In this document: positions 1-43,689 of the stretch, in pieces
Layout of the letters: each line of letters begins with the position of its first letter
Position numbering within the stretch: the stretch's first letter is position 1
IMG/VR virus record: IMGVR_UViG_3300045988_038444
Location: 1-43,689 of that record
DNA from: a virus
Taxonomy: Duplodnaviria; Heunggongvirae; Uroviricota; Caudoviricetes
DNA length: 43,689 bases
Reading direction: 5' to 3' (one strand)
Notes under the pieces: model-generated
Databases searched by the model: none
Told to the model about the DNA's origin: nothing
Seen by the model: the letters and a program-made list of their open reading frames with translations, nothing else
Position numbers and translations under genes: made by a program

Positions 1-105
1 CCTGTAGCAGCGCCTACACCAGCGGCAGCACCTGTAGCAGCGCCTACACCAGCGGCAGCACCTGTAGCAGCGCCTACACCAGCGGCAGCACCTGTAGCAG
101 CGCCT
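1..105. repeat. 30-bp tandem repeat, 3.5 copies, cut by the window start
   Basis: cctgtagcagcgcctacaccagcggcagca occurs exactly at 1, 31 and 61, with a partial copy from 91. In frame it encodes PVAAPTPAAA. Confidence 0.95.
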
Positions 106-249
106 GTGAAGGTGATGACTGAAAAAGCAGGTGGTGTAACTTACGAACAGTTTATTGCGCAAGGTTGGAACGATGAACAACTGATCGCTAACGGTTATAT
201 GGTAATGACCACCCCGGCCCCGAATTTTCTCAACGGTAACGGTTACTGA
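1..249 (+). CDS. C-terminal fragment of a repeat-containing protein; the start lies outside the window
   Basis: Frame 1 is open from base 1 to TGA 247-249. It reads (PVAAPTPAAA)x3, then a non-repetitive tail ...GVTYEQFIAQGWNDEQLIANGYMVMTTPAPNFLNGNGY. There is no start codon in the window, so it is absent from the ORF track. Confidence 0.55.
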   Translation, partial: PVAAPTPAAAPVAAPTPAAAPVAAPTPAAAPVAAPVKVMTEKAGGVTYEQFIAQGWNDEQLIANGYMVMTTPAPNFLNGNGY

Positions 250-291
250 TAGTTACTGGAACTGGGACGACATACCGCTTTAAACAGACAT

Positions 292-312
292 GGGGCCATA
301 GTGCCCCATTTA
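292..312 (+). promoter_or_regulatory. Conserved hairpin motif, copy 1 (GGGGC-CATAGT-GCCCC then ATTTA), 15 nt before the ATG at 328
   Basis: The 5-bp GC stem with a 6-nt loop can be read directly. The core CCATAGTGCCCCATTTA recurs at 595-611. Confidence 0.4.
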
Positions 313-327
313 TCAACGAGGTATAAA

Positions 328-582
328 ATGAATCAAGAACAATTTGTACAAGAACAAGAAATGTTTGAAAAATTATCTTTAGAAGACCAATTGTCATACG
401 TAAAGAAACACGGAGTGATTCAAAAAAGATTTAATAGCGTTTTAAGAACTTCCCGTGAAAATTTTGGTAAATTTTATTTCGCGTATGAAGTGCAAAACGG
501 TTATGGGTGGCGATTTGCACGCGCTTCTACAAAAGAAGAAAGTGATCGGTTATATAATGAATGGGTCAATAAGCGTTCATAA
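328..582 (+). CDS. hypothetical protein (84 aa)
   Basis: ATG 328 is preceded by GAGGT. The track ORF start at GTG 301 lies inside the hairpin motif. The gene is AT-rich. Confidence 0.6.
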   Translation: MNQEQFVQEQEMFEKLSLEDQLSYVKKHGVIQKRFNSVLRTSRENFGKFYFAYEVQNGYGWRFARASTKEESDRLYNEWVNKRS

Positions 583-590
583 CTGAAAAC

Positions 591-611
591 GGGACCATAG
601 TGCCCCATTTA
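591..611 (+). promoter_or_regulatory. Conserved hairpin motif, copy 2 (GGGAC-CATAGT-GCCCC then ATTTA), 17 nt before the DNA polymerase ATG
   Basis: Same core as 295-312, with one mismatch in the stem. Confidence 0.4.
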
Positions 612-628
612 CTTATCAGGGTTTTATT

Positions 629-2485
629 ATGTCAGATGCTTACGTTCACGATATTGAAAACTATCCTAATGTTTTTCTGTTCGGTGCTATTCACGCGTTA
701 ACTGAAACACCTTATATTTTTGAGATTTCACATCGTCGCGATGATCGTCAGGCTTTTTACCTGTTCACAGAATATTTGCGTGAACATCGTGCTGAAGAAG
801 TTGGTTATAACAATCTGGGTTACGACTATCCTGTTCAGCATTCTATTTTGAACAACATCATGTATATCACCAACGCAGACATTTACAAAAAAGGTGATTC
901 GATAATTAACGCTGGTGATGAAAATCGTTTTGCTCATATGGTGTGGGAAAAAGACTGGATAGTTCCCCAACTTGATTTGTATAAAATTCATCATTTCGAC
1001 AATCAGGCAAAACGAACAAGTCTGAAAACACTTGAATTCAATATGAGAATGGAAAACATTGAAGACCTTCCGTTTACCCCAGGGACTTATTTAACCGATT
1101 CTCAAATTGATACGCTTCGTCAATATCTGATACACGATTTGAAAGCGACTTTGATGTTTTATAAACACAGTAAAAAGCTGATAGATTTTCGTCGTGAACT
1201 TTCTGCTAAATACGGTCGTAATTTCATGAACCATAATGACACGAAAATCGGTAAAGACTATTTCATTATGGAACTTGAAAAATCAGGTATTCAATGTTTC
1301 GAACCGTGTAGCAGAAAACCACGACAGACGCACAGACCATCAATCGCATTGAACAGTGTGATTTTCCCTTATGTCCGTTTTGAACAGCCTGAATTTAATC
1401 GTGTTCTTAACTGGTTACGTCAGCAGGTCATCACTGAAACAAAAGGTGTATTTACAGATTTAAGCGCAGACATTAACGGGTTCTCGTTTGATTTTGGTAC
1501 GGGTGGTATCCACGGGTCTATTGAATCTCAAACTATCAGGTCCACTGAAAATTATGTGATCATCGATCTGGACGTTGCCAGTTTTTACCCGAACCTTGCG
1601 ATCAGTAATGAACTTTATCCGGCACATCTGGGAAAACAATTTTGCACCATTTATAAAAATGTTTACGACATGCGTTCCAGTTACCCGAAAGGTACACCAG
1701 AAAATGCAATGTTAAAACTGGCGTTAAACGGTGTGTATGGTGACAGTAATAACGTATACAGTCCATTCTACGATCCTGCTTATACAATGGCTATTACGAT
1801 TAATGGACAGTTACTTTTGTGCATGTTGGCTGAAGAACTTCTGAAAATCCCTGGTTTGTCCATGATCCAGGCTAACACAGATGGTCTTACGGTTTACGTA
1901 CCACGAGTGTTTACCGGACAAGTAGAACAGGTTCGTCACGCGTGGGAAAAATTAACCAGACTCCAGCTTGAAGAAGCGATTTATGACGTGATGTTTATTC
2001 GCGATGTAAATAATTACATCGCTGTTTATGAAGGCGGTAAGAAAGTTAAACGTAAAGGCGCTTATTGTCACAGTGTTGATCTGGGTTGGCATCAAAACCA
2101 CAGTATGCAGGTTGTTGCAAAAGCGGCTGAAGCAGCACTGGTACACAATAAAGACATTCATGATTTTATAACATCACACGAAGACATTCACGATTTCATG
2201 TTAGTGACGAAAGTACCGCGTAACAGCAAGTTATTATGGGGTGATAAACAGGTTCAGAACATTACCCGTTATTACGTCAGTACAGATGGTGCACCTTTGA
2301 CAAAAGTCATGCCACCGCTGGCAAAATCACTGAAACTGAACCCTGATGCGCCTGAACGCCGCATGTCCGTGTGCAAAGGTTGGTTGACCACTGAGTGCAA
2401 CGACATGAAACGTTTTAACCGGGCAACGCTAAATTATGATTTTTACATCAAAGAAGCTGAAAAACTCGTTGCACCACTTCGGTAA
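629..2485 (+). CDS. DNA polymerase with 3'-5' exonuclease domain (family-B-type motif order)
   Basis: 618 aa. Exonuclease motifs: HDIE, NNLGYDYP, YLIHD. Polymerase motifs: DLDVASFYPN (DxxSxYP), KLALNGVYG (KxxxNxxYG), ANTDG (TDx). Confidence 0.85.
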   Translation: MSDAYVHDIENYPNVFLFGAIHALTETPYIFEISHRRDDRQAFYLFTEYLREHRAEEVGYNNLGYDYPVQHSILNNIMYITNADIYKKGDSIINAGDENRFAHMVWEKDWIVPQLDLYKIHHFDNQAKRTSLKTLEFNMRMENIEDLPFTPGTYLTDSQIDTLRQYLIHDLKATLMFYKHSKKLIDFRRELSAKYGRNFMNHNDTKIGKDYFIMELEKSGIQCFEPCSRKPRQTHRPSIALNSVIFPYVRFEQPEFNRVLNWLRQQVITETKGVFTDLSADINGFSFDFGTGGIHGSIESQTIRSTENYVIIDLDVASFYPNLAISNELYPAHLGKQFCTIYKNVYDMRSSYPKGTPENAMLKLALNGVYGDSNNVYSPFYDPAYTMAITINGQLLLCMLAEELLKIPGLSMIQANTDGLTVYVPRVFTGQVEQVRHAWEKLTRLQLEEAIYDVMFIRDVNNYIAVYEGGKKVKRKGAYCHSVDLGWHQNHSMQVVAKAAEAALVHNKDIHDFITSHEDIHDFMLVTKVPRNSKLLWGDKQVQNITRYYVSTDGAPLTKVMPPLAKSLKLNPDAPERRMSVCKGWLTTECNDMKRFNRATLNYDFYIKEAEKLVAPLR

Positions 2486-2524
2486 ACCGTATAGAATTAT
2501 TTAAAACTTATTGAGGCGATAACA

Positions 2525-3061
2525 ATGCATACTTCACACAAATTTGTAACTGGTTCACCGATTGGTGTCTTTACTCCCGGTAAAATTTACAACCGTGTTG
2601 ACGGGTTCACCCGTGACGGTCGTTCCCGTGGTTTTTATATTGATGACCGTGGTGAATTCCGTTTAACAGATGATGATATGTTCGAACCTGCAGAACAGAT
2701 CCAACTGCGTTTACCACAGATGCCAATGTTTCCGGCCCGTCAGGAACGTCTTAAACTGGCTGCACGCTGGGGAACGTCTGAAATCAGTATCAGTAACTGG
2801 TACAAAGTTGATGACCTGATGAAACCGTGGCGCATCGGTGACGCTATCTGTGGTACTCGTGTTCTTACAGAACCTAATACAACGACGTTTAAACCCGGTG
2901 AACTGGCTGAACTGGCTAATTCCCGTGGTTATCTGCTGTCAGAATTATCCGTTCGTTGGGGGTGGCATTATGGATGTGAAACTTTACACACTATCAGCAT
3001 GGATCCGCGTCGTGTTGCGCTTATCTGGGATATGTTAGAAGGAATGAATCGTCATGACTGA
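2525..3061 (+). CDS. hypothetical protein (178 aa)
   Basis: Long ORF with GAGG upstream and coding-like composition. No motif recognised. Confidence 0.6.
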   Translation: MHTSHKFVTGSPIGVFTPGKIYNRVDGFTRDGRSRGFYIDDRGEFRLTDDDMFEPAEQIQLRLPQMPMFPARQERLKLAARWGTSEISISNWYKVDDLMKPWRIGDAICGTRVLTEPNTTTFKPGELAELANSRGYLLSELSVRWGWHYGCETLHTISMDPRRVALIWDMLEGMNRHD

Positions 3062-3401
3062 TTACAGTAAGATGGATGATAGAGATATTGATCGCCTTGT
3101 TTTGAAAGTTATTTACGGTGTTCATGCTGACGATAAAGATATCCAAGGTTGTTGGTCACGGGGCGGTTTCAAATATACCACTAATCCGACTGACGCAATG
3201 CCGATTATTATTGAAAATAAAATTAGTATTGTTTCAACAGATTCATCGTGGATCGCTTTACCTGACAATGCTGCTATTGATGGAATTACTGGTGATGCGA
3301 CAGAAATGATTTATGCGGATGACTCATGTGTTATTCACGCTAACCCACTCCGTGCCGCAATGATTGTGTTCTTACAGATGCAGGAAAACAACCATGATTA
3401 A
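3054..3401 (+). CDS. hypothetical protein (115 aa)
   Basis: The ATG overlaps the upstream stop, suggesting translational coupling. Confidence 0.55.
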   Translation: MTDYSKMDDRDIDRLVLKVIYGVHADDKDIQGCWSRGGFKYTTNPTDAMPIIIENKISIVSTDSSWIALPDNAAIDGITGDATEMIYADDSCVIHANPLRAAMIVFLQMQENNHD

Positions 3402-3744
3402 ACTCTGTTACATTGCCGGGCCTTATCGTGCTGATTGTGCGCTTAAAACATCCCGTAACGTGTCGCGCGCTGAACAGGCAGGTAAACGACTTGCTTTACA
3501 ACGTCCGGGGTGGTTCCCGGTTATCCCTCACAAGAACACCGAATTGTGGGACTTTGACGGCGGTTTACGCAATATACAACCCGAATACTACTTGTCAGGC
3601 ACATTAGAAGTTATGCGCCGTTGTGATGCCGTTCTGGTACTTCCTGATTATCGTCGTTCGTCCGGGACTATTGCGGAAATTGCAGAAGCTGAACGTCTGG
3701 GTATTCCTGTGTATTACAGTGTGGAGAGTATCCCACATGGTTGA
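3394..3744 (+). CDS. nucleoside 2-deoxyribosyltransferase-like / DUF4406-like protein
   Basis: MIKLCYIAGPYR...CDAVLVLPDYRRSSGTIAEIAEAERLGIPVY resembles that fold family (from memory). ATG 3394 follows AGGAAA. The track start at 3364 is upstream of the RBS. Confidence 0.45.
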   Translation: MIKLCYIAGPYRADCALKTSRNVSRAEQAGKRLALQRPGWFPVIPHKNTELWDFDGGLRNIQPEYYLSGTLEVMRRCDAVLVLPDYRRSSGTIAEIAEAERLGIPVYYSVESIPHG

Positions 3745-4516
3745 TGTTAAGTTATTTAATCAAGATTGTTTGTTCATGATGAACTTCATTACTGAAAAAT
3801 CTATTGATTTAATTCTTACAGATCCTCCGTATGGTACAACTGCTTGCAAATGGGATTCGATAATAGATTTAGATTTAATGTGGTCAAATTTAAATCGAAT
3901 CATTACGGATAAAGGGGCAATCGTTCTTACGGCAACACAACCATTTGCAAGTATTTTAGTAAATTCAAACATCAAAATGTTTAAATACGATTGGGTGTGG
4001 AATAAATCAAAACGAACTGATTTTGTAAGAGCAAAACTAAAACCAATGGGTGGTCACGAAAGCGTTTTGGTTTTCAGTAAAGGTTCTGTTGCGAATGGTG
4101 CATCTTCAATGATGAACTATTACCCACAAGGTTTGAAACGTATTAATAAAGTAGCTAAAAACGGCGGCGGTGGTTCTGGTTTTTTGGGTCGTAATGGTGA
4201 AAATTTAGGACCAAATAACAAGCTACACAAACCTACGTATATTCAAGAATTTACAGGATACCCATGCACTCAATTGAATATTCAGAGTGAGAATAAAACA
4301 GTTCATCCCACGCAAAAACCTGTAGAGTTAATGGAATATCTTATTTTAACTTACACAAAAGAAGGTGATACGGTTTTAGATTTCACAATGGGTAGTGGAA
4401 CAACAGGTGTTGCTGCCGTGAAAACTAATCGTAATTTTATCGGTATAGAGTTAGATAAAGAATATTTCGAAATTGCTAATAAACGTATTAATTTGGCATT
4501 GATGGGTATTTACTAA
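3737..4516 (+). CDS. DNA N6-adenine/N4-cytosine methyltransferase (beta class)
   Basis: DPPYG (motif IV) is near the N-terminus and FTMGSGTTGVAA (motif I) near the C-terminus. ATG 3737 follows GGAGAG and overlaps the upstream stop. Visibly AT-rich. Confidence 0.85.
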   Translation: MVDVKLFNQDCLFMMNFITEKSIDLILTDPPYGTTACKWDSIIDLDLMWSNLNRIITDKGAIVLTATQPFASILVNSNIKMFKYDWVWNKSKRTDFVRAKLKPMGGHESVLVFSKGSVANGASSMMNYYPQGLKRINKVAKNGGGGSGFLGRNGENLGPNNKLHKPTYIQEFTGYPCTQLNIQSENKTVHPTQKPVELMEYLILTYTKEGDTVLDFTMGSGTTGVAAVKTNRNFIGIELDKEYFEIANKRINLALMGIY

Positions 4517-4531
4517 CAAAGAGGATTGCTT

Positions 4532-4765
4532 ATGTCCACAATCGTTGAATTCAACCCTATGGATCCTGCTAAACGCCCGACAGGACGCTTTGCAAGATTG
4601 CCACAAACACGCGAACAGTTTTTTCCATTGTTAAACATGCGAGGGATTAAAACAGACCCACACGGGTTGATAGGAACATCCTTGTTTATGTACCGGACTG
4701 AATATCCGGTTCCTGCATCGTGGATTGAAGTATCGGTTGAAGATTTACTTAAGACTGTCTACTAA
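4532..4765 (+). CDS. hypothetical protein (77 aa)
   Basis: ATG 4532 follows AGAGGA. It is the last gene of the plus-strand block, and its 3' end overlaps the convergent o-spanin. Confidence 0.5.
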   Translation: MSTIVEFNPMDPAKRPTGRFARLPQTREQFFPLLNMRGIKTDPHGLIGTSLFMYRTEYPVPASWIEVSVEDLLKTVY

Positions 4766-4993
4766 CGCATTATGCATAGTTGCACATTTGAAATAAATAT
4801 CTAACCACTGGTCATTAACATCTGTTGAATCATTTCCTGTCAGACCGTTCAGCCGTGGAAGGTTTTCGGTCTGACACTTCTGAACTAATGCGGCCTGATA
4901 AACGGGCTTCTGCTTCGGTAACTCGTTCGTTGTACAGGCGTTGATATTCAGAAGTAAGACACTCATTACGAAAAACAGTATTAGTCTTTTCAT
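4745..4993 (-). CDS. o-spanin (outer-membrane lipoprotein, Rz1-like)
   Basis: Signal peptide MKRLILFFVMSVLLLNINAC with a lipobox Cys. The start lies inside the i-spanin gene in another frame and the ORF extends past it (overlapped spanin architecture). Confidence 0.75.
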   Translation of the reverse strand: MKRLILFFVMSVLLLNINACTTNELPKQKPVYQAALVQKCQTENLPRLNGLTGNDSTDVNDQWLDIYFKCATMHNALVDSLK

Positions 4994-5228
4994 GTCGTAT
5001 TTCCACGATTTTAGTATTCTGTGACCAGCCAGCTAAACCACGAAGTACATCATCCGCCAGTTCCTGTTGTGCCTTTAACCGTTGTTGTTCCCGTTGTGCA
5101 TCGTCTAAACGTTCCTGACGTTCTTCATTTACCCGTACTTTATATCCCGCGTGGTAACACGTATACGCACCTACGCTTAACACAAGAACGGTCGCAACAA
5201 CGGTGATTAACACACTACGGGTTGTCAT
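4830..5228 (-). CDS. i-spanin (Rz-like)
   Basis: N-terminal TMD (VLITVVATVLVLSVGAY) followed by a charged coiled-coil periplasmic domain. Follows the holin/endolysin genes. Confidence 0.75.
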   Translation of the reverse strand: MTTRSVLITVVATVLVLSVGAYTCYHAGYKVRVNEERQERLDDAQREQQRLKAQQELADDVLRGLAGWSQNTKIVEIRHEKTNTVFRNECLTSEYQRLYNERVTEAEARLSGRISSEVSDRKPSTAERSDRK

Positions 5229-5445
5229 TTGGCGTACCTCGTTGTTTATCTACAGCGATTTTTTTAGCACCAACATACTGACCTATACAGAAACCGAAAT
5301 AGGTTAACAACACTGTATCATCAAGTGTGCGGTCCACGGCCTGGTAAATCAGAATGCCTGTTACCACGAGGAAGCCTAAAGCCGCTTGTGCGCGGCTTAA
5401 AGAGATCCCCCCGGTTGTGTTACGTAATATACTGAATTTATCCAT
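5215..5445 (-). CDS. putative holin (two TMDs)
   Basis: From MDKFSILR... there are two hydrophobic helices (AALGFLVVTGILIYQAV, VLLTYFGFCIGQYVGA) and a basic C-terminus. It sits between the endolysin and the spanins. The track start at 5499 would overlap the endolysin. Confidence 0.55.
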   Translation of the reverse strand: MDKFSILRNTTGGISLSRAQAALGFLVVTGILIYQAVDRTLDDTVLLTYFGFCIGQYVGAKKIAVDKQRGTPNDNP

Positions 5446-5455
5446 GATTGTTATC

Positions 5456-5845
5456 TCACGCGGGATATTTCGCATGTGGTAACTGGAAGTGTGGACCATC
5501 TTTCAGTGTTTTCCAGTCACCACCCCATTCAACAGGGATATTCAGTTCTTTTGCAGCCTGTTTAAATGCAGTGGCAATTTGTTCGTAATACTTCCACTCC
5601 CACGACCCGGCAGATGTAGGATAAGCAAATACATCCACGGCGTGACCCGAAATATGGCGACTGTTCATCGTCTGACTTTTACCTGCAGCAACCAGTTGTC
5701 GTTGTCGTTCAACAGTTCGTAAACCTTCTGTGATACCGAAATCAACGGGTGATAACTGAAGTGCCCGACGCACGATTTTCACAAGATCTGAATTAACCCC
5801 TTTCAGATTATTTTCACTTCTCTGACTGAATTTAAAGTTACTCAT
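5456..5845 (-). CDS. endolysin, L-alanyl-D-glutamate peptidase (M15/VanY-like, T5-type)
   Basis: SRHISGHAVDV...WGGDW...DGPHFQL is the zinc-ligand pattern of this family. Confidence 0.85.
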   Translation of the reverse strand: MSNFKFSQRSENNLKGVNSDLVKIVRRALQLSPVDFGITEGLRTVERQRQLVAAGKSQTMNSRHISGHAVDVFAYPTSAGSWEWKYYEQIATAFKQAAKELNIPVEWGGDWKTLKDGPHFQLPHAKYPA

Positions 5846-6165
5846 TGCTTACTCCCGGTTTTACGTTGTTCCGCTTTCAAACCTTCAATAACAACTTTCA
5901 GGTCATTTGTTGACTGTGTTAGCTCTTTAACACTGGTGAGGATTTCAGCGTTCTGTGTTGCCTGATATTCAATTTTGATATCATGGACATCTACACGGGA
6001 TTCCACTCGTTTTGCCAGATTGAGCGCCTCGTGCGCATAGGTTTTTGCATCTACAATATCTTTTTCATTAGAATTGATTTGGTTTTGAGTTACCCCGTAA
6101 CCTACCAACCCCGTGGCAACAAATGCTATTATAGGCCAATACCTCAACACTGGGTTATCAGACAT
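5842..6165 (-). CDS. membrane-anchored coiled-coil protein; first gene of the lysis cassette (holin/antiholin candidate)
   Basis: Single N-terminal TMD (YWPIIAFVATGLVGYGV) followed by a coiled coil. Its stop overlaps the endolysin start. Confidence 0.4.
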   Translation of the reverse strand: MSDNPVLRYWPIIAFVATGLVGYGVTQNQINSNEKDIVDAKTYAHEALNLAKRVESRVDVHDIKIEYQATQNAEILTSVKELTQSTNDLKVVIEGLKAEQRKTGSKQ

Positions 6166-6191
6166 TGTTCTACACTCCTGGAGACTTAAAG

Positions 6192-9164
6192 ATGGCTAAC
6201 TGTAACGATTATATCAGTGCTGATGATTTGAAAACAGGCAAACAAGCGATTTTACATATTGAACACGTTGCGAAAAGTCGTGATGCTAACGGTAATCATG
6301 CGTTGGATGTTACCGATACGATCCGTGATCAATCAGTTACCAACAAGACGCTTGATGGTTTAGAAAACCTGTACAATCAGGCTATATCTCAGGTTGGCTA
6401 TATCACAATGGATAGCTTCGAAGATGGCGCGACATTAACATTGCCTAACCAGGTGTTGCGATATAAGTCGACAGGAGAATATTACCGATGGGACGGTGAA
6501 TTTCCTAAAACCGTTTCTTCTGGTTCAACACCTGAAACTGCTGGTGGCGTTGGTCTTGGCGCGTGGGTTAGTGTTGGTGACGCTTCATTAAGAAGCCAGG
6601 TTTCTGACCCTGATGGCGCAACAAAATATCCAGATTTGCAGATCGCAAGATGGAGAGACACATTCGACCCGCGCGGGTGGAATGCAAAAGGTGATGGGGT
6701 CACCGATGACACCTCAGCGCTTAATGGCGTATTAAACGCCGCACCAGTTGGTCAGAAAATTAATGGCAATGGGAAGACATATAAGGTCACATCCCTGCCT
6801 GACATTAGTAGATTCGTCAATACTCGTTTTGTATATGAACGTATTCCTGGTCAGCCTCTTTTTTATGCTTCTGAAGATTTTATCCAGGGACAGTTATTTA
6901 AAATTACAGATACACCGTGGTACAACGCCTGGACGCAGGATAAAACGTTTGTATATGACAATGTCATCTATGCGCCTTTTATGGCTGGAGACCGCCATGG
7001 TGTAAATAACCTCCATGTTGCATGGGTTCGCTCAGGAGATGACGGGAAGACCTGGACAACGCCGGAATGGCTTACAGATTTACATGAAAACCATCCCACA
7101 GTTAACTATCACTGCATGAGTATGGGGGTTGTCAGAAATCGCCTTTTTGCTGTAATTGAGACGCGGACCGTGAGAGGAAATAAACTGCAGGTTGCAGAGT
7201 TGTGGGATCGCCCAATGAGTCGCAGCCTTCGCGTTTATGGTGGTATAACGAAAGCAGCAAATCAGCAAGTCGCTTATATTCGCATTACTGATCACGGATT
7301 ATTTGCTGGTGATTTTGTCAACTTCTCAAACTCTGGTGTTACAGGTGTTACCGGGAATATGACGGTGACTACTGTTATTGATAAAAATACTTTTACAGTT
7401 ACGACGCAAAATACCCAGGATGTGGATCAGAATAACGAGGGTGGATACTGGAGTTTTGGTACATCATTTCACTCGTCACCATGGAGAAAAACCAGTCTTG
7501 GAACTATTCCTTCTTTTGTTGACGGAAGCACTCCTGTTACTGAGATTCACAGTTTTGCGACGATTAGCGATAACAGTTTTGCTGTTGGCTACCATAATGG
7601 TGATATTGGTCCACGCGAGCTTGGGATACTCTATTTCTCTGATGCTTTCGGTTCTCCTGGTAGCTTTGTTCGCAGACGCATACCTGCAGAATATGAGGCG
7701 AATGCATCTGAGCCATGTGTAAAATATTATGATGGCATTCTGTATCTGACGACCAGGGGGACATTAAGTACTCAACCCGGTAGTTCATTGCACAGAAGCT
7801 CTGATTTAGGTATATCATGGAATTCTCTTCGCTTCCCAAATAATGTTCATCACTCAAACCTTCCTTTTGCCAAAGTTGGCGATGAGCTGATTATTTTTGG
7901 CAGTGAGCGCGCATTTGGTGAGTGGGAAGGAGGAGAACCTGATAACCGTTATGCAGGAAACTATCCAAGAACATTTATGACCAGAGTTAACGTCAATGAG
8001 TGGAGTCTGGATAATGTAGAGTGGGTTAATGTTACTGATCAGATTTATCAGGGCGGAATAGTTAACTCTGCGGTTGGTGTTGGTTCAGTTTGTATCAAAG
8101 ACAACTGGCTGTACTACATTTTCGGTGGGGAAGACTTTCTAAACCCATGGAGCATAGGGGATAACAACAAAAAATATCCTTATGTTCACGATGGTCACCC
8201 GGCTGATTTGTATTGTTTCAGGGTGAAAATTAAACAGGAAGAATTTGTTTCAAGGGATTTTGTCTACGGAGCCACTCCTAACAGAACGCTTCCTACTTTT
8301 ATGTCGACGTCAGGCGTGAGGACGGTTCCTGTACCCGTTGATTTCACAGATGATGTTGCCGTCCAGTCACTGACTGTCCATGCAGGTACATCAGGACAAG
8401 TTCGCGCGGAAGTCAAACTTGAGGGTAATTACGCCATTATTGCGAAGAAAGTACCGTCTGATAATGTTACCGCTCAGAGATTAATCGTTAGCGGCGGTGA
8501 AACAACGTCTTCAGCAGATGGTGCAATGATAACGTTGCATGGTTCCGGAAGCAGTACTCCACGTCGCGCGGTATATAACGCACTCGAACATCTTTTTGAG
8601 AACGGAGATGTTAAACCTCATCTTGATAATGTAAATGCTCTTGGTGGGCCTAGCAACCGTTTCACCACTGCATACCTCGGAAGCAACCCTATTGTTACTT
8701 CTAACGGAGAGAAGAAAACGGAGCCGGTAGTTTTTGATGATGCTTTCCTGGATGCCTGGGGTGACGTTCACTACATCATGTACAAGTGGTTAGATGCTAT
8801 TCAACTGAAAGGCAATGATGCTCGTATTCACTTCGGGGTTATTGCTCAGCAAATTCGTGATGTATTCATTGCACATGGTCTGATGGACGAAAACAGTACG
8901 GATTGTCGTTATGCCGTTCTGTGCTATGACAAGTATCCACGGATGACCGATATGGTATTTTCGCACAATGAAATCGTTGAACACACTGACGATGAGGGTA
9001 ATGTCACTACCACGGAAGAACCTGTATACACCGAGGTGGTTATTCACGAAGAGGGTGAGGAATGGGGTGTTCGGCCTGACGGAATTTTCTTTGCTGAAGC
9101 TGCTTATCAGCGAAGAAAACTGGAAAGAATCGAAGCCAGACTTTCTGCTCTTGAACAGAAGTAA
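6192..9164 (+). CDS. tailspike endosialidase (endo-N-acylneuraminidase) with C-terminal intramolecular chaperone domain
   Basis: ATG 6192 follows GGAGA. Asp-boxes SGDDGKTW (7032-7055) and SSDLGISW (7797-7820). The C-terminal ~150 aa (...ARIHFGVIAQQIRDVF...RRKLERIEARLSALEQK) resembles the peptidase S74 chaperone domain of K1F/K1E endosialidases. Confidence 0.85.
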   Translation: MANCNDYISADDLKTGKQAILHIEHVAKSRDANGNHALDVTDTIRDQSVTNKTLDGLENLYNQAISQVGYITMDSFEDGATLTLPNQVLRYKSTGEYYRWDGEFPKTVSSGSTPETAGGVGLGAWVSVGDASLRSQVSDPDGATKYPDLQIARWRDTFDPRGWNAKGDGVTDDTSALNGVLNAAPVGQKINGNGKTYKVTSLPDISRFVNTRFVYERIPGQPLFYASEDFIQGQLFKITDTPWYNAWTQDKTFVYDNVIYAPFMAGDRHGVNNLHVAWVRSGDDGKTWTTPEWLTDLHENHPTVNYHCMSMGVVRNRLFAVIETRTVRGNKLQVAELWDRPMSRSLRVYGGITKAANQQVAYIRITDHGLFAGDFVNFSNSGVTGVTGNMTVTTVIDKNTFTVTTQNTQDVDQNNEGGYWSFGTSFHSSPWRKTSLGTIPSFVDGSTPVTEIHSFATISDNSFAVGYHNGDIGPRELGILYFSDAFGSPGSFVRRRIPAEYEANASEPCVKYYDGILYLTTRGTLSTQPGSSLHRSSDLGISWNSLRFPNNVHHSNLPFAKVGDELIIFGSERAFGEWEGGEPDNRYAGNYPRTFMTRVNVNEWSLDNVEWVNVTDQIYQGGIVNSAVGVGSVCIKDNWLYYIFGGEDFLNPWSIGDNNKKYPYVHDGHPADLYCFRVKIKQEEFVSRDFVYGATPNRTLPTFMSTSGVRTVPVPVDFTDDVAVQSLTVHAGTSGQVRAEVKLEGNYAIIAKKVPSDNVTAQRLIVSGGETTSSADGAMITLHGSGSSTPRRAVYNALEHLFENGDVKPHLDNVNALGGPSNRFTTAYLGSNPIVTSNGEKKTEPVVFDDAFLDAWGDVHYIMYKWLDAIQLKGNDARIHFGVIAQQIRDVFIAHGLMDENSTDCRYAVLCYDKYPRMTDMVFSHNEIVEHTDDEGNVTTTEEPVYTEVVIHEEGEEWGVRPDGIFFAEAAYQRRKLERIEARLSALEQK

Positions 9165-9171
9165 TAAACAA

Positions 9172-9197
9172 AACCCCGCTTCGGCGGGGTTGTTTTA
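9172..9197. terminator. bidirectional intrinsic terminator between the tailspike (+) and the ssb-like gene (-)
   Basis: AACCCCGC-TTCG-GCGGGGTT followed by GTTTTAT, with an A-rich tract upstream for the opposite strand. Confidence 0.7.
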
Positions 9198-9200
9198 TCA

Positions 9201-9611
9201 TCAGAACGGAATGTCGTCTGAAAAGTCCATCGGAGGCTCATTGCCTCCTTGTGGGCTTTGTTGTTTTTGTGGCTGCTGTTGCTGATTTGTTACCCATCCG
9301 CCTTGAGGTTGTTGGCCTGATTGCTGGCGCGGTTGCTGACCAGAATCATCACGTTTACCACCAAGCATCTGCATAACGCCACCCATCTGTGGAATGACAA
9401 TCTCCGTAGTGTATCGGTCTACGCCGTTGCTGTCAGACCACTTACGAGTGTGCAGCTGTCCTTCGATATAAACCTGTGAACCTTTGCGAAGGTATTCTCC
9501 TGCAACTTCCGCAAGTTTCCCGAAGATGACTATGCGATGCCATTCAGTCTGTTCCTTCTTTTCTCCTGTTTGCTTGTCTTTCCACTGCTCAGATGTTGCA
9601 ACAAAAAACAA
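9201..9611 (-). pseudogene. ssb: ssb homolog lacking the N-terminal ~35 residues of the OB fold; C-terminal tip is intact
   Basis: Aligns from memory with E. coli SSB from ...LATSESWRDK... onward ([40 protein letters not shown], Gln/Pro/Gly linker, [11 protein letters not shown]). An in-frame TAA lies 3 codons upstream of the nominal TTG start, and no RBS is visible. Confidence 0.65.
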
Positions 9612-9632
9612 GCCAACGGCTTAGATAACTTG

Positions 9633-12164
9633 TTATAAATCATCCTGATAATAACGTGCATCGTAATTGATGCACGTTAAACCTACCTGATAGTTATTAT
9701 CCCTTCCTGACGGTTCCATACTCTGAACAAGCATTGCTAATTTGCTACGCTCATCATCAGCACGGATTACATATGCTGTACGGTCACGCAACCATCCTGT
9801 ATAAATTTCTTCAGATGGCTGGTAAGCCATTATCACGGAAAATTTATCATCCCCGGCAGTTACAGGAATGTTTTCAAGTGTTCCCAGTCGGTGTGTTAAC
9901 GTTATGCTGTATGTATTACCCGTGGCGAACGTAACAGGATCGCTAAGAATAAGTGTTAAACCATCAACATCGACTACAATGCCTTCATGCTGTTTCATAC
10001 GAGTGTTATCAATCATATCCACACGCATGCCTGGAGTAGCCTGTAACCCGATACTAAGCGCTGTACATTCGTGAGTAATACGTTGGTAACGCAACTTATT
10101 CATCTCACGATTAGCGCGAATATTTGCAAGATATCGCGATTGACATGCGACAAGATCTATCTTATTGAGATTTGTTTCTTCACCTTTAGTTACATACAAA
10201 TACGATTTTTCATCATGATCGAAGTATTTAACCTGAACACCCGTATATTCTTTAGGTGGTGCGAAAGAACGTGTGCGTTTATCACTGTCAGGGATCTTAA
10301 ACGCGTGACCAAACTGCATTGCTGACTGGTCCTGCGGTAATTCAGGCCAGAAATACAATACACTACCGATCTGATACGGTTTAACATTCACCGTGTTACA
10401 GATAGTGTCCAATCCTTCTTCGTACGTCGTACTGTTGTTATCAAATGTATAACCAACTTCAATTGCTCGTTGGTCACCAAAATATTCAAGAATTTGTGCC
10501 TGAACAGCATATAAAGCATCACGATCAATGGTGTCTAATGTGCGACGACCAAATAAAGGATCTGTATGCATTGACATTACAACATCTGCAAAATTACTAC
10601 TTGCAACACCATCGTATACGCGCGTTGCAATCATGTTTAATTTACGTTCTTTTTGTTTCAGTGCAGCGTTTGTTGCTTTTGTCACTGTATGAATCAATGT
10701 CACATCACCATAGGAACGCGGAGAAACGTTCGTTATAGCGTATAAATCACGCCACTTGATATTATCAACAACAGATCCTTCAAAATCTTTATCTGTGTTT
10801 GATAGTCGTCTTACAGACACGTTGACAGGGCCGTCAAACGGGTTATCCACAATTAACGAATTACCTACGGCTTCTGTATAACGACCGCGGACAGACATAG
10901 AGTGTGTCACATTCGCTTTCACACCGTTCGGGTCCGACAAAACTACCTGGAAGTCACAGGTAAACGGATAAATGTCACCATCAGTTTTATACACTCCATT
11001 CTGTGCATAAAGATTAATCATCAACTTATCCGCACTGTCAATCAGATAAGGTCCGACAATATACGGCGTGGTACTGTCAAGAGACGGTGAAAACTTGTAT
11101 AAAATACTTCCGCTTCCTTCAATGGTTTCAAGTTCCCAGTAACCATCGTTTCGCAAATAAGCCTGTGTATATGCAGCCTGACCACTTTCAGACAGAGCAT
11201 CCCAACCTTCACGACCAGTAGTATCAATGATTAACGTATTCTCATCTGCATAAATAACGTCATATTCACCGGATAGATCATTACGTACATACGTGTTTAA
11301 CGGTAAAGTATTAGGTGTAAAACTGTAAAATTGTGATAAACGAATTTTACTACCGATTGGTGCACGTTCTGACCAGTCGATTGTAGTGTTATCGTCGCTG
11401 GAAATCGTAGTATCAATTTCACCTGTGCTGTAAATTTTAAAATTTGCTTTACTAATATCAGCATAGTTTGGTGGCTTAACTTCAGATCCGTCTGCTTCGT
11501 TCGATGACTTAGCAACCATGATCGGAAAAGTGTTAATATCAATCGCACCACCGATATTCATATATGGAGAACCATACCCTGGTGCATTACCTTTTTTATA
11601 AAAGTCTAATTTTTCACCGCTGATATTTACCGCAGGTGTAATACCATCACGAACGTCTTCGACTTCGTATTCACCAGCACCCAGACACAGAAACTGAACT
11701 TCGTATTCTGTTCGGTCAATGAAGATTCGGTAATCCATTAACAAATCAGGGTATACCAGTACACGACCACGAATATCAGAGATACGCTCACCCGGTCGCG
11801 AAGCATTAGTACGCCCCTGAAGCGCGTTGTTAGACGACGCTGAACGTGAGTTCTTAAGATTAGCCGATGCACTGGTATTCGGCATGAACAATTTTAAAAT
11901 GGGGTTTAAAATTGTGCTAATAACTTTCGTTATTGCACTAACCACTCCACCTTTTGGTAGTTCATAAATATGATAAACAGCGTCAGAATCAGTCAATACG
12001 CTGGGGTCAGTAACCCACTTTTGGGTAATATTTTCATCGTTTTTATAAATCAGTAACCCACGCGGGCGAACAGTACCCACGGGCCAGCGTTTCAGCATCC
12101 ATTCACCAAAGTCAACGTTATCAGCGTGTTCAACAGGATTAGTATGATAGATGACTTTAGACAC
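9633..12164 (-). CDS. tail tip / host-specificity protein (gpJ-like)
   Basis: 843 aa. Last and largest gene after the K-like protein in a lambda-like M-L-K-J order. Confidence 0.65.
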   Translation of the reverse strand: MSKVIYHTNPVEHADNVDFGEWMLKRWPVGTVRPRGLLIYKNDENITQKWVTDPSVLTDSDAVYHIYELPKGGVVSAITKVISTILNPILKLFMPNTSASANLKNSRSASSNNALQGRTNASRPGERISDIRGRVLVYPDLLMDYRIFIDRTEYEVQFLCLGAGEYEVEDVRDGITPAVNISGEKLDFYKKGNAPGYGSPYMNIGGAIDINTFPIMVAKSSNEADGSEVKPPNYADISKANFKIYSTGEIDTTISSDDNTTIDWSERAPIGSKIRLSQFYSFTPNTLPLNTYVRNDLSGEYDVIYADENTLIIDTTGREGWDALSESGQAAYTQAYLRNDGYWELETIEGSGSILYKFSPSLDSTTPYIVGPYLIDSADKLMINLYAQNGVYKTDGDIYPFTCDFQVVLSDPNGVKANVTHSMSVRGRYTEAVGNSLIVDNPFDGPVNVSVRRLSNTDKDFEGSVVDNIKWRDLYAITNVSPRSYGDVTLIHTVTKATNAALKQKERKLNMIATRVYDGVASSNFADVVMSMHTDPLFGRRTLDTIDRDALYAVQAQILEYFGDQRAIEVGYTFDNNSTTYEEGLDTICNTVNVKPYQIGSVLYFWPELPQDQSAMQFGHAFKIPDSDKRTRSFAPPKEYTGVQVKYFDHDEKSYLYVTKGEETNLNKIDLVACQSRYLANIRANREMNKLRYQRITHECTALSIGLQATPGMRVDMIDNTRMKQHEGIVVDVDGLTLILSDPVTFATGNTYSITLTHRLGTLENIPVTAGDDKFSVIMAYQPSEEIYTGWLRDRTAYVIRADDERSKLAMLVQSMEPSGRDNNYQVGLTCINYDARYYQDDL

Positions 12165-12516
12165 TTTTCATTCTCCAGAACGTGATTTCTTTATGTGCTG
12201 TCTTGATTATACTTAAAGGTGATCTGATTGTCTGTCCTGGTGAATCACCAGGTGGCTGATAACAATGATGAACCATTCCGCAATCCCACACGCCGACATG
12301 AAAACCGCCTGAATATCTGTTCTTCATCAGTACAAGCGCGCCTTGTTCCGGTGTGGTAATTGGTGAAAAACGTTTTCGCATCCATCTGACAAACGCAATA
12401 TCCCATTCATCACCTGAAACAGTTTTTAATATATGTGGGTAGTTGTGGACCTGATACCACTGACTAACCTCGTGTGTACAATTCCATTTGTCAATATCGT
12501 AGCGGTCACCGATCAT
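12157..12516 (-). CDS. tail assembly protein K-like, NlpC/P60 peptidase fold
   Basis: Cys-His-His pattern (WNCTHEV...GGFHVGVW...VHH). Its position matches gpK. Confidence 0.65.
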   Translation of the reverse strand: MIGDRYDIDKWNCTHEVSQWYQVHNYPHILKTVSGDEWDIAFVRWMRKRFSPITTPEQGALVLMKNRYSGGFHVGVWDCGMVHHCYQPPGDSPGQTIRSPLSIIKTAHKEITFWRMKSV

Positions 12517-13031
12517 GTTGCATACGCCAGCAATGTAGGAAAACGTTCAAACGTATATAATTCACCTGTCCCGGCAAAGTTCGTAATAGGTGGTGATGCT
12601 GTGAACGTACAACCCTGTGGTTCGGTAGTAATGTCACCAGATTCCAGAAGATATGGCCCATCCTGAATATCAGACATGGAACCATCTTCACGATAAACAA
12701 ACGTTCGTAACTCAACAGATGGTTTTTCATTACTGTCAAGCGGAATTAAGTCCAGATATACACCGACAACTTCATTCAGATCCTGAATGGTGAATGAATA
12801 ATCCTGTGATAAATCGTTTTGTTTATTCGCCTTCTTGACGGACATCGGAACGTATTCGTACTCATATTCCTTACCGTCTTCATGTACAGCGATAAATCCC
12901 GGATAAACACTGGTGATGTATAGCGGATTAGGCCATGAACTATGATTCAGTTTCACACCGTCAACAACACCTTTACCAGTTGTTGCAACGGTTAATAATT
13001 CACGCAGTTCGTCTTTCATTCTGGTGTCCAC
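12513..13031 (-). CDS. minor tail protein (gpL-like)
   Basis: Position between the M-like and K-like genes, with overlapping start and stop codons. Confidence 0.5.
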   Translation of the reverse strand: MDTRMKDELRELLTVATTGKGVVDGVKLNHSSWPNPLYITSVYPGFIAVHEDGKEYEYEYVPMSVKKANKQNDLSQDYSFTIQDLNEVVGVYLDLIPLDSNEKPSVELRTFVYREDGSMSDIQDGPYLLESGDITTEPQGCTFTASPPITNFAGTGELYTFERFPTLLAYAT

Positions 13032-13519
13032 GCGTTATTTAAGAGTAAGCCAGTATCAATAATTTCTTTAAGGTAACAAGCAGCATAATCACCCTGGCAT
13101 TTAGTGATTAACAATCGTGATGCCATTGCACAACGGTCGATTACCGGAACAGCTTGTAACTGTAAATCGACAGATCCTTTCCATCCTACAACAGAGGATG
13201 AAGGGTTACTGACAATCTGAACAACGTGTTCCTGAATCAAACCGTTCACAAACAGTTGCATCACAAACCGCTTACTACCTTCAGCGATTTCCAGATTATA
13301 AAAATCGTCCCACCACTGAAGCATCGCCGGACTATATAACTGAATTGTACACGATACCTGAGCAGGTCCACCAAAGGCGCTACGACCTAACCGTGATAAC
13401 GTCCCGGAAACATCAGATTTAGTTACACCCCACGGTGGGCTATAACTGTAATTATCACGCTCAGGTAACACCATTTTCGCGCCGTACTCAAGCCGTGGTA
13501 AATCATCTGTATTGCTCAT
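13016..13519 (-). CDS. minor tail protein (gpM-like / distal tail)
   Basis: Lies immediately downstream of the tape measure gene. Called on synteny only. Confidence 0.45.
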   Translation of the reverse strand: MSNTDDLPRLEYGAKMVLPERDNYSYSPPWGVTKSDVSGTLSRLGRSAFGGPAQVSCTIQLYSPAMLQWWDDFYNLEIAEGSKRFVMQLFVNGLIQEHVVQIVSNPSSSVVGWKGSVDLQLQAVPVIDRCAMASRLLITKCQGDYAACYLKEIIDTGLLLNNAWTPE

Positions 13520-16101
13520 TATATTTTCCTGTTCGCATCATAGTTAGACCTGAACGCTTTATTCGTCTGACTGTACGGGTCATTCCATTGTGCCGCTGAT
13601 TGTCGTGGGAATTCTTCACCTATGATAAGCACTACGTCATCCCGTGTTAATCCTTGTTTCACCTGAACACGTTCGCCACCGTAGTTATGAACCTGAATAT
13701 TAGGTGATGAACCACCTTCAGATCCGGGGGTGTATGTCCCACGATTCATTGCTTCCAGAGTGCTACGATAACGACTCGTAGCCTGTTTGGTACTGACAAA
13801 TTCACCATTACTCAAACGTGCGTTTATACTGTCACTCTGACCTGTACCCGGACCTTTAACATAACCACCCGTTGCAAAACCTGTTGCGGCCACAGACTGA
13901 ATGTTACCTAACACGCTTGTCCCGTATGATAAAGCCTGTGCAATGAACGGAATATTCGCCGGGAACGGCAACGCCATAGCCTGACTAACGGCTGTCCACA
14001 GGTTAATACTCGCCTGTGCGATACTAAAGGCTTTAGACAGTGCAAACATCGCTTTATATGCGTTTGATTGCTCACCTTTAGATTGTGCCAGACCAGCAGC
14101 CATTTGACCCAAAAAATCAGCACTGGATTGTAGCAACAAGCTGTAGTTAGCATTTGCAAGATTCATACGGGCTTGTTCCCCGGCCTGTTGAATCTGCGTT
14201 TTCATGTCCTGGTATTGTTGCTCGTTAATTAAATCTTGTTCACGGGCTTGTTGTATGACAGTAAGGCGTTGTGCTTCCTGTTGATTAACCTGATCAACCT
14301 GTGATTGATACGGGTTTAACTCACCCTGTACATCGGTTTGTACCTGTGAAACCTGACCAGCTAACTGTTGCGCCTGCTGTTGACGTTGCAATGCAGCCAC
14401 ATGTGCATCAACAGCGGCACGTTCAGCATCAGTCGCGTCTTTATTCAGTCGTGACTGTGCTTCTGCCTGTTGTGATGCCAGCGTTAACTGTTGACGTACC
14501 TGATATTCTTTCTGATATGTTGCTGTAAGTTGTTCAACAGACGACCCCTGTGTTAAGGCAATCTGAACCTGTTCACGGGCTAACTGAACATCATAATTAC
14601 CAGCATTGATTTTATCCTGAAGCGTTTTCAGGTATTTCTGGTTAGCAGCCTGATTACGTTCCAGTTCTTTCTGTGCACGTTTAGCCGCAGATGCTTCAGC
14701 ACTCGCTGATTTCTTCTGGTTTTTTTGATTTTCTTTATATTCTGCCTGTTGTTTCAACAACGCAGCATAGTCTGCAATCTGTTCCTTAGTTGCTTTATTA
14801 CCCAGTTTCTGACTTGCTGCCAGTTCATAGTTACCGTCAGCAAGCGCCTGGGTGTAGGTGATCTGTTCTTTCAGGTTTTTAATCTGTTTTTGTGCTTTCG
14901 CGTCTGATGCATTTGTCCCTTTTATAGAAATAGGTTTTGTAGCATCACGGTTTTTTTTAGCTTGTTCGTATCCAGCCGCAGATGCTTTAACAAATCTATC
15001 AACCTGGTCATTGTACGCTTTTGCATTATTTACATCATCGTTTGACCAGACCAGATCAGCAAGGGATGCCCCAGTAGCACCTGGTTGTAACTTAGATATT
15101 ACGCCAGCTATTGACCACAATTTATCAGCAGTTGTTGAATCATCGCCTAATTTATTGATGAAACCTGTAAGTGTATCAATAGCGTTTACAGCAAGATTTG
15201 ATGCTCCAGTCACGTCATTCATGCTTGCAACAAGCGTGGCTAACGATACAGATAACGAATTCGTAGCTTGATCTAAAGACCGTGGCAATTTGCTAAATTC
15301 TTCATCAACATTTTGCGTTTGACGAATAATAGCATTCAATGCTTGTTCCGCTGTGAGTTCACCATCCAGCATTTGCTGACGTAACTCACCCATTGAAACA
15401 CCTAAACCAGCAGCCATCTGTCTTGCCAGTTCTGGCATCTGTTCAACAATGCTGTTAAATTCTTCCGCACGAACTACACCAGATGAAATTGACTGACCAA
15501 ACTGACGTAATGCGTTAGACATTTCTTCAGCAGATGAACTACCAACACGACCTATTTTTTGAAGTGTTTCAGTTAATCGTAATATCTGATCGTTTGTTGC
15601 GCCGCTATCCTTTAATGACGATGATAAGGTTTCCCATAAACGTTCAGTATCAGCAAGACCACCACCTGTTTTAGAGGCAATATCCGCGAGTGTTTGAAAT
15701 GTTTGTTCGGCTGATGATGTACTCCCGGTCAATCTTGCAATACGAGCTTCGAGTTGATTAGCTGCATCACCCGCAACAATAAACGCTTTTCCTAACTCAA
15801 TAGCAGAAGACACCGCACCTATTGCCATAAAACCACGAACGGCGTTTGTTGCAAGATTTACGCCAGATGCCATCGACTTTAAAGATGATGTAGCGTTACC
15901 AGTATTTGACGCCATTACTTGTGCAGATTTTGCAGCTTGCTGTTCACTTTTTGATAAAGTGTTTGCCGCTTGTGCAGCAGATTTTGCAGAATTAGCTGTT
16001 TGGTCTAACTGGTTATTAAGGCTGTTAAGATTTCTGTCAGCGTTACCAGTGTCTATTTTTATATCAATCGGATACTGTGCCATTGTGGTTAACCTTTTCA
16101 C
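13519..16101 (-). CDS. tail tape measure protein
   Basis: 860 aa, Ala/Gln-rich with long predicted helices. Lies between the G/GT chaperones and the minor tail proteins. Confidence 0.85.
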   Translation of the reverse strand: MKRLTTMAQYPIDIKIDTGNADRNLNSLNNQLDQTANSAKSAAQAANTLSKSEQQAAKSAQVMASNTGNATSSLKSMASGVNLATNAVRGFMAIGAVSSAIELGKAFIVAGDAANQLEARIARLTGSTSSAEQTFQTLADIASKTGGGLADTERLWETLSSSLKDSGATNDQILRLTETLQKIGRVGSSSAEEMSNALRQFGQSISSGVVRAEEFNSIVEQMPELARQMAAGLGVSMGELRQQMLDGELTAEQALNAIIRQTQNVDEEFSKLPRSLDQATNSLSVSLATLVASMNDVTGASNLAVNAIDTLTGFINKLGDDSTTADKLWSIAGVISKLQPGATGASLADLVWSNDDVNNAKAYNDQVDRFVKASAAGYEQAKKNRDATKPISIKGTNASDAKAQKQIKNLKEQITYTQALADGNYELAASQKLGNKATKEQIADYAALLKQQAEYKENQKNQKKSASAEASAAKRAQKELERNQAANQKYLKTLQDKINAGNYDVQLAREQVQIALTQGSSVEQLTATYQKEYQVRQQLTLASQQAEAQSRLNKDATDAERAAVDAHVAALQRQQQAQQLAGQVSQVQTDVQGELNPYQSQVDQVNQQEAQRLTVIQQAREQDLINEQQYQDMKTQIQQAGEQARMNLANANYSLLLQSSADFLGQMAAGLAQSKGEQSNAYKAMFALSKAFSIAQASINLWTAVSQAMALPFPANIPFIAQALSYGTSVLGNIQSVAATGFATGGYVKGPGTGQSDSINARLSNGEFVSTKQATSRYRSTLEAMNRGTYTPGSEGGSSPNIQVHNYGGERVQVKQGLTRDDVVLIIGEEFPRQSAAQWNDPYSQTNKAFRSNYDANRKI

Positions 16102-16114
16102 GAAGCATATACAC

Positions 16115-16142
16115 AGTTTAACACGGGTCTAAAAAGCGACAA
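16115..16142 (-). promoter_or_regulatory. candidate minus-strand promoter for the tape-measure operon (TTGTCG, 16 nt, TAAACT)
   Basis: Read on the minus strand it sits back-to-back with plus-strand cassette P1. It shares CCCGTGKTAAACT with the terL upstream region. Confidence 0.35.
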
Positions 16143-16145
16143 ACG

Positions 16146-16187
16146 TTTAAAATAATTCTTGACGGATTACACAATGATGTGTAACCT
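16146..16187 (+). promoter_or_regulatory. conserved sigma70 promoter cassette P1
   Basis: TTTAAAATAATTC + TTGACG (16159-16164), 17 nt, TAACCT (16182-16187). Confidence 0.7.
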
Positions 16188-16217
16188 ACAATCAACAAAA
16201 CAACGGAGAGTTACAAA

Positions 16218-16397
16218 ATGGCTACTTTCATCATTCTTTTCTTAATCGCTGCTGTATATCTGATCCCAGCACTCATCGCGATTAACGTTAAACATAAACA
16301 ACAAACAGCAATTATTTTACTTAACATCTTTGCGGGTTGGACATTCGTCGGTTGGTTAGGTGCGTTAATCTGGTCTGTGTTAAAAAGCGACAAATAA
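16218..16397 (+). CDS. small membrane protein, superinfection-immunity (Imm_superinfect)-like
   Basis: 59 aa, just below the track cutoff: MATFIILFLIAAVYLIPALIAINVKHKQQTAIILLNIFAGWTFVGWLGALIWSVLKSDK. It has two TMDs and a GWTxxGWxxALIW signature. RBS is GGAGAG. Confidence 0.65.
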   Translation: MATFIILFLIAAVYLIPALIAINVKHKQQTAIILLNIFAGWTFVGWLGALIWSVLKSDK

Positions 16398-16398
16398 G

Positions 16399-17310
16399 AT
16401 GAGTAGGAAACGTTTAACCACAGAAGAGTTTATCACGCGTGCCCGTGAAGTTCATGGGCACAAATACGATTACTCACTAGTGGAGTATTTGAATTGGCGC
16501 ACACCTGTGAAAATCATCTGTCCTATACATGGAGTGTTTGAACAAATTCCTAATAATCATTTAAAAGGACGCAAGTGTTTATTCTGTGCAGGAAATCAAC
16601 AATCAAATACCAATGAATTTATCACAAGGGGGCGCGAAGTTCATGGGGGTAAGTATGGTTATTCGTTGGTGAAATATAAAGACTCTCGGACCAAAGTGAA
16701 AATCATTTGTCCAATACACGGAATGTTTGAACAACGTCCATATAGTCACTTGCAGCAAAAAGCAGGTTGCCCACAATGTGCTTGGGAACAATTGTCTGAA
16801 CAAAGACGTTTATCCGCCGAAGAATTCATTACTCGTGCTCGCGAAGTTCACGGGGACCGTTACGACTATTCGTTGGTGGAGTATGTTAACAATTCCACCC
16901 CTGTAAAAATTATTTGTTCAGAACACGGTGTGTTTGAACAGACACCGGGCAATCACACATTTATGAAAGCTGGCTGTCCCCAGTGCGCTGAAACAGGTTT
17001 TAATCCGTCAGAACCCGGCACGTTATATGTACTCGCTGATGATAAACAGTATCCCACTCTGATTAAAATTGGTATTACAAACGACTTAAAACAGCGACTA
17101 CGACAACTACAACGACGAACTCCGCATCTTGTGGTTAAACTTGTATCGTATCCGTTCCCACATGGCGCTGACGCTTACAAACTGGAACAAGAGGTACACA
17201 AGGTCTTTCACGAACTTAATGCGCGTCTCAAAGGCTTTGACGGTGCTACAGAGTGGTTTAAATACTCTCCTGCAATCCTCGATTACATAAATGAAAAAGC
17301 CCGGAACTAA
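16399..17310 (+). CDS. T5orf172 (GIY-YIG-related) homing-endonuclease-like protein with three N-terminal zinc-ribbon repeats
   Basis: Three ~60-aa modules (EEFITRAREVHGxxYDYSLVEY...KIICPxHGxFEQxPxxH...GCPQCA). The C-terminus reads GTLYVL...IKIGITNDLKQRLRQL...ATEWF. Confidence 0.75.
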   Translation: MSRKRLTTEEFITRAREVHGHKYDYSLVEYLNWRTPVKIICPIHGVFEQIPNNHLKGRKCLFCAGNQQSNTNEFITRGREVHGGKYGYSLVKYKDSRTKVKIICPIHGMFEQRPYSHLQQKAGCPQCAWEQLSEQRRLSAEEFITRAREVHGDRYDYSLVEYVNNSTPVKIICSEHGVFEQTPGNHTFMKAGCPQCAETGFNPSEPGTLYVLADDKQYPTLIKIGITNDLKQRLRQLQRRTPHLVVKLVSYPFPHGADAYKLEQEVHKVFHELNARLKGFDGATEWFKYSPAILDYINEKARN

Positions 17311-17330
17311 CCGGGCTTATGTTTATTTTT
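17297..17330. terminator. bidirectional hairpin terminator at the end of the endonuclease gene
   Basis: AAGCCCGG-AACTAA-CCGGGCTT with a T-rich tail downstream and an A-run upstream. Confidence 0.55.
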
Positions 17331-18025
17331 CTTCATCTCGACAACACGTGCAGACCGCAATGCTGTTAACAATTTCCATAGGAACTGTACATCAACGTTG
17401 TACACCCGTGCGTAACGTTCACAGGCAACCCAATCACTATTTATCAAATCAAGATAAGCATACCAATAAAAAACAGCATCAGGTCGCAATTCAGGACGTT
17501 TCTGTACAACAACCGGAACAGATATACCACGTGCAGCCGCCCCTTGTGTAACCCAGTCCAGGTCGTCCCCGTCTGTCTTATCGTTCCACAAGAGGAAGTC
17601 GATCAGTTTTTTTCAATCTGTTTTTCCCATTCGTCCTGGAAGAATGCGGAATTAATTGCGAACTGAATAACACGGCTGTAGATCACCTGACCAAAACGTT
17701 CATCACTTAACAATTCAATAGCTTCTTCGACACTGAATGGTTCCGGTTTGTCATCTTCACCAATCAGTTTCCAGTCCAGCATAAGAACGTTAGCCACAAA
17801 CTTAACACCTTCTGGTGTATATTCCTGATTCCACAGTTTTTCAAAGAAGTTTTCAGACAACACACCGTTCTGTTTTACATAGTCCGCGACTGTTACGTTA
17901 TATACCTGGTTAGCGGTGTTCAGGTTCAACACGGTGATACTGAAATTTTCATTTAAAATCAGTTCAGCAGAAGACTTCAGCACCAGTGGAGAAAGTGCTT
18001 TTTTCAGATGGTCAAACTTTGACAT
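17307..18025 (-). CDS. tail assembly chaperone GT fusion via -1 programmed frameshift
   Basis: The G frame reads ...GAA AAA AAC TGA. A slip on A_AAA_AAC (plus coordinates 17612-17606) enters the ORF at 17307-17591, which has no RBS or ATG of its own. Confidence 0.6.
17603..18025 (-). CDS. tail assembly chaperone G
   Basis: 140 aa and acidic. Lies between the major tail and tape measure genes and ends at the slippery site. Confidence 0.7.
   Translation of the reverse strand: MSKFDHLKKALSPLVLKSSAELILNENFSITVLNLNTANQVYNVTVADYVKQNGVLSENFFEKLWNQEYTPEGVKFVANVLMLDWKLIGEDDKPEPFSVEEAIELLSDERFGQVIYSRVIQFAINSAFFQDEWEKQIEKN
17606..17612 (-). promoter_or_regulatory. -1 ribosomal frameshift slippery heptamer A_AAA_AAC
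   Basis: The run of 7 T on the plus strand (17607-17613) is A7 on the minus strand and fits X_XXY_YYZ in the G frame. The stop codon follows immediately. Confidence 0.6.
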
Positions 18026-18058
18026 GGTTTTTTTACCTTTTATGTAGTAGACGATTAG

Positions 18059-18087
18059 ATAGTAATAGTTCTGTACAAATTACGCAA
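18059..18087 (-). promoter_or_regulatory. candidate minus-strand promoter for the G/GT genes (TTGCGT, 17 nt, TACTAT)
   Basis: Read on the minus strand. Its -35 lies 5 nt beyond the AT block shared with plus-strand cassette P2. Confidence 0.35.
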
Positions 18088-18091
18088 GAGA

Positions 18092-18133
18092 TTTAAAATA
18101 ATTCTTGACGAATTACATCTGTTAAGGTATCTT
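18092..18133 (+). promoter_or_regulatory. conserved sigma70 promoter cassette P2
   Basis: TTTAAAATAATTC + TTGACG (18105-18110), 17 nt, TATCTT (18128-18133). Confidence 0.7.
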
Positions 18134-18165
18134 TAACTCAACGAAACGAACTGAGGGTAAGAGGG

Positions 18166-18790
18166 ATGGCGATTATTAACATGGGTTGGCATAGTTCTGT
18201 TTTTGAAGGAAATGTTAAACTCCTGGAAGGGGCATATAGTCCTATCCATCGTAATGATATTGGTGGCGATTACCCACCATCTTATTTTCTATACGAAACT
18301 GATCATGGGTGCTGTATCAAAGAACGTGAACGTAACGGTTACCATGATTCAGATTTTGAAATGTTAATATGGAACCCTGAAACAAAAAAGCGCTTCATGG
18401 TATACATTTGCAACTACCCGTGGTTGGTGTTATCCATGCTATGGTTCACGCCCAGATGCAACACCAGAAGTTTTAGAAGCATATAATATTTATGAACAAC
18501 AGCAAGAGGAAAAACGGCAACGTTATTGCAAAATAAAAAGAGTAAACAAGCAACGCAAACTGAACGCACAGTTTAGATTAATAGTACGTGAATTTGGTGT
18601 TGATCGCGAACAAGTTGAAAAACTTTATAAATTATATCACCCAGATATGTTCCCTGTATTTTGTAAACTTCTTAACAGTAATTTACGTTCTGATTTCCGT
18701 AAAAGTTTACGTAAACAACTAGTTGATTGGTTAAAAGGGAACGGTAAGTACGATAAACCATTTTCACCTAAACAAATTCAGTATTTATGA
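18166..18790 (+). pseudogene. frame-disrupted hypothetical gene (island gene inside the tail module)
   Basis: The frame-1 ORF runs 18166-18486. The +1 frame is open for 141 codons (18368-18790) with protein-like sequence and no start codon until near its end. The two frames overlap around an A6 run at 18384-18389. Confidence 0.6.
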
Positions 18791-18792
18791 AT

Positions 18793-18819
18793 AAAAAAGC
18801 CCCGGTTTAACGCCGGGGC
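18793..18819 (-). terminator. intrinsic terminator after the major tail gene (minus strand)
   Basis: GCCCCGG-N7-CCGGGGC. On the minus strand it is followed by T6 (plus-strand A6 at 18793-18798). Confidence 0.7.
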
Positions 18820-18839
18820 AACCACTACCAACCACCATG

Positions 18840-20297
18840 TCATGCTGTAGGCAGATATGGGAACAAGCTGAACCCAATCATAAAACCGATCGACTCTTCT
18901 TCGTGGGCGTTACCGCTAACAGTGACTTTCACTTTTTCGCCCGTCACAAGGTTTTTGGAACCGTCGCCCAGTGTCATCGCAGGAATGTTAACCACGATTG
19001 CACCGTCACCGTTTACCCCGGCAAGTTCGAAGTTGACTGTTGCGTTGTTACGGATCGCAGCCAGTACAGCACCGTCTGTCATCACCGTTTCAGTTTCCAT
19101 TGTGATTTCCAGGTTACCGATGTTGGTAAACGCAGCACCCATCACGCCCAGCACGTTTTCACCTGACACGTTGTTATTCACGGTGACAGTAACGTCTTTC
19201 AGGAACGTACTGAGTCCACTATCATCGATCCCGGTCAGTCGTACACGGTTCAGGTTCGTTACGGTGTTGTACGCTTCGTTAGCCACGAATTCAACATACC
19301 CGGAACCCGGCAGCGCGGTTTCTGACGGTGCTGATAAATCCTGTGCTACAAACGTCAGATCCATTGTCATTTTTTCAGTCAACGGTGCGTTGATCGTCAT
19401 CTGGTTTGCAGCTACAGCACGCGCATATTCATAAATAACAGGTGTCGTGTTGTAACGTACTTCCATTGTGTATTCAGTTTTAACGAACTCTGCAGAGTCA
19501 ACAGGAACGTTTCGAACAAAACTGGAAACAAATAAACGTACAGTTTTACCCGTACCTTCTTCAGTGGTGAATTCACTGTTAGCGAGAGTCAGAATATGAT
19601 CACCAACCATAGTCACACGGGCCATTTTACTGGTTACGGACTGTGTTAGACCATCAATATAAACATACTGTCCCGGTACTAAACCCAGTGTGGAAAAATC
19701 CAGGGTGGTAGACGTCAACTGACCATTACTGTTAACAGCGATTTCACCAGACGCTGCAGCATGCCCCACGAGATATAAACGAGCTTCAGCAGGCGGTGAC
19801 GCTTCGGCACTAAGCCCTGACACGTTGATAGCAGTAGTGGTACTATCAGCGCCTACAGTTTTCAAACCGTTGTTTGCAGCCAGTGTAAAACCTGTCGCAT
19901 AAACAAGAGCACCTTTAGGTAATGCCGCATCAAGAGTAGTAACGTTATAAGCATCAGCGCCAACACTGGTAACGTCAATATCAATTGCACCAGCACCGAC
20001 CCATTTACTATAAAGGAATCCGTCACCCCAGTAGCGGAACGTATCAAGTGTCAGGTCTGTCTGAAAGCCCGGTGCAACTTCAACGTTAGTTACCGTGCCT
20101 TTACGTGCAGATCGGTCCGTACTGATCGGTGTACGCTGAGTCTTTGTAATATCAGCACTGTAAGAACTGATTTCATTCGGTTGTTGAACCGTCCAGGGTG
20201 TACCAAAAACAGGTTCACAGACTTTTGCCACACTGAGTCGTGTTGCGTTTACATCAGTCGCAGGTGTTTGCGAACATTTAAAAATTGATTCAGCCAT
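18840..20297 (-). CDS. major tail protein
   Basis: 485 aa, Thr/Val/Gly/Ala-rich and beta-type composition. Lies upstream of G/GT and is followed by a strong terminator. Confidence 0.65.
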   Translation of the reverse strand: MAESIFKCSQTPATDVNATRLSVAKVCEPVFGTPWTVQQPNEISSYSADITKTQRTPISTDRSARKGTVTNVEVAPGFQTDLTLDTFRYWGDGFLYSKWVGAGAIDIDVTSVGADAYNVTTLDAALPKGALVYATGFTLAANNGLKTVGADSTTTAINVSGLSAEASPPAEARLYLVGHAAASGEIAVNSNGQLTSTTLDFSTLGLVPGQYVYIDGLTQSVTSKMARVTMVGDHILTLANSEFTTEEGTGKTVRLFVSSFVRNVPVDSAEFVKTEYTMEVRYNTTPVIYEYARAVAANQMTINAPLTEKMTMDLTFVAQDLSAPSETALPGSGYVEFVANEAYNTVTNLNRVRLTGIDDSGLSTFLKDVTVTVNNNVSGENVLGVMGAAFTNIGNLEITMETETVMTDGAVLAAIRNNATVNFELAGVNGDGAIVVNIPAMTLGDGSKNLVTGEKVKVTVSGNAHEEESIGFMIGFSLFPYLPTA

Positions 20298-20333
20298 TGT
20301 TCTAAGCCTCGTTTGATTGCAATCATTCGTAGT

Positions 20334-20759
20334 TTAATATATTTCTTCGTATTCGTAACTAAGTACGACGTTCGTTAAAAACCACGCGTTATCACGACCC
20401 TGATGACGAATATCAACACTCGTGTAAATTAACGGGCGGTCCTGCCAGACACCTTCAAATAATTTTGCAAGCCGATCCGCAATATCAATACTCAAAGTGT
20501 CCATGCCATACTGAGCAGGTGTGCGTACCTGTAAAAAAACGTTTCCTGTTCTTAAACGACGACGACAAACACCTTCCCCACCCAGCGTGGTTATTGTCCA
20601 CGGACCGGGATTGTGTGTCAGAATCAGACCGGGTTTTTCTGTAGTGTCATCAGGGAGTTGACCAGAAGCGATTGTAAATCTGTCAGGCGTAATTTCCACG
20701 GGGAGATTCGCCAGAACGCGATTATAAACAATTCCTGAAACATCTGAGAGTGTCATCAC
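20334..20759 (-). CDS. tail terminator / tail completion protein
   Basis: 141 aa. Lies immediately upstream of the major tail gene. Called on synteny. Confidence 0.45.
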   Translation of the reverse strand: MMTLSDVSGIVYNRVLANLPVEITPDRFTIASGQLPDDTTEKPGLILTHNPGPWTITTLGGEGVCRRRLRTGNVFLQVRTPAQYGMDTLSIDIADRLAKLFEGVWQDRPLIYTSVDIRHQGRDNAWFLTNVVLSYEYEEIY

Positions 20760-21184
20760 TGATTAAACCTCACCATTATTCCGGCTTTTAATATAGCACG
20801 TTCGACAAACCCGGAAGGTGTCTGTGTACTGCTACCACCATTGAGAACCCCAATGTAAGGAACGTTGTTAGTAATATGCAGTTCCTGACCATTAACTTTA
20901 ATACTGCTGATAGTGACTGTATCCTGTTCGATACGTGCTTTACTGGCTTCAACATTACCTGTTGGTGTATCAGGACTATTAGCGGGTTGCCCCTGATCGA
21001 ACCACCAGTTGTTGCTTGCCCAGCCACTCAATATTGGTGTACCATCAGGAGGCTCACTTATGAGTATGTTACGTAGTGTTAAAACATATCTAATGACTTG
21101 ACGATCCGTAAAATCTTGTAAGTCGGCTTTTATGTCTTTAAACACTCCAGTAATACGATTTATATCATTGATTTTGCTAGTCAT
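20756..21184 (-). CDS. neck protein (HK97 gp10-like head-tail joining)
   Basis: The start is taken at MTSKINDIN (ATG 21184). The track start at 21250 would run into the divergent endonuclease gene. Function called on synteny. Confidence 0.45.
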   Translation of the reverse strand: MTSKINDINRITGVFKDIKADLQDFTDRQVIRYVLTLRNILISEPPDGTPILSGWASNNWWFDQGQPANSPDTPTGNVEASKARIEQDTVTISSIKVNGQELHITNNVPYIGVLNGGSSTQTPSGFVERAILKAGIMVRFNQ

Positions 21185-21206
21185 TGACAAACCTAAAGGT
21201 AGAAAA

Positions 21207-22103
21207 ATGGGCGGTAAAAGACTAACCAAAGAACAACTAGAGCATAACATAAAAGATATTTGTCAATCAAAAAATTACAAATTTATAAAATGGAAAGACG
21301 GGTTTAAAAACAAAGAATCACGAATTATTTTATCTTGTGTTACACACGGGGAATGGGACACTAAATGTTATCATTTTTTGAATGGTTCTGGTTGTCCGAT
21401 CTGTGGTGGAACACGAACCACAAAAGGGTTAAGAATTGCACAGATTAAAGACAGTTTAACAAATTCTAAATCAAAGTTTATTAAATTTAAAACTAATTTT
21501 CAAAATGGAAATTCTGTTTGTTTGCTGAGCTGTATTGATCATGGTGGATGGGAGACAACAGTCAATAGACTAATCTTTACATCTGTTGATTGCCCGTTGT
21601 GTATAACGAATAGACAGAAAACTAAACAAGAACGAGAAATTGAAATAACAAATAGATGTAAAGAAACAGGGTTGTTTTTTAATAAGATATTCGACGAACA
21701 TCCGACATGGAAATCTAAAATATCATTAAAGTGTTCAACGCATGGTGATTTTGTTACAACAATTAATTCTTTTCTTAGTAAACAAAAAGGTTGTCCAAAC
21801 TGTAGTAAAACAGGGTTTAAAGCTGGTAAGTATGCAACACTTTATGTCTTGCGGTCCACATGCGGTCGTTACGTTAAAATAGGTATCAGTAATTGTGTAG
21901 AGCAAAGAATTAATACACTTCGTAGAAAAACACCATTTGATTTTCAAGTAATAGAAAAATTGAATGGACACGGGGCAACCATTCGTTCACTTGAAAAAGA
22001 TTTTCATTCTCATTTTGAATCTGCAGGATTAACCGGGTTCGATGGTTGTACAGAGTGGTTAAAATGGAATCCAAATATAACCACTCTGATACGGATGTTA
22101 TAG
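21207..22103 (+). CDS. T5orf172 (GIY-YIG-related) homing-endonuclease-like protein, second family member
   Basis: Three Cys/His modules (CVTHGEW...GCPICGG; CIDHGGW...DCPLCI; CSTHGDF...GCPNCS). The C-terminus reads ATLYVL...VKIGISNCVEQRINTL...CTEWLKW. Strongly AT-rich. Sits antisense between two neck genes. Confidence 0.75.
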   Translation: MGGKRLTKEQLEHNIKDICQSKNYKFIKWKDGFKNKESRIILSCVTHGEWDTKCYHFLNGSGCPICGGTRTTKGLRIAQIKDSLTNSKSKFIKFKTNFQNGNSVCLLSCIDHGGWETTVNRLIFTSVDCPLCITNRQKTKQEREIEITNRCKETGLFFNKIFDEHPTWKSKISLKCSTHGDFVTTINSFLSKQKGCPNCSKTGFKAGKYATLYVLRSTCGRYVKIGISNCVEQRINTLRRKTPFDFQVIEKLNGHGATIRSLEKDFHSHFESAGLTGFDGCTEWLKWNPNITTLIRML

Positions 22104-22481
22104 TTATACCGCTCCAACAGGATGAATAAATGCCATATCATCCCCTAACAATCGTGGGTTTTGACGATCAAGAAGGCGATATTCTTTACCACGTTCATCA
22201 ACCACAACATCACCCCGATCAGGAACAAATCGTGGTTCAAAACTCTGACTATCCATAATTACCATCGTTGTGGTTATTCTGGTCATAGTAGTCGGATCCC
22301 ACTTTTCTAATGGGTAAATATAACCACGACACGTATGCGATTCAGTAACGGTTGTACCCGGTAATGTAGGATTAGACGGGTTGGGAACTGTTATCACACG
22401 TTTTACCGTCAAATCCTCACCTACTTCAGCAAGTGCACGAGTAACACCTTTCAGGACACTTTGACGTTTGTCTGCCATCAC
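22104..22481 (-). CDS. head closure / head-tail adaptor protein
   Basis: 125 aa. Follows the connector-like gene. Called on synteny. Confidence 0.45.
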   Translation of the reverse strand: MMADKRQSVLKGVTRALAEVGEDLTVKRVITVPNPSNPTLPGTTVTESHTCRGYIYPLEKWDPTTMTRITTTMVIMDSQSFEPRFVPDRGDVVVDERGKEYRLLDRQNPRLLGDDMAFIHPVGAV

Positions 22482-22888
22482 CGTTCACCCTCGTTAAGTG
22501 CACGACCACCGCTTTCAAGTGTTACAGGTGGGTTGTCGAACTGACCACGTTGAATAGCAGGTTGCATACCAGCGCCAGTTAATGTAGCTCCACCAACACC
22601 CATAAAACTACCTAACAAACCGCCACCTGAATCAGCGCCAGTATTAATACGTAAAATAAAATCTTTTTTAAGTTTATTCCAGGCGTCTGCTGACTGACTA
22701 CTGCTGAGTGAGATCGGACCTACTTTAATGTCAGTATCGTTGCTGGCAATAGACGCCATATAATCACAGAGAGCGACGCAAATACTGAGAGGATTTGTAT
22801 AACCGTTGTCAATGTACCACTGAATTTGTTCATCAGTAACATCAGGGACACTGATCAAATAACGAATACCTTCAACTGTAATAGCCAT
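22478..22888 (-). CDS. head-tail connector (gp6-like) protein
   Basis: The start is taken at MAITVEGIRY (ATG 22888, RBS AGGTGA). The track start at 23062 would translate through a terminator hairpin. Confidence 0.5.
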   Translation of the reverse strand: MAITVEGIRYLISVPDVTDEQIQWYIDNGYTNPLSICVALCDYMASIASNDTDIKVGPISLSSSQSADAWNKLKKDFILRINTGADSGGGLLGSFMGVGGATLTGAGMQPAIQRGQFDNPPVTLESGGRALNEGER

Positions 22889-22927
22889 GTGATCACCTGT
22901 GAGAAATGTTTTCGTTATATTAGCACG

Positions 22928-22953
22928 AAAAAAAGCCGTCTTAAACAGACGGC
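22928..22953 (-). terminator. strong intrinsic terminator ending the non-coding segment (minus strand)
   Basis: On the minus strand: GCCGTCT-GTTTA-AGACGGC followed by T7. Confidence 0.75.
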
Positions 22954-23459
22954 AAATGGCTCTGGGTGATAATGAGGGTTTTACATAACTGGTCATCCAC
23001 ACCTGACGTCCCAACATACCCCTATGCGTGACACGTGAATAACCAGTTATGTAAAACGACACGCAGTTCAGGATGTTTCACAACATGCTTTACCCACGAT
23101 TTGCGGCTTTCCCGCCAGCAAGATAAGGATCACCTCCTTATCAGCGAGTGTTTGGGTTGTGGCGGTTGGAATCGAACCAACTCCCATCGGTGCGATTCCA
23201 ACCGCAGTACGCGCAGCGGTCCGCTACATGACTAGTATTTTCACGGTCGCCTATCTGCTAGCTCGCCATTGAGCTTCACCACAACGGAAAGAGCACTGGA
23301 ACTTGGGCTGAGTATTACCGCATGTCTTTCGACTTCGAACCAAGGCTGACATTACCCAATGCTCTTACCTGTTATGTGCCGGTTACGTTTATCCGGCGTC
23401 TTTCGACCGATTAAGTGATAGTGTCTGCTATGCAGTTCTGTCACTGACTTAACAATAGG
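22954..23459 (-). ncRNA. candidate large structured non-coding RNA (function unknown)
   Basis: About 500 nt with no credible ORF on either strand. Contains many perfect hairpins, GAAA loops and a tRNA-like module, and is bounded by a gene stop and a terminator. See findings. Confidence 0.35.
23158..23283 (-). other. tRNA-like module (non-canonical, 126 nt)
   Basis: On the minus strand: acceptor TGTGGTG/CGCCACA (7 bp, one G-U), D-arm GCTC-AATGGC-GAGC, T-arm GTTGG-TTCGATT-CCAAC. There are 78 nt and no 5-bp/7-nt anticodon arm between the D-arm and the T-arm. Confidence 0.3.
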
Positions 23460-23813
23460 TCAAGAATAGTTATATGTCAAGCCTTGTGATTCACACCATT
23501 TAGCAGCGGCACTTTTACTACTAAACGATTCTGAATTCATCGGCATACCCATAACATAAACATTATAGGTTTTTGGCGCATCACGTCGGATTTCAGCCGC
23601 AGTGGTTGATGCCGATTCTTCGGTTGCTACAGTCACTGGTTCTTCAACGGTCGCAGTAGCTGGTTCAATGTGGCGCATACGCACAAGGGCGTTTAAAACA
23701 GCCGGGGTAGCTTTTGATGTTGATACTTTATCGCCAGCGGACATCTGTTTACCGTTCCACAGCATCGGACGGGTGAAAACATATTTCAGTGACGGATCAT
23801 ATGAATTACGCAT
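23460..23813 (-). CDS. hypothetical protein (117 aa)
   Basis: The start is taken at MRNSYDP (ATG 23813, RBS GAGG). The track start at 23867 runs through the capsid-gene terminator. Confidence 0.55.
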   Translation of the reverse strand: MRNSYDPSLKYVFTRPMLWNGKQMSAGDKVSTSKATPAVLNALVRMRHIEPATATVEEPVTVATEESASTTAAEIRRDAPKTYNVYVMGMPMNSESFSSKSAAAKWCESQGLTYNYS

Positions 23814-23828
23814 GATTTTAACCTCATG

Positions 23829-23855
23829 AAAAAAGGGGCAGCATAAGCCACCCCT
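23829..23855 (-). terminator. intrinsic terminator after the major capsid gene (minus strand)
   Basis: On the minus strand: AGGGGTGGC-TTAT-GCTGCCCCT followed by a T-run. Confidence 0.65.
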
Positions 23856-23875
23856 TAATGATATCACAGTTGTTA

Positions 23876-24895
23876 TTAAACCGCGTCGTAGAACAGAACG
23901 CCCAGGTCAGGTGCAACCATCTGAACATCAATGGCAAATTCCGCTTCAACGAAATTACCACGACGGCCTTCGACACCCGGATAGGTACGGATAGACGGAC
24001 CGTTGTTAACGCCCAGACCGATGAACTCGTTCCACACGAAGCCCGCAGCCGCAACAGGTTTCATATTGCCAACAGTCGGTTCAACATAGTTGAGCATCAG
24101 CACACCAGTTTTAGCAAACCGGAAGTCTGACAGCGGATTGCCGTTACTGTCTTCAACGCCATCAGCAGCCATGTTGACCACAGACTGCATGATTTCCAGT
24201 TCGTCAACTTCCAGCAGTGCAGCCAGTGCCTGTTTAGTCACGATCCCAGGGTTCTGAGTGGTAGAACCACCGTTAATACGGTCAATAACAGCCGGGCTAC
24301 GGGTCAGTGCGTCATACACGTCCAGCGTCATCAGTGCTTTGTTCCAGCGACGACCACCGGATGCCAGAGAGAACGCAACACGACGTGACAGGATATCACC
24401 AATCGGATCGGCATTCGCATTAGACCATTTCAGGAATCCACCCGTGGACGGAGACGAGCCTTTACCCTGGAAATCAAGACCCCATTTACCAGCGGTCAGG
24501 AATTTTTCAGCAAAATCCACTTCTTTGTTGATCAGCAACGCATCTGTGGTTACTGCTGACGCTTCCATATCCAGTTGCTGACCGTTTTGAACGTTTGCAC
24601 GTTTTTTGTCAGAAATAAAGATACGGATCGCATCGTCATCAACGGTGTAACCCTGGTTTTTGGTTTTGTAACCAATAGTATTAGCAACACCATCTTCGGC
24701 ACGTTTGGAGTTAACCGGACGACCGAAATAACCTTTCGGGTAAGTCAGGAATTTACCAGCAGCCTGGTTAACAGGAACTACCGGGAAATAACGAGTACCG
24801 ACAAACAGTGACGTATCCTGCCAGTAACTTACAGAAAAGTTAGACAGGAATGTATCTGGTGCGCCAACGTCGCGAAAATTCTGTTTGTAACTCAT
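23876..24895 (-). CDS. major capsid protein
   Basis: 339 aa. Follows the scaffold and decoration genes and is followed by a terminator. The composition is typical of HK97-fold capsid proteins. Confidence 0.8.
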   Translation of the reverse strand: MSYKQNFRDVGAPDTFLSNFSVSYWQDTSLFVGTRYFPVVPVNQAAGKFLTYPKGYFGRPVNSKRAEDGVANTIGYKTKNQGYTVDDDAIRIFISDKKRANVQNGQQLDMEASAVTTDALLINKEVDFAEKFLTAGKWGLDFQGKGSSPSTGGFLKWSNANADPIGDILSRRVAFSLASGGRRWNKALMTLDVYDALTRSPAVIDRINGGSTTQNPGIVTKQALAALLEVDELEIMQSVVNMAADGVEDSNGNPLSDFRFAKTGVLMLNYVEPTVGNMKPVAAAGFVWNEFIGLGVNNGPSIRTYPGVEGRRGNFVEAEFAIDVQMVAPDLGVLFYDAV

Positions 24896-24898
24896 CGG

Positions 24899-25309
24899 TT
24901 ATGCTCCTTTAGAATACGGTGCAATAAGTAATGCGGTAACTACCTGGTCTTCTTCAGTGGCTGCAGTTTGAGAAATAGCCACGACCAGTTGTGTATCAGT
25001 AGCGGTCTGGAATCGTCCGTCAGCACCAACAGCAAGCTCAACACCTGTGTCGAACGTTGCAGCAGCTTTTACTGGTACGAATTTTTCTTTTTCGTTTACC
25101 AGGTCGAAGAATACACCAGCAGTGGCATCATCAACAGCTACACCGTCGATACGACCGTCAGCCGTTGGGAATTTGTATTTAGGTACACACTGGTTAGTGT
25201 CACCTAAACTGGTATCCAGAACAAGACCAACACCTGCCGAAATAGCCACGGATGCAACGGCACGGGTCGGGCGCTCATAGTTCCAGTAGATTTTGCTGTT
25301 CTTAGCCAT
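24899..25309 (-). CDS. head decoration / cement protein (DUF2190-like)
   Basis: 136 aa, Gly/Ala/Val-rich. Lies between the scaffold and capsid genes. Confidence 0.45.
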   Translation of the reverse strand: MAKNSKIYWNYERPTRAVASVAISAGVGLVLDTSLGDTNQCVPKYKFPTADGRIDGVAVDDATAGVFFDLVNEKEKFVPVKAAATFDTGVELAVGADGRFQTATDTQLVVAISQTAATEEDQVVTALLIAPYSKGA

Positions 25310-26568
25310 TATTCGTCACCTCGCATCGCTTCGATTGCTTCCTGACCTTTTTTAGTTGCAGAAACTGCCTGCATAGCCTGGGTGCGTGTTTTACCCGGAT
25401 TTGCTTTCAGCCATTCGTTGATCATGTCTTCCAGTGCACTGGAACCTTTACCACTACCGTTCGGCGCTGCTGGCTCTTTACGTGCTTTCCAGAGTTCGTC
25501 GGCCTGTTTGAGTTTTTCAACCAGAAAGTTACGATCCGCTTCCGGTAAACGCTCAAGAGTCATGACCATTTGGGTTTTCTGTACCATTTCACCCGGAATG
25601 TGTGCGAAATCAGCGTTCACGGTTTTTTCAGCTTTCGCCAGTGCCGCTTCAGTCTGTGCTTTGCGAAGTTGTTCGTCCTGAGATTTCAGAACATCATACA
25701 TCGGACCAGCTACAGACTTCTGAACAACCTGACCAGCAATCGTGGTAAACGATTCATCAGCCTGTTTAGCCATCGTCACGAGGGCATCGCGAGCAGTGGC
25801 ATCCATTTTACGGAATGCTTCCTGATCAGATTCAGGCAGAGAATTATGATACGCCTTATGGACGTCGTTCATCTCAGCCAGGGCTTTGTATTTTTCCAGT
25901 TCGGACATTTCGATTTCCTCTGCCGTTTTTAAAACTTGAGGTACTTCCTGGTCCGGGTGTAATTTTTTCCACGCGGATCGGACTTTGTTTTTCACACCTG
26001 CTAAATCGGCTTCAGGGATTTCAACTTTGTTACCGCGATAACCCGGACCTAATGCAGCAAGTGCAGCGCCTACAATACGCGCATCAGGTTCACCGCCAGG
26101 GGTAGCTGTTAAACGAAGTTTCCAGGTTGAAGGTTTTTCTGGATCTGGCACATATGCATAATCAGATGCCGGGAAAACTTCACCGTCTTCAGTTTTACCA
26201 CCTTTCGCTTTATTCATCGAAATACCAGCGGCCTGTTGCAACGTTATAATATATTCATTTACCGCGTCACGCAATGCTGCTTGTTTATCGGTAACAGAAT
26301 CATCTTTTGCAATATCCTCTGCTGCTTCATAAAGCGCATCGTTCAACATCCACGAATTAGAGAGGAAATCACGAACTTTCTGTTCAAGTTCTTTTTCAGC
26401 CAGTGCCGCGCTGAATGTTGACTTTAAAAGAACAACAGCAGGCGGTTCTGAATGTGATTTAAGAACAAGAGCATTTGCTCCCTCGTGAGCAGGTTTTGTC
26501 ACGCCGGACAGAAAACCGATCTTCATCGATTTAGCGCGGCGTAAATGATTAGTACCATCTGTACGCAT
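25309..26568 (-). CDS. scaffolding protein
   Basis: 419 aa, Ala/Glu/Lys-rich and helical. Its ATG overlaps the upstream stop (TAATG). Lies upstream of the capsid gene. Confidence 0.5.
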   Translation of the reverse strand: MRTDGTNHLRRAKSMKIGFLSGVTKPAHEGANALVLKSHSEPPAVVLLKSTFSAALAEKELEQKVRDFLSNSWMLNDALYEAAEDIAKDDSVTDKQAALRDAVNEYIITLQQAAGISMNKAKGGKTEDGEVFPASDYAYVPDPEKPSTWKLRLTATPGGEPDARIVGAALAALGPGYRGNKVEIPEADLAGVKNKVRSAWKKLHPDQEVPQVLKTAEEIEMSELEKYKALAEMNDVHKAYHNSLPESDQEAFRKMDATARDALVTMAKQADESFTTIAGQVVQKSVAGPMYDVLKSQDEQLRKAQTEAALAKAEKTVNADFAHIPGEMVQKTQMVMTLERLPEADRNFLVEKLKQADELWKARKEPAAPNGSGKGSSALEDMINEWLKANPGKTRTQAMQAVSATKKGQEAIEAMRGDE

Positions 26569-26978
26569 TATTCCACATCCTCATAATATGCAGTTCCACC
26601 GATACTATATCCCGTATATTCACCAGTCTGAAACTTTTTCAAAACTTCGTCATCAGTTATCAACGTACCAACAATGACGCCTGTCTGATCCAGTTTATCA
26701 ACCAGTCCAAAACTTGCTGCAATGTCTTCGGTCATCGGGAACGCAAACACAACTTTCCCAACAGGTTGTTGATTATGCATATTATCCATGATGCGCTGAT
26801 CAGAATTCATGAAGTCCAACCATGCTTTCAGAGTGACATCCTCGGGAAATTGCTCGTTGTCCGTGTCTGTGTAAATTTCTAACTGACCTGTCTCCTGATT
26901 ACGTTTTTTACAGATACTACCCCAACCGAATACCATACGTAGTGAGTTGTCAACCTTATTAACTTTTACGTTAATCAC
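26568..26978 (-). CDS. XkdF-like prohead protease domain protein
   Basis: ...FGWGSI...TDTDNEQFPED...HNQQPVGKVV...GEYTGYSIGG resembles the XkdF/S78-type family (from memory). Confidence 0.45.
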   Translation of the reverse strand: MINVKVNKVDNSLRMVFGWGSICKKRNQETGQLEIYTDTDNEQFPEDVTLKAWLDFMNSDQRIMDNMHNQQPVGKVVFAFPMTEDIAASFGLVDKLDQTGVIVGTLITDDEVLKKFQTGEYTGYSIGGTAYYEDVE

Positions 26979-27385
26979 GGGGATTGTCCTCGTATTGTTT
27001 CAACATGACTAAATTCTAACATTTCGGATGAATAATTGCACTGGTGATACACGCTGTTTACAACGTTACCGAATATCTCAGAAAGATTCTTGATCGGTTC
27101 AACAGCAGTCGTTACTGGTTCAACAGCAGTCGTTACTGGTTCAACAGTAGTCGTTACCGGTTCAACAGTAGTCGTTACCGGTTCAACAGCAGTCGTTACT
27201 GGTTCAACAGCGTCCAGATGTTCAGCGACAACCTGGAAAAACACTGTGTTAGTTTCACGGTCAATAATAACCACTGTGCTGGAACTATCTTCAACAATGC
27301 TGAATGAGTAGTCGTAACGATCACCGTGAATTTTACGGGCGCGACGAATGAATTCGTCTGTAGCAACTCTGATGTTCGGATCCAT
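26975..27385 (-). CDS. repeat-containing protein with a degenerate endonuclease-type N-terminal module
   Basis: The start is taken at MDPNIRV (RBS AAGAAGGG). ATDEFIRRARKIHGDRYDYSFSIVED parallels EEFITRAREVHGHKYDYSLVEY of 16399-17310, but the Cys/His ligands are lost. This is followed by (VEPVTTA/T)x5. Confidence 0.5.
   Translation of the reverse strand: MDPNIRVATDEFIRRARKIHGDRYDYSFSIVEDSSSTVVIIDRETNTVFFQVVAEHLDAVEPVTTAVEPVTTTVEPVTTTVEPVTTAVEPVTTAVEPIKNLSEIFGNVVNSVYHQCNYSSEMLEFSHVETIRGQSP
27096..27213. repeat. 21-bp tandem repeat, about 5.6 copies
   Basis: ggttcaacagcagtcgttact-type units start at 27096, 27117, 27138, 27159 and 27180, with a partial unit at 27201. In frame on the minus strand. 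Confidence 0.95.
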
Positions 27386-27530
27386 ACATTCAACCCTTCT
27401 TGTTCTCTTAACCACAGGGTAGTTGTGTCGGTGTAATCCGTCAAGAATTATTTTGCGTATAGATTCATGGGAAGTATGCGACCCCCTATACCTTTTAAAC
27501 CTCTCCTACTTGCAGCAACTTTTACTACTT

Positions 27531-27637
27531 ATACTACTCTTCTATTTATCTATGTTTATTATGTTTTCTATAAAAAGATAACAAAAAGAATAAGATAGAG
27601 AGGGGTTGGTTAAAAAGTAAACATGACGAAATATATG
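27531..27637. repeat. dispersed ~105-bp AT-rich repeat, copy 1 (partner at 42606-42713)
   Basis: ...ctatgtttattatgttttctataaaaagataacaaaaagaataagatagagaggggttggttaaaaagtaaacatgacgaaatatatg aligns with copy 2 in direct orientation with few mismatches. Confidence 0.8.
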
Positions 27638-27652
27638 AATCTATGATCTACT

Positions 27653-27669
27653 AATACACGTTCTGTATT
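27653..27669. promoter_or_regulatory. palindromic operator-like site 1 (AATACA-CGTTC-TGTATT)
   Basis: Perfect 6-bp arms with a 5-bp spacer. Confidence 0.5.
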
Positions 27670-27715
27670 AGCCGCAACTCAAAATCATGAAACCTATGTA
27701 GAACTATGTGCAGTT

Positions 27716-27732
27716 AGTACACGTTCTGTATT
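27716..27732. promoter_or_regulatory. palindromic operator-like site 2 (AGTACA-CGTTC-TGTATT)
   Basis: Lies 63 bp from site 1 and ends 22 bp upstream of the -35 of P3. Confidence 0.5.
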
Positions 27733-27741
27733 AACTGCATC

Positions 27742-27783
27742 TTTAAAATAATTCTTGACGGATTACACCGACGCAACTATCTT
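27742..27783 (+). promoter_or_regulatory. conserved sigma70 promoter cassette P3
   Basis: TTTAAAATAATTC + TTGACG (27755-27760), 17 nt, TATCTT (27778-27783). Confidence 0.7.
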
Positions 27784-27814
27784 GTGGTTAACAGGAAGAA
27801 AAAGGAGACATGCA

Positions 27815-27883
27815 ATGATTTACTACATACTGGCTTTCATGATTTTCGCAGCACCTGTGATCGTAGGAATAGTAAGAGGTTAA
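27815..27883 (+). CDS. possible 22-aa hydrophobic leader peptide
   Basis: AGGAGA, 5 nt, then ATG. Encodes MIYYILAFMIFAAPVIVGIVRG. Its stop is 4 nt before the next ATG. Confidence 0.3.
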   Translation: MIYYILAFMIFAAPVIVGIVRG

Positions 27884-27887
27884 CAGT

Positions 27888-28436
27888 ATGAACGAACTGA
27901 CAAACACCAACGTTGATTTCACAATGTCCAGCCTGGATTTCTTGAAGAATGTTATCAACCCAGCACGTGTGGCTGAAGGTGAGGAAGTCTGGGTCCGTCA
28001 TAATGATTTCTTAGCCAGAGTTAAGGATGAATTAGAAGGTCAAGTTTTGGTTACGAAACTTTTCACACCCAAACTTCAGGGAAGAGGTGGCAATAGAAAA
28101 CCGTTTGAAGTGGTCGATCTAAACATGGATCAAATGCTTCTTGTGGGTATGCGTGAATCTAAAGCCGTTCGCAAAGCTGTATTAGCCAAATTAAAGAAGT
28201 TGAATAACCACCAACACCAACCGTTACTACAGTTACAGTGTGAAATCGGAGAATTGCACAAACAGAATGACGAACTACGTAACGAAATTGAAGTCGATCG
28301 TAAGACCTATGATTTGTTGTTGGTAGACATGAAAAAGTTATGGGAAGAGAAAGAAAATCTGCAAAAAGAATTAACTGCTTTGCGTAAACAGGATGATGTT
28401 CGTAAACGTGCGCTTAAACTTTTACTTGGGTTATAA
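27888..28436 (+). CDS. Rha-like / antirepressor-like regulatory protein with C-terminal coiled coil
   Basis: N-terminal SSLDFLKNV...RHNDFLARVKDEL...MLLVGMRESKAVRKAVLAKL resembles the Rha family (from memory). Confidence 0.4.
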   Translation: MNELTNTNVDFTMSSLDFLKNVINPARVAEGEEVWVRHNDFLARVKDELEGQVLVTKLFTPKLQGRGGNRKPFEVVDLNMDQMLLVGMRESKAVRKAVLAKLKKLNNHQHQPLLQLQCEIGELHKQNDELRNEIEVDRKTYDLLLVDMKKLWEEKENLQKELTALRKQDDVRKRALKLLLGL

Positions 28437-28439
28437 CCT

Positions 28440-28601
28440 ATGGGTAAAAAGAAACGGAAACAGCCTGTCAAGAAAGAACCATATAACCCACGGCATGTTA
28501 ATGAGTTATGGGCTAAAGATGTGGACGATTTTACTGAATCTGACTGGAGTAAAGTCACAAGGTTGATCGTTAAATTAAGACGACTATCGAGGTACGCGTA
28601 A
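28440..28601 (+). CDS. hypothetical basic protein (53 aa)
   Basis: MGKKKRKQPVKKEPYNPRH... Its stop overlaps the next ATG (TAATG). Below the track cutoff. Confidence 0.4.
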   Translation: MGKKKRKQPVKKEPYNPRHVNELWAKDVDDFTESDWSKVTRLIVKLRRLSRYA

Positions 28602-28876
28602 TGTGTTACTGTATGAAAAAAGTTGGTGACGAACTTCAAAAACGTCTGATGGAAAAAGTACCAGTAGGTTCGGAAGTCAGCACTAACCTGTTTGATAAAG
28701 TTGGCTGGGATAATCAGTGTTTCGGTCTGACGTCTGGTAAAACTTACGTTATGTTGAAATATCGTCTTGCATACCGTGCTAAAAAGAAAAACGGTGAACT
28801 GGCGAAGAACTTCACGCGCCTGGAAACCAACATCAAAATGTCTTATTGTCCATTCTGCGGGGAGAAACAGGAGTAA
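28601..28876 (+). CDS. hypothetical protein (91 aa) with a C-terminal CPFCG motif
   Basis: ORF in the track. Coupled to the flanking genes. Confidence 0.55.
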   Translation: MCYCMKKVGDELQKRLMEKVPVGSEVSTNLFDKVGWDNQCFGLTSGKTYVMLKYRLAYRAKKKNGELAKNFTRLETNIKMSYCPFCGEKQE

Positions 28877-28881
28877 TCGCT

Positions 28882-29111
28882 ATGGGAATGAAACAAATAT
28901 GGGATGGTAAAACCTTCCTTCTGTTGGTTGTGAAGTATTGATCCATCTGGCAAGCATTAACAAGTGGGTGGCACGAACTGTTCAGGGTTATGAAATATGG
29001 CCTTCTGTTTATGAAAATGATACGGCACATCACAGGGTAAACATAAAATTTGAAGATAATGTTCGTCTGTTATGTGATGTGCGACCTCTTGACTGGCGTG
29101 AACCTGATTAA
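28882..29111 (+). pseudogene. small gene with an apparent -1 frame disruption
   Basis: Strong RBS AGGAG, 8 nt, then ATG 28882. The frame stops after 19 aa. The -1 frame is open from 28911 to TAA 29109-29111 and reads NLPSVGCEVLIHLASINKWVARTVQGYEIW...LDWREPD. An A4 run lies at 28909-28912. Confidence 0.45.
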
Positions 29112-29114
29112 CTT

Positions 29115-29175
29115 GGTTCGATGGCTGTACTGAGTGGTTAAAATGGAATCCAAATATAACCACTCTAATACGTAT
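29115..29175 (+). pseudogene. 61-bp fossil of the 3' end of a T5orf172 endonuclease gene
   Basis: Matches 22036-22096 at 57 of 61 positions, would encode FDGCTEWLKWNPNITTLIR, and has stop codons just upstream in that frame. Confidence 0.75.
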
Positions 29176-29177
29176 AA

Positions 29178-30137
29178 TCACGGGATAACATTTATATCTT
29201 GAGGGAGAGAATAAGCAACCCGGCAACGACAATTAATCACGTTCGCAGCACTACCGTTAGGATCACGAGGAAACATAAGTGGTCCTAACGGCGTTGAAAA
29301 CGGTCTGTCCATTGGTATCCAGCCGTTCGTTTCACCTGTAGAAATATGCGCATCACGTGTCCGACCATCTTTTCTATATAACCAGCGCTTCAGCAATTCA
29401 TTACTAATAGCCCCGGTAATCTGTCCCTGACGTATTGCCTGATCCTGACCAACTGATACAGCACGAAGTGATTCAGTACGCGCTATTGTCTCTGTACGCT
29501 GTTTTACATAACGCAAGCGTGTCTGTTCGATTATCTGGTCAATCTTCACCTGTGATAGTTTCCCGGCACTTACAGCGTTCTTCGCACTGTCTGTAACAGT
29601 GGTCAGACTGTTCACATAACCTGCTTCACCTTTTTCCAGTGCTGATCGTAGACGTTGAACCGTCATTTCCTGCCGTGTGGTTAACCCTATTGATGATCGA
29701 AAATCACGGGCTATCTGACGCGGATTTCGTCCGGTTACCATACCCTGGTTAACTGCAATCTGAACAGCTTTGACTGTTTCGTCACTGACTTCACGGATCA
29801 GTTGTCCGACATAGTTGTTGATATATGTGCTGACCTGTGGGGTGACCAGACTGAACACAACCGGACCTGTTACAGCCGCTTTCGGTAGAACCTGAACGAC
29901 TACACGACCTGATTCAGCGATCGCATCTTCAATAACCGGGCGCAACTGTGCACTAAGTTCATCAGGAAGTGTTTCAAGAATGGGGAGTAACCCGGCAATA
30001 CCTTGGGTTTCAATAATGTATTCCAGGTTGGCTAACGACTCACTACGACGCACGTTTTCCCACACAACATCAAGTGCTTCGCGAATGCGAGCGTCATACT
30101 TGTCTGAAATATCCGGGTATGGGTCTTTAGTAGCCAT
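29178..30137 (-). CDS. head morphogenesis protein (Mu F / SPP1 gp7 family)
   Basis: 319 aa. The C-terminal ...TRDAH...NCRCRV motif is typical of the family. Confidence 0.8.
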   Translation of the reverse strand: MATKDPYPDISDKYDARIREALDVVWENVRRSESLANLEYIIETQGIAGLLPILETLPDELSAQLRPVIEDAIAESGRVVVQVLPKAAVTGPVVFSLVTPQVSTYINNYVGQLIREVSDETVKAVQIAVNQGMVTGRNPRQIARDFRSSIGLTTRQEMTVQRLRSALEKGEAGYVNSLTTVTDSAKNAVSAGKLSQVKIDQIIEQTRLRYVKQRTETIARTESLRAVSVGQDQAIRQGQITGAISNELLKRWLYRKDGRTRDAHISTGETNGWIPMDRPFSTPLGPLMFPRDPNGSAANVINCRCRVAYSLPQDINVIP

Positions 30138-30144
30138 AAAAAAG

Positions 30145-30166
30145 CCTCAGTTAACACACTGAGGCC
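30145..30166 (-). terminator. hairpin with T-run directly upstream of the head morphogenesis ATG (attenuator/terminator)
   Basis: On the minus strand: GCCTCAG-TGTGTTAA-CTGAGGC then TTTTTT then ATG. Confidence 0.5.
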
Positions 30167-30180
30167 GATTATATCACGTG

Positions 30181-30324
30181 TTACGGACGTGGAAGATTAC
30201 GTTTTTCAGTTCCCTGAATGCGGTTCTTAACTTCGCGGATCTGTTCTTCCAGAAACTGTAACGCTTTTTGTGCTCGTTCGTAGTCTATTTCAAGTTCACG
30301 TAATAATTTTTCATCTTTTGTCAC
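30181..30324 (-). CDS. possible small coiled-coil protein (47 aa, GTG start)
   Basis: VTKDEKLLRELEIDYERAQKALQFLEEQIREVKNRIQGTEKRNLPRP fills an otherwise empty gap. Below the track cutoff. Confidence 0.35.
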   Translation of the reverse strand: MTKDEKLLRELEIDYERAQKALQFLEEQIREVKNRIQGTEKRNLPRP

Positions 30325-30505
30325 GATTATAACGTCCTTTAAAACCGGGTCTGACCATCAACTTACCATTCACCACCGCGTGAAATTCACCATTGGTGTC
30401 ATCCATATATTTATAAACTGTCGCTTTGTTACACCCAATCCTCCTAGCAAGTTCTGTCACGTTGCCATAAACGGTGGGTAGTAATTCAGAAATAGTTTGA
30501 ACCAT
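30311..30505 (-). CDS. small helix-turn-helix DNA-binding protein
   Basis: 64 aa. VTELARRIGCNKATVYKYM is a classic HTH segment. Basic C-terminus. Confidence 0.6.
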   Translation of the reverse strand: MVQTISELLPTVYGNVTELARRIGCNKATVYKYMDDTNGEFHAVVNGKLMVRPGFKGRYNRDKR

Positions 30506-30687
30506 TATAATAGTTCCCCTCTGTCACGTGCCACACGTTCGATTAACCGAATCGTGGCAGACCGTTTATCACCGTCATAAGGTTCTTCATAACGAAGATC
30601 GTCTGTGAAAACGATTTGTTCACGGTCACAGTGAATAACAATAATGTCGTATTTGACCAGAAGGTCGAATGCTTGTTCACCGTTCAT
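30505..30687 (-). CDS. hypothetical acidic protein (60 aa)
   Basis: ORF in the track. Start and stop overlap the neighbouring genes. Confidence 0.5.
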   Translation of the reverse strand: MNGEQAFDLLVKYDIIVIHCDREQIVFTDDLRYEEPYDGDKRSATIRLIERVARDRGELL

Positions 30688-31312
30688 CGTTAAGATATTC
30701 CTCTGCGTGTAATGCTGCGTAACTGATCAGATCTTCCAGACTGTCACGATGTGGTGTTTCAGTGTCGGAATAGAAACGAACCGCTTTTAACAACATCAGG
30801 AACAACCATCCTTCACCCGGTGTTAAATCGCGCCCGGTAATTGTGTTAAACGCAGCAACGATTTTAGCTGACGAACGTTCCTGACCAGACGTGTCATACT
30901 GCTTACCACGTTCTGTCAGTAGCTGTTCAGCCTGTTTCAGTAAATCAGACGCTGTTGATGGTTGTTGAACAGGTGTGAATAGATGCGCCAGGTGTAAGTC
31001 TGCTAATGACTGTTGTTTATATTTTGTTATTTCATCATTAGTACGAATAGAATAACCATGTATGGCTAACTTGTCGTCATTAACACGAGTAACCATTACA
31101 TCCCGTGGTGAGACTGCAGGACGTTTTTCAACGATTTCCCAGAAATTTTCACTGCTCATTGTAAATTCAGTACCTGTTTCAATTCTTATCATGCGTGCAG
31201 ATACACGGGGTTCTTCTGACCAGTGATAGTCAACACTGAATTTATTAATTTTTGGTTTAACAACACAAGTAGCCCAGTCCGGTGCTTCACTCCAGTTAAT
31301 GTTATGCATCAT
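30677..31312 (-). CDS. hypothetical protein with a DUF6378 / dGTP-dATP-diphosphohydrolase-N-like C-terminal domain
   Basis: The start is taken at MMHNINW (GAGG, 5 nt, ATG 31312). ERGKQYD...AFNTITGRDLTPGEGWLFLMLLKAVR...HRDSLEDLISYA resembles that helical family (from memory). Confidence 0.4.
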   Translation of the reverse strand: MMHNINWSEAPDWATCVVKPKINKFSVDYHWSEEPRVSARMIRIETGTEFTMSSENFWEIVEKRPAVSPRDVMVTRVNDDKLAIHGYSIRTNDEITKYKQQSLADLHLAHLFTPVQQPSTASDLLKQAEQLLTERGKQYDTSGQERSSAKIVAAFNTITGRDLTPGEGWLFLMLLKAVRFYSDTETPHRDSLEDLISYAALHAEEYLNDER

Positions 31313-31342
31313 TCGTTCCTCATTGGTTAACGTTGACAGAAG

Positions 31343-31385
31343 TTTAAAATAATTCTTGACACATTGCAAGCAGTAACACTAACAT
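31343..31385 (+). promoter_or_regulatory. conserved sigma70 promoter cassette P4
   Basis: TTTAAAATAATTC + TTGACA (31356-31361), 17-18 nt, CTAACA/TAACAT. Confidence 0.65.
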
Positions 31386-31419
31386 TTGTCACGAACGAAA
31401 CACACTGAGGAATCAAACA

Positions 31420-31923
31420 ATGACTAACCTGTATATCAAAAAACTAACACCCCACGCTGAACTTCCAACACGTGTAACACCAGACAGCGCCGGGTTAGAC
31501 GTTCGTGCTTGCCTATGGGAAGAATCGGTAACTATATTCACAGAATCAGGCGCTAAAGTGGAACGTCCGGTTGTTGCAGGAACAATCGCATTATGGCCCG
31601 GCGACCGCGCTATGATCCCCACTGGTCTGAAAATGTCAGTTGATAACGGATATTGCATTAAATTTTATCCACGTTCCGGCATGAGTCTTAAACACGGTTT
31701 GTCACTGATCAACTGTGTGGGTATCGGTGATCGTGATTACAAAGAAGAATACTACGTTACGCTGACTAACCACGGACAGAAATTACAGACTATCGCAGAC
31801 GGTGAACGCGTTTGCCAGCTTATGGTTGAACGTGTCGAACCTGTTAATCTGGTTGAAGTGGAAGAATTACCAGATGTTGATAGTCAGCGTAATGGCGGGT
31901 TTGGATCAACAGGACGGGTATGA
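31420..31923 (+). CDS. dut: dUTP diphosphatase (trimeric dUTPase)
   Basis: Motifs AGLDV, YPRSG, GIGDRDYKEE, RVCQL and the C-terminal RNGGFGSTG. Confidence 0.9.
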   Translation: MTNLYIKKLTPHAELPTRVTPDSAGLDVRACLWEESVTIFTESGAKVERPVVAGTIALWPGDRAMIPTGLKMSVDNGYCIKFYPRSGMSLKHGLSLINCVGIGDRDYKEEYYVTLTNHGQKLQTIADGERVCQLMVERVEPVNLVEVEELPDVDSQRNGGFGSTGRV

Positions 31924-32249
31924 TGAACAATCGTGATTTATTAGTCAACGCAGCACGGGCTGCTGAAATCCAGGGTAAATATTACGTCGCGTACGACGAA
32001 CGTTATATAAACGAAGGTATTGATATAGGTAATGGTCGCCTGTGGAACCCTCTTACACGTAATGAGGATGCTTTCAGTCTGATGGTTAACATGTACATGG
32101 ATCTGGATGTTCGTGACAACGAAGTGACGGTTAATAACCCTGACACTGGCGTTAGTTATAAGCAACCAGTTAGCCACGGAGAAGATCGTGAAAAAGCAAC
32201 GCGTTTAGCGATCGTCAACTGTGCAGCAATTGTGGGGTCGTATTTATGA
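31920..32249 (+). CDS. hypothetical protein (109 aa)
   Basis: ATGA overlap with dut. Confidence 0.55.
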   Translation: MMNNRDLLVNAARAAEIQGKYYVAYDERYINEGIDIGNGRLWNPLTRNEDAFSLMVNMYMDLDVRDNEVTVNNPDTGVSYKQPVSHGEDREKATRLAIVNCAAIVGSYL

Positions 32250-32494
32250 CGATATTTAAAAACTCAATGGGCGATACTGTCGCGTATCTACCGAAAGTCA
32301 TTATTGCAGATCCATCCTGTGTTGATTACCCACACTGCAAGCAATCTGAAGCGACCTACAACGACCTGTGCGCTGATATTATGCGTGGTTGTGACATCGG
32401 TATTGAACGACTTCAGAAACTGCGGGAGGAATACGAAAAACGGTCTGTTCAGGCAGCAATGGGTTTACCGCCTGTATACGATAATTTAAAATAA
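32246..32494 (+). CDS. hypothetical protein (82 aa)
   Basis: ATGA overlap upstream. Its last codons lie inside promoter cassette P5. Confidence 0.55.
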   Translation: MTIFKNSMGDTVAYLPKVIIADPSCVDYPHCKQSEATYNDLCADIMRGCDIGIERLQKLREEYEKRSVQAAMGLPPVYDNLK

Positions 32495-32526
32495 TTCTTG
32501 ACGGATTACACAAGGACGTGTAACCT
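32485..32526 (+). promoter_or_regulatory. conserved sigma70 promoter cassette P5
   Basis: TTTAAAATAATTC + TTGACG (32498-32503), 17 nt, TAACCT (32521-32526). Promoter plus leader closely match P1 across 72 bp. Confidence 0.7.
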
Positions 32527-32556
32527 ACAAACATCAAAACAAAGGAGGACACAATC

Positions 32557-32901
32557 ATGTTATTCGCTATTTTATGGGTTCTTTTCTCTCTGATTATCGC
32601 GGGTGTTGCCAAACAAACGGGTCGCAACCCTGGTGCATGGTTCTTTATCGCATTTCTCACAAGTCCTGTGATCGGTGGTCTGATTCTGTTAATCGCATAT
32701 CTGTTTAACGGTAAGGTCGTAAGGGAACAACCGAAAGTGGTAACCACGGGGATGTTTAGTAACTACCTTGCAGCCTATAACTATGTTAATGAACATTACA
32801 CCATTGATACTGACTACCGGGCAGAAGCAGCCAGTGACCTGTTTAAGTATGCTACCTGTCGCGAGGACTGTGATAAACTGATCGCGAAGTACGTTAACTG
32901 A
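32557..32901 (+). CDS. membrane protein (two N-terminal TMDs)
   Basis: MLFAILWVLFSLIIAGVA...AWFFIAFLTSPVIGGLILLIAYLF followed by a soluble tail. RBS AGGAGG. Confidence 0.6.
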   Translation: MLFAILWVLFSLIIAGVAKQTGRNPGAWFFIAFLTSPVIGGLILLIAYLFNGKVVREQPKVVTTGMFSNYLAAYNYVNEHYTIDTDYRAEAASDLFKYATCREDCDKLIAKYVN

Positions 32902-32916
32902 CAGGAGAAAACTTAA

Positions 32917-33249
32917 ATGCGTTTTGAAATTCTTGAGCTTGTTAAATATGACAAGACTGCTGCTGAAATTCTGGTTGATGCAGTTGCTGACAACGAAGTG
33001 AAATTTAAACTACTTAACAAGGTCTGGAAATACATTGTAACCACGACTATTGTTGAGCAAGCATCACAGTTTAAAGAAGTTGTTGCTGATATGTACGCGT
33101 TCACTGGCGATGATGAGGTTAAACTACAACTGCTTGATAAAACGCTGGAACGTGCGATCAACAACAGTTATCCGTTACAGACTCGTATTCAGACTGCGGT
33201 TGATGAAGCGAGTAAATTACTGTCAATCGTGCAGCCTGAAACTAAGTAA
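32917..33249 (+). CDS. hypothetical protein (110 aa)
   Basis: ORF in the track with RBS AGGAGA. Followed by a terminator. Confidence 0.55.
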   Translation: MRFEILELVKYDKTAAEILVDAVADNEVKFKLLNKVWKYIVTTTIVEQASQFKEVVADMYAFTGDDEVKLQLLDKTLERAINNSYPLQTRIQTAVDEASKLLSIVQPETK

Positions 33250-33254
33250 AAATT

Positions 33255-33279
33255 AAGGGACCAGAAACGGTCCCTTTTT
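33255..33279. terminator. bidirectional intrinsic terminator (plus island / portal gene)
   Basis: AAGGGACC-AGAAAC-GGTCCCTT followed by TTT, with an A/T-rich tract upstream. Confidence 0.7.
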
Positions 33280-33282
33280 AAT

Positions 33283-34638
33283 TCAGTCGTCAATAGACGG
33301 TAACCCATCCCCGGCTTTATCAATCCCCGTAATAGGTAGACCCGCCTCTTTATATACGTATTCCTGAAGGTCTGGATCCGGGAATACAGGCGCGCCAGCT
33401 TGTGCAAGTCGTGCAAGTGCAGTGGTCAACGTTTCGATACTGTCTTTACTGATCGACCCGGCGCGAATCGACGGGCGGTATTCATCAGGAAATGCGTTTA
33501 ACGACCATAACTGCGGTATCAACTGACGATTAACACATTCTACAATGCTGTCAATACGTGATTGCATTGCGCGGATCCATAATTCAGTACGACTACCCAG
33601 GTTAGCATTATTCCCGGTATTACCACCCGTTCCGAAAAACATGAAATCAGCCAGTAACGCACGGGCAATACTGGTATCCAGGCGTTTAATCGTCCGGTCA
33701 ATATCCACAGAACTGGTCTGATTAGGTGTAACGAATTCCAGTTTCACCTGTTGTTCACCACCATACGTGGTAACACCTGTTTCGTTATCGTAACCCGTGA
33801 TATACGGTTTAGAATAAATCACCAGTCCTGATTGTTCATTGCGTTTGATATTAGCGACGATGTTTTCATAGTTATCAATCATCGCCTGTGCTGCCTGACG
33901 TTGTTGTTCAGGAACGTTGGGGTCATTAGCCGCTTTCTTAATATCTGCGTTAACAGTAATTACCGGGAACCCTGTACCACGTTCGGCAAGTATGGATTCG
34001 ATTTCCATATTCACTTTTTTGTAGTACCACGGACGATAAGCTGTGCGCAGCAGTGATAAACCTTCCGGGTTACCTTTATTCGGACTTGAAATCAAATGAA
34101 GCGAACGGTCACGCGTGATTAACGTCGTTGTACCCTGGTTAGGTGAACGTTGATAAATACCACGAACATAACCTGTCGGTTCTTCAATGTCCCAGCCAGC
34201 AAGCGTTTCAGGTGCTACAGGAACCAGACGGGCAATACCCACCGTGCCATCATCAAGGTCTTTCACCCAGATGTCATACCAACCCCAGCCAAACACATCA
34301 ACGTCTGTCCATGTCTGAACGAACGCGGACCAGGTATCGTCCGGGAGTGCACCACGCGGATCACCCATTTTATTTTCAACAGCATCCTGTAACCATTCTG
34401 AATAACGAATAGCTTCTGGATCATCTTTGTCAGACGGGTCAAAAATCCACTGTACAGAACGATAAACGCTACTCATAGCGAATAACACACCGCCAATAGT
34501 TTCGTCGTTCTCAGCCATCTGACGCAGAATACGACGGCCTTGTTTACCGTTCAGCTTAGGAAGGAAATCGTCGTTTACCTGGTTGCCTGTTCGACTGTAC
34601 CCGGCAACGGCTAGTTGTTCGAATTGTTGATCAGCCAT
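33283..34638 (-). CDS. portal protein
   Basis: 451 aa. RBS GGAG. The N-terminal ...GKQGRRILRQMAENDETIGGVLFAM... is typical of siphovirus portal proteins, and the gene sits upstream of the head genes. Confidence 0.8.
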   Translation of the reverse strand: MADQQFEQLAVAGYSRTGNQVNDDFLPKLNGKQGRRILRQMAENDETIGGVLFAMSSVYRSVQWIFDPSDKDDPEAIRYSEWLQDAVENKMGDPRGALPDDTWSAFVQTWTDVDVFGWGWYDIWVKDLDDGTVGIARLVPVAPETLAGWDIEEPTGYVRGIYQRSPNQGTTTLITRDRSLHLISSPNKGNPEGLSLLRTAYRPWYYKKVNMEIESILAERGTGFPVITVNADIKKAANDPNVPEQQRQAAQAMIDNYENIVANIKRNEQSGLVIYSKPYITGYDNETGVTTYGGEQQVKLEFVTPNQTSSVDIDRTIKRLDTSIARALLADFMFFGTGGNTGNNANLGSRTELWIRAMQSRIDSIVECVNRQLIPQLWSLNAFPDEYRPSIRAGSISKDSIETLTTALARLAQAGAPVFPDPDLQEYVYKEAGLPITGIDKAGDGLPSIDD

Positions 34639-34708
34639 GTTCTACAGGCTCCATACGGTTTACGGTTCTTAACGTATGTTATATCAGTGATGGTTTTTTT
34701 GCACGGTG

Positions 34709-34749
34709 TTAAAATAATTCTTGACGAATTGCAAACGTGCGATTATGCT
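34709..34749 (+). promoter_or_regulatory. conserved sigma70 promoter cassette P6
   Basis: TTAAAATAATTC + TTGACG (34721-34726), 17 nt, TATGCT (34744-34749). Confidence 0.7.
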
Positions 34750-34780
34750 TTAGTCATCAAATGAACGAAGGGTGATAACT

Positions 34781-35092
34781 ATGAAACCGAATGAAAATAT
34801 TACACAACTGGATATTGCTTTTGGACCTAAAAACATTGCTGAATTTCTCCCGGCGATGGGTAGTATTCCGAAAGAATTTTTCGAAAATTCTAACCCGTGG
34901 AATCAGTGGGTCAGCAAATGGTTCTTCAACGGTCTGAAAGAATACGCAGTTGCTGTTGAAGGTGTGAACTTTAAAGATGCTCACGCGCATATCAAAGTGA
35001 TCCTGGGTAGTTTCGAACCTAAACACGAACATAAAATTGCCGGGTGTGCGTATCTCGCGTCAATGTGGTTTGTACCGGAGACAGTTAAATGA
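34781..35092 (+). CDS. hypothetical protein (103 aa)
   Basis: ATG 34781 follows GAAGGG. The track start (GTG 34772) lies within the RBS. Confidence 0.55.
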   Translation: MKPNENITQLDIAFGPKNIAEFLPAMGSIPKEFFENSNPWNQWVSKWFFNGLKEYAVAVEGVNFKDAHAHIKVILGSFEPKHEHKIAGCAYLASMWFVPETVK

Positions 35093-35235
35093 ATCCAAGA
35101 AATATTAGTCGCCCGTGGGTTGAAAATTCACGCTCCGATCACTTCGAACGCCGTAAAGCAGAAGTTAAACGCTTGGTTGCCGCTGGTCACACTAAAAAAC
35201 GTGCACAACAAATTGCTAAAAGTAAGGGGTTTTGA
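35089..35235 (+). CDS. hypothetical basic protein (48 aa)
   Basis: ATGA overlap with the upstream gene. Encodes MNPRNISRPWVENSRSDHFERRKAEVKRLVAAGHTKKRAQQIAKSKGF. Below the track cutoff. Confidence 0.4.
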   Translation: MNPRNISRPWVENSRSDHFERRKAEVKRLVAAGHTKKRAQQIAKSKGF

Positions 35236-35238
35236 ATT

Positions 35239-35397
35239 ATGGTATATGTTCTGATTTTCATTCTTAGTAGTAACATGATCGGTAGTGCTGAATTTAATAG
35301 TAAATCTGCATGTGAACAAGTAAACAAAGATATTCGTACAGCCGGACACCACGTGTGGGCGAAATGTTATCCGAAAGGTATGATAAACGGAGAATAA
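35239..35397 (+). CDS. small protein with a hydrophobic N-terminus (52 aa)
   Basis: MVYVLIFILSSNMIGSAEF... Fills the gap on the coding strand. Below the track cutoff. Confidence 0.4.
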   Translation: MVYVLIFILSSNMIGSAEFNSKSACEQVNKDIRTAGHHVWAKCYPKGMINGE

Positions 35398-35399
35398 TC

Positions 35400-35735
35400 A
35401 TGAATCATGTAAACGCTATTCGCTGTAATGATGAATATCAGTGTTCACACTGTGGTAAATCGTGGGATATCCACGAAGAAGCGCCAGATTGTAAAATGAC
35501 ACTGGTTAGTGCAGATGTGTATAAAACTGTCAATTATTTTGGTTTGTCTTTAACTGTTCCTGAAGATATTGACTATATAGCCACGAATAGTTACGGGGTT
35601 GTTTACGGGTATTTTAGTGAACCAGAACTATGTGATGAATTTTGGGATAATCATCGTTACGGTATCCCAAAAGTGAGGCTTGCAACTGTAAACCTACACG
35701 GGCTGAACTGGCGGGAGACTCTAAGAAAATGTTAA
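35400..35735 (+). CDS. hypothetical protein (111 aa) with an N-terminal CxxC pair
   Basis: ATG 35400 follows GGAGAA. The track start at 35355 overlaps the previous small ORF. Confidence 0.55.
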   Translation: MNHVNAIRCNDEYQCSHCGKSWDIHEEAPDCKMTLVSADVYKTVNYFGLSLTVPEDIDYIATNSYGVVYGYFSEPELCDEFWDNHRYGIPKVRLATVNLHGLNWRETLRKC

Positions 35736-35890
35736 TTGGCTATGTACTGGTGCTTGTTCTACACGGTGTGGCTATTGAACCTGTGACAGAACGTATTATG
35801 ACGTTCGAACAGTGTCAGGGTGCTTTACAAGCTGAACAGGCTTACAACCCTGATAAAAATTACGGGTGTGCTGAAGTTTATCGGGACTAA
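35729..35890 (+). CDS. small protein with a hydrophobic N-terminus (53 aa)
   Basis: MLIGYVLVLVLHGVAIEP... Overlaps the upstream stop. Same architecture as 35239-35397. Confidence 0.4.
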   Translation: MLIGYVLVLVLHGVAIEPVTERIMTFEQCQGALQAEQAYNPDKNYGCAEVYRD

Positions 35891-35977
35891 TTATTATGGA
35901 ATACATGTACATTGCTTTCTCACTTCTGTTAATGATTGTTGTCGTTATTACAACTGAGAAAAAAAGAACAAGGTGTG

Positions 35978-36172
35978 ATGGGTTTAGCAGTTGCTCTGAT
36001 TCGTGTTCTTTCAATCATGTTGCTGGTAACCAGTTTTTCAATTGCTTTTGACATCGTGGAATTACAAAGCGATTATTACGGTTTTGTGAAACTTCAACAT
36101 CAGTTGACATACGCCGTCATATTCGGTTTAGGTTCTGTTAGCCTCGCTGTTCTTTCATCTTTCAGACATTGA
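35978..36172 (+). CDS. small membrane protein (64 aa); may extend upstream to 35896 through an A7 run
   Basis: MGLAVALIRVLSIMLLVTSFSIAF...AVIFGLGSVSLAVLSSF has two TMDs. An upstream ORF from ATG 35896 encodes another TMD in the -1-offset frame. Confidence 0.45.
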   Translation: MGLAVALIRVLSIMLLVTSFSIAFDIVELQSDYYGFVKLQHQLTYAVIFGLGSVSLAVLSSFRH

Positions 36173-36198
36173 AAAAAAGCCCCGGACAGTTCCGGGGC
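36172..36198 (-). terminator. intrinsic terminator (minus strand), second of two after terL
   Basis: GCCCCGGA-N4-TCCGGGGC followed on the minus strand by T7. Confidence 0.65.
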
Positions 36199-36261
36199 GA
36201 AGTCGATTAGTAAAACGTGAACGCGGAAAACTGTAATGGTACTATGAACGGACTGGTAAAC

Positions 36262-36291
36262 CCTCTGAAAACGGGCGGGAATAATCCCGCC
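36262..36291 (-). terminator. intrinsic terminator immediately after terL (minus strand)
   Basis: On the minus strand: GGCGGGA-TTAT-TCCCGCC followed by CGTTTTC. Confidence 0.55.
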
Positions 36292-36299
36292 ACACTGTT

Positions 36300-38063
36300 T
36301 TAAAAAATGTCACCGTATTCAGGAGTACCAACAGGATTCACACTACCAGTAAATGGTTCTTCGACAAATTCGGTGCGTTTTGGTGATAGTGCAATAACCG
36401 CAGCGTCGAAAAAGTTTGGTGACTTACTTCCGTTTGGTTTCTTGTCGATCACAATCTTCCCGGCACCGTTACTGGTATACGTTGGCTGACTTAACTCAGC
36501 TTCTAACCGTTGTGCGTTTTCCAGTGACGGATCAATCAGAATGATTTCGTCCGGATCCTGTGGTTGACCTTCCACATACCATTTATAAATTCGCTGACAA
36601 CGCAGGCGTAACGCCCACGATGCTTGTGCTTTATAATTTGAGAAATAATCTTTGTTTGATTTACGGTCTTTGTCACCAGGTTTTGTACCACCGATAATAT
36701 CACCACCCGGATCCACAACTTTTCCATTCGGTAACCACGGGCGCACACGGAAGCGTAAAATATCTTTCCGGTCATTTGCCGCTACTTTAACGCCTGTACC
36801 AACACCGTTAACTTCGTACCAGTATTCATCAACACCCAGCATATTAGCCATCGTCAACATTCCCGGTGCAGCCAGTTCAGCACCCCTGTGGTCAAGTTGC
36901 AGATGTGTCAGGAATACACCGTGAGCAATTACCAGCGCACTGGCATCTTCCCCACCGTCTGCTGCGTCCTGTCCGGCAATACGTTGACCTGTTGGTGTAA
37001 GTAGTCCATTAACTTTGCGCCATTCTGTGTCACGGAAAGCGTCAAAAGCAGCGCGTACCCATTCAGCTTTAATCAACACCCCCTGAACAGCAGCGGCATA
37101 ATCGCGGTCAACTTCCTGTGCGAAAATATGCTGTAAACCTTTTTCAGCGAACGATTGTTTTTCTCGCTTATACCATTCATCGTCTTTAGCCGGGTGATCA
37201 CGCCAGTCAAGAACCATTACACGCAATTTACCACGGGGTAATTTCTTGCCCGGTTCCCATTCCAGACCAGCTTTACGATTACGATAAAAAACGTTACCAA
37301 CACCGTTAACTGAACTGATGTCGATACGAACGTTGGTGTTAGCTGACAACGACGCTTCAATCAGTTCAGGACGGTCTACGTGTGCCGCTTCGTCCAAGAA
37401 GTAGACAGATTTACGACCACCACGACCGATGTTGTCACCAGCTTCACCAGTAATTGTTGCACCGTTTTCAGGGTTGATACATTTCATGTAAACCAGATGG
37501 TCTTTTTCACGCAGACCAACAGGACGTAATTCCGGTGGTAATGCGCGGATAATCTGGCGAATCTTTTCAAAAATACTATCCGGGTCACCCAGTTTATCGA
37601 CAAGCTGCTCTTTACGTGACCCCCAGCCAACTGAAGAACCAGGACGATACAGCCACGCCCACACGGATAAACCACAGGCTACCCAGGTCGCACCATAGTC
37701 TCGTGATTTTTCCCAAAGTCCTTTTTCTTTGTCTTCAAGCGCTTCATAAACAAACTGAACCATATCGATCTGACGTTCGAAAAGGCAGAAAGGCATGTTG
37801 GGTGGATATTCAGTACCGACGTTACGCGGGTCGTAAGTAAACGCCCAGTCGAGGATAAACGCTACCGGGTTTGTTTCGTAATACTTTTTCAGCACCGGGA
37901 CAATTGCCCGATCCGTGCGCATACGGTTTAACAGGTTAATACGGTCAATGTAACACTGCTTGTAATCCGGGCGTGGCTGACCTTTTCGCCAGATACGTTC
38001 GTCATTTGCGTAGGCATCACGCCAGCGCGGGTAATTATGAATATTTCCAGTAAACTTATTCAT
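36300..38063 (-). CDS. terL: terminase large subunit
   Basis: 587 aa. N-terminal ATPase region (...EKSRDYGATW..., VYFLDEAAHV Walker-B-like) and a C-terminal nuclease-type region. Confidence 0.88.
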   Translation of the reverse strand: MNKFTGNIHNYPRWRDAYANDERIWRKGQPRPDYKQCYIDRINLLNRMRTDRAIVPVLKKYYETNPVAFILDWAFTYDPRNVGTEYPPNMPFCLFERQIDMVQFVYEALEDKEKGLWEKSRDYGATWVACGLSVWAWLYRPGSSVGWGSRKEQLVDKLGDPDSIFEKIRQIIRALPPELRPVGLREKDHLVYMKCINPENGATITGEAGDNIGRGGRKSVYFLDEAAHVDRPELIEASLSANTNVRIDISSVNGVGNVFYRNRKAGLEWEPGKKLPRGKLRVMVLDWRDHPAKDDEWYKREKQSFAEKGLQHIFAQEVDRDYAAAVQGVLIKAEWVRAAFDAFRDTEWRKVNGLLTPTGQRIAGQDAADGGEDASALVIAHGVFLTHLQLDHRGAELAAPGMLTMANMLGVDEYWYEVNGVGTGVKVAANDRKDILRFRVRPWLPNGKVVDPGGDIIGGTKPGDKDRKSNKDYFSNYKAQASWALRLRCQRIYKWYVEGQPQDPDEIILIDPSLENAQRLEAELSQPTYTSNGAGKIVIDKKPNGSKSPNFFDAAVIALSPKRTEFVEEPFTGSVNPVGTPEYGDIF

Positions 38064-38094
38064 GGTTATCGGCCCGTTTGTAACTGTTCTGTAT

Positions 38095-38122
38095 AGTTTA
38101 CCACGGGTGATTGGTGGTGACA
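38095..38122 (-). promoter_or_regulatory. candidate minus-strand promoter for terL (TGTCAC, 16 nt, TAAACT)
   Basis: Same geometry and the same CCCGTGGTAAACT core as the region upstream of the tape measure gene. Back-to-back with P7. Confidence 0.35.
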
Positions 38123-38126
38123 GAGA

Positions 38127-38168
38127 TTTAAAATAATTCTTGACAGATTGCAGAAGTGGTGTCAGACT
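38127..38168 (+). promoter_or_regulatory. conserved sigma70 promoter cassette P7
   Basis: TTTAAAATAATTC + TTGACA (38140-38145), 17 nt, CAGACT. Confidence 0.6.
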
Positions 38169-38200
38169 CTGATTATCAATTGAACAGGAGTAACACAGGT

Positions 38201-38533
38201 ATGAATATTAAAGACCACAACGGATTATTTAAAGAAGTTCTTACCGTTCGTCTTGAACGTAATGCACAACCTGAATACGGGCAAAATGCCGTTTACTGTG
38301 TTCATTTTAAAGACACTACATTTTCATATTTTGAAGATGATGTAGACACTGTTGAAATTGGTGGCGACCTTTCAATATTCGTAAAACTTTATAATACTGA
38401 ACTTATGACTTACATGCTTCAAACGGTCCTGAATACGTTCGGTCGCACTGACGGGGTGTGTGTCACTACTCAGACAAAACAACAGGTGTTGCAAAACATC
38501 CGTGAACTACTGGAGCGCGTCGACCATGGGTGA
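38201..38533 (+). CDS. hypothetical protein (110 aa)
   Basis: ATG 38201 lies downstream of AGGAG. The track start at 38156 falls inside the promoter. Confidence 0.55.
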   Translation: MNIKDHNGLFKEVLTVRLERNAQPEYGQNAVYCVHFKDTTFSYFEDDVDTVEIGGDLSIFVKLYNTELMTYMLQTVLNTFGRTDGVCVTTQTKQQVLQNIRELLERVDHG

Positions 38534-38708
38534 TAAACCAAGTCTGACACCGTGGCGGATCCGTTTAAATGGTGATGATATTAGTACCATTTATGCTTAT
38601 CAGGATAAACCACGAAATTTAGCGCTGGGGCAATACGCGCAATTATTCATGTTGTCGTCCTGGCAAATTGTGCAACGCACACTGGAAAAGATTAAAAGGG
38701 GTTGTTGA
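38526..38708 (+). CDS. hypothetical protein (60 aa)
   Basis: The start MGDKPSLTPW overlaps the upstream stop (ATGGGTGA). Confidence 0.5.
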   Translation: MGDKPSLTPWRIRLNGDDISTIYAYQDKPRNLALGQYAQLFMLSSWQIVQRTLEKIKRGC

Positions 38709-38860
38709 TGATCATGAAACGCGTCGCCATTTCTGGTGTGGCCATTTTAATTCTTATAATAGTGTTTAGCATATTAATAGATAAAGGTGTGGATAATTTA
38801 TGTTTGCTTAATTTTATCAGTGTTACTTCTTTTTACCTTGGGTTATGGTGTTCAAAATAA
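38708..38860 (+). CDS. small membrane protein (50 aa)
   Basis: MIMKRVAISGVAILILIIVFSILI... TGATG overlap upstream. Below the track cutoff. Confidence 0.4.
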   Translation: MIMKRVAISGVAILILIIVFSILIDKGVDNLCLLNFISVTSFYLGLWCSK

Positions 38861-39249
38861 TGTGGAACATCTGTCATAAATCCGGGCGAGTACTGTTCAC
38901 TACGAATGATGAACGGACCGCTATGAATCGTGCTAAATATGGGTGGAGGGTTAAAAAAGTGGATGACCGTTACGAAATTGCAAAACAGCACGGAATGTCG
39001 ATAGAGTTCATCGACTGGTTTTGGGAGAACAAGAAAGCCAGTTTAGGTAGTGTCTGGTTTATCACTATGAGTACAATGTGGGAAGGGTGGAAAGGCGCGT
39101 TAGGTGATCCCGTGGGTGAAATTGTTGAAAGACCGTGTGAAGCAGAACTACGTTCTCCCGGTGAAACATACAAATACCTGCGTGGAAAACTCAACATGGA
39201 ACGTATGCCAGTAGGTACAAAGTTTTACGCCAGCCGAAACCCCTGTTAA
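38860..39249 (+). CDS. hypothetical protein (129 aa)
   Basis: ATG 38860 overlaps the upstream stop (TAATG). ATG 38845 is an alternative start. Confidence 0.5.
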   Translation: MWNICHKSGRVLFTTNDERTAMNRAKYGWRVKKVDDRYEIAKQHGMSIEFIDWFWENKKASLGSVWFITMSTMWEGWKGALGDPVGEIVERPCEAELRSPGETYKYLRGKLNMERMPVGTKFYASRNPC

Positions 39250-39320
39250 ATTATTGTAAAACCCATACCATTCTTACCAGTTCCGCACTACCCTGAAACT
39301 ATCAAACAGGAGTGCGGAAC

Positions 39321-39527
39321 ATGTTCAGATACGTTTTAAAATTACTCGCCATTATTGCAACATGGCTAATCATACAGTCCGGGTATGACCTGCGTGTTCG
39401 TAACCAATGTTCAGACTATCAACGCATTACACGAACTGCGACAATCTACAGTCACGGTATTTGTTACGCGGCAGACAGTGACGGACAGTTTAAAATAATT
39501 CTTGACGGTTTACACATCATCAGATAG
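39321..39527 (+). CDS. small protein with an N-terminal signal/TMD (68 aa)
   Basis: AGGAG, 8 nt, then ATG 39321. Encodes MFRYVLKLLAIIATWLIIQSG... Its last codons lie inside promoter cassette P8. Confidence 0.5.
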   Translation: MFRYVLKLLAIIATWLIIQSGYDLRVRNQCSDYQRITRTATIYSHGICYAADSDGQFKIILDGLHIIR

Positions 39528-39530
39528 ACT
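39489..39530 (+). promoter_or_regulatory. conserved sigma70 promoter cassette P8
   Basis: TTTAAAATAATTC + TTGACG (39502-39507), 17 nt, TAGACT (39525-39530). Confidence 0.65.
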
Positions 39531-39562
39531 TCAGTTTGTGTAAAACAACTGGAGTTATCACC

Positions 39563-39829
39563 ATGTTTAAAACTGGTCAACACGTAGAAGTCACCAGTCC
39601 ACGACTGTTAGAAGTTCTCGCACGTCGCAAATCTAAACCGTTCGGCACTGTTGTAGCGGTCGATCCGCAAGCTGAATACCCGGTTAAAGTTCGCATCACT
39701 GACGATACAGGGTTTCAAATCCCCTTCACGTTCAACGGTGAACAGTGCGATTACACTTTCTCATTTACTATGAACGGTCATCATGACCATCGTAGCCTGA
39801 CACCTGATTTAAGAGTGGTGAATGTATGA
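39563..39829 (+). CDS. hypothetical protein (88 aa)
   Basis: ATG 39563 follows GGAG. The track start at 39536 is upstream of the RBS. Confidence 0.55.
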   Translation: MFKTGQHVEVTSPRLLEVLARRKSKPFGTVVAVDPQAEYPVKVRITDDTGFQIPFTFNGEQCDYTFSFTMNGHHDHRSLTPDLRVVNV

Positions 39830-40068
39830 TGAGTACGAAAACAACAATTATCAACTGTTTTCGGAAAGTTACTGGGTACGATCCGAATGTAATTATCACC
39901 GCCAACGGTTTGTATTATTCGGTAGATAATTATGGTCTGAACAATACTTTATGGAGTGTTCCACCACAACAAATTATTACTGACCATAAACAACCACATC
40001 GTAAAACAGGTATTGCAAAAGCCCGACGCGATGCGAAGAAAAGAAGGAACCGGAAATTAAACGGTTGA
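39826..40068 (+). CDS. hypothetical protein (80 aa) with a basic C-terminus
   Basis: ATGA overlap upstream. Confidence 0.55.
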
Positions 40069-40102
40069 TTATCTCATTCACAAATTAAACAGGAAAACAA
40101 AT

Positions 40103-41017
40103 ATGAACTTCTTTAAAAACGCTATTATTTATCGTCTGACTAATCCTATGGCACTAATGGCCCAGTTGCCAACACTGGAAGACAGCCTGTGTGCGTTTCA
40201 ATTCAATCCATGTGGTTCACAGGATATGGCGCGTACTGGTTGGGTTCCGGCAACTGAACAACATCATACGCTGGTTCACCAGGCTAATGGGCAATATCTG
40301 CTGACCATCCAGAAACAGGAAAAGATTATTCCTGGTCCGGTCATTAAACAGCATCTGAACGCGCGAATCGCCAAACTGGAAGCGGAACAGGCGCGTAAAC
40401 TGAAGAAAACAGAGAAAGATAGCCTGAAAGATGAAGTATTGCACAGTCTGTTACCACGAGCATTCGTTAAAAACAGTCGTACACAGTTGTGGATTGATAT
40501 CACTAGCGGGTTGATCGTGGTTGATGCGTCCAGTGCTAAACGGACTGAAGACGCATTAGCACTATTGCGTAAATCCCTGGGTAGTCTGCCAGTCGTCCCA
40601 CTGACAACTGAAAACCCTGTTGAACTGACAACAACGGAGTGGGTACGTTCAGGAAACGCGCCAACAGGTTTCACAATGGGTGATTCTGCGGAATTGAAAG
40701 CAATCCTGACTGACGGCGGTGTTGCACGCGTTAAAAAACAGGATTTAACCAGTGATGAAATAGCCACGCATATTGAAGCAGGAAAAGTTGTTACAAAACT
40801 GGCTCTGAACTGGCTGCAGCGGGTAACGTTTACGCTAACTGACAGCATGACGTTAAACCGTGTGAAATTCTGCGACGGGTTGCTCGACCAGAACGACGAT
40901 ATCGATCGTGAAGACAGTCTGACACGATTTGACGCTGATTTTGTACTAATGACAGGTGAACTTCAGGCGCTGATCAAACAACTTATCACTGCTTTGGGTG
41001 GGGAGGCTAAACGATGA
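40103..41017 (+). CDS. rdgC: recombination-associated protein RdgC homolog
   Basis: 304 aa, colinear with E. coli RdgC as I recall it: FKNxxxYRL, [16 protein letters not shown], [31 protein letters not shown], [16 protein letters not shown], [25 protein letters not shown], DIDREDxxxRFDADFxLMTGEL, GLGGEA. Confidence 0.9.
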
Positions 41018-41346
41018 GAACAGAACAGGAACGTATTATTCAGTGGTTATGTTCTGGTGAAACCGGACTAAGCTCTAAAACGATGGTCTGCATTCACACG
41101 GGTAATGAAATGGGTTACGGCTGGGAGTTTAGAGCACCCTTTGACGTTTCTGATTTTCGCCGTTGTTGGTTCCTGGTTGAAGCTGTGCCAGAAATCAGAA
41201 ACAGTTTTCCGTTGATTGCTGAAAAGTGTCCGGCGTTTAAAGGTGTGATTGAAAACTGGGACGTTATTAGCGCAGCTTATGAACGTGAACGCGGATCCGG
41301 TAAATGTCCTGAAACGTATCGGTTACTGAAAGAAAGTTTAAAATAA
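41014..41346 (+). CDS. hypothetical protein (110 aa)
   Basis: ATGA overlap with rdgC. Its last codons lie inside promoter cassette P9. Confidence 0.55.
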
Positions 41347-41378
41347 TTCTTGACGGGTTGCACAAGGAAGTGTAATAT
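41337..41378 (+). promoter_or_regulatory. conserved sigma70 promoter cassette P9
   Basis: TTTAAAATAATTC + TTGACG (41350-41355), 17 nt, TAATAT (41373-41378). Confidence 0.7.
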
Positions 41379-41412
41379 TACCTCATTGAAACGAATTATG
41401 AGGAACCGGAAA

Positions 41413-41604
41413 ATGTTATTTACAAAAGAATGGTATGAAATCATGGAGTCTTTCGAAAAGAATTGCAAAGGGCGTTTTCGTTTTGACCGTGAAGAAAAAG
41501 AAATGTGGAAAATTGGTGCGTACTATCAGCAAGGAGAATGTAACGAGTGGTTCAAAATGTTTCTTGCTGGTTATATGGCTGGTCGTGCTACTTATCTCAA
41601 CTAA
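41413..41604 (+). CDS. hypothetical protein (63 aa)
   Basis: ATG 41413 follows GAGGAA. The track start at 41350 is the -35 hexamer. Confidence 0.5.
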   Translation: MLFTKEWYEIMESFEKNCKGRFRFDREEKEMWKIGAYYQQGECNEWFKMFLAGYMAGRATYLN

Positions 41605-41614
41605 TGCGTAAAAC

Positions 41615-41634
41615 GCCCCGTAAGGGGCTTTCTT
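41615..41634 (+). terminator. intrinsic terminator ending the plus-strand island
   Basis: GCCCC-GTAA-GGGGC followed by TTTCTT. Confidence 0.65.
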
Positions 41635-41697
41635 ATATCACCCTGTACCCTTGCACCACCCATCAACAGATCGTCGAAACGCAAACGGTTTCCGGCG

Positions 41698-42333
41698 TTA
41701 TTTAAGCGCTTTCTGATACAGTTGCGCGATGTCGTCAATAGTTGCACCTTCAGGAACACTCTGAACCACGTTTCCAACCACACCAGACAATTCCACACGG
41801 TCGATACTGTTCCCGGTGATCTTATCCAGTTGTTCAGACGCTTTTGCACGAGTTTTCGGGTCGAACAGTTCACGTGTCACCAGAATGTATCCACCCAGCA
41901 TGTAACGTTTGTAGCAAACTACGTACTGTTGTAGATGGCTGGGGATATCGTCGGTACTGTTCACCCACAGGTGTTTCGCTTCCGTGTCGTCTTCACCAGG
42001 AACGATGACACGCTGACAATACGGTTCCAGTAATTCTTCAGCCGTGCTTGCCGCTCGTTTCCACCACTCGACACGACTCGTTAACGATTCCCCTACAGAC
42101 TCAAGCGCATGACTTCCCATCGCGTCCAGATAGTTCAACACCTTCGTATTCGACAGGAGGCGATGTGCGGTCGTTGCAGCCGCTGCATCAGACGTGTGAC
42201 CCGGATAAGCCTCTAAAACACATCGCGTATTGCTGAAGCCGTTATTGACACGATCTAACCACAGGTTGGCGAACTTGAGCTGTTCCGGCGACAACTCCAG
42301 AGCAGCCCTTTTAGCCCGGTCTGAAATTTTCAT
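41698..42333 (-). CDS. terS: terminase small subunit
   Basis: The start is taken at MKISDRAKRA (GGGAGA, 7 nt, ATG 42333). LSPEQLKFANLWL...CVLEAYPGHTSDAAAATTAHRLLSNTKVLNYL matches the Terminase_2-type N-terminal DNA-binding region. Confidence 0.75.
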   Translation of the reverse strand: MKISDRAKRAALELSPEQLKFANLWLDRVNNGFSNTRCVLEAYPGHTSDAAAATTAHRLLSNTKVLNYLDAMGSHALESVGESLTSRVEWWKRAASTAEELLEPYCQRVIVPGEDDTEAKHLWVNSTDDIPSHLQQYVVCYKRYMLGGYILVTRELFDPKTRAKASEQLDKITGNSIDRVELSGVVGNVVQSVPEGATIDDIAQLYQKALK

Positions 42334-42605
42334 AAATTTGTCTCCCATAAATTTTAAATTAGTTTCCCACAGATACCCACGGGTTGTCCACACGCCCTGT
42401 TTTACAGCTAATACAATGTTAATATTAAGTTTACAGTTAGTGCACAATATGCATTAATTTTCGACTATATACATAAATACGTAGCCCATAATCACAATGA
42501 TTTCAAAGACTTGCATAAAAACATAGATTACAATAGGTATCTCCCAGACTTTTATTTTAGCTCTATTTACAGCTAATACACTATATGCACTATCTCTATC
42601 TTTCT

Positions 42606-42713
42606 ATACTACTTCTTCTTTATATCTATGTTTTCTATGTTATCTATAAAAAGATAATAAAAAGAATAAGATAGAGAAGGGTCGGTTAAAAAATAAACAT
42701 GACGAAATCTATG
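42606..42713. repeat. dispersed ~105-bp AT-rich repeat, copy 2 (partner at 27531-27637)
   Basis: Direct-orientation copy with few mismatches. Contains a degenerate version of the promoter cassette (TTAAAAAATAAACATGACGAAAT). Confidence 0.8.
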
Positions 42714-42729
42714 TTAAGTATAACTTTAA

Positions 42730-42913
42730 TGCACAACATGCACTATATAATTCACAACGTGCATTAGCTGTGCCAACATAGATACACAACGTGCACTAAC
42801 AGTTAATACACAACGTGCATCTTGCACTAACTGCTAAAGCACAACATGCACTAAGTGTAAATACACTAACATATAAAGCACGTCTTGCACTAGCTGCTAA
42901 TGCACGTTATGAT
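42730..42913. promoter_or_regulatory. iteron/operator array (at least 6 sites, core CACAAYRTGCA / TGCACGTYNTG)
   Basis: Sites at 42730-42742, 42751-42763, 42783-42795, 42807-42819 and 42838-42850, plus inverted-orientation variants at 42877-42889 and 42901-42913. A further site lies at 42441-42453. Confidence 0.5.
42885..42913 (+). promoter_or_regulatory. candidate sigma70 promoter for the gene at 42945 (TTGCAC, 17 nt, TATGAT), overlapped by iteron-like sites
   Basis: TTGCAC 42885-42890 and TATGAT 42908-42913. Lies about 30 nt upstream of the RBS AAGAAGGG. Confidence 0.45.
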
Positions 42914-42944
42914 TTATCCGTGGTCAAACAAGAAGGGTATGATA

Positions 42945-43689
42945 ATGAAAAAGAACCTTTTAGACGAATTAATAGATTTAAAAGGCGGGGTACAAAACGC
43001 TGTTGAATACCTTAATCGTCGAGGTGTTAAGGTGACTGTTGGTCGTTACAACCAATGGTTAAGCGGTAGGTTTCATCCTAAATATGAAACGATCAGTATT
43101 ATTCTTGAAGAGATTACTGACTTCACACTGTCACCCTTGCCAGTACAACATTCTGACGAAAACATTGTTCTTAAACACACAATACCGGTTACCGAACTGC
43201 GTCAGAAATTACCACACAGACGTTTTGCTAATAACTACTGGCAACGTGTCAGATACGTTGATTCACAGATCCTGGAAGCTGTTCACGGTCACGACGTGTG
43301 GACACGGTTTGAGGCGATGTGTGGTAATTTTGAATGTGCAAGATATGTGCTACGCAGAAATTTAAACGAACACACAATTACTGACAGTTGGATTCAAAAT
43401 GGTTTGCGCCGGGGATGGATCCCGGAATGTGTAAACGTAATGGTCGATTTGCTTGAAAAATACGAAGGCACCGGGACACCGTTTAACGTAATGGTTTGTG
43501 AACCACCTGTATCACGAGTGGAACCACCTGTATCACGAGTGGAAGCACCTGTATCACGAGTGGAACCACCTGTATCACGAGTGGAAGCACCTGTAGCACG
43601 AGTTGAAGCACCTGTAGCACGATTTGAACCGCCTGTAGTCGATGTCAGCGATTTGAAGGAGAAAATCAGACTGTATGCGTTATCACACA
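42945..43689 (+). CDS. N-terminal part of an HTH-containing, repeat-bearing protein; runs off the window end
   Basis: RBS AAGAAGGG, 7 nt, then ATG 42945. The frame is open to base 43689. The N-terminus ...GGVQNAVEYLNRRGVKVTVGRYNQWLSGRF is Cro/YdaS-like HTH. It ends in the (E-P/A-P-V-S/A-R-V)x7 repeats. There is no stop in the window, so it is absent from the track. Confidence 0.6.
   Translation, partial: MKKNLLDELIDLKGGVQNAVEYLNRRGVKVTVGRYNQWLSGRFHPKYETISIILEEITDFTLSPLPVQHSDENIVLKHTIPVTELRQKLPHRRFANNYWQRVRYVDSQILEAVHGHDVWTRFEAMCGNFECARYVLRRNLNEHTITDSWIQNGLRRGWIPECVNVMVDLLEKYEGTGTPFNVMVCEPPVSRVEPPVSRVEAPVSRVEPPVSRVEAPVARVEAPVARFEPPVVDVSDLKEKIRLYALSH
43500..43646. repeat. 21-bp tandem repeat, about 7 copies
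   Basis: gaaccacctgtatcacgagtg-type units start at 43500, 43521, 43542, 43563, 43584, 43605 and 43626. The distal units are progressively diverged. Confidence 0.95.

Follow-up and report, generated by a model that had tools for sequence, protein, structure and literature searches.

Strong Shine-Dalgarno (SD)-type tracts that start no real gene are known as 5' stabilizers of mRNA, as in the STAB-SD of Bacillus thuringiensis cryIIIA and the polypurine stabilizer of phage SP82, both of them simple sequences that lie close to the 5' end in mRNAs of Gram-positive bacteria and that are thought to pair with the 3' end of 16S rRNA. SD tracts are also sequestered within structured RNAs, such as the expression platforms of riboswitches and RNA thermometers of the ROSE and fourU types. 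An SD tract ahead of a very short ORF is found in the tnaC and ermC leader-peptide attenuators and in the lambda bar minigenes, the latter being an AUG with one sense codon (AUG-AUA-stop). The ROOL and GOLLD RNAs are associated with phages and tRNA genes. They are large, ornate RNAs (PMC12286853), and the put RNA of phage HK022, of about 70 nt, forms two long stems, sits immediately after early promoters and binds the zinc-binding domain of the RNA polymerase beta' subunit (PMC9378689).

The locus described here lies in a phage genome of 43,689 nt, the whole of which was analysed and is referred to as the window, and it contains a 14-nt complement of the 16S rRNA 3' end. We find that this 14-mer is one strand of a conserved, folded phage RNA module and not a stand-alone ribosome binding site (RBS). 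Like the STAB-SD elements, the module has a strong SD-type tract that starts no real gene and lies on putatively untranslated RNA; unlike them, the tract here is about 305 nt from the predicted 5' end, within a covarying three-hairpin fold, and belongs to enterobacterial phages. The position near a transcript 5' end that marks the STAB-SD elements was not found, the lambdoid copies being internal to a late mRNA. With the SD-sequestering RNAs the module shares a constant SD-like strand, masking anti-SD strands, conserved junctions and GNRA-capped helices, followed by a terminator or a gene start, but it has no real gene start at SD distance, its tract is at least about 70 nt from the downstream genes, no ligand or temperature logic was identified, and the module has no Rfam match. 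Like the attenuators and bar minigenes it combines an SD tract with a very short ORF, the product of which is irrelevant, upstream of a terminator or gene start, whereas its start codon is lost in one subgroup, the ORF varies in length and a comparison for conserved alternative pairing found none. The likeness to ROOL and GOLLD is that the module lies, here and in Jeduna, within a highly structured predicted non-coding RNA of about 500 nt and has tRNA genes (for tRNA-Ser, in Carvaje and VLCpiS10a) or tRNA-like parts beside it; in contrast, the hosts are Enterobacterales, the conserved unit is about 95 nt and usually lies inside an mRNA, and the Rfam covariance models of ROOL and GOLLD gave no match. 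Like put, the module is a protein-independent structured RNA of phages with terminators further along its operon, but by its description put (PMC9378689) is set apart from it: the module has three hairpins, occurs in late regions and in some cases lies antisense to the neighbouring genes.

The 16S-complementary tract and its genomic setting

The window is a Sashavirus/9NA-like siphophage genome with 99% identity to Salmonella phage Sasha over this region, and the genes around the site are on the minus strand. A gap of about 570 nt, devoid of any conserved ORF, surrounds the 14-mer. The upstream neighbour is a small gene of unknown function (23460-23867, PHROG 19242) that follows the major capsid gene, and the downstream neighbour is a 136-aa head-tail gene (ATG 22888, PHROG 21889) that has an RBS of its own and is preceded by a terminator. 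The features of the gap are the following.

23452-23480, minus strand: promoter-like site TTGACA-17-TATTGT, a consensus match only, inside the 3' end of the upstream coding sequence
22928-23445, minus strand: putative non-coding transcript of about 518 nt, its predicted ends given by the promoter-like site and the terminator
23156-23409, minus strand: tRNA-like mosaic segment, upstream of the core module and outside its conserved part
23127-23140, minus strand: the 14-mer TAAGGAGGTGATCC, exact complement of 16S rRNA nt 1529-1542
23122-23142, minus strand: clade-specific hairpin GATAAGGA-GGTGA-TCCTTATC, from minimum-free-energy folds
22979-23056, minus strand: 78-nt palindromic insert with perfect 15-nt terminal inverted repeats
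22928-22953, minus strand: predicted intrinsic terminator GCCGTCTGTTTAAGACGGC with a T run, a consensus match

The terminator is kept in 9NA, SP069, Sasha, Carvaje and VLCpiS10a. The 518-nt segment has a minimum free energy of -194.9 kcal/mol (z = -6.5 versus shuffles) and, together with the covarying module described below, this supports the suggestion of the first-pass annotation that the tract might be part of a larger RNA fold. The gap is a mosaic, in that Sasha, PJ16, 9NA and SP069 differ in the inserts upstream of the 14-mer, and the 78-nt insert, between the core and the terminator, is missing in 9NA and SP069. Three elements are common to these relatives: the terminator, the ACCCAGAGCCAU box and the stretch that begins with the 14-mer and runs to ...CUGAACUGCGU. 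The tRNA-like mosaic contains an acceptor-like stem (GUUGUGG/CCACAAC), a D-like hairpin and a T-arm-like element (GUUGG-UUCGAUU-CCAAC) at 23165-23181. The T-arm-like and acceptor-like pieces, at 23153-23285, go no further than a likeness: ARAGORN found no tRNA or tmRNA gene in the window (0 genes), no Rfam tRNA model matched, and the match to the beta_tmRNA model reached 11.6 bits versus 84, so that tRNA or tmRNA identity was rejected. The tRNA-like mosaic also occurs in Seszw, HK75 and PhAPEC5, with no core nearby. A candidate second copy of the core in the window, at 32662-32762, was discarded, with an E value of 1.2 and a position within a coding ORF.

The perfect 14-nt complementarity that was first noticed by eye holds up. 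TAAGGAGGTGATCC, which reads GGATCACCTCCTTA on the plus strand, was assigned by BLAST against the rrnB operon of E. coli K-12 as the complement of 16S nt 1529-1542; it is the sole match with E < 0.01 between the whole non-coding region and that operon, and it is unique in the window even with up to two mismatches. By simple arithmetic, about 3e-4 exact 14-mers would be expected by chance in 2 x 43.7 kb. The runner-up among contiguous complements of the 16S tail in the window is 9 nt long, and 8 nt are complementary in the downstream gene's RBS (AGGTGATC, 22891-22898). Close relatives keep the 14-mer: it is perfect in 9NA, SP069 and PJ16, as well as in Bas82, 536P12, BDX09P1, PDP46 and AVIO78A, which are 100% identical over the stretch. 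The complement is cut to 11 nt in Sasha (GACCC) and is 10-11 nt in the Carvaje/VLCpiS10a group, and the full 14-mer is confined to the 9NA/Sasha clade. The sole part kept family-wide is the 3' part, GGUGAUC, in which conservation reaches 90% or more at each of G51, G52, U53, G54, U56 and C57. The canonical core, GGAGG, is variable, GGAUGG, GGCGG and GGGGG being common. The median contiguous 16S complement across the family is 7 nt, and complements of 10-14 nt occur in several separate subgroups, those outside the 9NA/Sasha clade being 10-12 nt. In the Jeduna variant, GGUGGUC (A-to-G), a G.U pair with 16S U1532 would remain.

The tract was originally described as half-buried in a hairpin. That hairpin, G-ATAAGGA-GGTGA-TCCTTAT-C, is present, with 8 bp, in the minimum-free-energy folds, and the tract is indeed half-masked in predicted folds, but the hairpin is specific to the 9NA/Sasha clade and is missing from the Carvaje-like, Jeduna and lambdoid copies (loci L005-L012 among them). 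Its 3' arm, UCCUUA, is identical in sequence to the 16S 3' terminus. Since this arm, downstream, and CACUC, upstream, are both able to mask the 14-mer, the tract in this clade is flanked by two potential masking strands.

A covarying RNA module

The 14-mer consists of the purine-rich strand of a helix, P1, and the start of a conserved linker. Both belong to a module of about 95-110 nt with the order, 5' to 3', P1, GGUGAUC-N3-6-AUCUUGCUG, P2, AA, and P3 enclosing P4. Its parts in the window are as follows.

23058-23166, minus strand: core module, P1, linker, P2 and P3/P4, matched by the covariance model at full length
23146-23157, minus strand: candidate upstream strands of P1, from the model alignment, by-eye comparison of variants and modest helix statistics
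23116-23131, minus strand: conserved linker GAUCCUUAUCUUGCUG, containing the UUG at 23119-23121; family consensus GAUC-N3-6-AUCUUGCUG
23103-23115, minus strand: P2 hairpin GCGG-GAAAG-CCGC, from the alignment and compensatory changes
23058-23098, minus strand: P3, CGUGG/CUGCG, enclosing P4, from the alignment and covariation
23073-23086, minus strand: P4 hairpin AUGUU-GUGA-AACAU with a GNRA loop
23068-23121, minus strand: UUG-started ORF of 17 codons, MLAGKPQIVGKACCETS, its peptide not conserved

The covariance model R1 was built from 16 lambdoid copies only, without any 9NA-like sequence, and it matches the copy in the window at 23058-23166 on the minus strand over model positions 1-95 of 95 (38.5 bits, E = 1.9e-5) and finds 97 copies among the collected loci. 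In the alignment fitted to R1, 93.5% of the cells are paired, versus 79.6% when shuffled and 24-53% with slid partners, and 17 of the 22 pairs change on both sides; because this alignment is fitted to the model and its members are related, the shuffle statistics overstate significance and are not to be read as probabilities. RNAalifold, applied to an unfitted MAFFT alignment, recovered P2, P3 and P4 with compensatory changes, and P1 was absent from this prediction. The consensus of P2 is ACGG-GNAAG-CCGU, with the stem variants ACGG/CCGU, GCGG/CCGC, ACAG/CUGU and GCAG/CUGC, and P4, which is AUGUU/AACAU here, becomes ACGUU/AACGU in 9NA, ACGUA/UACGU in the Proteus phage and ACAUU/AAUGU in locus L305. 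Compensatory changes in P2 and P4 are seen in 9NA, Jeduna, the Proteus phage and loci L305 and L315. P3 encloses a short helix in addition to P4, and its U.G and G.U pairs would be mismatches on the opposite strand, which argues that the functional strand is the one that carries the SD-like tract.

In the model, P1 is formed by ACCC (23154-23157) with GG..GGU, and CACTC (23146-23150) can alternatively pair with G(A)GGUG. The common form in the family is ACCCC-GNRA-GG(AU)GGU, with the GGU of the tract paired within it. Covariation in P1 is modest, with three pairs varying on one side and two on both. In copies whose 5' flanks are unrelated, the strand complementary to the tract differs: beside the common ACCCC it is ACCUC, CACCU, GUCAC or CACC, and CACUC in this phage. 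P1 as GCAAG/CUUGC was rejected, being unsupported by the variants CCGGC and CUGGC. A candidate pseudoknot, P0, would join the segment 5' of AACCCC to that between P4 and the 3' strand of P3; it is good in Jeduna (CUGUUGU/ACAACAG) and conflicts with P3b in the lambdoid copies, and a pairing scan over all alignment columns gave phylogenetic noise only. A CsrA site was rejected on the grounds that common variants have no GGA, as was rRNA mimicry by the core (23S H71-like CGGGUAAG and 16S ~1073 UGUUGUGAAA), these being 8-10-mers at chance level. No family of Rfam 15 matches the core in any version, and besides beta_tmRNA the sub-threshold matches were to mir-2076, suhB and STnc560 (E = 0.36-2.6).

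Distribution and contexts of the module

Pattern scans place the module in well over 120 viral contigs, among them 9NA/Sasha-like, Carvaje-like, Jeduna, P22-like and lambdoid phages and prophages. A BLAST search with 95 nt around the 14-mer found the block in Klebsiella Carvaje-like phages and, at 76-78% identity from AGGAGG onward, in Jeduna myophages and a Proteus P22-like phage. An exact-pattern scan of IMG/VR with the P2 region gave at least 120 contigs, and among the matches listed there were 108 distinct variants, mostly from lambdoid/P22-like prophages, where the block has the lysis genes on one side and the terminase on the other. From three of the four pattern scans came at least 120 contigs each, mostly true copies, and because three of the four fixed conserved tracts, the collected set is biased. 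Where short tracts served as the anchor, most matches were unrelated contigs of high GC content. A species-level genome scan gave prophage copies in Enterobacter, Yersinia, Serratia, Buttiauxella, Cedecea, Dryocola, Citrobacter and Trabulsiella, and the covariance model confirmed 19 of its 21 matches. Literature searches by motif sequence and by topic found no description of the motif.

The gene contexts differ between the five phage groups, and some copies are opposite in strand to their flanking genes. In Jeduna the block is antisense to the flanking baseplate genes, has its own promoter-like site and terminator, and includes a helix-11-like insert (Rfam SSU model, E = 1e-7), and in BUCT_49532 the ORF of an HNH endonuclease ends within the block. 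This mobility of the module across unrelated phages and different contexts, in one case beside an HNH endonuclease gene, suggests a self-contained function. When 123 distinct downstream contexts were compared, a gene began no more than 60 nt away in 89 of them (at 1-35 nt in most lambdoid copies), and an intrinsic terminator followed within 200 nt in 24. The genes that follow are of many kinds, among them PHROG 6581, PHROG 571, the terminase small subunit and an HslV-like peptidase. No partner gene or tRNA gene recurs consistently among the family members, and a general link to tRNA genes was rejected, the tRNA-Ser gene adjoining the module only in Carvaje and VLCpiS10a. Upstream of the lambdoid copies, internal to late mRNA as they are, no sigma-70-like promoter was found.

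Provided that this RNA is produced and that the module has a function, the module would be a widespread unannotated structured RNA in lambdoid, P22-like, 9NA-like and Jeduna phages. In these well-studied groups most non-coding elements are believed to be known already. The module also accounts for gene-free gaps that have been filled with spurious ORFs, for example gp42 of 9NA, which starts inside P4.

Proposed role and alternative explanations

We tentatively propose, giving it somewhat less than an even chance, that the module may be a masked docking site for the 16S tail that acts in cis on untranslated late RNA. Specifically, the GGUGAUC tract would be kept for pairing with the 16S 3' tail, that is, for docking of the 30S subunit or the ribosome, and docking would be partly masked by the flanking strands; the 9NA/Sasha clade has extended the tract to a 13-14-nt complement. 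The effect would be exerted in cis on untranslated late RNA and would not be protein production: on docking, or on brief initiation, the ribosome would open P2/P3, and this opening might either protect the untranslated RNA or set the downstream fate, which is a terminator here and a gene start in most lambdoid copies. That GGUGAUC is constant while the strand that pairs with it varies is a pointer to 16S pairing, as are the G.U pair that the Jeduna variant would keep and the 10-14-nt complements of several separate subgroups. The variable GGAGG core, the median complement of 7 nt and the pairing of GGU within P1 in the common form weigh against the proposal. The idea of ribosome docking or of a sponge, raised in the first-pass annotation, may hold, its one pointer being that GGUGAUC is both conserved and able to pair with 16S rRNA. 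A 16S-complementary tract without a conserved ORF would be a testable contact between ribosome and RNA beyond protein initiation, for which the candidate outputs are stability, anti-termination, coupling and ribosome targeting.

GGUGAUC could also be kept for a partner other than 16S rRNA. We consider it somewhat unlikely, while giving it real weight, that the SD-likeness is incidental and that the tract is kept for the fold or for a non-ribosomal partner such as a ligand, as for a riboswitch-like aptamer whose expression platforms vary, an RNA-binding protein of phage or host or, for a put-like antitermination RNA ahead of a late-operon terminator, RNA polymerase. An architecture of three GNRA-capped hairpins, with junction nucleotides that do not vary, would suit such a partner, as would the variety of downstream platforms, the existence of a UUG-less subgroup that keeps the whole fold followed by a terminator, and the fact that GGAGG itself is unconserved. 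In the 9NA-like phages, moreover, the module is followed by a strong terminator, and expression of the tail genes requires readthrough past it. Against this, there is no associated ligand, protein or consistent neighbour, the neighbours being diverse PHROGs of unknown function, and by eye no consistent antiterminator/terminator pairing, or other alternative pairing of the terminator, runs across the terminator-type members. By-eye comparison, without covariation, gave an 8/9 complement between the J4/3-P3 strand and the 5' arm of the terminator in the L203 subgroup, and a 7/8 complement between the 5' strand of P2 and the terminator arm in the 9NA-like phages. A cis-acting antiterminator fits poorly with the Jeduna RNA, which lies antisense to the operon around it and has a terminator of its own at its end, and put itself is a different structure, with two long stems in about 70 nt downstream of early promoters (PMC9378689).

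An alternative that we regard as unlikely, though still as a serious rival, is that the tract is a working RBS for the UUG mini-ORF (MLAGKPQIVGKACCETS here, MLTGKP-stop in most members), with the peptide irrelevant and with translation, or a pause at the Pro-stop, opening P2/P3 and so controlling the downstream terminator or gene start. The mini-ORF itself is real in the sense that TTG 23121-23119 does open a short frame, of 17 codons ending at 23068 and not of the 16 first counted, and the ATG ORF of 39 codons (23187-23068) that had been noted to read through the site is the same frame started further upstream. In most family members a UUG lies 4-6 nt past GGUGAUC, and in one group a hairpin inserted in this spacer may preserve the effective distance. 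Most members have a six-codon ORF that typically crosses P2 and ends, Lys-Pro-stop, at a UAA just past it, and gene starts or terminators lie close downstream of P3. However, a UUG separated from GGAGG by 11 nt is a poor start in terms of SD spacing. Among the matches listed, and in contigs that were picked by the common 5' motif only, 9 of 121 have UGG, CGG or UAG in place of UUG and no other start, so that a short ORF is not found in all members; the module is intact in them, with scores above 105 bits in the two that were scored (L194 and L203). The ORF is 6, 9, 10, 12, 17 or more than 25 codons long, the longer forms being found where the closing pair of P2 is G-C or where P2 is swapped for another hairpin, a replacement that in some members leads to unrelated ORFs. 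The closing base pair of P2 also switches the stop codon on and off (UAA/CAA), covariation in P2 swaps Pro for Leu and Thr for Ala, and in the 9NA/Carvaje clade the variable sites are chiefly non-synonymous, with a change at codon 13 that tracks the pairing of P4; the substitutions follow pairing and not codons. The varying length, the loss of the start and these pairing-driven substitutions indicate that the peptide is not under selection, and a conserved micropeptide was ruled out on these grounds. The earlier suggestion of a switchable RBS for a micropeptide is consequently unsupported as a conserved function. No start at SD distance with an ORF conserved in the relatives was found, nor does any conserved small ORF with normal spacing explain the 14-mer.

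A broader form of the docking proposal, which we hold to be rather improbable, is that the module would define a new class of phage RNA that tethers the 16S 3' tail, and with it the 30S subunit, to non-coding phage RNA. Its large forms, of about 500 nt in the Sasha/9NA-like phages and Jeduna, would be joined to interchangeable look-alikes of host RNA, a tRNA-like arm here and a copy of 16S helix 11 in Jeduna. If this were true, the module would be a non-coding RNA directed at the ribosome and not the leader of an mRNA.

That the late RNA acts in trans, as a sponge or targeting RNA that titrates or re-programmes 30S subunits through the 16S tail, perhaps with the help of its host-RNA-like parts, we consider very improbable. 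The 13-14-nt complement has a predicted duplex energy with the 16S tail of about -22 kcal/mol, the Jeduna copy would be a stand-alone RNA gene with its helix-11-like insert, promoter-like site and terminator, and a tRNA-like module adjoins the core in the window; yet stoichiometric titration of ribosomes by a single phage RNA seems implausible, the half-masking of the tract in predicted folds speaks against it, most members have a 7-nt complement only and are embedded in mRNAs, and the host-like inserts are variable and missing from most copies. Finally, a chance match, or an ordinary RBS of the neighbouring annotated gene, for which the annotated start of 9NA gp42 56 nt downstream of GGAGG might be cited, can be practically dismissed, given the chance expectation above and the conservation of the match across genera, with the gp42 start being a GTG inside the P4 loop, its ORF lost in the relatives, and the real start, ATG 22888, having an RBS of its own.

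Elements flanking the core motif

The core motif, the structured RNA module that holds the anti-16S 14-mer, is preceded by a mosaic of tRNA-like pieces and is followed, ahead of the predicted intrinsic terminator, by a palindromic insert.

23156-23409, minus strand: tRNA-like mosaic segment with an acceptor-like stem (GUUGUGG/CCACAAC), a D-like hairpin and a T-arm-like element
23165-23181, minus strand: the T-arm-like element, GUUGG-UUCGAUU-CCAAC
22979-23056: palindromic insert of 78 nt, the ends of which are perfect inverted repeats of 15 nt (TTTTACATAACTGGT)

No tRNA was called in the mosaic segment by ARAGORN or Rfam. Pieces of it recur with ~90% identity in unrelated phages, namely Skatevirus Seszw, HK75, where they lie between tR' and the holin gene, and PhAPEC5, where a tRNA-Ile is nearby. 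Several Klebsiella phages match pieces of it at 95% or more over ~100 nt; the core motif is not present at any of these loci. The palindromic insert is carried by Sasha-like phages and is missing from 9NA and SP069, and there is no second good copy elsewhere in the window.

16S-like sequences in or near the RNA

Two stretches resemble 16S rRNA itself, one in Jeduna phages and one in the window.

L007 1622-1668 and L006 1621-1667 (loci of Jeduna phages SBP and ZCEC13): 16S helix 11-like insert, inside the stem GUUGUGGUG...CCACAAC, 3' of the core
23197-23207, minus strand: CUGCGGUUGGA, identical to 16S nt 1521-1531

The Jeduna insert matches the Rfam SSU model (E = 1e-7) and E. coli 16S 254-282 (29 nt at 86%), and its stem shows compensatory changes; at the same stem site, other Jeduna phages carry different inserts. 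In the window, 57 nt separate CUGCGGUUGGA from the anti-16S 14-mer downstream of it, and in a homologous hairpin of the Jeduna RNAs (L007 about 1383-1396) the sequence is UGCGGUUGGUCACC. Because its BLAST E-value is 0.45, the identity of CUGCGGUUGGA to 16S may be due to chance.

Lambdoid and prophage copies

The motif copy of locus L198 has a different hairpin in place of P2, and the isrJ sRNA about 2.3 kb upstream of it suggests a Gifsy-like prophage.

L198 239-315: isrJ sRNA (Rfam, 60.8 bits)

In some lambdoid copies (L019 9580-9780, and also L017, L093 and L198) a further conserved non-coding stretch lies 3' of the core. It contains ...GUCGCAG.AUCUCU... and GUUGU...ACAAC stems and is similar to the stem module that Jeduna and Sasha-like phages have beside the core. 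Longer forms of the motif family may exist.

Endonuclease-like genes and the start of gp42

L009 940-1521, motif strand (Klebsiella phage BUCT_49532): HNH endonuclease ORF, directly upstream of the motif
21132-22103, plus strand: 323-aa ORF with CapR and T5orf172/MUG113 (GIY-YIG-related) domains

In BUCT_49532, the HNH ORF takes the place of the RNA's 5' portion and ends at a stop codon within the conserved linker. The 323-aa ORF of the window, which runs opposite to the structural genes, looks like a free-standing homing-endonuclease-like insertion into the head-tail gene cluster.

The annotated start of 9NA gp42 (YP_009101212; L002 1272) is a GTG in the P4 hairpin loop, with a strong terminator downstream. 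The true start probably lies about 135 nt further downstream, at an ATG that has an RBS of its own and that is the start annotated in Sasha and SP069.

Follow-up and report, generated by a model that had tools for sequence, protein, structure and literature searches.

What is the role of an AT-rich element that stands in two long intergenic regions of one phage genome, ~15 kb apart, and which protein reads it? The DNA analysed here (the window, 43,689 nucleotides in full) comes from a 9NA-like siphophage (Sashavirus/Nonanavirus group), of which it covers ~44 kb; the searched stretches are 95–97% identical to Escherichia phages KarinMuster_Bas82, PJ16, AVIO78A and PDP46 and to Sashavirus 536P12 and BDX09P1. 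Replication and gene regulation of 9NA-like phages are unstudied (PMC4153490, PMC11990801), and the clade has its own DNA polymerase gene (PMC11348598). Comparison with relatives strongly supports the two regions being a functional pair, which most likely marks replication origins, a shared regulatory hub, or both.

The paired element and its setting

The structural genes of the window lie on the minus strand, their run broken up by small plus-strand gene clusters. Preceding each of these clusters is a near-invariant promoter cassette, TTAAAATAATTCTTGAC, with nine perfect plus-strand copies and 12 matches in the window against 0.44 expected by chance. Bracketing the first of the two intergenic regions, region A, are two 61-nt inverted arms (85% complementary), which are divergent copies of this cassette and its leader. 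The second, region B, is flanked by the small terminase gene on the minus strand and by the gene of an HTH-like protein on the plus strand:

26568–27415, minus strand: first head-block genes, a DUF723-like extra gene and then an XkdF-type protease, transcribed away from region A
27394–27454, minus strand: left arm of inverted repeat I1 (61 nt), a minus-strand consensus promoter cassette with leader
27745–27805, plus strand: right arm of I1, a plus-strand consensus promoter cassette with leader
41698–42333, minus strand: small terminase gene (terS, by phrog_51 and by the annotation of relatives), transcribed away from region B
42945–43689, plus strand: HTH-like protein gene, orthologue of Sasha gp81 and 9NA gp84, cut by the window end

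The cassette match of the left arm (27440–27456) faces the head-gene block, and that of the right arm has its −35 at 27755–27760 and its −10, TATCTT, at 27778–27783. Because the arms are divergent copies of the cassette, the element in region A lies behind two promoters firing away from it. The protease was assigned from a Pfam match (Peptidase_S78_2) and from annotations in relatives. GC skew in the window tracks transcription direction and coding strand, and is uninformative on replication.

The ~105-bp repeat that the first-pass annotation had noticed in both intergenic regions is real, with direct copies ~90% identical over 100–109 nt. An ungapped 100-nt alignment (repeat family D7; 27538–27637 with 42614–42713) gives 90% identity, and MAFFT and BLAST lengthen the match to 109 nt, ~27530–27637 with 42605–42713 (89.9%, one indel, E about 2e-37). 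The parts of the two copies are:

27531–27637, unstranded: AT-rich element, copy A, ~90% identical to copy B and conserved in all 9NA-like relatives
27547–27573, plus strand: three tandem 9-mers TWTCTATRY of copy A (TATCTATGT, TTATTATGT and TTTCTATAA)
27570–27602, plus strand: two A-tract repeats of copy A (ATAAAAAGA and ACAAAAAGA), 11 bp apart, then the inverted motif ATAAGATAGAGAG
27608–27632, plus strand: right end of copy A, GGTTAAAAAGTAAACATGACGAAAT, loosely promoter-cassette-like
42605–42713, unstranded: AT-rich element, copy B, in the orientation of copy A and 15,076 bp away
42623–42649, plus strand: three tandem 9-mers of copy B (TATCTATGT, TTTCTATGT and TATCTATAA)
42646–42678, plus strand: A-tract pair and inverted motif of copy B, from sequence and alignment
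42684–42708, plus strand: right end of copy B, GGTTAAAAAATAAACATGACGAAAT

On the plus strand, copy A passes from 73% pyrimidine in its left half to 80% purine in its right half. Copy B lies within the least stable 100-bp stretch of the window (42573–42672, −104.6 kcal/mol) and copy A within the second least stable (27521–27620, −108.1 kcal/mol); with a mean of −133.8 kcal/mol and a standard deviation of 6.9 for the duplex stability of 100-bp stretches of the window, both cores lie ~4 standard deviations from the mean.

Alignment of 19 element copies from ten genomes gives one order of parts, with three 9-mers, two A-tracts ATAAAAAGA, the inverted motif AAGATAGAGA and then GGTTAAAAAGTAA. Best conserved are the tandem 9-mers, which in 9NA read TATCTATAC three times in both A and B, and the A-tract pair would be expected to bend the DNA. 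The right end had been described as a degenerate version of the promoter cassette; a loose likeness is there (8 of 14 upstream bases, and TGACG), but it is absent from the A copies of Sasha and 9NA, and the only right-end sequence kept family-wide is GGTTAAAAAGTAA. The right end of copy A has no credible sigma-70 promoter, and predicted sigma-70 promoters and terminators are no more numerous in the two regions than in shuffled sequence.

Dyad sites flanking the element

Surrounding the element are palindromic sites, for which the consensus TRCACGTTSTGTA had been proposed. It matches the sites in A as written and those in B on the minus strand; a better description of the sites is a 19-bp dyad, TARTRCAC-N4-TGYAYTA. 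With up to two mismatches allowed, 11 such dyads occur in 43.7 kb, all of them in the two regions (two in A, nine in B). The looser core TRCA-N5-TGYA has 18 matches against 5.1 expected, half of them (9 of 18) in the two regions. The sites, referred to below as iterons, are placed as follows:

27652–27670, unstranded: dyad site A1, TAATACACGTTCTGTATTA, no mismatches, 15 bp to the right of element A
27715–27733, unstranded: dyad site A2, TAGTACACGTTCTGTATTA, 63 bp from A1, ending 9 bp before the promoter cassette
42401–42415 and 42566–42580, plus strand: TTTACAGCTAATACA, the conserved hexamer TTACAG with a half-site
42438–42456, unstranded: dyad site B-L1, with TTACAG just before it
42574–42592, unstranded: dyad site B-L2, 13 bp to the left of element B, with TTACAG just before it
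42727–42916, unstranded: array of seven dyads to the right of element B, with 0–2 mismatches each

Sites A1 and A2 belong to a 63-bp unit repeat (family D12), and A2 ends 9 bp upstream of the UP element of the cassette without overlapping its −35 or −10. The array in region B, with dyads starting at 42727, 42748, 42780, 42804, 42835, 42874 and 42898, contains another 63-bp repeat (family D19) and extends towards the gene at 42945 as far as its ribosome-binding site. Upstream of that gene is a promoter-like sequence, weak and below threshold, over which the B sites lie. The shorter motifs listed in the first-pass annotation were all recovered, TTTACAGCTAATACA as a 15-bp direct repeat at the two positions above, CAGTTAGTRCAC at 27711–27722 and 42435–42446, and TGTATTAGC at 27664–27672 with its reverse complement in region B. 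Inspection by eye gave no convincing match to DnaA boxes, the IHF consensus or DnaA-trio motifs.

The pair in close and distant relatives

Eight complete or near-complete genomes of the Salmonella/E. coli group were examined, and each has both copies of the element; the SP069 record, which is incomplete, shows copy A only, and the B copy of 9NA keeps its left half only. The first-pass annotation had counted a lack of conservation in relatives among the grounds for refutation; every relative examined has a pair, with one member upstream of terS and the other upstream of the head protease/scaffold/capsid block, as in the window. The B copies of relatives are 88–98% identical to that of the window, and A–B identity within one genome runs from 63% to 91%:

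E. coli lineage (window, PDP46, BDX09P1, 536P12, AVIO78A and Bas82): 88–91%
PJ16: 74%
Sasha: 68%
9NA: 63%

Because identity between the copies of one genome spans so wide a range, the pair is old and maintained. The A copies of the E. coli lineage are ~90% identical to B copies, as against 71–75% to the A copies of Sasha and 9NA, which indicates that the copies are occasionally homogenised by gene conversion or replaced by mosaic exchange.

Pairing at both gene-order positions extends to five lineages, two of them with a different repeat sequence. Klebsiella KP13-27 has the 9-mer core and GCTTACCAG iterons in common to both regions. In Proteus 2207-N35, whose terS is 32% identical, both intergenic regions carry a 268-bp direct repeat (97.4%), and in Morganella Henu15 both carry a repeat of ~375 bp (94–96%), 14.4 kb apart; the Proteus and Morganella pairs are unrelated in sequence to the window element. 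Common to all is a layout of left iterons, an AT core running from pyrimidine-rich to purine-rich, and inverted right iterons. The iterons read TGTTTCAC / GTGAAACA in Proteus and TGTTGCAG / CTGCAACA in Henu15. In each genome (Bas82, 9NA, KP13-27, Proteus and Henu15), hardly any iterons lie outside the two regions. Ranked by lowest stability, the A and B cores take first and second place in the loci of Proteus, Klebsiella and 9NA. The Sasha A core is the least stable stretch of its locus; second there comes a stretch of region B next to the element, the element itself falling outside that locus.

At region A, an early-type promoter fires away from the module in the window, 9NA, Klebsiella, Proteus and Morganella lineages, its UP element and −35 standing directly against the last iteron. 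Henu15 has, in addition, an early-type promoter that reads through module B towards terS.

Candidate binding proteins and the role of the pair

Encoded beside region B is the HTH-like protein, a member of what we refer to here as the gp81 family and a candidate iteron-binding protein. Its N-terminal domain (~60 residues) is variable, and its central domain, with a second HTH-like segment, is highly conserved; on the C-terminal side are a PPVxRVE repeat linker of variable length and a conserved tail. Four variants of the N-terminal domain pair with four types of iteron at region B, the rest of the protein being conserved:

Window/Sasha N-terminal type: TAATGCAC-N3-GTGCATTA
9NA N-terminal type: TAACAC-N3-GTGTTA
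KP13-27 N-terminal type: GCTTACCAG
BDX09P1 N-terminal type: CTATGAYAGGAT-like

Directly before the variable part of the iteron, all four lineages have the conserved hexamer TTWCRG, and the Proteus and Morganella iterons have a core that matches it. The pattern fits a protein that would have one conserved and one exchangeable DNA-reading module. Two genomes are mosaic, Sasha with Klebsiella-type iterons at A and window-type iterons at B, and BDX09P1 with window-type iterons at A and its own type at B; because the iteron types of A and B differ, a single protein would not obviously serve both copies in these two phages.

The gene at 42945 had been described as encoding HTH repeats, and an HTH-like nature is weakly suggested by structure and profile searches. 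The AlphaFold model is confident for residues 1–60 only, and Foldseek gives local matches of 53–65 residues to the HTH domains of DdrO, TP901-1 CI, CylR2 and P2 C, all with E > 0.5; the family profile matches multi-HTH_3 proteins with E of 4e-5 to 1e-4. Pfam assigns the protein to no family, its PHROG is of unknown function, it has no sequence match in the PDB, and 12 relatives only are detectable; nor did a search of 1.8 billion representative proteins place it in a family, weak HTH similarity apart. Genes neighbouring region B in Proteus and Morganella show weak N-terminal similarity to the family by hhalign (E ~1e-3 to 6e-3). No recognised initiator family was found near the element by Pfam, PHROGs or PDB sequence search, and the gene at 27888–28436, earlier called Rha-like, has no Pfam Rha match and only a weak N-terminal match to an anti-repressor PHROG. 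An alternative candidate for the iteron binder is an HTH_ParB-domain protein that relatives encode a few kb away. The dyads of the window do not fit parS, the 16-bp palindrome of TGTTNCACGTGAAACA type bound by HTH-domain ParB; the Proteus iterons equal parS half-sites, yet are non-palindromic.

What, then, might the pair do? The first-pass annotation had suggested a replication origin or a master early/late switch. What is strongly supported is a functional pair of modules, each of AT-rich DNA and binding sites, one of them beside the gene of a DNA-binding protein; pairing in five lineages, the least-stable cores and iteron types that track the N-terminus of the neighbouring protein all point this way. 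The switch found no direct support, the element containing no standout promoter and other late-gene blocks having no module. We tentatively favour, as a possibility somewhat short of probable, paired origins composed of iterons and an unwinding element, resembling oriL and oriR of SPP1, with iterons that also touch an early promoter.

Paired origins are credible because of this SPP1 precedent. [quoted passage not shown] Both phages are pac-type headful siphophages with paired, similar modules 13–15 kb apart on the circular map, composed of repeats for a phage-encoded binding protein and an AT-rich unwinding element, one copy being at or beside the binding-protein gene. Region A, like oriR, lies between a gp7-like head-morphogenesis gene with accessory genes and the protease/scaffold/capsid block. 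The gp81 family, however, has no detectable homology to replisome organisers, and both copies are intergenic here, whereas oriL is inside gene 38. The iterons here are dyads, or inverted sets on both sides of the core; this phage has its own DNA polymerase, and its origin function is a prediction.

Other replication systems offer partial parallels. The lambdoid origin has four dyad-symmetric iterons for protein O beside a 40-bp AT-rich region, and in lambda it is a single copy inside the O gene, the N-terminal specificity domain of protein O varying with the iterons. Shared with it are internally dyad-symmetric sites of ~19 bp, spaced by ~21–36 bp beside an AT-rich region, and a binding protein with an iteron-matched variable N-terminus and a conserved remainder; the differences are the two copies and the AT core of ~100 bp with tandem 9-mers, and Pfam searches here found no Phage_rep_O domain. 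In P4, ori and crr are two separated cis regions with the same iterated sites for one protein, both needed for replication. The window has two such separated cis regions with shared iterated sites, but the P4 alpha protein is a primase-helicase with no similarity to the protein here, and the sequences and genome context are others.

Core melting, protein binding and the start of replication at the modules would proceed as follows. The two regions would act in cis as paired DNA-level modules, with the HTH-like protein encoded at region B binding the lineage-specific iterons beside each core. Region B, by the gene of the binding protein, would be the primary origin and the counterpart of oriL; region A would be a second origin, or a site of binding and fork arrest, and the counterpart of oriR. 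Iteron-bound protein, together with negative supercoiling from the flanking divergent transcription (as in the twin-domain model of transcription-driven supercoiling), would open the AT core, and the iterons would probably also regulate the gene of the binding protein and the early-type promoter at A. Against an origin, the N-terminus of gp81 resembles HTH domains of the Xre/Cro type, more typical of repressors, and operator-like dyads beside an early promoter are equally explained by regulation alone.

The strongest alternative, almost as likely as paired origins, is that the regions control transcription only and that the gp81-family protein is a Cro-like early regulator, with no start of replication at either site. 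At B, the operator arrays would then repress the gene of the regulator itself, and at A they would govern the early-type promoter, possibly together with the divergent terS and head-gene promoters, and the AT core would be curved, UP-element-like or nucleoid-protein-binding DNA that aids assembly of the complex. Dyads of 19 bp are typical of operators, and the weak Xre/Cro similarity of the N-terminus, the position of the last A site directly next to the plus-strand cassette (UP element and −35) in five lineages, the extension of the B array into the putative promoter and ribosome-binding region of the gp81-family gene itself, and the location of both regions between divergently transcribed units are all consistent with this. 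Clusters of dyads upstream of a regulator's own gene and beside another early promoter, with an N-terminal domain that may be Xre/Cro-like, likewise recall Cro/CI operators. Left unexplained, however, are the conserved 100-bp AT core, which is independent of iteron type and least stable, and the near-identical modules of 268–375 bp at two sites; nine sites in one region with such a core between them, and a distant, near-identical duplication of the whole module, are unusual for operators. There is also no above-chance promoter signal inside the element, and other late-gene blocks (terL and portal) lack the module. The two explanations are not exclusive, as origin-binding proteins often regulate their own genes through iterons. 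Some regulatory role of region A is likely, because its last iteron abuts an early-type promoter in every lineage examined.

Much less plausible is a role in packaging, in which the element would belong to the pac region that the small terminase recognises, copy A being either a second pac site or a pseudo-pac site, a reading that we regard as highly improbable. Copy B does lie 270 bp upstream of terS, and several GenBank records (9NA, Sasha, Sergei, PDP46 and AVIO78A) open inside it or at its edge; the AT core is conserved where terS is 83–100% identical and differs where it is 32% identical, and pacL of SPP1 is bent A-tract DNA. Copy A, however, is 15 kb from terS, and every genome has two copies where a single site is expected. 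With copies 94–97% identical, Proteus and Morganella would have two equally strong pac sites. The pac region of 9NA has reportedly been mapped, with a 170-bp pac cleavage zone, and this phage shows a single pac fragment.

Still less probable is a pair without function, left by recombination at mosaic boundaries or as a relic duplication kept similar by gene conversion. Mosaic junctions lie near the element in SP069, Sasha and BDX09P1, and the closeness of A copies of the E. coli lineage to B copies is a sign of conversion or replacement, but genera with 32% terS identity and unrelated repeats have the two gene-order positions, the orientation and the internal layout in common, which a relic would not retain. 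A structured non-coding RNA or leader, formed as a long imperfect plus-strand hairpin, is scarcely credible. The plus strand does fold better than shuffled sequence (z = −2.6 and −2.8) and the minus strand does not (z = −0.6 and −1.8), and in Henu15 the early-type promoter noted above reads through module B. The fold is, however, a trivial outcome of the pyrimidine-to-purine mirror composition, the element in the window is not bracketed by a promoter or a terminator, and the RNAalifold consensus of 13 distinct copies has an energy of −5.0 kcal/mol and a covariation term of +0.23, with one compensatory pair and several pairs broken in divergent copies; with no Rfam family matched in a scan of the whole window and an alignment fold that lacks covariation support, this explanation was dropped. 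A MITE-like mobile element was rejected, there being exactly two copies at fixed gene-order positions and no match to the element in 5,426 E. coli genomes and 72,556 plasmids.

Paired origins can be developed into a fuller account which, taken jointly, is rather unlikely to hold in every part. The Sashavirus–Nonanavirus–Gorganvirus clade would have a two-origin system with the logic and position of that of SPP1 and unrelated parts. Its initiator would be a hitherto unrecognised two-module HTH protein, with a conserved module reading TTWCRG and a swappable N-terminal module reading the half-iteron, and the head-region copy would set the switch from theta to concatemer replication, coupled to shut-off of the early promoter.

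The pair offers a testable model, with two defined cis modules, a candidate binding protein and natural specificity variants. If the modules are origins, they would be a second example, in phages of Gram-negative hosts, of the dual-origin layout of SPP1, with a new family of origin-binding proteins; such a system would be of a known type (paired iterons and unwinding elements), built from sequence-unrelated parts and a previously uncharacterised binding protein, and would come as no great surprise to specialists. If they are operators, the early regulator of the 9NA-like group would have been identified. On either account the modules are useful as landmarks in the engineering of this group, whose phages are therapy and biocontrol candidates. 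Among the 15 GenBank records that carry the element, the annotation beneath it consists of one hypothetical-protein ORF, in Bas82.

A promoter cassette and a possible second promoter class in the window, and the region A mini-ORF

Preceding clusters of small genes in the window is a near-invariant promoter cassette, TTAAAATAATTCTTGAC, which comprises an UP element and a -35 hexamer and is followed 17 nt on by a -10 of the TATCTT/TAACCT type. All nine perfect copies lie on the plus strand, and 12 matches to the cassette were observed in the window against a chance expectation of 0.44.

Copies of the promoter cassette in the window (position, strand, match to TTAAAATAATTCTTGAC)
16147, plus, perfect
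18093, plus, perfect
27743, plus, perfect
31344, plus, perfect
32486, plus, perfect
34709, plus, perfect
38128, plus, perfect
39490, plus, perfect
41338, plus, perfect
27440–27456, minus, near-perfect (single copy)

Also enriched is the motif CCYGTGGKTA, with 35 sites in the window compared with 7.9 expected. The genes terS, terL and 27415 each have it 25–45 nt 5′ of their start codon, while a variant with two mismatches lies upstream of the gene for the helix-turn-helix (HTH)-like protein. This motif could represent the extended -10 (TGgTTAAcT) of a second promoter class, middle or late, with the qualification that numerous copies are intragenic.

Example CCYGTGGKTA sites in the window (coordinates, strand)
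42374–42383, minus
38098–38107, minus
27409–27418, minus
27781–27790, plus

Directly 3′ of the promoter in region A, the intergenic stretch upstream of the head protease, scaffold and capsid block, and 5′ of gene 27888–28436 is a conserved plus-strand mini-ORF (27814–27885) encoding a hydrophobic peptide of ~23 residues, MIYYILAFMIFAAPVIVGIVRG; this mini-ORF is found in PJ16 too.

Variants of the repeated module among relatives

Both copies of the ~105-bp AT-rich module are altered in PJ16. In copy A (locus positions about 17686–17822), 11 bp, or roughly one helical turn, are inserted inside the 9-mer region, and in copy B, at the junction of loci L008 and L007, the A-tract segment is rearranged with the total length unchanged; structural variation is therefore tolerated by the module.

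In region B of Morganella phage Henu15, an early-type promoter cassette (about 1665–1690 of the locus, plus strand) is directed through the repeated module to terS, and module B of this phage would be transcribed as a terS leader. In the window, by contrast, no known promoter enters either element. The iterons of Proteus phage 2207-N35, the repeated candidate protein-binding sites TGTTTCAC and GTGAAACA, exactly reproduce the pair of half-sites in the bacterial parS consensus, and 13 of their 14 copies in 23 kb fall within the two module-bearing regions (locus 5088–5347 and 20977–21248). An HTH_ParB-domain protein is encoded by relatives of the window phage.

Coding repeats, an extra gene and a hairpin repeat

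Located between the XkdF-type protease and region A is an extra gene (26975–27415) with no counterpart in Sasha or 9NA, annotated in PDP46 as DUF723. It contains tandem coding repeats of 21 nt (27067–27231) and shares an inverted match of 56 nt (79%; 27303–27358 and 16819–16874) with gene 16399–17310, which itself has three internal repeats of ~150 nt each (16410–16955).

Both window ends fall within tandem coding repeats, suggesting that the contig broke at repeats: the start (1–117) consists of Pro/Ala-rich 30-nt units, and the end (43479–43646) of 21-nt PPVSRVE units belonging to the HTH-like gene. Relatives differ widely in how many repeats the HTH-like protein has: 9NA has none and Sasha about 14, the two extremes.

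At the 3′ ends of plus-strand genes lies a 70-nt repeat, present in two copies of 91% identity (22027–22096 and 29106–29175) with a partial third copy at 17233–17263, and holding the hairpin GAGTGGTTA...TAACCACTC. It could be a common terminator or C-terminal coding sequence common to related genes.

Follow-up and report, generated by a model that had tools for sequence, protein, structure and literature searches.

Remnant of a putative homing endonuclease gene beside the head morphogenesis gene of a 9NA/Sasha-like siphophage

In the phage sequence studied here (IMG/VR record IMGVR_UViG_3300045988_038444, analysed over all of its 43,689 nucleotides and called the window in what follows), the stretch 29115-29175, next to the head morphogenesis gene, repeats the 3' end of a putative endonuclease gene that lies intact about 7 kb away. 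How did the end of such a gene come to stand there alone, and in what state has it left the site? A sequence-only reading had taken the stretch for the fossil of an endonuclease gene, left either by a former insertion that was deleted or by gene conversion between two homing sites. The window is that of a 9NA/Sasha-like siphophage, a group found in E. coli, Salmonella and Klebsiella, and its best database matches, 94-97% identical, are PDP46, PJ16, Bas82, AVIO78A and 536P12. The features of the locus are the following.

28882-29111, plus strand: small upstream gene, convergent with the head gene (76 aa in relatives), whose stop TAA at 29109-29111 is the left side of the junction
29106-29112, plus strand: putative deletion junction GATTAAC, at the place of the endonuclease codons for (G/E)-L-T, which read GGATTAAC / AGTTGAC where the gene is intact
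29113-29188, plus strand: remnant of the head-site endonuclease gene, comprising its last 24 codons (29114-29185, WFDGCTEWLKWNPNITTLIRIITG) and TAA
29132-29165, no strand assigned: 9-bp inverted repeat, GAGTGGTTA / TAACCACTC, 13-46 nt past the stop of the head gene as read on the minus strand, and present in every intact copy
29178-29217, minus strand: cassette-derived replacement 3' end of the head gene, ending in VAYSLPQDINVIP and a stop, versus VQYSLPEDIGSLG and a stop in HEG-free phages (HEG, homing endonuclease gene)
29178-30137, minus strand: head morphogenesis gene (Mu F / SPP1 gp7-like; Pfam PF04233 Phage_Mu_F, E 2.6e-10; same annotation in relatives)

Self-alignment of the window reproduced the match that had been read by eye between 29115-29175 and 22036-22096 (57 of 61 positions, with mismatches at 29125, 29131, 29167 and 29173), and the repeat finder (family D7) extended it to 70 nt, 29106-29175 against 22027-22096, with 64/70 identities or 91%, the second interval being the copy at the 3' end of the gene at 21207-22103. 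The two copies share an exact core of 35 nt, GAGTGGTTAAAATGGAATCCAAATATAACCACTCT, at 22053-22087 and 29132-29166, a sequence that none of 100 dinucleotide shuffles contained (0 matches), up to 3 mismatches being tolerated; this result, together with the presence of the junction in four other contigs, rules out a chance match or an assembly artefact. A scan of genome contigs for the 35-mer returned no match. As had been noticed, the reading frame is kept (29114-29188 translates to WFDGCTEWLKWNPNITTLIRIITG and a stop), with an in-frame TGA just upstream at 29105-29107. The overlap with the final codons of the head gene also stands, since the remnant has its own stop TAA at 29186-29188 and shares 11 nt with the head gene, whose stop is read as TCA at 29178-29180; the end formerly placed at 29175, however, is only where similarity to the 22-kb copy stops, and cassette-derived sequence reaches to about 29217, inside the head gene.

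The remnant peptide is identical in 23/23 amino acids to the C-terminus of PDP46_0032, and when the full-length PDP46 protein was used as a tblastn query just residues 282-307 of 307 were found at the site, the search detecting none of the rest of the protein nearby, in agreement with the earlier statement that nothing else of the gene remains. What is retained of the T5orf172/MUG113 nuclease domain is only its C-terminal Glu motif (TEW); the complete domain is absent, the remnant alone matches no Pfam family, and it is a fragment of a family member rather than a member. The segment belongs to no conserved functional ORF in relatives. A separate ORF was discarded, there being no in-frame start after the TGA at 29105-29107, and so was an unsupported antisense ORF of 91 aa (28957-29232), which overlaps the head gene. 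A weak tblastn match at 41104-41313 was likewise set aside, as the ORFs there are unlike the endonuclease family.

The small upstream gene has a run of four A (28909-28912) where all relatives have five (76 aa in AVIO78A, PJ16, PDP46 and IMG/VR 3300014770_000007), and the missing A shifts its frame, the remaining ORF being a TTG-start one of 57 aa at 28938-29111. ENA contig k141_60417 (L024), with 100% identity to the window, has the run of four as well; the gene may be a true pseudogene, or the two sequences may have a sequencing error in common.

The family from which the remnant derives has two further members in the window.

21207-22103, plus strand: intact paralogue, putative homing endonuclease of 298 aa, with CapR-homology repeats and MUG113/T5orf172
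16399-17310, plus strand: third family member, 303 aa, with three DUF723/CapR-like zinc-ribbon repeats and T5orf172 (Pfam)

In the Pfam search PDP46_0032 scored 43.6 bits for MUG113, 25.0 bits for T5orf172 and 80.4 bits, in 3 stretches, for CapR (PF21817), and the protein of 21207-22103 scored 34.8, 24.1 and 66.5 bits (2 stretches), respectively, all above the cut-offs, which are 22.3 bits for MUG113 (PF13455) and 20 bits for T5orf172 (PF10544). In both proteins the CapR/DUF723 zinc-ribbon modules lie N-terminal to the nuclease, and all of them are gone from the fossil. The alignment shows that intact copies conserve LYVL...YVKIGIS...R...TEW, the nuclease activity being putative. A PDB sequence search with the 22-kb paralogue gave no match. 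The paralogue sits in a 1-nt gap between two minus-strand neck/tail-completion genes; it is missing from 16/16 database relatives, and IMG/VR 3300045988_029198 is the one relative that has it. Its flanks (21185-21206 and 22104-22112, compared with L011:1470-1497) are recoded relative to all empty-site relatives, the downstream gene starting with MTSKIND versus MAKANVND and the upstream gene ending in ..GAV versus ..GAA before the stop, and this rewriting is of the same kind as that at the head-gene site.

The gene at 16399-17310 has in common with the family the GFDG-TEW motif region (17233-17263, repeat family D8) and is 28% identical to PDP46_0032 over 312 aligned positions (tblastn). It is located between the tape-measure and tail-chaperone genes, with a copy of a conserved promoter-like repeat upstream (16146) and a strong hairpin after it (about 17297-17318), and a homologue occurs in BDX09P1, 536P12, Bas82 and PJ16, and not in Sasha, Sergei, Solent, AVIO78A and PDP46. 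The minus-strand ORF 26975-27415 starts with one DUF723/CapR-like module, DEFIRRARKIHGDRYDYS, that matches the repeats of 16399-17310 (BLASTP E 5e-11); its Cys/His ligands are lost, about five VEPVTTA repeats follow (21-nt tandem repeats, 27088-27210), and a nuclease domain is absent. In PDP46 a neighbouring gene in the equivalent position, PDP46_0040, carries the annotation 'DUF723 family protein'. The ORF of the window is perhaps a further relic of an endonuclease gene, or else a DNA-binding module that has been domesticated.

The full-length gene that had been proposed as something to look for in relatives is carried by five of them, at the exact site of the remnant, as expected for the 3' end of a former insertion; in each it encodes a putative HEG of 307 aa with CapR and T5orf172/MUG113 (GIY-YIG-like) regions.

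PDP46, L001:2677-3600: intact head-site gene, 924 bp, 307 aa, with an 11-nt overlap with the head gene
Klebsiella phage KP13-27, L002:2151-3074: intact head-site gene, identical arrangement, 11-nt overlap
IMG/VR 3300045988_029198: intact head-site gene in a phage ~97% identical to the window, with the 22-kb gene also present
IMG/VR 3300045988_057523: intact head-site gene
ENA contig CYGL01002343: intact head-site gene

In PDP46 the gene fills the exact interval between the orthologue of the small gene and the head gene. The head-site alleles counted are five intact, four fossil (all with one junction) and ten empty, the HEG-free phages being PJ16, Bas82, AVIO78A, 536P12, BDX09P1, 9NA, Sasha, Carvaje, Kpn BU9 and VLCpiS10a. 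Those empty-site phages that share the small gene match the window to 29112 and resume at about 29218, with 35 nt between these points versus 105 in the window. This phage group thus shows empty, occupied and decayed states at one site. All four combinations of head-site and 22-kb-site states occur among the relatives, and therefore the two elements would have moved or been lost independently.

The intact and empty alleles also differ within the head gene, which is essential and adjoins the endonuclease site. One tail is common to 10/10 empty-site phages, nearly invariant over three host genera: ..GTA CAG TAC AGT TTG CCG GAA GAT ATA GGT TCA TTG GGT TAA, which encodes VQYSLPEDIGSLG and a stop. 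In the window, PDP46 and KP13-27 the gene ends instead in ..GTT GCT TAT TCT CTC CCT CAA GAT ATA AAT GTT ATC CCG TGA (VAYSLPQDINVIP and a stop), the Klebsiella version of the replacement being VAYSLPEDINVIP and a stop. A block of 18 nt carries recoding that is for the most part synonymous (at Val, Tyr, Ser, AGT to TCT, Leu, TTG to CTC, and Pro) and the last four codons are replaced, so that the last 13 codons are affected overall. The old tail (CCCAACGAACCAATATCTT) persists in HEG-bearing phages, non-coding, to the left of the cassette. With the old tail on the left and a new one on the right, it follows that the cassette supplies a substitute gene end and splits and rewrites the sequence of the empty allele. 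The sequence of the empty-allele tail, which in Bas82 and AVIO78A contains ..GAACCTATATCTTCCGGCAAACTGTACTGTACCCGG.., is presumed to be the target or insertion site, a role with which its splitting and rewriting by the cassette agree, and it would have been destroyed in the window. The recoded block, sharply bounded and about 40 nt long, narrows where the enzyme must bind or cut.

At the left side of the remnant, the window reads CCTGATTAAC joined directly to TTGGTTCGATGG. Three metagenome contigs (IMG/VR 3300014770_000007, OQVO01000029 and OQVL01024742) read CCTGATTAAC joined to TGGGTTCGATGGTTGT, and the junction of CCTGATTAAC with TGGG is thus found also in metagenomic phages without the 22-kb paralogue; in IMG/VR 3300014770_000007 (L016) the fossil is present and the 22-kb site is empty, of the AVIO78A type. 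ENA contig k141_60417 has the same junction and matches the window completely over 5.4 kb. The segments of L016 and L019 that were compared are identical and L020, with the same junction, aligns to the window at ~96%, as they do; the three metagenome contigs are probably one phage population sampled several times, and the observations of the junction amount to at most two or three independent ones. Over the 105 nt of cassette-derived sequence the window is 103/105 identical to PDP46 and to the metagenomic fossils, with two substitutions, at 29114 and 29125, that are private to the window, are missing from the three metagenome fossils and are consistent with later drift. Because all fossil copies have one junction, we concluded that they would go back to one event, inherited by several phages, and that the copy of the window has drifted slightly since; as a single event it offers no replicate for whether such an outcome is favoured.

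The window aligns to PDP46 through 29112 and again from 29108, and the 923 bp between these points in PDP46 (L001:2602-3524) are absent; in both PDP46 and the intact allele of L015, 923 bp lie between ...TTAAC and ...TTGAC followed by TGGG. The nearest intact genes read GCAGAGTTGAC followed by TGGG, and the microhomology amounts to 2 to 7 nt, TT(A/G)AC, of which AC is certain. It is imperfect in these nearest relatives (GATTAAC vs AGTTGAC), and a perfect 7-nt repeat, GGATTAAC, is read only in the head-site gene of CYGL01002343, a chimeric-looking contig. The missing region of PDP46 includes, upstream of the gene, TTGACC-17 nt-TAATAT; a 12-bp hairpin there covers AGGAGG and has the -10 element in its loop. 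The fold of this upstream hairpin (L001:2620-2680 in PDP46; L015:660-720) has a z-score of -3.8, and the start codon of the gene is TTG.

We consider it probable that 29113-29188 is the dead 3' end of a HEG, left by a short-homology deletion in a HEG-bearing ancestor, and that the resulting HEG-less allele lacks the presumed target. In such an ancestor the interval from the small gene, which stops at 29111, to the head gene would have held a complete free-standing putative HEG. This gene, of 307 codons, would have been one of four parts of a cassette, preceded by the obsolete head-gene tail and by a promoter-like element whose hairpin sequesters the RBS, and followed by the recoded replacement tail. 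Two short direct repeats, ..GATTAAC where the upstream gene ends and ..TT(A/G)AC in the Leu-Thr codons of the endonuclease gene, would have been the end points of a 923-bp deletion. Lost with it would have been the old tail and the promoter, every zinc-finger DNA-binding repeat and the greater part of the nuclease domain, while the right end would have been retained because the last codons of the head gene, by then essential, were joined to it. The remnant cannot encode a nuclease, and the fossil allele, with neither the gene nor the sequence of the HEG-free insertion point, would therefore be expected to resist re-invasion by the same endonuclease. The persistence of the ~65 nt between the junction and the head-gene stop needs no function.

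The same allele could have arisen in a lineage in which the full gene was never present, if an empty-site phage, cut while it shared a cell with a HEG-bearing phage, had copied the recoded tail of this donor and the last ~75 nt of its HEG, the nascent strand coming off and being then joined to the resected left end at GATTAAC/TTGAC. Such an aborted homing event would give a product identical to that of the deletion, using the same short microhomology at the junction, and the copied segment would start on the head-gene side, where a break at the presumed target would fall; the 105 nt of cassette sequence are 103-105/105 identical against 95-97% for the head gene, as for a recent transfer, a suggestive difference but one that is not significant. 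It requires, however, more steps (break, partial synthesis, a left trim of ~18 nt and microhomology joining) than one deletion, and the closest relative that retains the region (IMG/VR 3300045988_029198, ~97%) has the complete gene, so that a HEG-bearing ancestor is at hand. We regard this course of events as unlikely, and the deletion as the most economical account. Far less credible still is that the fragment was copied from the intact 22-kb paralogue or is maintained by conversion with it, which covers the gene conversion between two homing sites that had been suggested from the sequence. The exact core of 35 nt, within a 70-nt match of 91% between the loci, would fit such an exchange, and the head-site gene of CYGL01002343 (L017 2934-3003; also L018 1-71) has a patch of ~33 nt of 22-kb-type variants (GAATCTGCAGGATTAACCGGG...ACA) which indicates that it may occur. 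This patch is either gene conversion between the paralogues or a de Bruijn path switch or assembly error, the latter because the contigs have fold-back chimeras and the patch is flanked by two shared exact stretches, and we give it no weight. The fossil resembles its head-site orthologue in PDP46 (107/112) more closely than the paralogue (64/70), it runs on for ~40 nt without similarity to the 22-kb locus, and the two private substitutions of the window are not of the paralogue type. Since the same junction is found in phages without the 22-kb gene, as in IMG/VR 3300014770_000007, where that site is empty, it is improbable in the extreme that the fossil was copied from it.

It may also be asked whether the segment persists because it has a role in its own right, either its hairpin as the 3' end or stabiliser of the head transcript, or a small peptide. 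The 9-bp stem is identical in the fossil and in all intact copies, it folds better than shuffled sequences (29132-29165, z-scores -2.0 to -3.1 on either strand), and on the minus strand it follows closely on the stop codon of the head gene. The stem is, however, also explained by conserved codons (E-W-L ... I-T-T-L), and a terminator at the remnant was ruled out by the absence of a T run; in the intrinsic terminator scan of 28300-30300 the only hit was 30166-30143, with none in the remnant. A peptide would have no in-frame start after the TGA at 29105-29107, HEG-free relatives lack the segment, and two substitutions have already accumulated in the window. A function for the stem is unlikely, and retention of the whole segment for such a role is very doubtful.

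The two repeat copies had also been proposed to mediate deletion of the head-gene block between them. Recombination over the 35-nt exact core is physically possible, but the segment in between holds the genes for the major head protein, the scaffold and the XkdF-type protease, whose loss would produce only defective genomes; the 7-kb direct repeat would then be a curiosity, recombination across it being lethal, and not an evolutionary route. Other repeats of the window were observed as well. Nine copies of an element of about 26 nt, TTTAAAATAATTCTTGAC(G/A)NNTT(A/G)CA, lie at 16146, 18092, 27742, 31343, 32485, 34708, 38127, 39489 and 41337, and by its sequence this element looks like an UP-element with the -35 box of a family of promoters specific to the phage. 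Two copies of a 100-nt direct repeat (90%) stand 15 kb apart, at 27538-27637 and 42614-42713, and a 61-nt inverted repeat (85%), 27394-27454 and 27745-27805, flanks the divergent intergenic region at 27.4-27.8 kb. Tandem repeats of short period, with units of 30 nt and 21 nt, occur at both ends of the window (1-117 and 43479-43646) and probably lie within repeat-rich protein-coding genes.

For annotation, the fossil accounts for a puzzling non-coding gap and for the 7-kb direct repeat in the structural module. Beyond this, the deletion reading allows a further and more tentative proposal, possible rather than probable, that the stub is a stable, resistant and endonuclease-free end state that locks the site, and that the series of empty, intact and fossil alleles outlines the first defined target region of a CapR/T5orf172 gene. 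If true, a cassette that rewrites the last 13 codons of an essential gene would prevent clean excision, and the deletion would keep the target-destroying recoding together with a possibly useful 3' hairpin; a selfish gene that overlaps the end of an essential gene would leave a permanent scar when it is lost.

A decayed HEG is a recognised stage of the invasion-degeneration-loss cycle that Goddard and Burt are said to have modelled for homing endonuclease genes, and the current understanding of homing endonucleases is unchanged by this one. In the classic cycle the loss of the HEG restores a cleavable site. Specific to this locus are the clean series of empty, intact and fossil alleles and, unlike in the classic cycle, an imprecise deletion that leaves the recoded tail in place, so that the HEG-less allele should be endonuclease-free and, as we infer, stay uncleavable.

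Among the T4 endonucleases, the arrangement resembles the 'intronless homing' of the Seg/Mob genes, with insertion between genes beside a conserved target gene and target differences that protect the carrier, and, as for Seg/Mob, paralogues occur at new sites, a possible escape from loss. The cassette of the intact relatives, with its promoter-like element and RBS-sequestering hairpin, is also like that of T4 HEGs, which are regulated by hairpins of this type (PMC2988022). In the T4 nrdB intron, I-TevIII was inactivated by a large deletion and an intact orthologue is found in RB3 (PMC2988022); in both cases a deletion would have made a non-functional remnant of a gene that is complete at the same site in a relative. 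I-TevIII, however, belongs to the HNH enzymes and its gene lies in a group I intron, whereas the gene at the head site is free-standing, GIY-YIG-like and located between convergent genes.

The closest known counterparts belong to the T5orf172/CapR class, which is widespread in phages and has never been shown to home. Putative HEGs of this class were described in Vibrio phage ICP1 and other phages, with experimental verification of homing still lacking (Barth, Dunham and Seed 2023, PMC10448857). As in ICP1, repeated CapR/DUF723 zinc-finger modules are followed by a T5orf172/MUG113 GIY-YIG-like nuclease, and the genes are variably present in close relatives, stand beside essential structural genes, have several paralogues in one genome and decay through frameshifts or deletions. 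The family described here differs in its host group, the 9NA/Sasha-like enterobacterial siphophages, and in the form of its decay, since the ICP1 genes decay by frameshift or in-frame deletion, whereas at the head site a 3' stub is left fused to the tail of the neighbouring gene.

Follow-up and report, generated by a model that had tools for sequence, protein, structure and literature searches.

A dyad-site array and its apparent cognate double-HTH protein beside terS in a Sashavirus/9NA-like phage, with a possible role in replication

The region between terS and the divergently transcribed gene starting at 42945 holds nine 19-bp dyad sites (42438-42916), seven of which (S3-S9) make up an array; the 42945 gene has a weak sigma-70-like promoter that coincides in part with the last two (S8 and S9). 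In every lineage examined, the type of site at this locus (region A) tracks the type of the N-terminal helix-turn-helix domain (HTH1) of the 42945 product, and these comparisons give good support for array and product as a genuine protein-and-site module. The best guess, at a probability of about 0.4, is that the module may be a replication origin: the array would be the cognate target of the downstream protein, which would repress its own gene and recruit the replisome to an adjoining AT-rich block serving as origin.

The DNA analysed (the window, 43,689 nt in its whole length) is part of a Sashavirus/9NA-like (9NA/Sasha-type) virulent siphophage genome. The phage lacks a lysogeny module (PMC4153490). 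Among the 9NA/Sasha-like phages are some on E. coli, Salmonella, and Klebsiella that are under consideration for use in biocontrol and therapy; replication and gene regulation in this group are essentially unstudied (PMC4153490, PMC11990801). The design found here is no conceptual surprise, since an autoregulated HTH protein with an array of its own sites is already a familiar arrangement. It does, however, give an uncharacterised protein family (PHROG 25538) a concrete predicted DNA target, distinguish four specificity classes found in nature (with a cassette swap and a compensatory conversion of one site among them), and pinpoint two candidate origin or control regions; the defined module should be useful for engineering these phages.

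In the relatives compared, the 42945 gene and terS are always a divergent pair, an isolated two-gene island between convergent operons. In the window, the 42945 gene runs off the end 23 codons short of its stop. Circularity of the window at this point was rejected: the window starts in another gene, with the PVAAPTPAAA repeat of a gp2.5-like SSB.

Dyad sites, AT-rich block, and region B

The repeat unit is best read as a 19-bp dyad, TAAWRCA-N5-TGCAYTA (a 7-N5-7 pseudo-palindrome), rather than as an 11-bp direct iteron. The sequence-only reading had listed eight sites, all of which are present where it placed them; to five of them it gave a core CACAAYRTGCA followed each time by YTARCWG. The core is indeed enriched, with 6 exact matches in the 43.7-kb window (all within 42443-42850) and 16 at up to one mismatch, against 5.6 expected and a count of 16 in 0 of 100 shuffles; the "YTA" of the tail, however, is really the right half-site of the dyad. 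The tail itself is exact at two of five sites (42751, 42783), has one mismatch at 42838, and is absent at 42730 and 42807. The site at 42877, described as inverted, has no mismatches to the dyad consensus and differs only in its spacer; the label is a matter of taste.

Allowing up to two mismatches, the dyad gives 23 strand-hits in the whole window, against 2.9 expected (0 of 100 shuffles). These comprise the nine intergenic sites (Table 1), two more at 27652 and 27715, and three lone single-strand matches, which is chance level; units are detected on both strands. Centre-to-centre spacings within the array (S3-S9) are irregular: 21, 32, 24, 31, 39, and 24 bp. Site number and position are kept in nine relatives. 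S8 is nearly invariant among nine close relatives, with a single variable spacer position (G/A at 42882); S9 is the weakest of the nine (right half TGATTTA), and its left half varies among close relatives (TGCAC to CGCGC or CACGA). Neighbouring array copies have spacers and flanks in common (CAACR, RCWGY), and a GTTACAG-like outer flank adjoins many half-sites in all four specificity types. Three elements went unlisted in the earlier reading: S2, an extra half-site, and a degenerate dyad (S0), whose version in relatives (...AGTATTA) has two mismatches to the consensus.

Table 1. Features of the window. "Earlier" gives the position under which the sequence-only reading listed the same site.
Feature	Position	Strand	Earlier	Basis and remarks
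Left arm of inverted repeat bracketing region B	27431..27454	-		Outward-facing early-promoter consensus copy
Region B, second copy of AT block	27530..27637			89.9% identity over 109 bp to 42605-42713
B1, TAATACA-CGTTC-TGTATTA	27652..27670			Dyad scan, 1 mismatch; 14 nt past block as aligned
B2, TAGTACA-CGTTC-TGTATTA	27715..27733			Dyad scan, 1-2 mismatches
Right arm of inverted repeat	27742..27768	+		Outward-facing early promoter TTTAAAATAATTCTTGACGGATTACAC; one of nine + strand copies in window
terS, small terminase, 211 aa	41698..42333	-		PHROG 51 terminase small subunit, E 8e-11; transcription directed away from array
Conserved box in terS leader	42360..42395	-		Contains ACCCGTGGGTA (42374-42384); kept in window, 9NA, L017, Klebsiella phages
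S0, degenerate dyad TAATACA-ATGTT-AATATTA	42409..42427			Read from sequence; 3 mismatches to consensus
S1, TAGTGCA-CAATA-TGCATTA	42438..42456		42441	Dyad scan, 0-1 mismatch
S2, TAATACA-CTATA-TGCACTA	42574..42592			Dyad scan, 0 mismatches; abuts left edge of AT block
AT-rich block	42593..42713			Most AT-rich 100-bp windows of whole window
S3, TAATGCA-CAACA-TGCACTA	42727..42745		42730	Dyad scan
S4, TAATTCA-CAACG-TGCATTA	42748..42766		42751	Dyad scan
S5, AGATACA-CAACG-TGCACTA	42780..42798		42783	Dyad scan
S6, TAATACA-CAACG-TGCATCT	42804..42822		42807	Dyad scan
Extra half-site TGCACTA	42823..42829			Directly 3' of S6
S7, TAAAGCA-CAACA-TGCACTA	42835..42853		42838	Dyad scan
S8, TAAAGCA-CGTCT-TGCACTA	42874..42892		42877	Dyad scan, 0 mismatches; right half overlaps -35 hexamer
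Putative promoter of HTH gene	42885..42913	+		TTGCAC (42885-42890), 17 nt, TATGAT (42908-42913); read from sequence
S9, weak dyad TAATGCA-CGTTA-TGATTTA	42898..42916		42901	Dyad scan, 2 mismatches; over spacer and -10
SD GAAGGG of 42945 gene	42932..42937	+
HTH1, variable N-terminal XRE-type domain, aa 1-60	42945..43124	+		pLDDT 78-92; matches XRE HTH structures and models weakly
HTH2, conserved middle domain, about aa 105-175	43257..43469	+		XRE/Cro-like fold
21-bp in-frame tandem repeat, 6.6 copies	43500..43637	+		Encodes EPPVSRV linker; TRF

The AT-rich block lies between S2 and the group S3-S7. Pyrimidines predominate in its left half, which contains about three tandem 9-mers (42623-42647, TRF), and purines in its right half; the counterpart in KarinMuster is the lowest-GC 500-bp window of that complete genome. 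The sequence of the block is conserved at 78-96%, more than a mere unwinding element should need, which may point to a conserved reader of the block. Structured DNA or RNA was rejected as an explanation (hairpin z-scores of -2.3 for region A and -0.6 for region B), and the window gives no Rfam match. A T4-like TATAAATA resemblance within the block is not conserved.

The block has just one other copy per genome, and no further such locus was found in the complete relative. The second unit (region B: AT block plus two sites, 27530-27733) lies about 15 kb from the array, and is also found in 9NA, Sergei, BDX09P1, KarinMuster, and KP13-27. In region A, region B, and BDX09P1 alike, the first site is 18-19 nt from the conserved block end. 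The distance from the region B sites (centred about -68 and -131) to the early promoter is not conserved, varying by at least 6 bp between lineages. A role for the block as general late promoter was rejected, since there are only two copies per genome, and terL and other late units have a leader box without it. GC skew has its extremes at regions A and B, yet it follows gene orientation and is therefore uninformative as an origin marker.

The 42945 product and its promoter

The 42945 product belongs to an orphan family, PHROG 25538, found only in 9NA/Sasha-like phages and without a Pfam family. From the N-terminus it runs through a variable XRE-type HTH1, a conserved XRE-like HTH2, and a Pro-rich linker of repeats to a short tail at the C-terminus. 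HTH1 is only 28-42% identical between specificity types. Assignment of both domains as XRE-type HTHs by predicted fold is consistent, if weak for HTH1; the earlier suggestion of a Cro-like HTH at the start of this gene agrees with it. The argument for kinship of the two domains rests on the fold result, because their sequence similarity is too slight (24 aligned columns, hhalign probability 10%). The linker varies in length, its repeat copy number being different in every relative, and is disordered in the structure model; it joins the DNA-binding head to a short C-terminal helix that is conserved (...NPHCDVDNMPDDVVLMMYKDMMGQ). No similarity to any known initiator was found by sequence or fold (Pfam, PDB, structure comparison). 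In particular, there is no Pfam match to Phage_rep_O, and neither a Pfam family nor a PDB sequence match places the protein among Rep_3/RepA winged-helix proteins. A Pfam DNA_Packaging_2 match of one HTH1 type (N, below) was dismissed, as it covers 17 residues only (E 0.016-0.056).

The putative promoter of the gene has 8 of 12 consensus positions and is below the threshold of the promoter scan, and its -10 reads TATGCT in three of nine close relatives; to call it a good promoter, as the sequence-only reading did, is too generous. That reading was right in placing sites over the -35 and over the spacer and -10, where S8 and S9 lie. Promoter-like sequences can be seen by eye at the equivalent place in BDX09P1 (TTGCAT-16-TAAAAT), the Klebsiella phages (TTGACC-17-TAAAGT), and 9NA (TGTTATACT). 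A cognate site lies over the promoter in the window and 9NA and abuts it in BDX09P1; in the Klebsiella phages it lies downstream of the promoter, over the RBS, as does the last site in 9NA. Because each lineage has at least one cognate site that overlaps or abuts this promoter, or overlaps the 5′-UTR or RBS, negative autoregulation would fit.

The other seven sites, and the two of region B, overlap no recognisable promoter. Nor were cognate sites found at the nine early promoters or the late-leader boxes, so as a transcription factor the protein would regulate little beyond itself. On the terS side, the start at 42333, as previously proposed, is that of 9NA gp1. The conserved box in the terS leader is possibly a late leader or promoter element, and a related box lies upstream of terL (38098-38108); no convincing sigma-70 promoter for terS, and none overlapped by the sites, was found by promoter scan or by eye.

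These observations bear on whether regulation could be the whole function, with the double-HTH protein acting as repressor or activator on the promoter of its gene, on the divergent (late) terS unit, and, in region B, on the head-operon start or the adjacent early promoter; the AT block would then be a bendable spacer or UP-like element. Phage repressors, Aca proteins, and C-proteins typically have XRE/Cro-type HTHs, and S8 and S9 are 19-mer dyads that overlap a putative promoter; regions A and B both lie just upstream of - strand late genes with a leader box in common, and in N-type phages one site covers the terS RBS, 11 nt from the start codon side of the gene. However, W-type phages have no site near the terS RBS, no sigma-70 terS promoter lies under the sites, and outside regions A and B no sites occur, the nine early promoters and the terL box included. 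Nine to eleven sites over 500 bp also far exceed the needs of autoregulation, and site-promoter geometry at region B is poor for occlusion or activation (-68, -131, and variable). A purely transcriptional switch seems rather unlikely. The system resembles those of Cro/CI, Aca, and C-protein autorepressors in the predicted fold of both domains, in having candidate dyad operators (14-19 bp) over its own putative promoter, and in the exchange of operator and HTH as a specificity cassette between related phages. It differs from those systems, with their 2-6 operators at promoters, in having 9 plus 2 sites, mostly off promoters and flanking an AT block; in the second HTH, repeat linker, and tail of the protein; and in belonging to a virulent phage with no lysogeny module.

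Site type and HTH1 type among relatives

Four HTH1 types are found, each with its own site type in the same layout. W-type HTH1 (window, KarinMuster) occurs beside 9 sites of the form TAAWRCA-N5-TGCAYTA; Bx-type (BDX09P1) beside sites of the form TAATMCT-N5-AGKATTA; N-type (9NA, L017, L019) beside 7-8 of the form TAACA-N5-TGTTA; and K-type (KP13-27, BU9) beside 4-5 of the form GTTTCAsCTTACCAG. SP069 has both site types and two HTH1 ORFs. Counts of non-matching combinations in region A are near zero.

BDX09P1 is about 91% identical to the window as far as about 42712; the array and the first ~65 codons of the gene are then replaced as a single cassette, beyond which the protein is nearly identical again. 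On the far side of the AT block, its S2 has about ten clustered substitutions, converting it to the Bx-type TTACACT-ACTCT-AGTATTA between near-identical flanks, while S1 remains W-type. The earlier expectation that the sites be conserved in relatives has to be put differently: their sequences are not conserved across lineages, each having instead a different cognate set, and this replacement is stronger evidence for function than sequence conservation would be.

It is hardly credible that the sites bind nothing and are repeats without function, arisen by recent local duplication in an AT-rich spacer. The spacers and flanks common to neighbouring copies are what tandem duplication predicts, but independent lineages keep the layout with different site sequences, and the cassette swap with HTH1, the S2 conversion, and the constant site number and position in nine relatives all contradict this explanation.

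Region B follows the protein less strictly. Its sites are of the cognate type in 9NA, KP13-27, and the window/KarinMuster, while K-like sites accompany a W-type protein in Sergei/Sasha/Solent, and W-like sites a Bx-type protein in BDX09P1. No second paralogue was found that could explain the mismatches: there is one homologue per genome except in SP062/SP069. The mismatched region B sites and the W-type S1 of BDX09P1 may be either dispensable or read differently.

TerS can be rejected as the reader of the array, as it does not covary with the sites: it is 85-90% identical in all lineages compared, and neither of its two N-terminal variants tracks array type. This weakens the proposal of a pac region by terS that would include the array, the AT block, or both, with the 42945 product aiding start-site choice or cutting by terminase. 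The constant divergent pairing of the gene with terS is as this proposal would have it, as are the several submitters' genome records that open inside the array-terS intergenic region, and TerS and the AT block, both of them conserved, could belong together as a pair. 9NA is described as packaging from a pac site (PMC4153490), which also counts in favour. The record start points, however, follow the 9NA convention rather than measured termini, and a second copy of the unit ~15 kb away would mean a second pac site. No pac phage is known to us in which specificity is left to a separate HTH protein. Cleavage in 9NA packaging is reportedly spread over about 170 bp, according to Zeng et al. in 2019. 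All in all, a packaging role is improbable.

An organising role for the DNA, as a centromere-like or handcuffing element with a ParB-like protein or as a decoy or insulator, the protein pairing regions A and B, seems at least as doubtful, and is best described as very unlikely. In its favour, each genome has two loci with AT block and sites, a ParB-like gene lies a few genes off in relatives, and the conserved flank GTTTCA(C/G) may resemble a parS half-site. Nothing, however, ties ParB to the sites, a virulent phage has no known need of partition, and the region B mismatches in natural mosaics speak against obligatory A-B pairing.

A possible replication origin

The origin reading starts from anatomy: the AT block contains the most AT-rich stretch of the window, has tandem 9-mers, and keeps a fixed distance to the first site, and these features make the locus origin-like. 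The protein would bind each 19-bp dyad as a dimer through the variable HTH1, and, more tentatively, the conserved HTH2 might read the GTTACAG-like outer flank. POU-type bipartite binding, by two helical domains on a flexible tether, offers an analogy for such a mode of binding, without implying homology. With S8 (on the -35) and S9 (on the spacer and -10) occupied, the protein's own promoter would be silenced, and a nucleoprotein complex built by the site-bound protein could destabilise the AT block, where the flexibly tethered C-terminal helix might recruit the phage's own helicase, primase, or polymerase. The arrangement of head, flexible linker, and C-terminus is that of lambda O and SPP1 G38P, both of which recruit partners.

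Against an origin one may count the lack of homology to initiators, the fact that no DnaA boxes, IHF sites, or GATC cluster are conserved, with the TTGTCCACA of 42384 missing from 9NA and L017, the mismatches in region B and at S1 of BDX09P1, the strong sequence conservation of the AT block, and the weak promoter. In addition, phages with T7-like replisomes are able to start replication without a dedicated initiator.

Several known origins invite comparison. Lambda ori has several 19-bp dyad sites bound by dimers, adjoining an AT-rich stretch, and lies inside the O gene; in lambdoid O-ori modules, the N-terminal DNA-binding domain co-varies with the sites while the rest is conserved, a flexible linker leading to a partner-recruiting C-terminus. 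The present system shares the ~19-bp dyads (with dimer binding likewise presumed), the AT-rich region, and the co-variation of an N-terminal specificity domain with sites while the remainder is conserved. Unlike in lambda, the sites are upstream of the gene and overlap its promoter, there are two loci per genome, the protein has no relation to Phage_rep_O, and a role in replication is only proposed.

SPP1, also a virulent siphophage with its own replisome genes, has two origins, oriL (within gene 38) and oriR, made up of initiator boxes, which are direct repeats, and an AT-rich region. The two separated units of repeated sites with an AT-rich region found here, in a virulent siphophage with replisome genes, recall SPP1 G38P with oriL/oriR; in contrast, no homology is detected, and region B has only two sites, which mismatch the protein in some natural mosaics.

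Iteron plasmids (P1 RepA incC/incA, F RepE, pSC101, R6K, RK2) have the Rep promoter inside its own site array, an AT-rich element, and a second cluster elsewhere. Winged-helix monomers bind their iterons, which are direct repeats of ~19-22 bp without symmetry, set at a regular phase. An AT-rich element adjoining the repeats, a putative promoter within the array, and a second site cluster are present here too, but with dyads at 21-39 bp spacing, an XRE-type protein, and no DnaA boxes. The sequence-only reading of a standard layout, an autoregulated initiator or repressor with its iterons, therefore stands in part: the sites are cognate to the downstream product and autoregulation fits, whereas the dyads, the irregular spacing, and the absence of a Rep-type winged-helix initiator do not match the iteron model.

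Tentatively, and with the odds somewhat against it, the proposal can be carried further: the 42945 gene would found a new, lineage-restricted family of origin-binding initiators with two tethered XRE-type HTHs, a swappable HTH1 for replicon specificity and a conserved HTH2 reading a common flank. These would serve a two-origin system, in which oriA, large and autoregulated, would lie next to terS and the small oriB by the head operon, and the cassettes would be exchanged between co-infecting virulent phages. If so, virulent phages would exchange specificity cassettes much as temperate phages exchange immunity regions.

Genomic setting and the dyad sites

The window (43.7 kb) is part of a Sashavirus/Nonanavirus (9NA-like) virulent siphophage. 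Over positions 41600-43689 it shares 96.7% identity with Escherichia phage KarinMuster_Bas82 and 93-96% with Sasha, Sergei, Solent, and others; relative to the KarinMuster record it runs in reverse complement. The gene order is gp2.5-like SSB (C-terminus), DNA polymerase, lysis, tail, head, portal, terL, terS, and the gene at 42945 (here the HTH gene). A circular junction at the window end is ruled out, since the HTH gene breaks off there with 23 codons left to its stop, and the opposite end falls inside another gene's repeat. A GC-rich hairpin (GCCCCGTAAGGGGC, 41615-41628), with A and T runs at its sides, lies between the convergent 3' ends of terS and an ORF at 41350-41604; it is likely a bidirectional terminator, which would make terS a single-gene unit.

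The sequence-only reading had described direct iterons with an 11-nt same-orientation core, CACAAYRTGCA, upstream of the HTH gene. The core is there, with six exact matches in the window, all within 42443-42850, and 16 with one mismatch (5.6 expected; reached by no shuffle). By motif extraction every copy also appears on the opposite strand, always with the same offset, so the true unit is instead a 19-bp pseudo-palindrome, TAAWRCA-N5-TGCAYTA. Allowing up to two mismatches, this gives 23 strand-hits in the window against 2.9 expected: nine intergenic sites (S1-S9), two sites ~15 kb away (B1 and B2, in region B), and three single hits at chance level. Half-site positions 1-4 and 6-8 have a high information content, as do their mirror positions 13-16 and 18-19; it is lower at positions 5 and 17 and over most of the spacer. 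The two variants earlier called inverted are S8, a perfect dyad, and S9, the poorest; of the proposed tail YTARCWG, YTA belongs to the right half-site, and the remainder to a tail-to-tail spacer that recurs, RCWGY. Three runs have half-sites at 12-bp steps, their orientation alternating. The sites proved to be conserved: nine close relatives keep their number and position, differing mainly in the spacers and S9.

Positions of sites and associated features in the window
Feature	Position	Strand	Remarks
terS	41698-42333	-	
Intergenic region A	42334-42944		611 bp, divergent, between terS and HTH gene; holds S1-S9
S1	42438 (start)		dyad scan, ≤2 mismatches
S2	42574 (start)		dyad scan, ≤2 mismatches
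S3	42727 (start)		dyad scan, ≤2 mismatches
S4	42748 (start)		dyad scan, ≤2 mismatches
S5	42780 (start)		dyad scan, ≤2 mismatches
S6	42804 (start)		dyad scan, ≤2 mismatches
S7	42835 (start)		dyad scan, ≤2 mismatches
S8	42874 (start)		perfect consensus dyad
S9	42898 (start)		weakest of the nine
B1	27652		TAATACA-CGTTC-TGTATTA; after AT-block copy, at nearly the same distance as in region A
B2	27715		TAGTACA-CGTTC-TGTATTA; after AT-block copy
Early-promoter copies	16151, 18097, 27747, 31348, 32490, 34713, 38132, 39494, 41342	+	
Inverted early-promoter copy	27438-27452	-	left edge of region B
Box ACCCGTGGKTA	42374-42384	-	terS leader
Box ACCCGTGGKTA	38098-38108	-	terL leader
Related box	about 27402-27416	-	upstream of head operon

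The double-HTH protein and its pairing with the sites

The product of the HTH gene contains two HTH-type domains, HTH1 (N-terminal) and HTH2 (middle). A Pfam search placed it in no family; it is a member of PHROG 25538, where no function is assigned. Its relatives number only 10 in a set of 5.8 billion clustered proteins and 12 in an exhaustive search of 1.84 billion representatives, and the strong full-length matches are all from 9NA-type phages or their metagenomic kin. The full-length structure model is poor overall (pLDDT 61.7), with residues 1-60 (HTH1) modelled as a confident four-helix domain. HTH1 resembles XRE-type HTHs weakly but consistently: Foldseek matches are to the N-terminal domains of DdrO and TP901-1 CI and to Aca7, and sequence matches are to a poly-XRE repeat protein (E 5e-5) and, weakly, to Pfam HTH_3 (E about 0.1).

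HTH1 varies, its types sharing 28-42% identity; HTH2 is conserved, and duplicated in the Klebsiella phages. C-terminal to HTH2 is a Pro-rich heptad repeat (EPPVSRV, encoded by a 21-bp in-frame tandem repeat at 43500-43637) whose copy number is different in every relative, followed by a short conserved helical tail. Other in-frame tandem repeats are a 30-bp one at 1-105, which encodes PVAAPTPAAA in the tail of the gp2.5-like SSB, and a 21-bp one at 27096-27211, within the ORF to the left of region B. Two distant metagenomic family members, P0012 and P0013, retain both HTH domains; their C-terminal tail is different (...DITPEQVEEYYTRL...) and carries a similar acidic Px(E/D)(Q/D)V motif. Another protein, P0001 (JGI metagenome), is a 316-aa chimera in which an antisense ORF from the terS leader is fused to the HTH protein at ~residue 7, which implies either deletion of the whole intergenic region or misassembly.

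Each lineage has the same layout (terS, a few sites, AT-rich block, array, gene), with a lineage-specific site sequence: TAACA-N5-TGTTA in 7-8 copies in 9NA, L017, and L019 (N-type); GTTTCAsCTTACCAG in 4-5 copies in Klebsiella phages KP13-27 and BU9 (K-type); and TAATMCT-N5-AGKATTA in BDX09P1 (Bx-type), besides the W-type of the window and KarinMuster. Scanning nine region A sequences with each of the four patterns gave an almost perfectly block-diagonal result (shuffle expectation <0.15 per cell). BDX09P1 shares about 91% identity with the window as far as ~42712; beyond this, the array and first ~65 codons are replaced as a unit, and the remainder of the protein is once more nearly identical. 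Its isolated S2, ~130 bp leftward, has been converted to a BDX-type site by some ten clustered substitutions, with the flanks almost unchanged. In SP062 and SP069, an extra small ORF between array and main gene is a free-standing 9NA-type HTH1 (281-490 of L008, the SP069 locus), with both N-type and K-type sites upstream; SP069 has two HTH1-bearing ORFs and both matching site types. L019 has an unrelated 88-aa ORF in the corresponding place (2238-2504).

TerS, in contrast, is 85-90% identical in all lineages. Its two N-terminal variants (codons 14-56, ~42166-42294, - strand; SPEQLK...TSDAAAATT and TTDQLR...KDLNAAQVT), which may mark pac specificity, are mosaic among lineages and do not track array type: KP13-27 and BU9 have the same array with different TerS types, and 9NA and KP13-27 the same TerS type with different arrays. 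TerS is thus excluded as reader of the variable part. A role for the assembly as a packaging accessory, despite its place beside terS, seems improbable. From the cross-scan, the BDX09P1 swap and S2 conversion, and the contrast with TerS, the pairing of HTH1 with the sites appears close to certain. A GTTACAG-like flank lies beside many half-sites, at a fixed distance in all four site types, and may be what HTH2 reads.

Promoter overlap, the AT block, and a candidate origin

The "good promoter" previously assigned to the HTH gene (TTGCAC-17-TATGAT) is present, but matches only 8/12 consensus positions and was unreported by a promoter scan; the -10 is TATGCT in three of nine close relatives. S8 spans the -35, and S9 the spacer and -10, of this putative promoter. 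As read from the sequence, 9NA has one site over an extended -10 (TGTTATACT) and another over the RBS, the Klebsiella phages have an inverted site downstream of a TTGACC-17-TAAAGT promoter and ahead of the start codon, and in BDX09P1 a site adjoins TTGCAT-16-TAAAAT. That this overlap recurs although the site sequences differ speaks for a probable negative autoregulation of the gene by its own product. The earlier proposal of an autoregulated initiator or repressor with iterons stands in part: the sites are dyads rather than direct iterons, and HTH1-site pairing and the predicted negative autoregulation form its well-supported layer.

Between S2 and S3, a block of ~120 bp, including about three tandem 9-mers, contains the 100-bp windows of highest AT content in the whole window, and in the complete KarinMuster genome no 500-bp window has a lower GC content than its counterpart. 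Over 109 bp the block shares 90% identity with 27530-27637, in region B, which lies between the head operon and an early gene cluster and has on its two sides outward-facing copies of the early-promoter consensus, forming an inverted repeat. In KarinMuster the site pattern clusters at these two loci only, and the AT block is found just twice. The region B sites are W-compatible in KarinMuster, and there are two N-type sites in 9NA and two K-type in KP13-27. Sergei, Sasha, and Solent are mosaic, with K-like region B sites (Sergei L023, ~620-715) against a W-type protein, as is BDX09P1, which retains W-like sites (L022, ~452-535) against a Bx-type protein; no second homologue to read the mismatched sites was found in these mosaics.

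We favour the assembly of sites and AT block as a replication origin, or two. The dyads flank a conserved AT-rich element at fixed distance, and in region B their distance to the promoter varies. A transcription switch would fit the promoter overlap, but no cognate dyads were found at the nine early promoters or the late-leader boxes, which would leave a pure transcription factor almost without a regulon; we consider this alternative possible but less likely than an origin. The origin reading also draws on the layout of the protein, whose DNA-binding head, flexible tether, and conserved terminal helix resemble those of known origin-binding recruiters. Parallels in design are lambda O/ori, SPP1 G38P with oriL/oriR, and P1 incC/incA. 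Against an origin, no homology of the protein to any initiator and no host-factor boxes were found, and GC skew is uninformative; the mismatched region B sites would be either dispensable or read differently, and sequence conservation of the AT block suggests some further reader. The design is familiar; what is new is an orphan double-HTH variant of it in an unstudied phage group.

The early-promoter consensus (25-27 nt, TTTAAAATAATTCTTGACGGATTACAC) consists of a UP-like A/T tract and a -35, and its nine + strand copies stand ahead of small-gene clusters. The ACCCGTGGKTA box is a possible element of late promoters or leaders; a related box is also present in region B of 9NA and Sergei.
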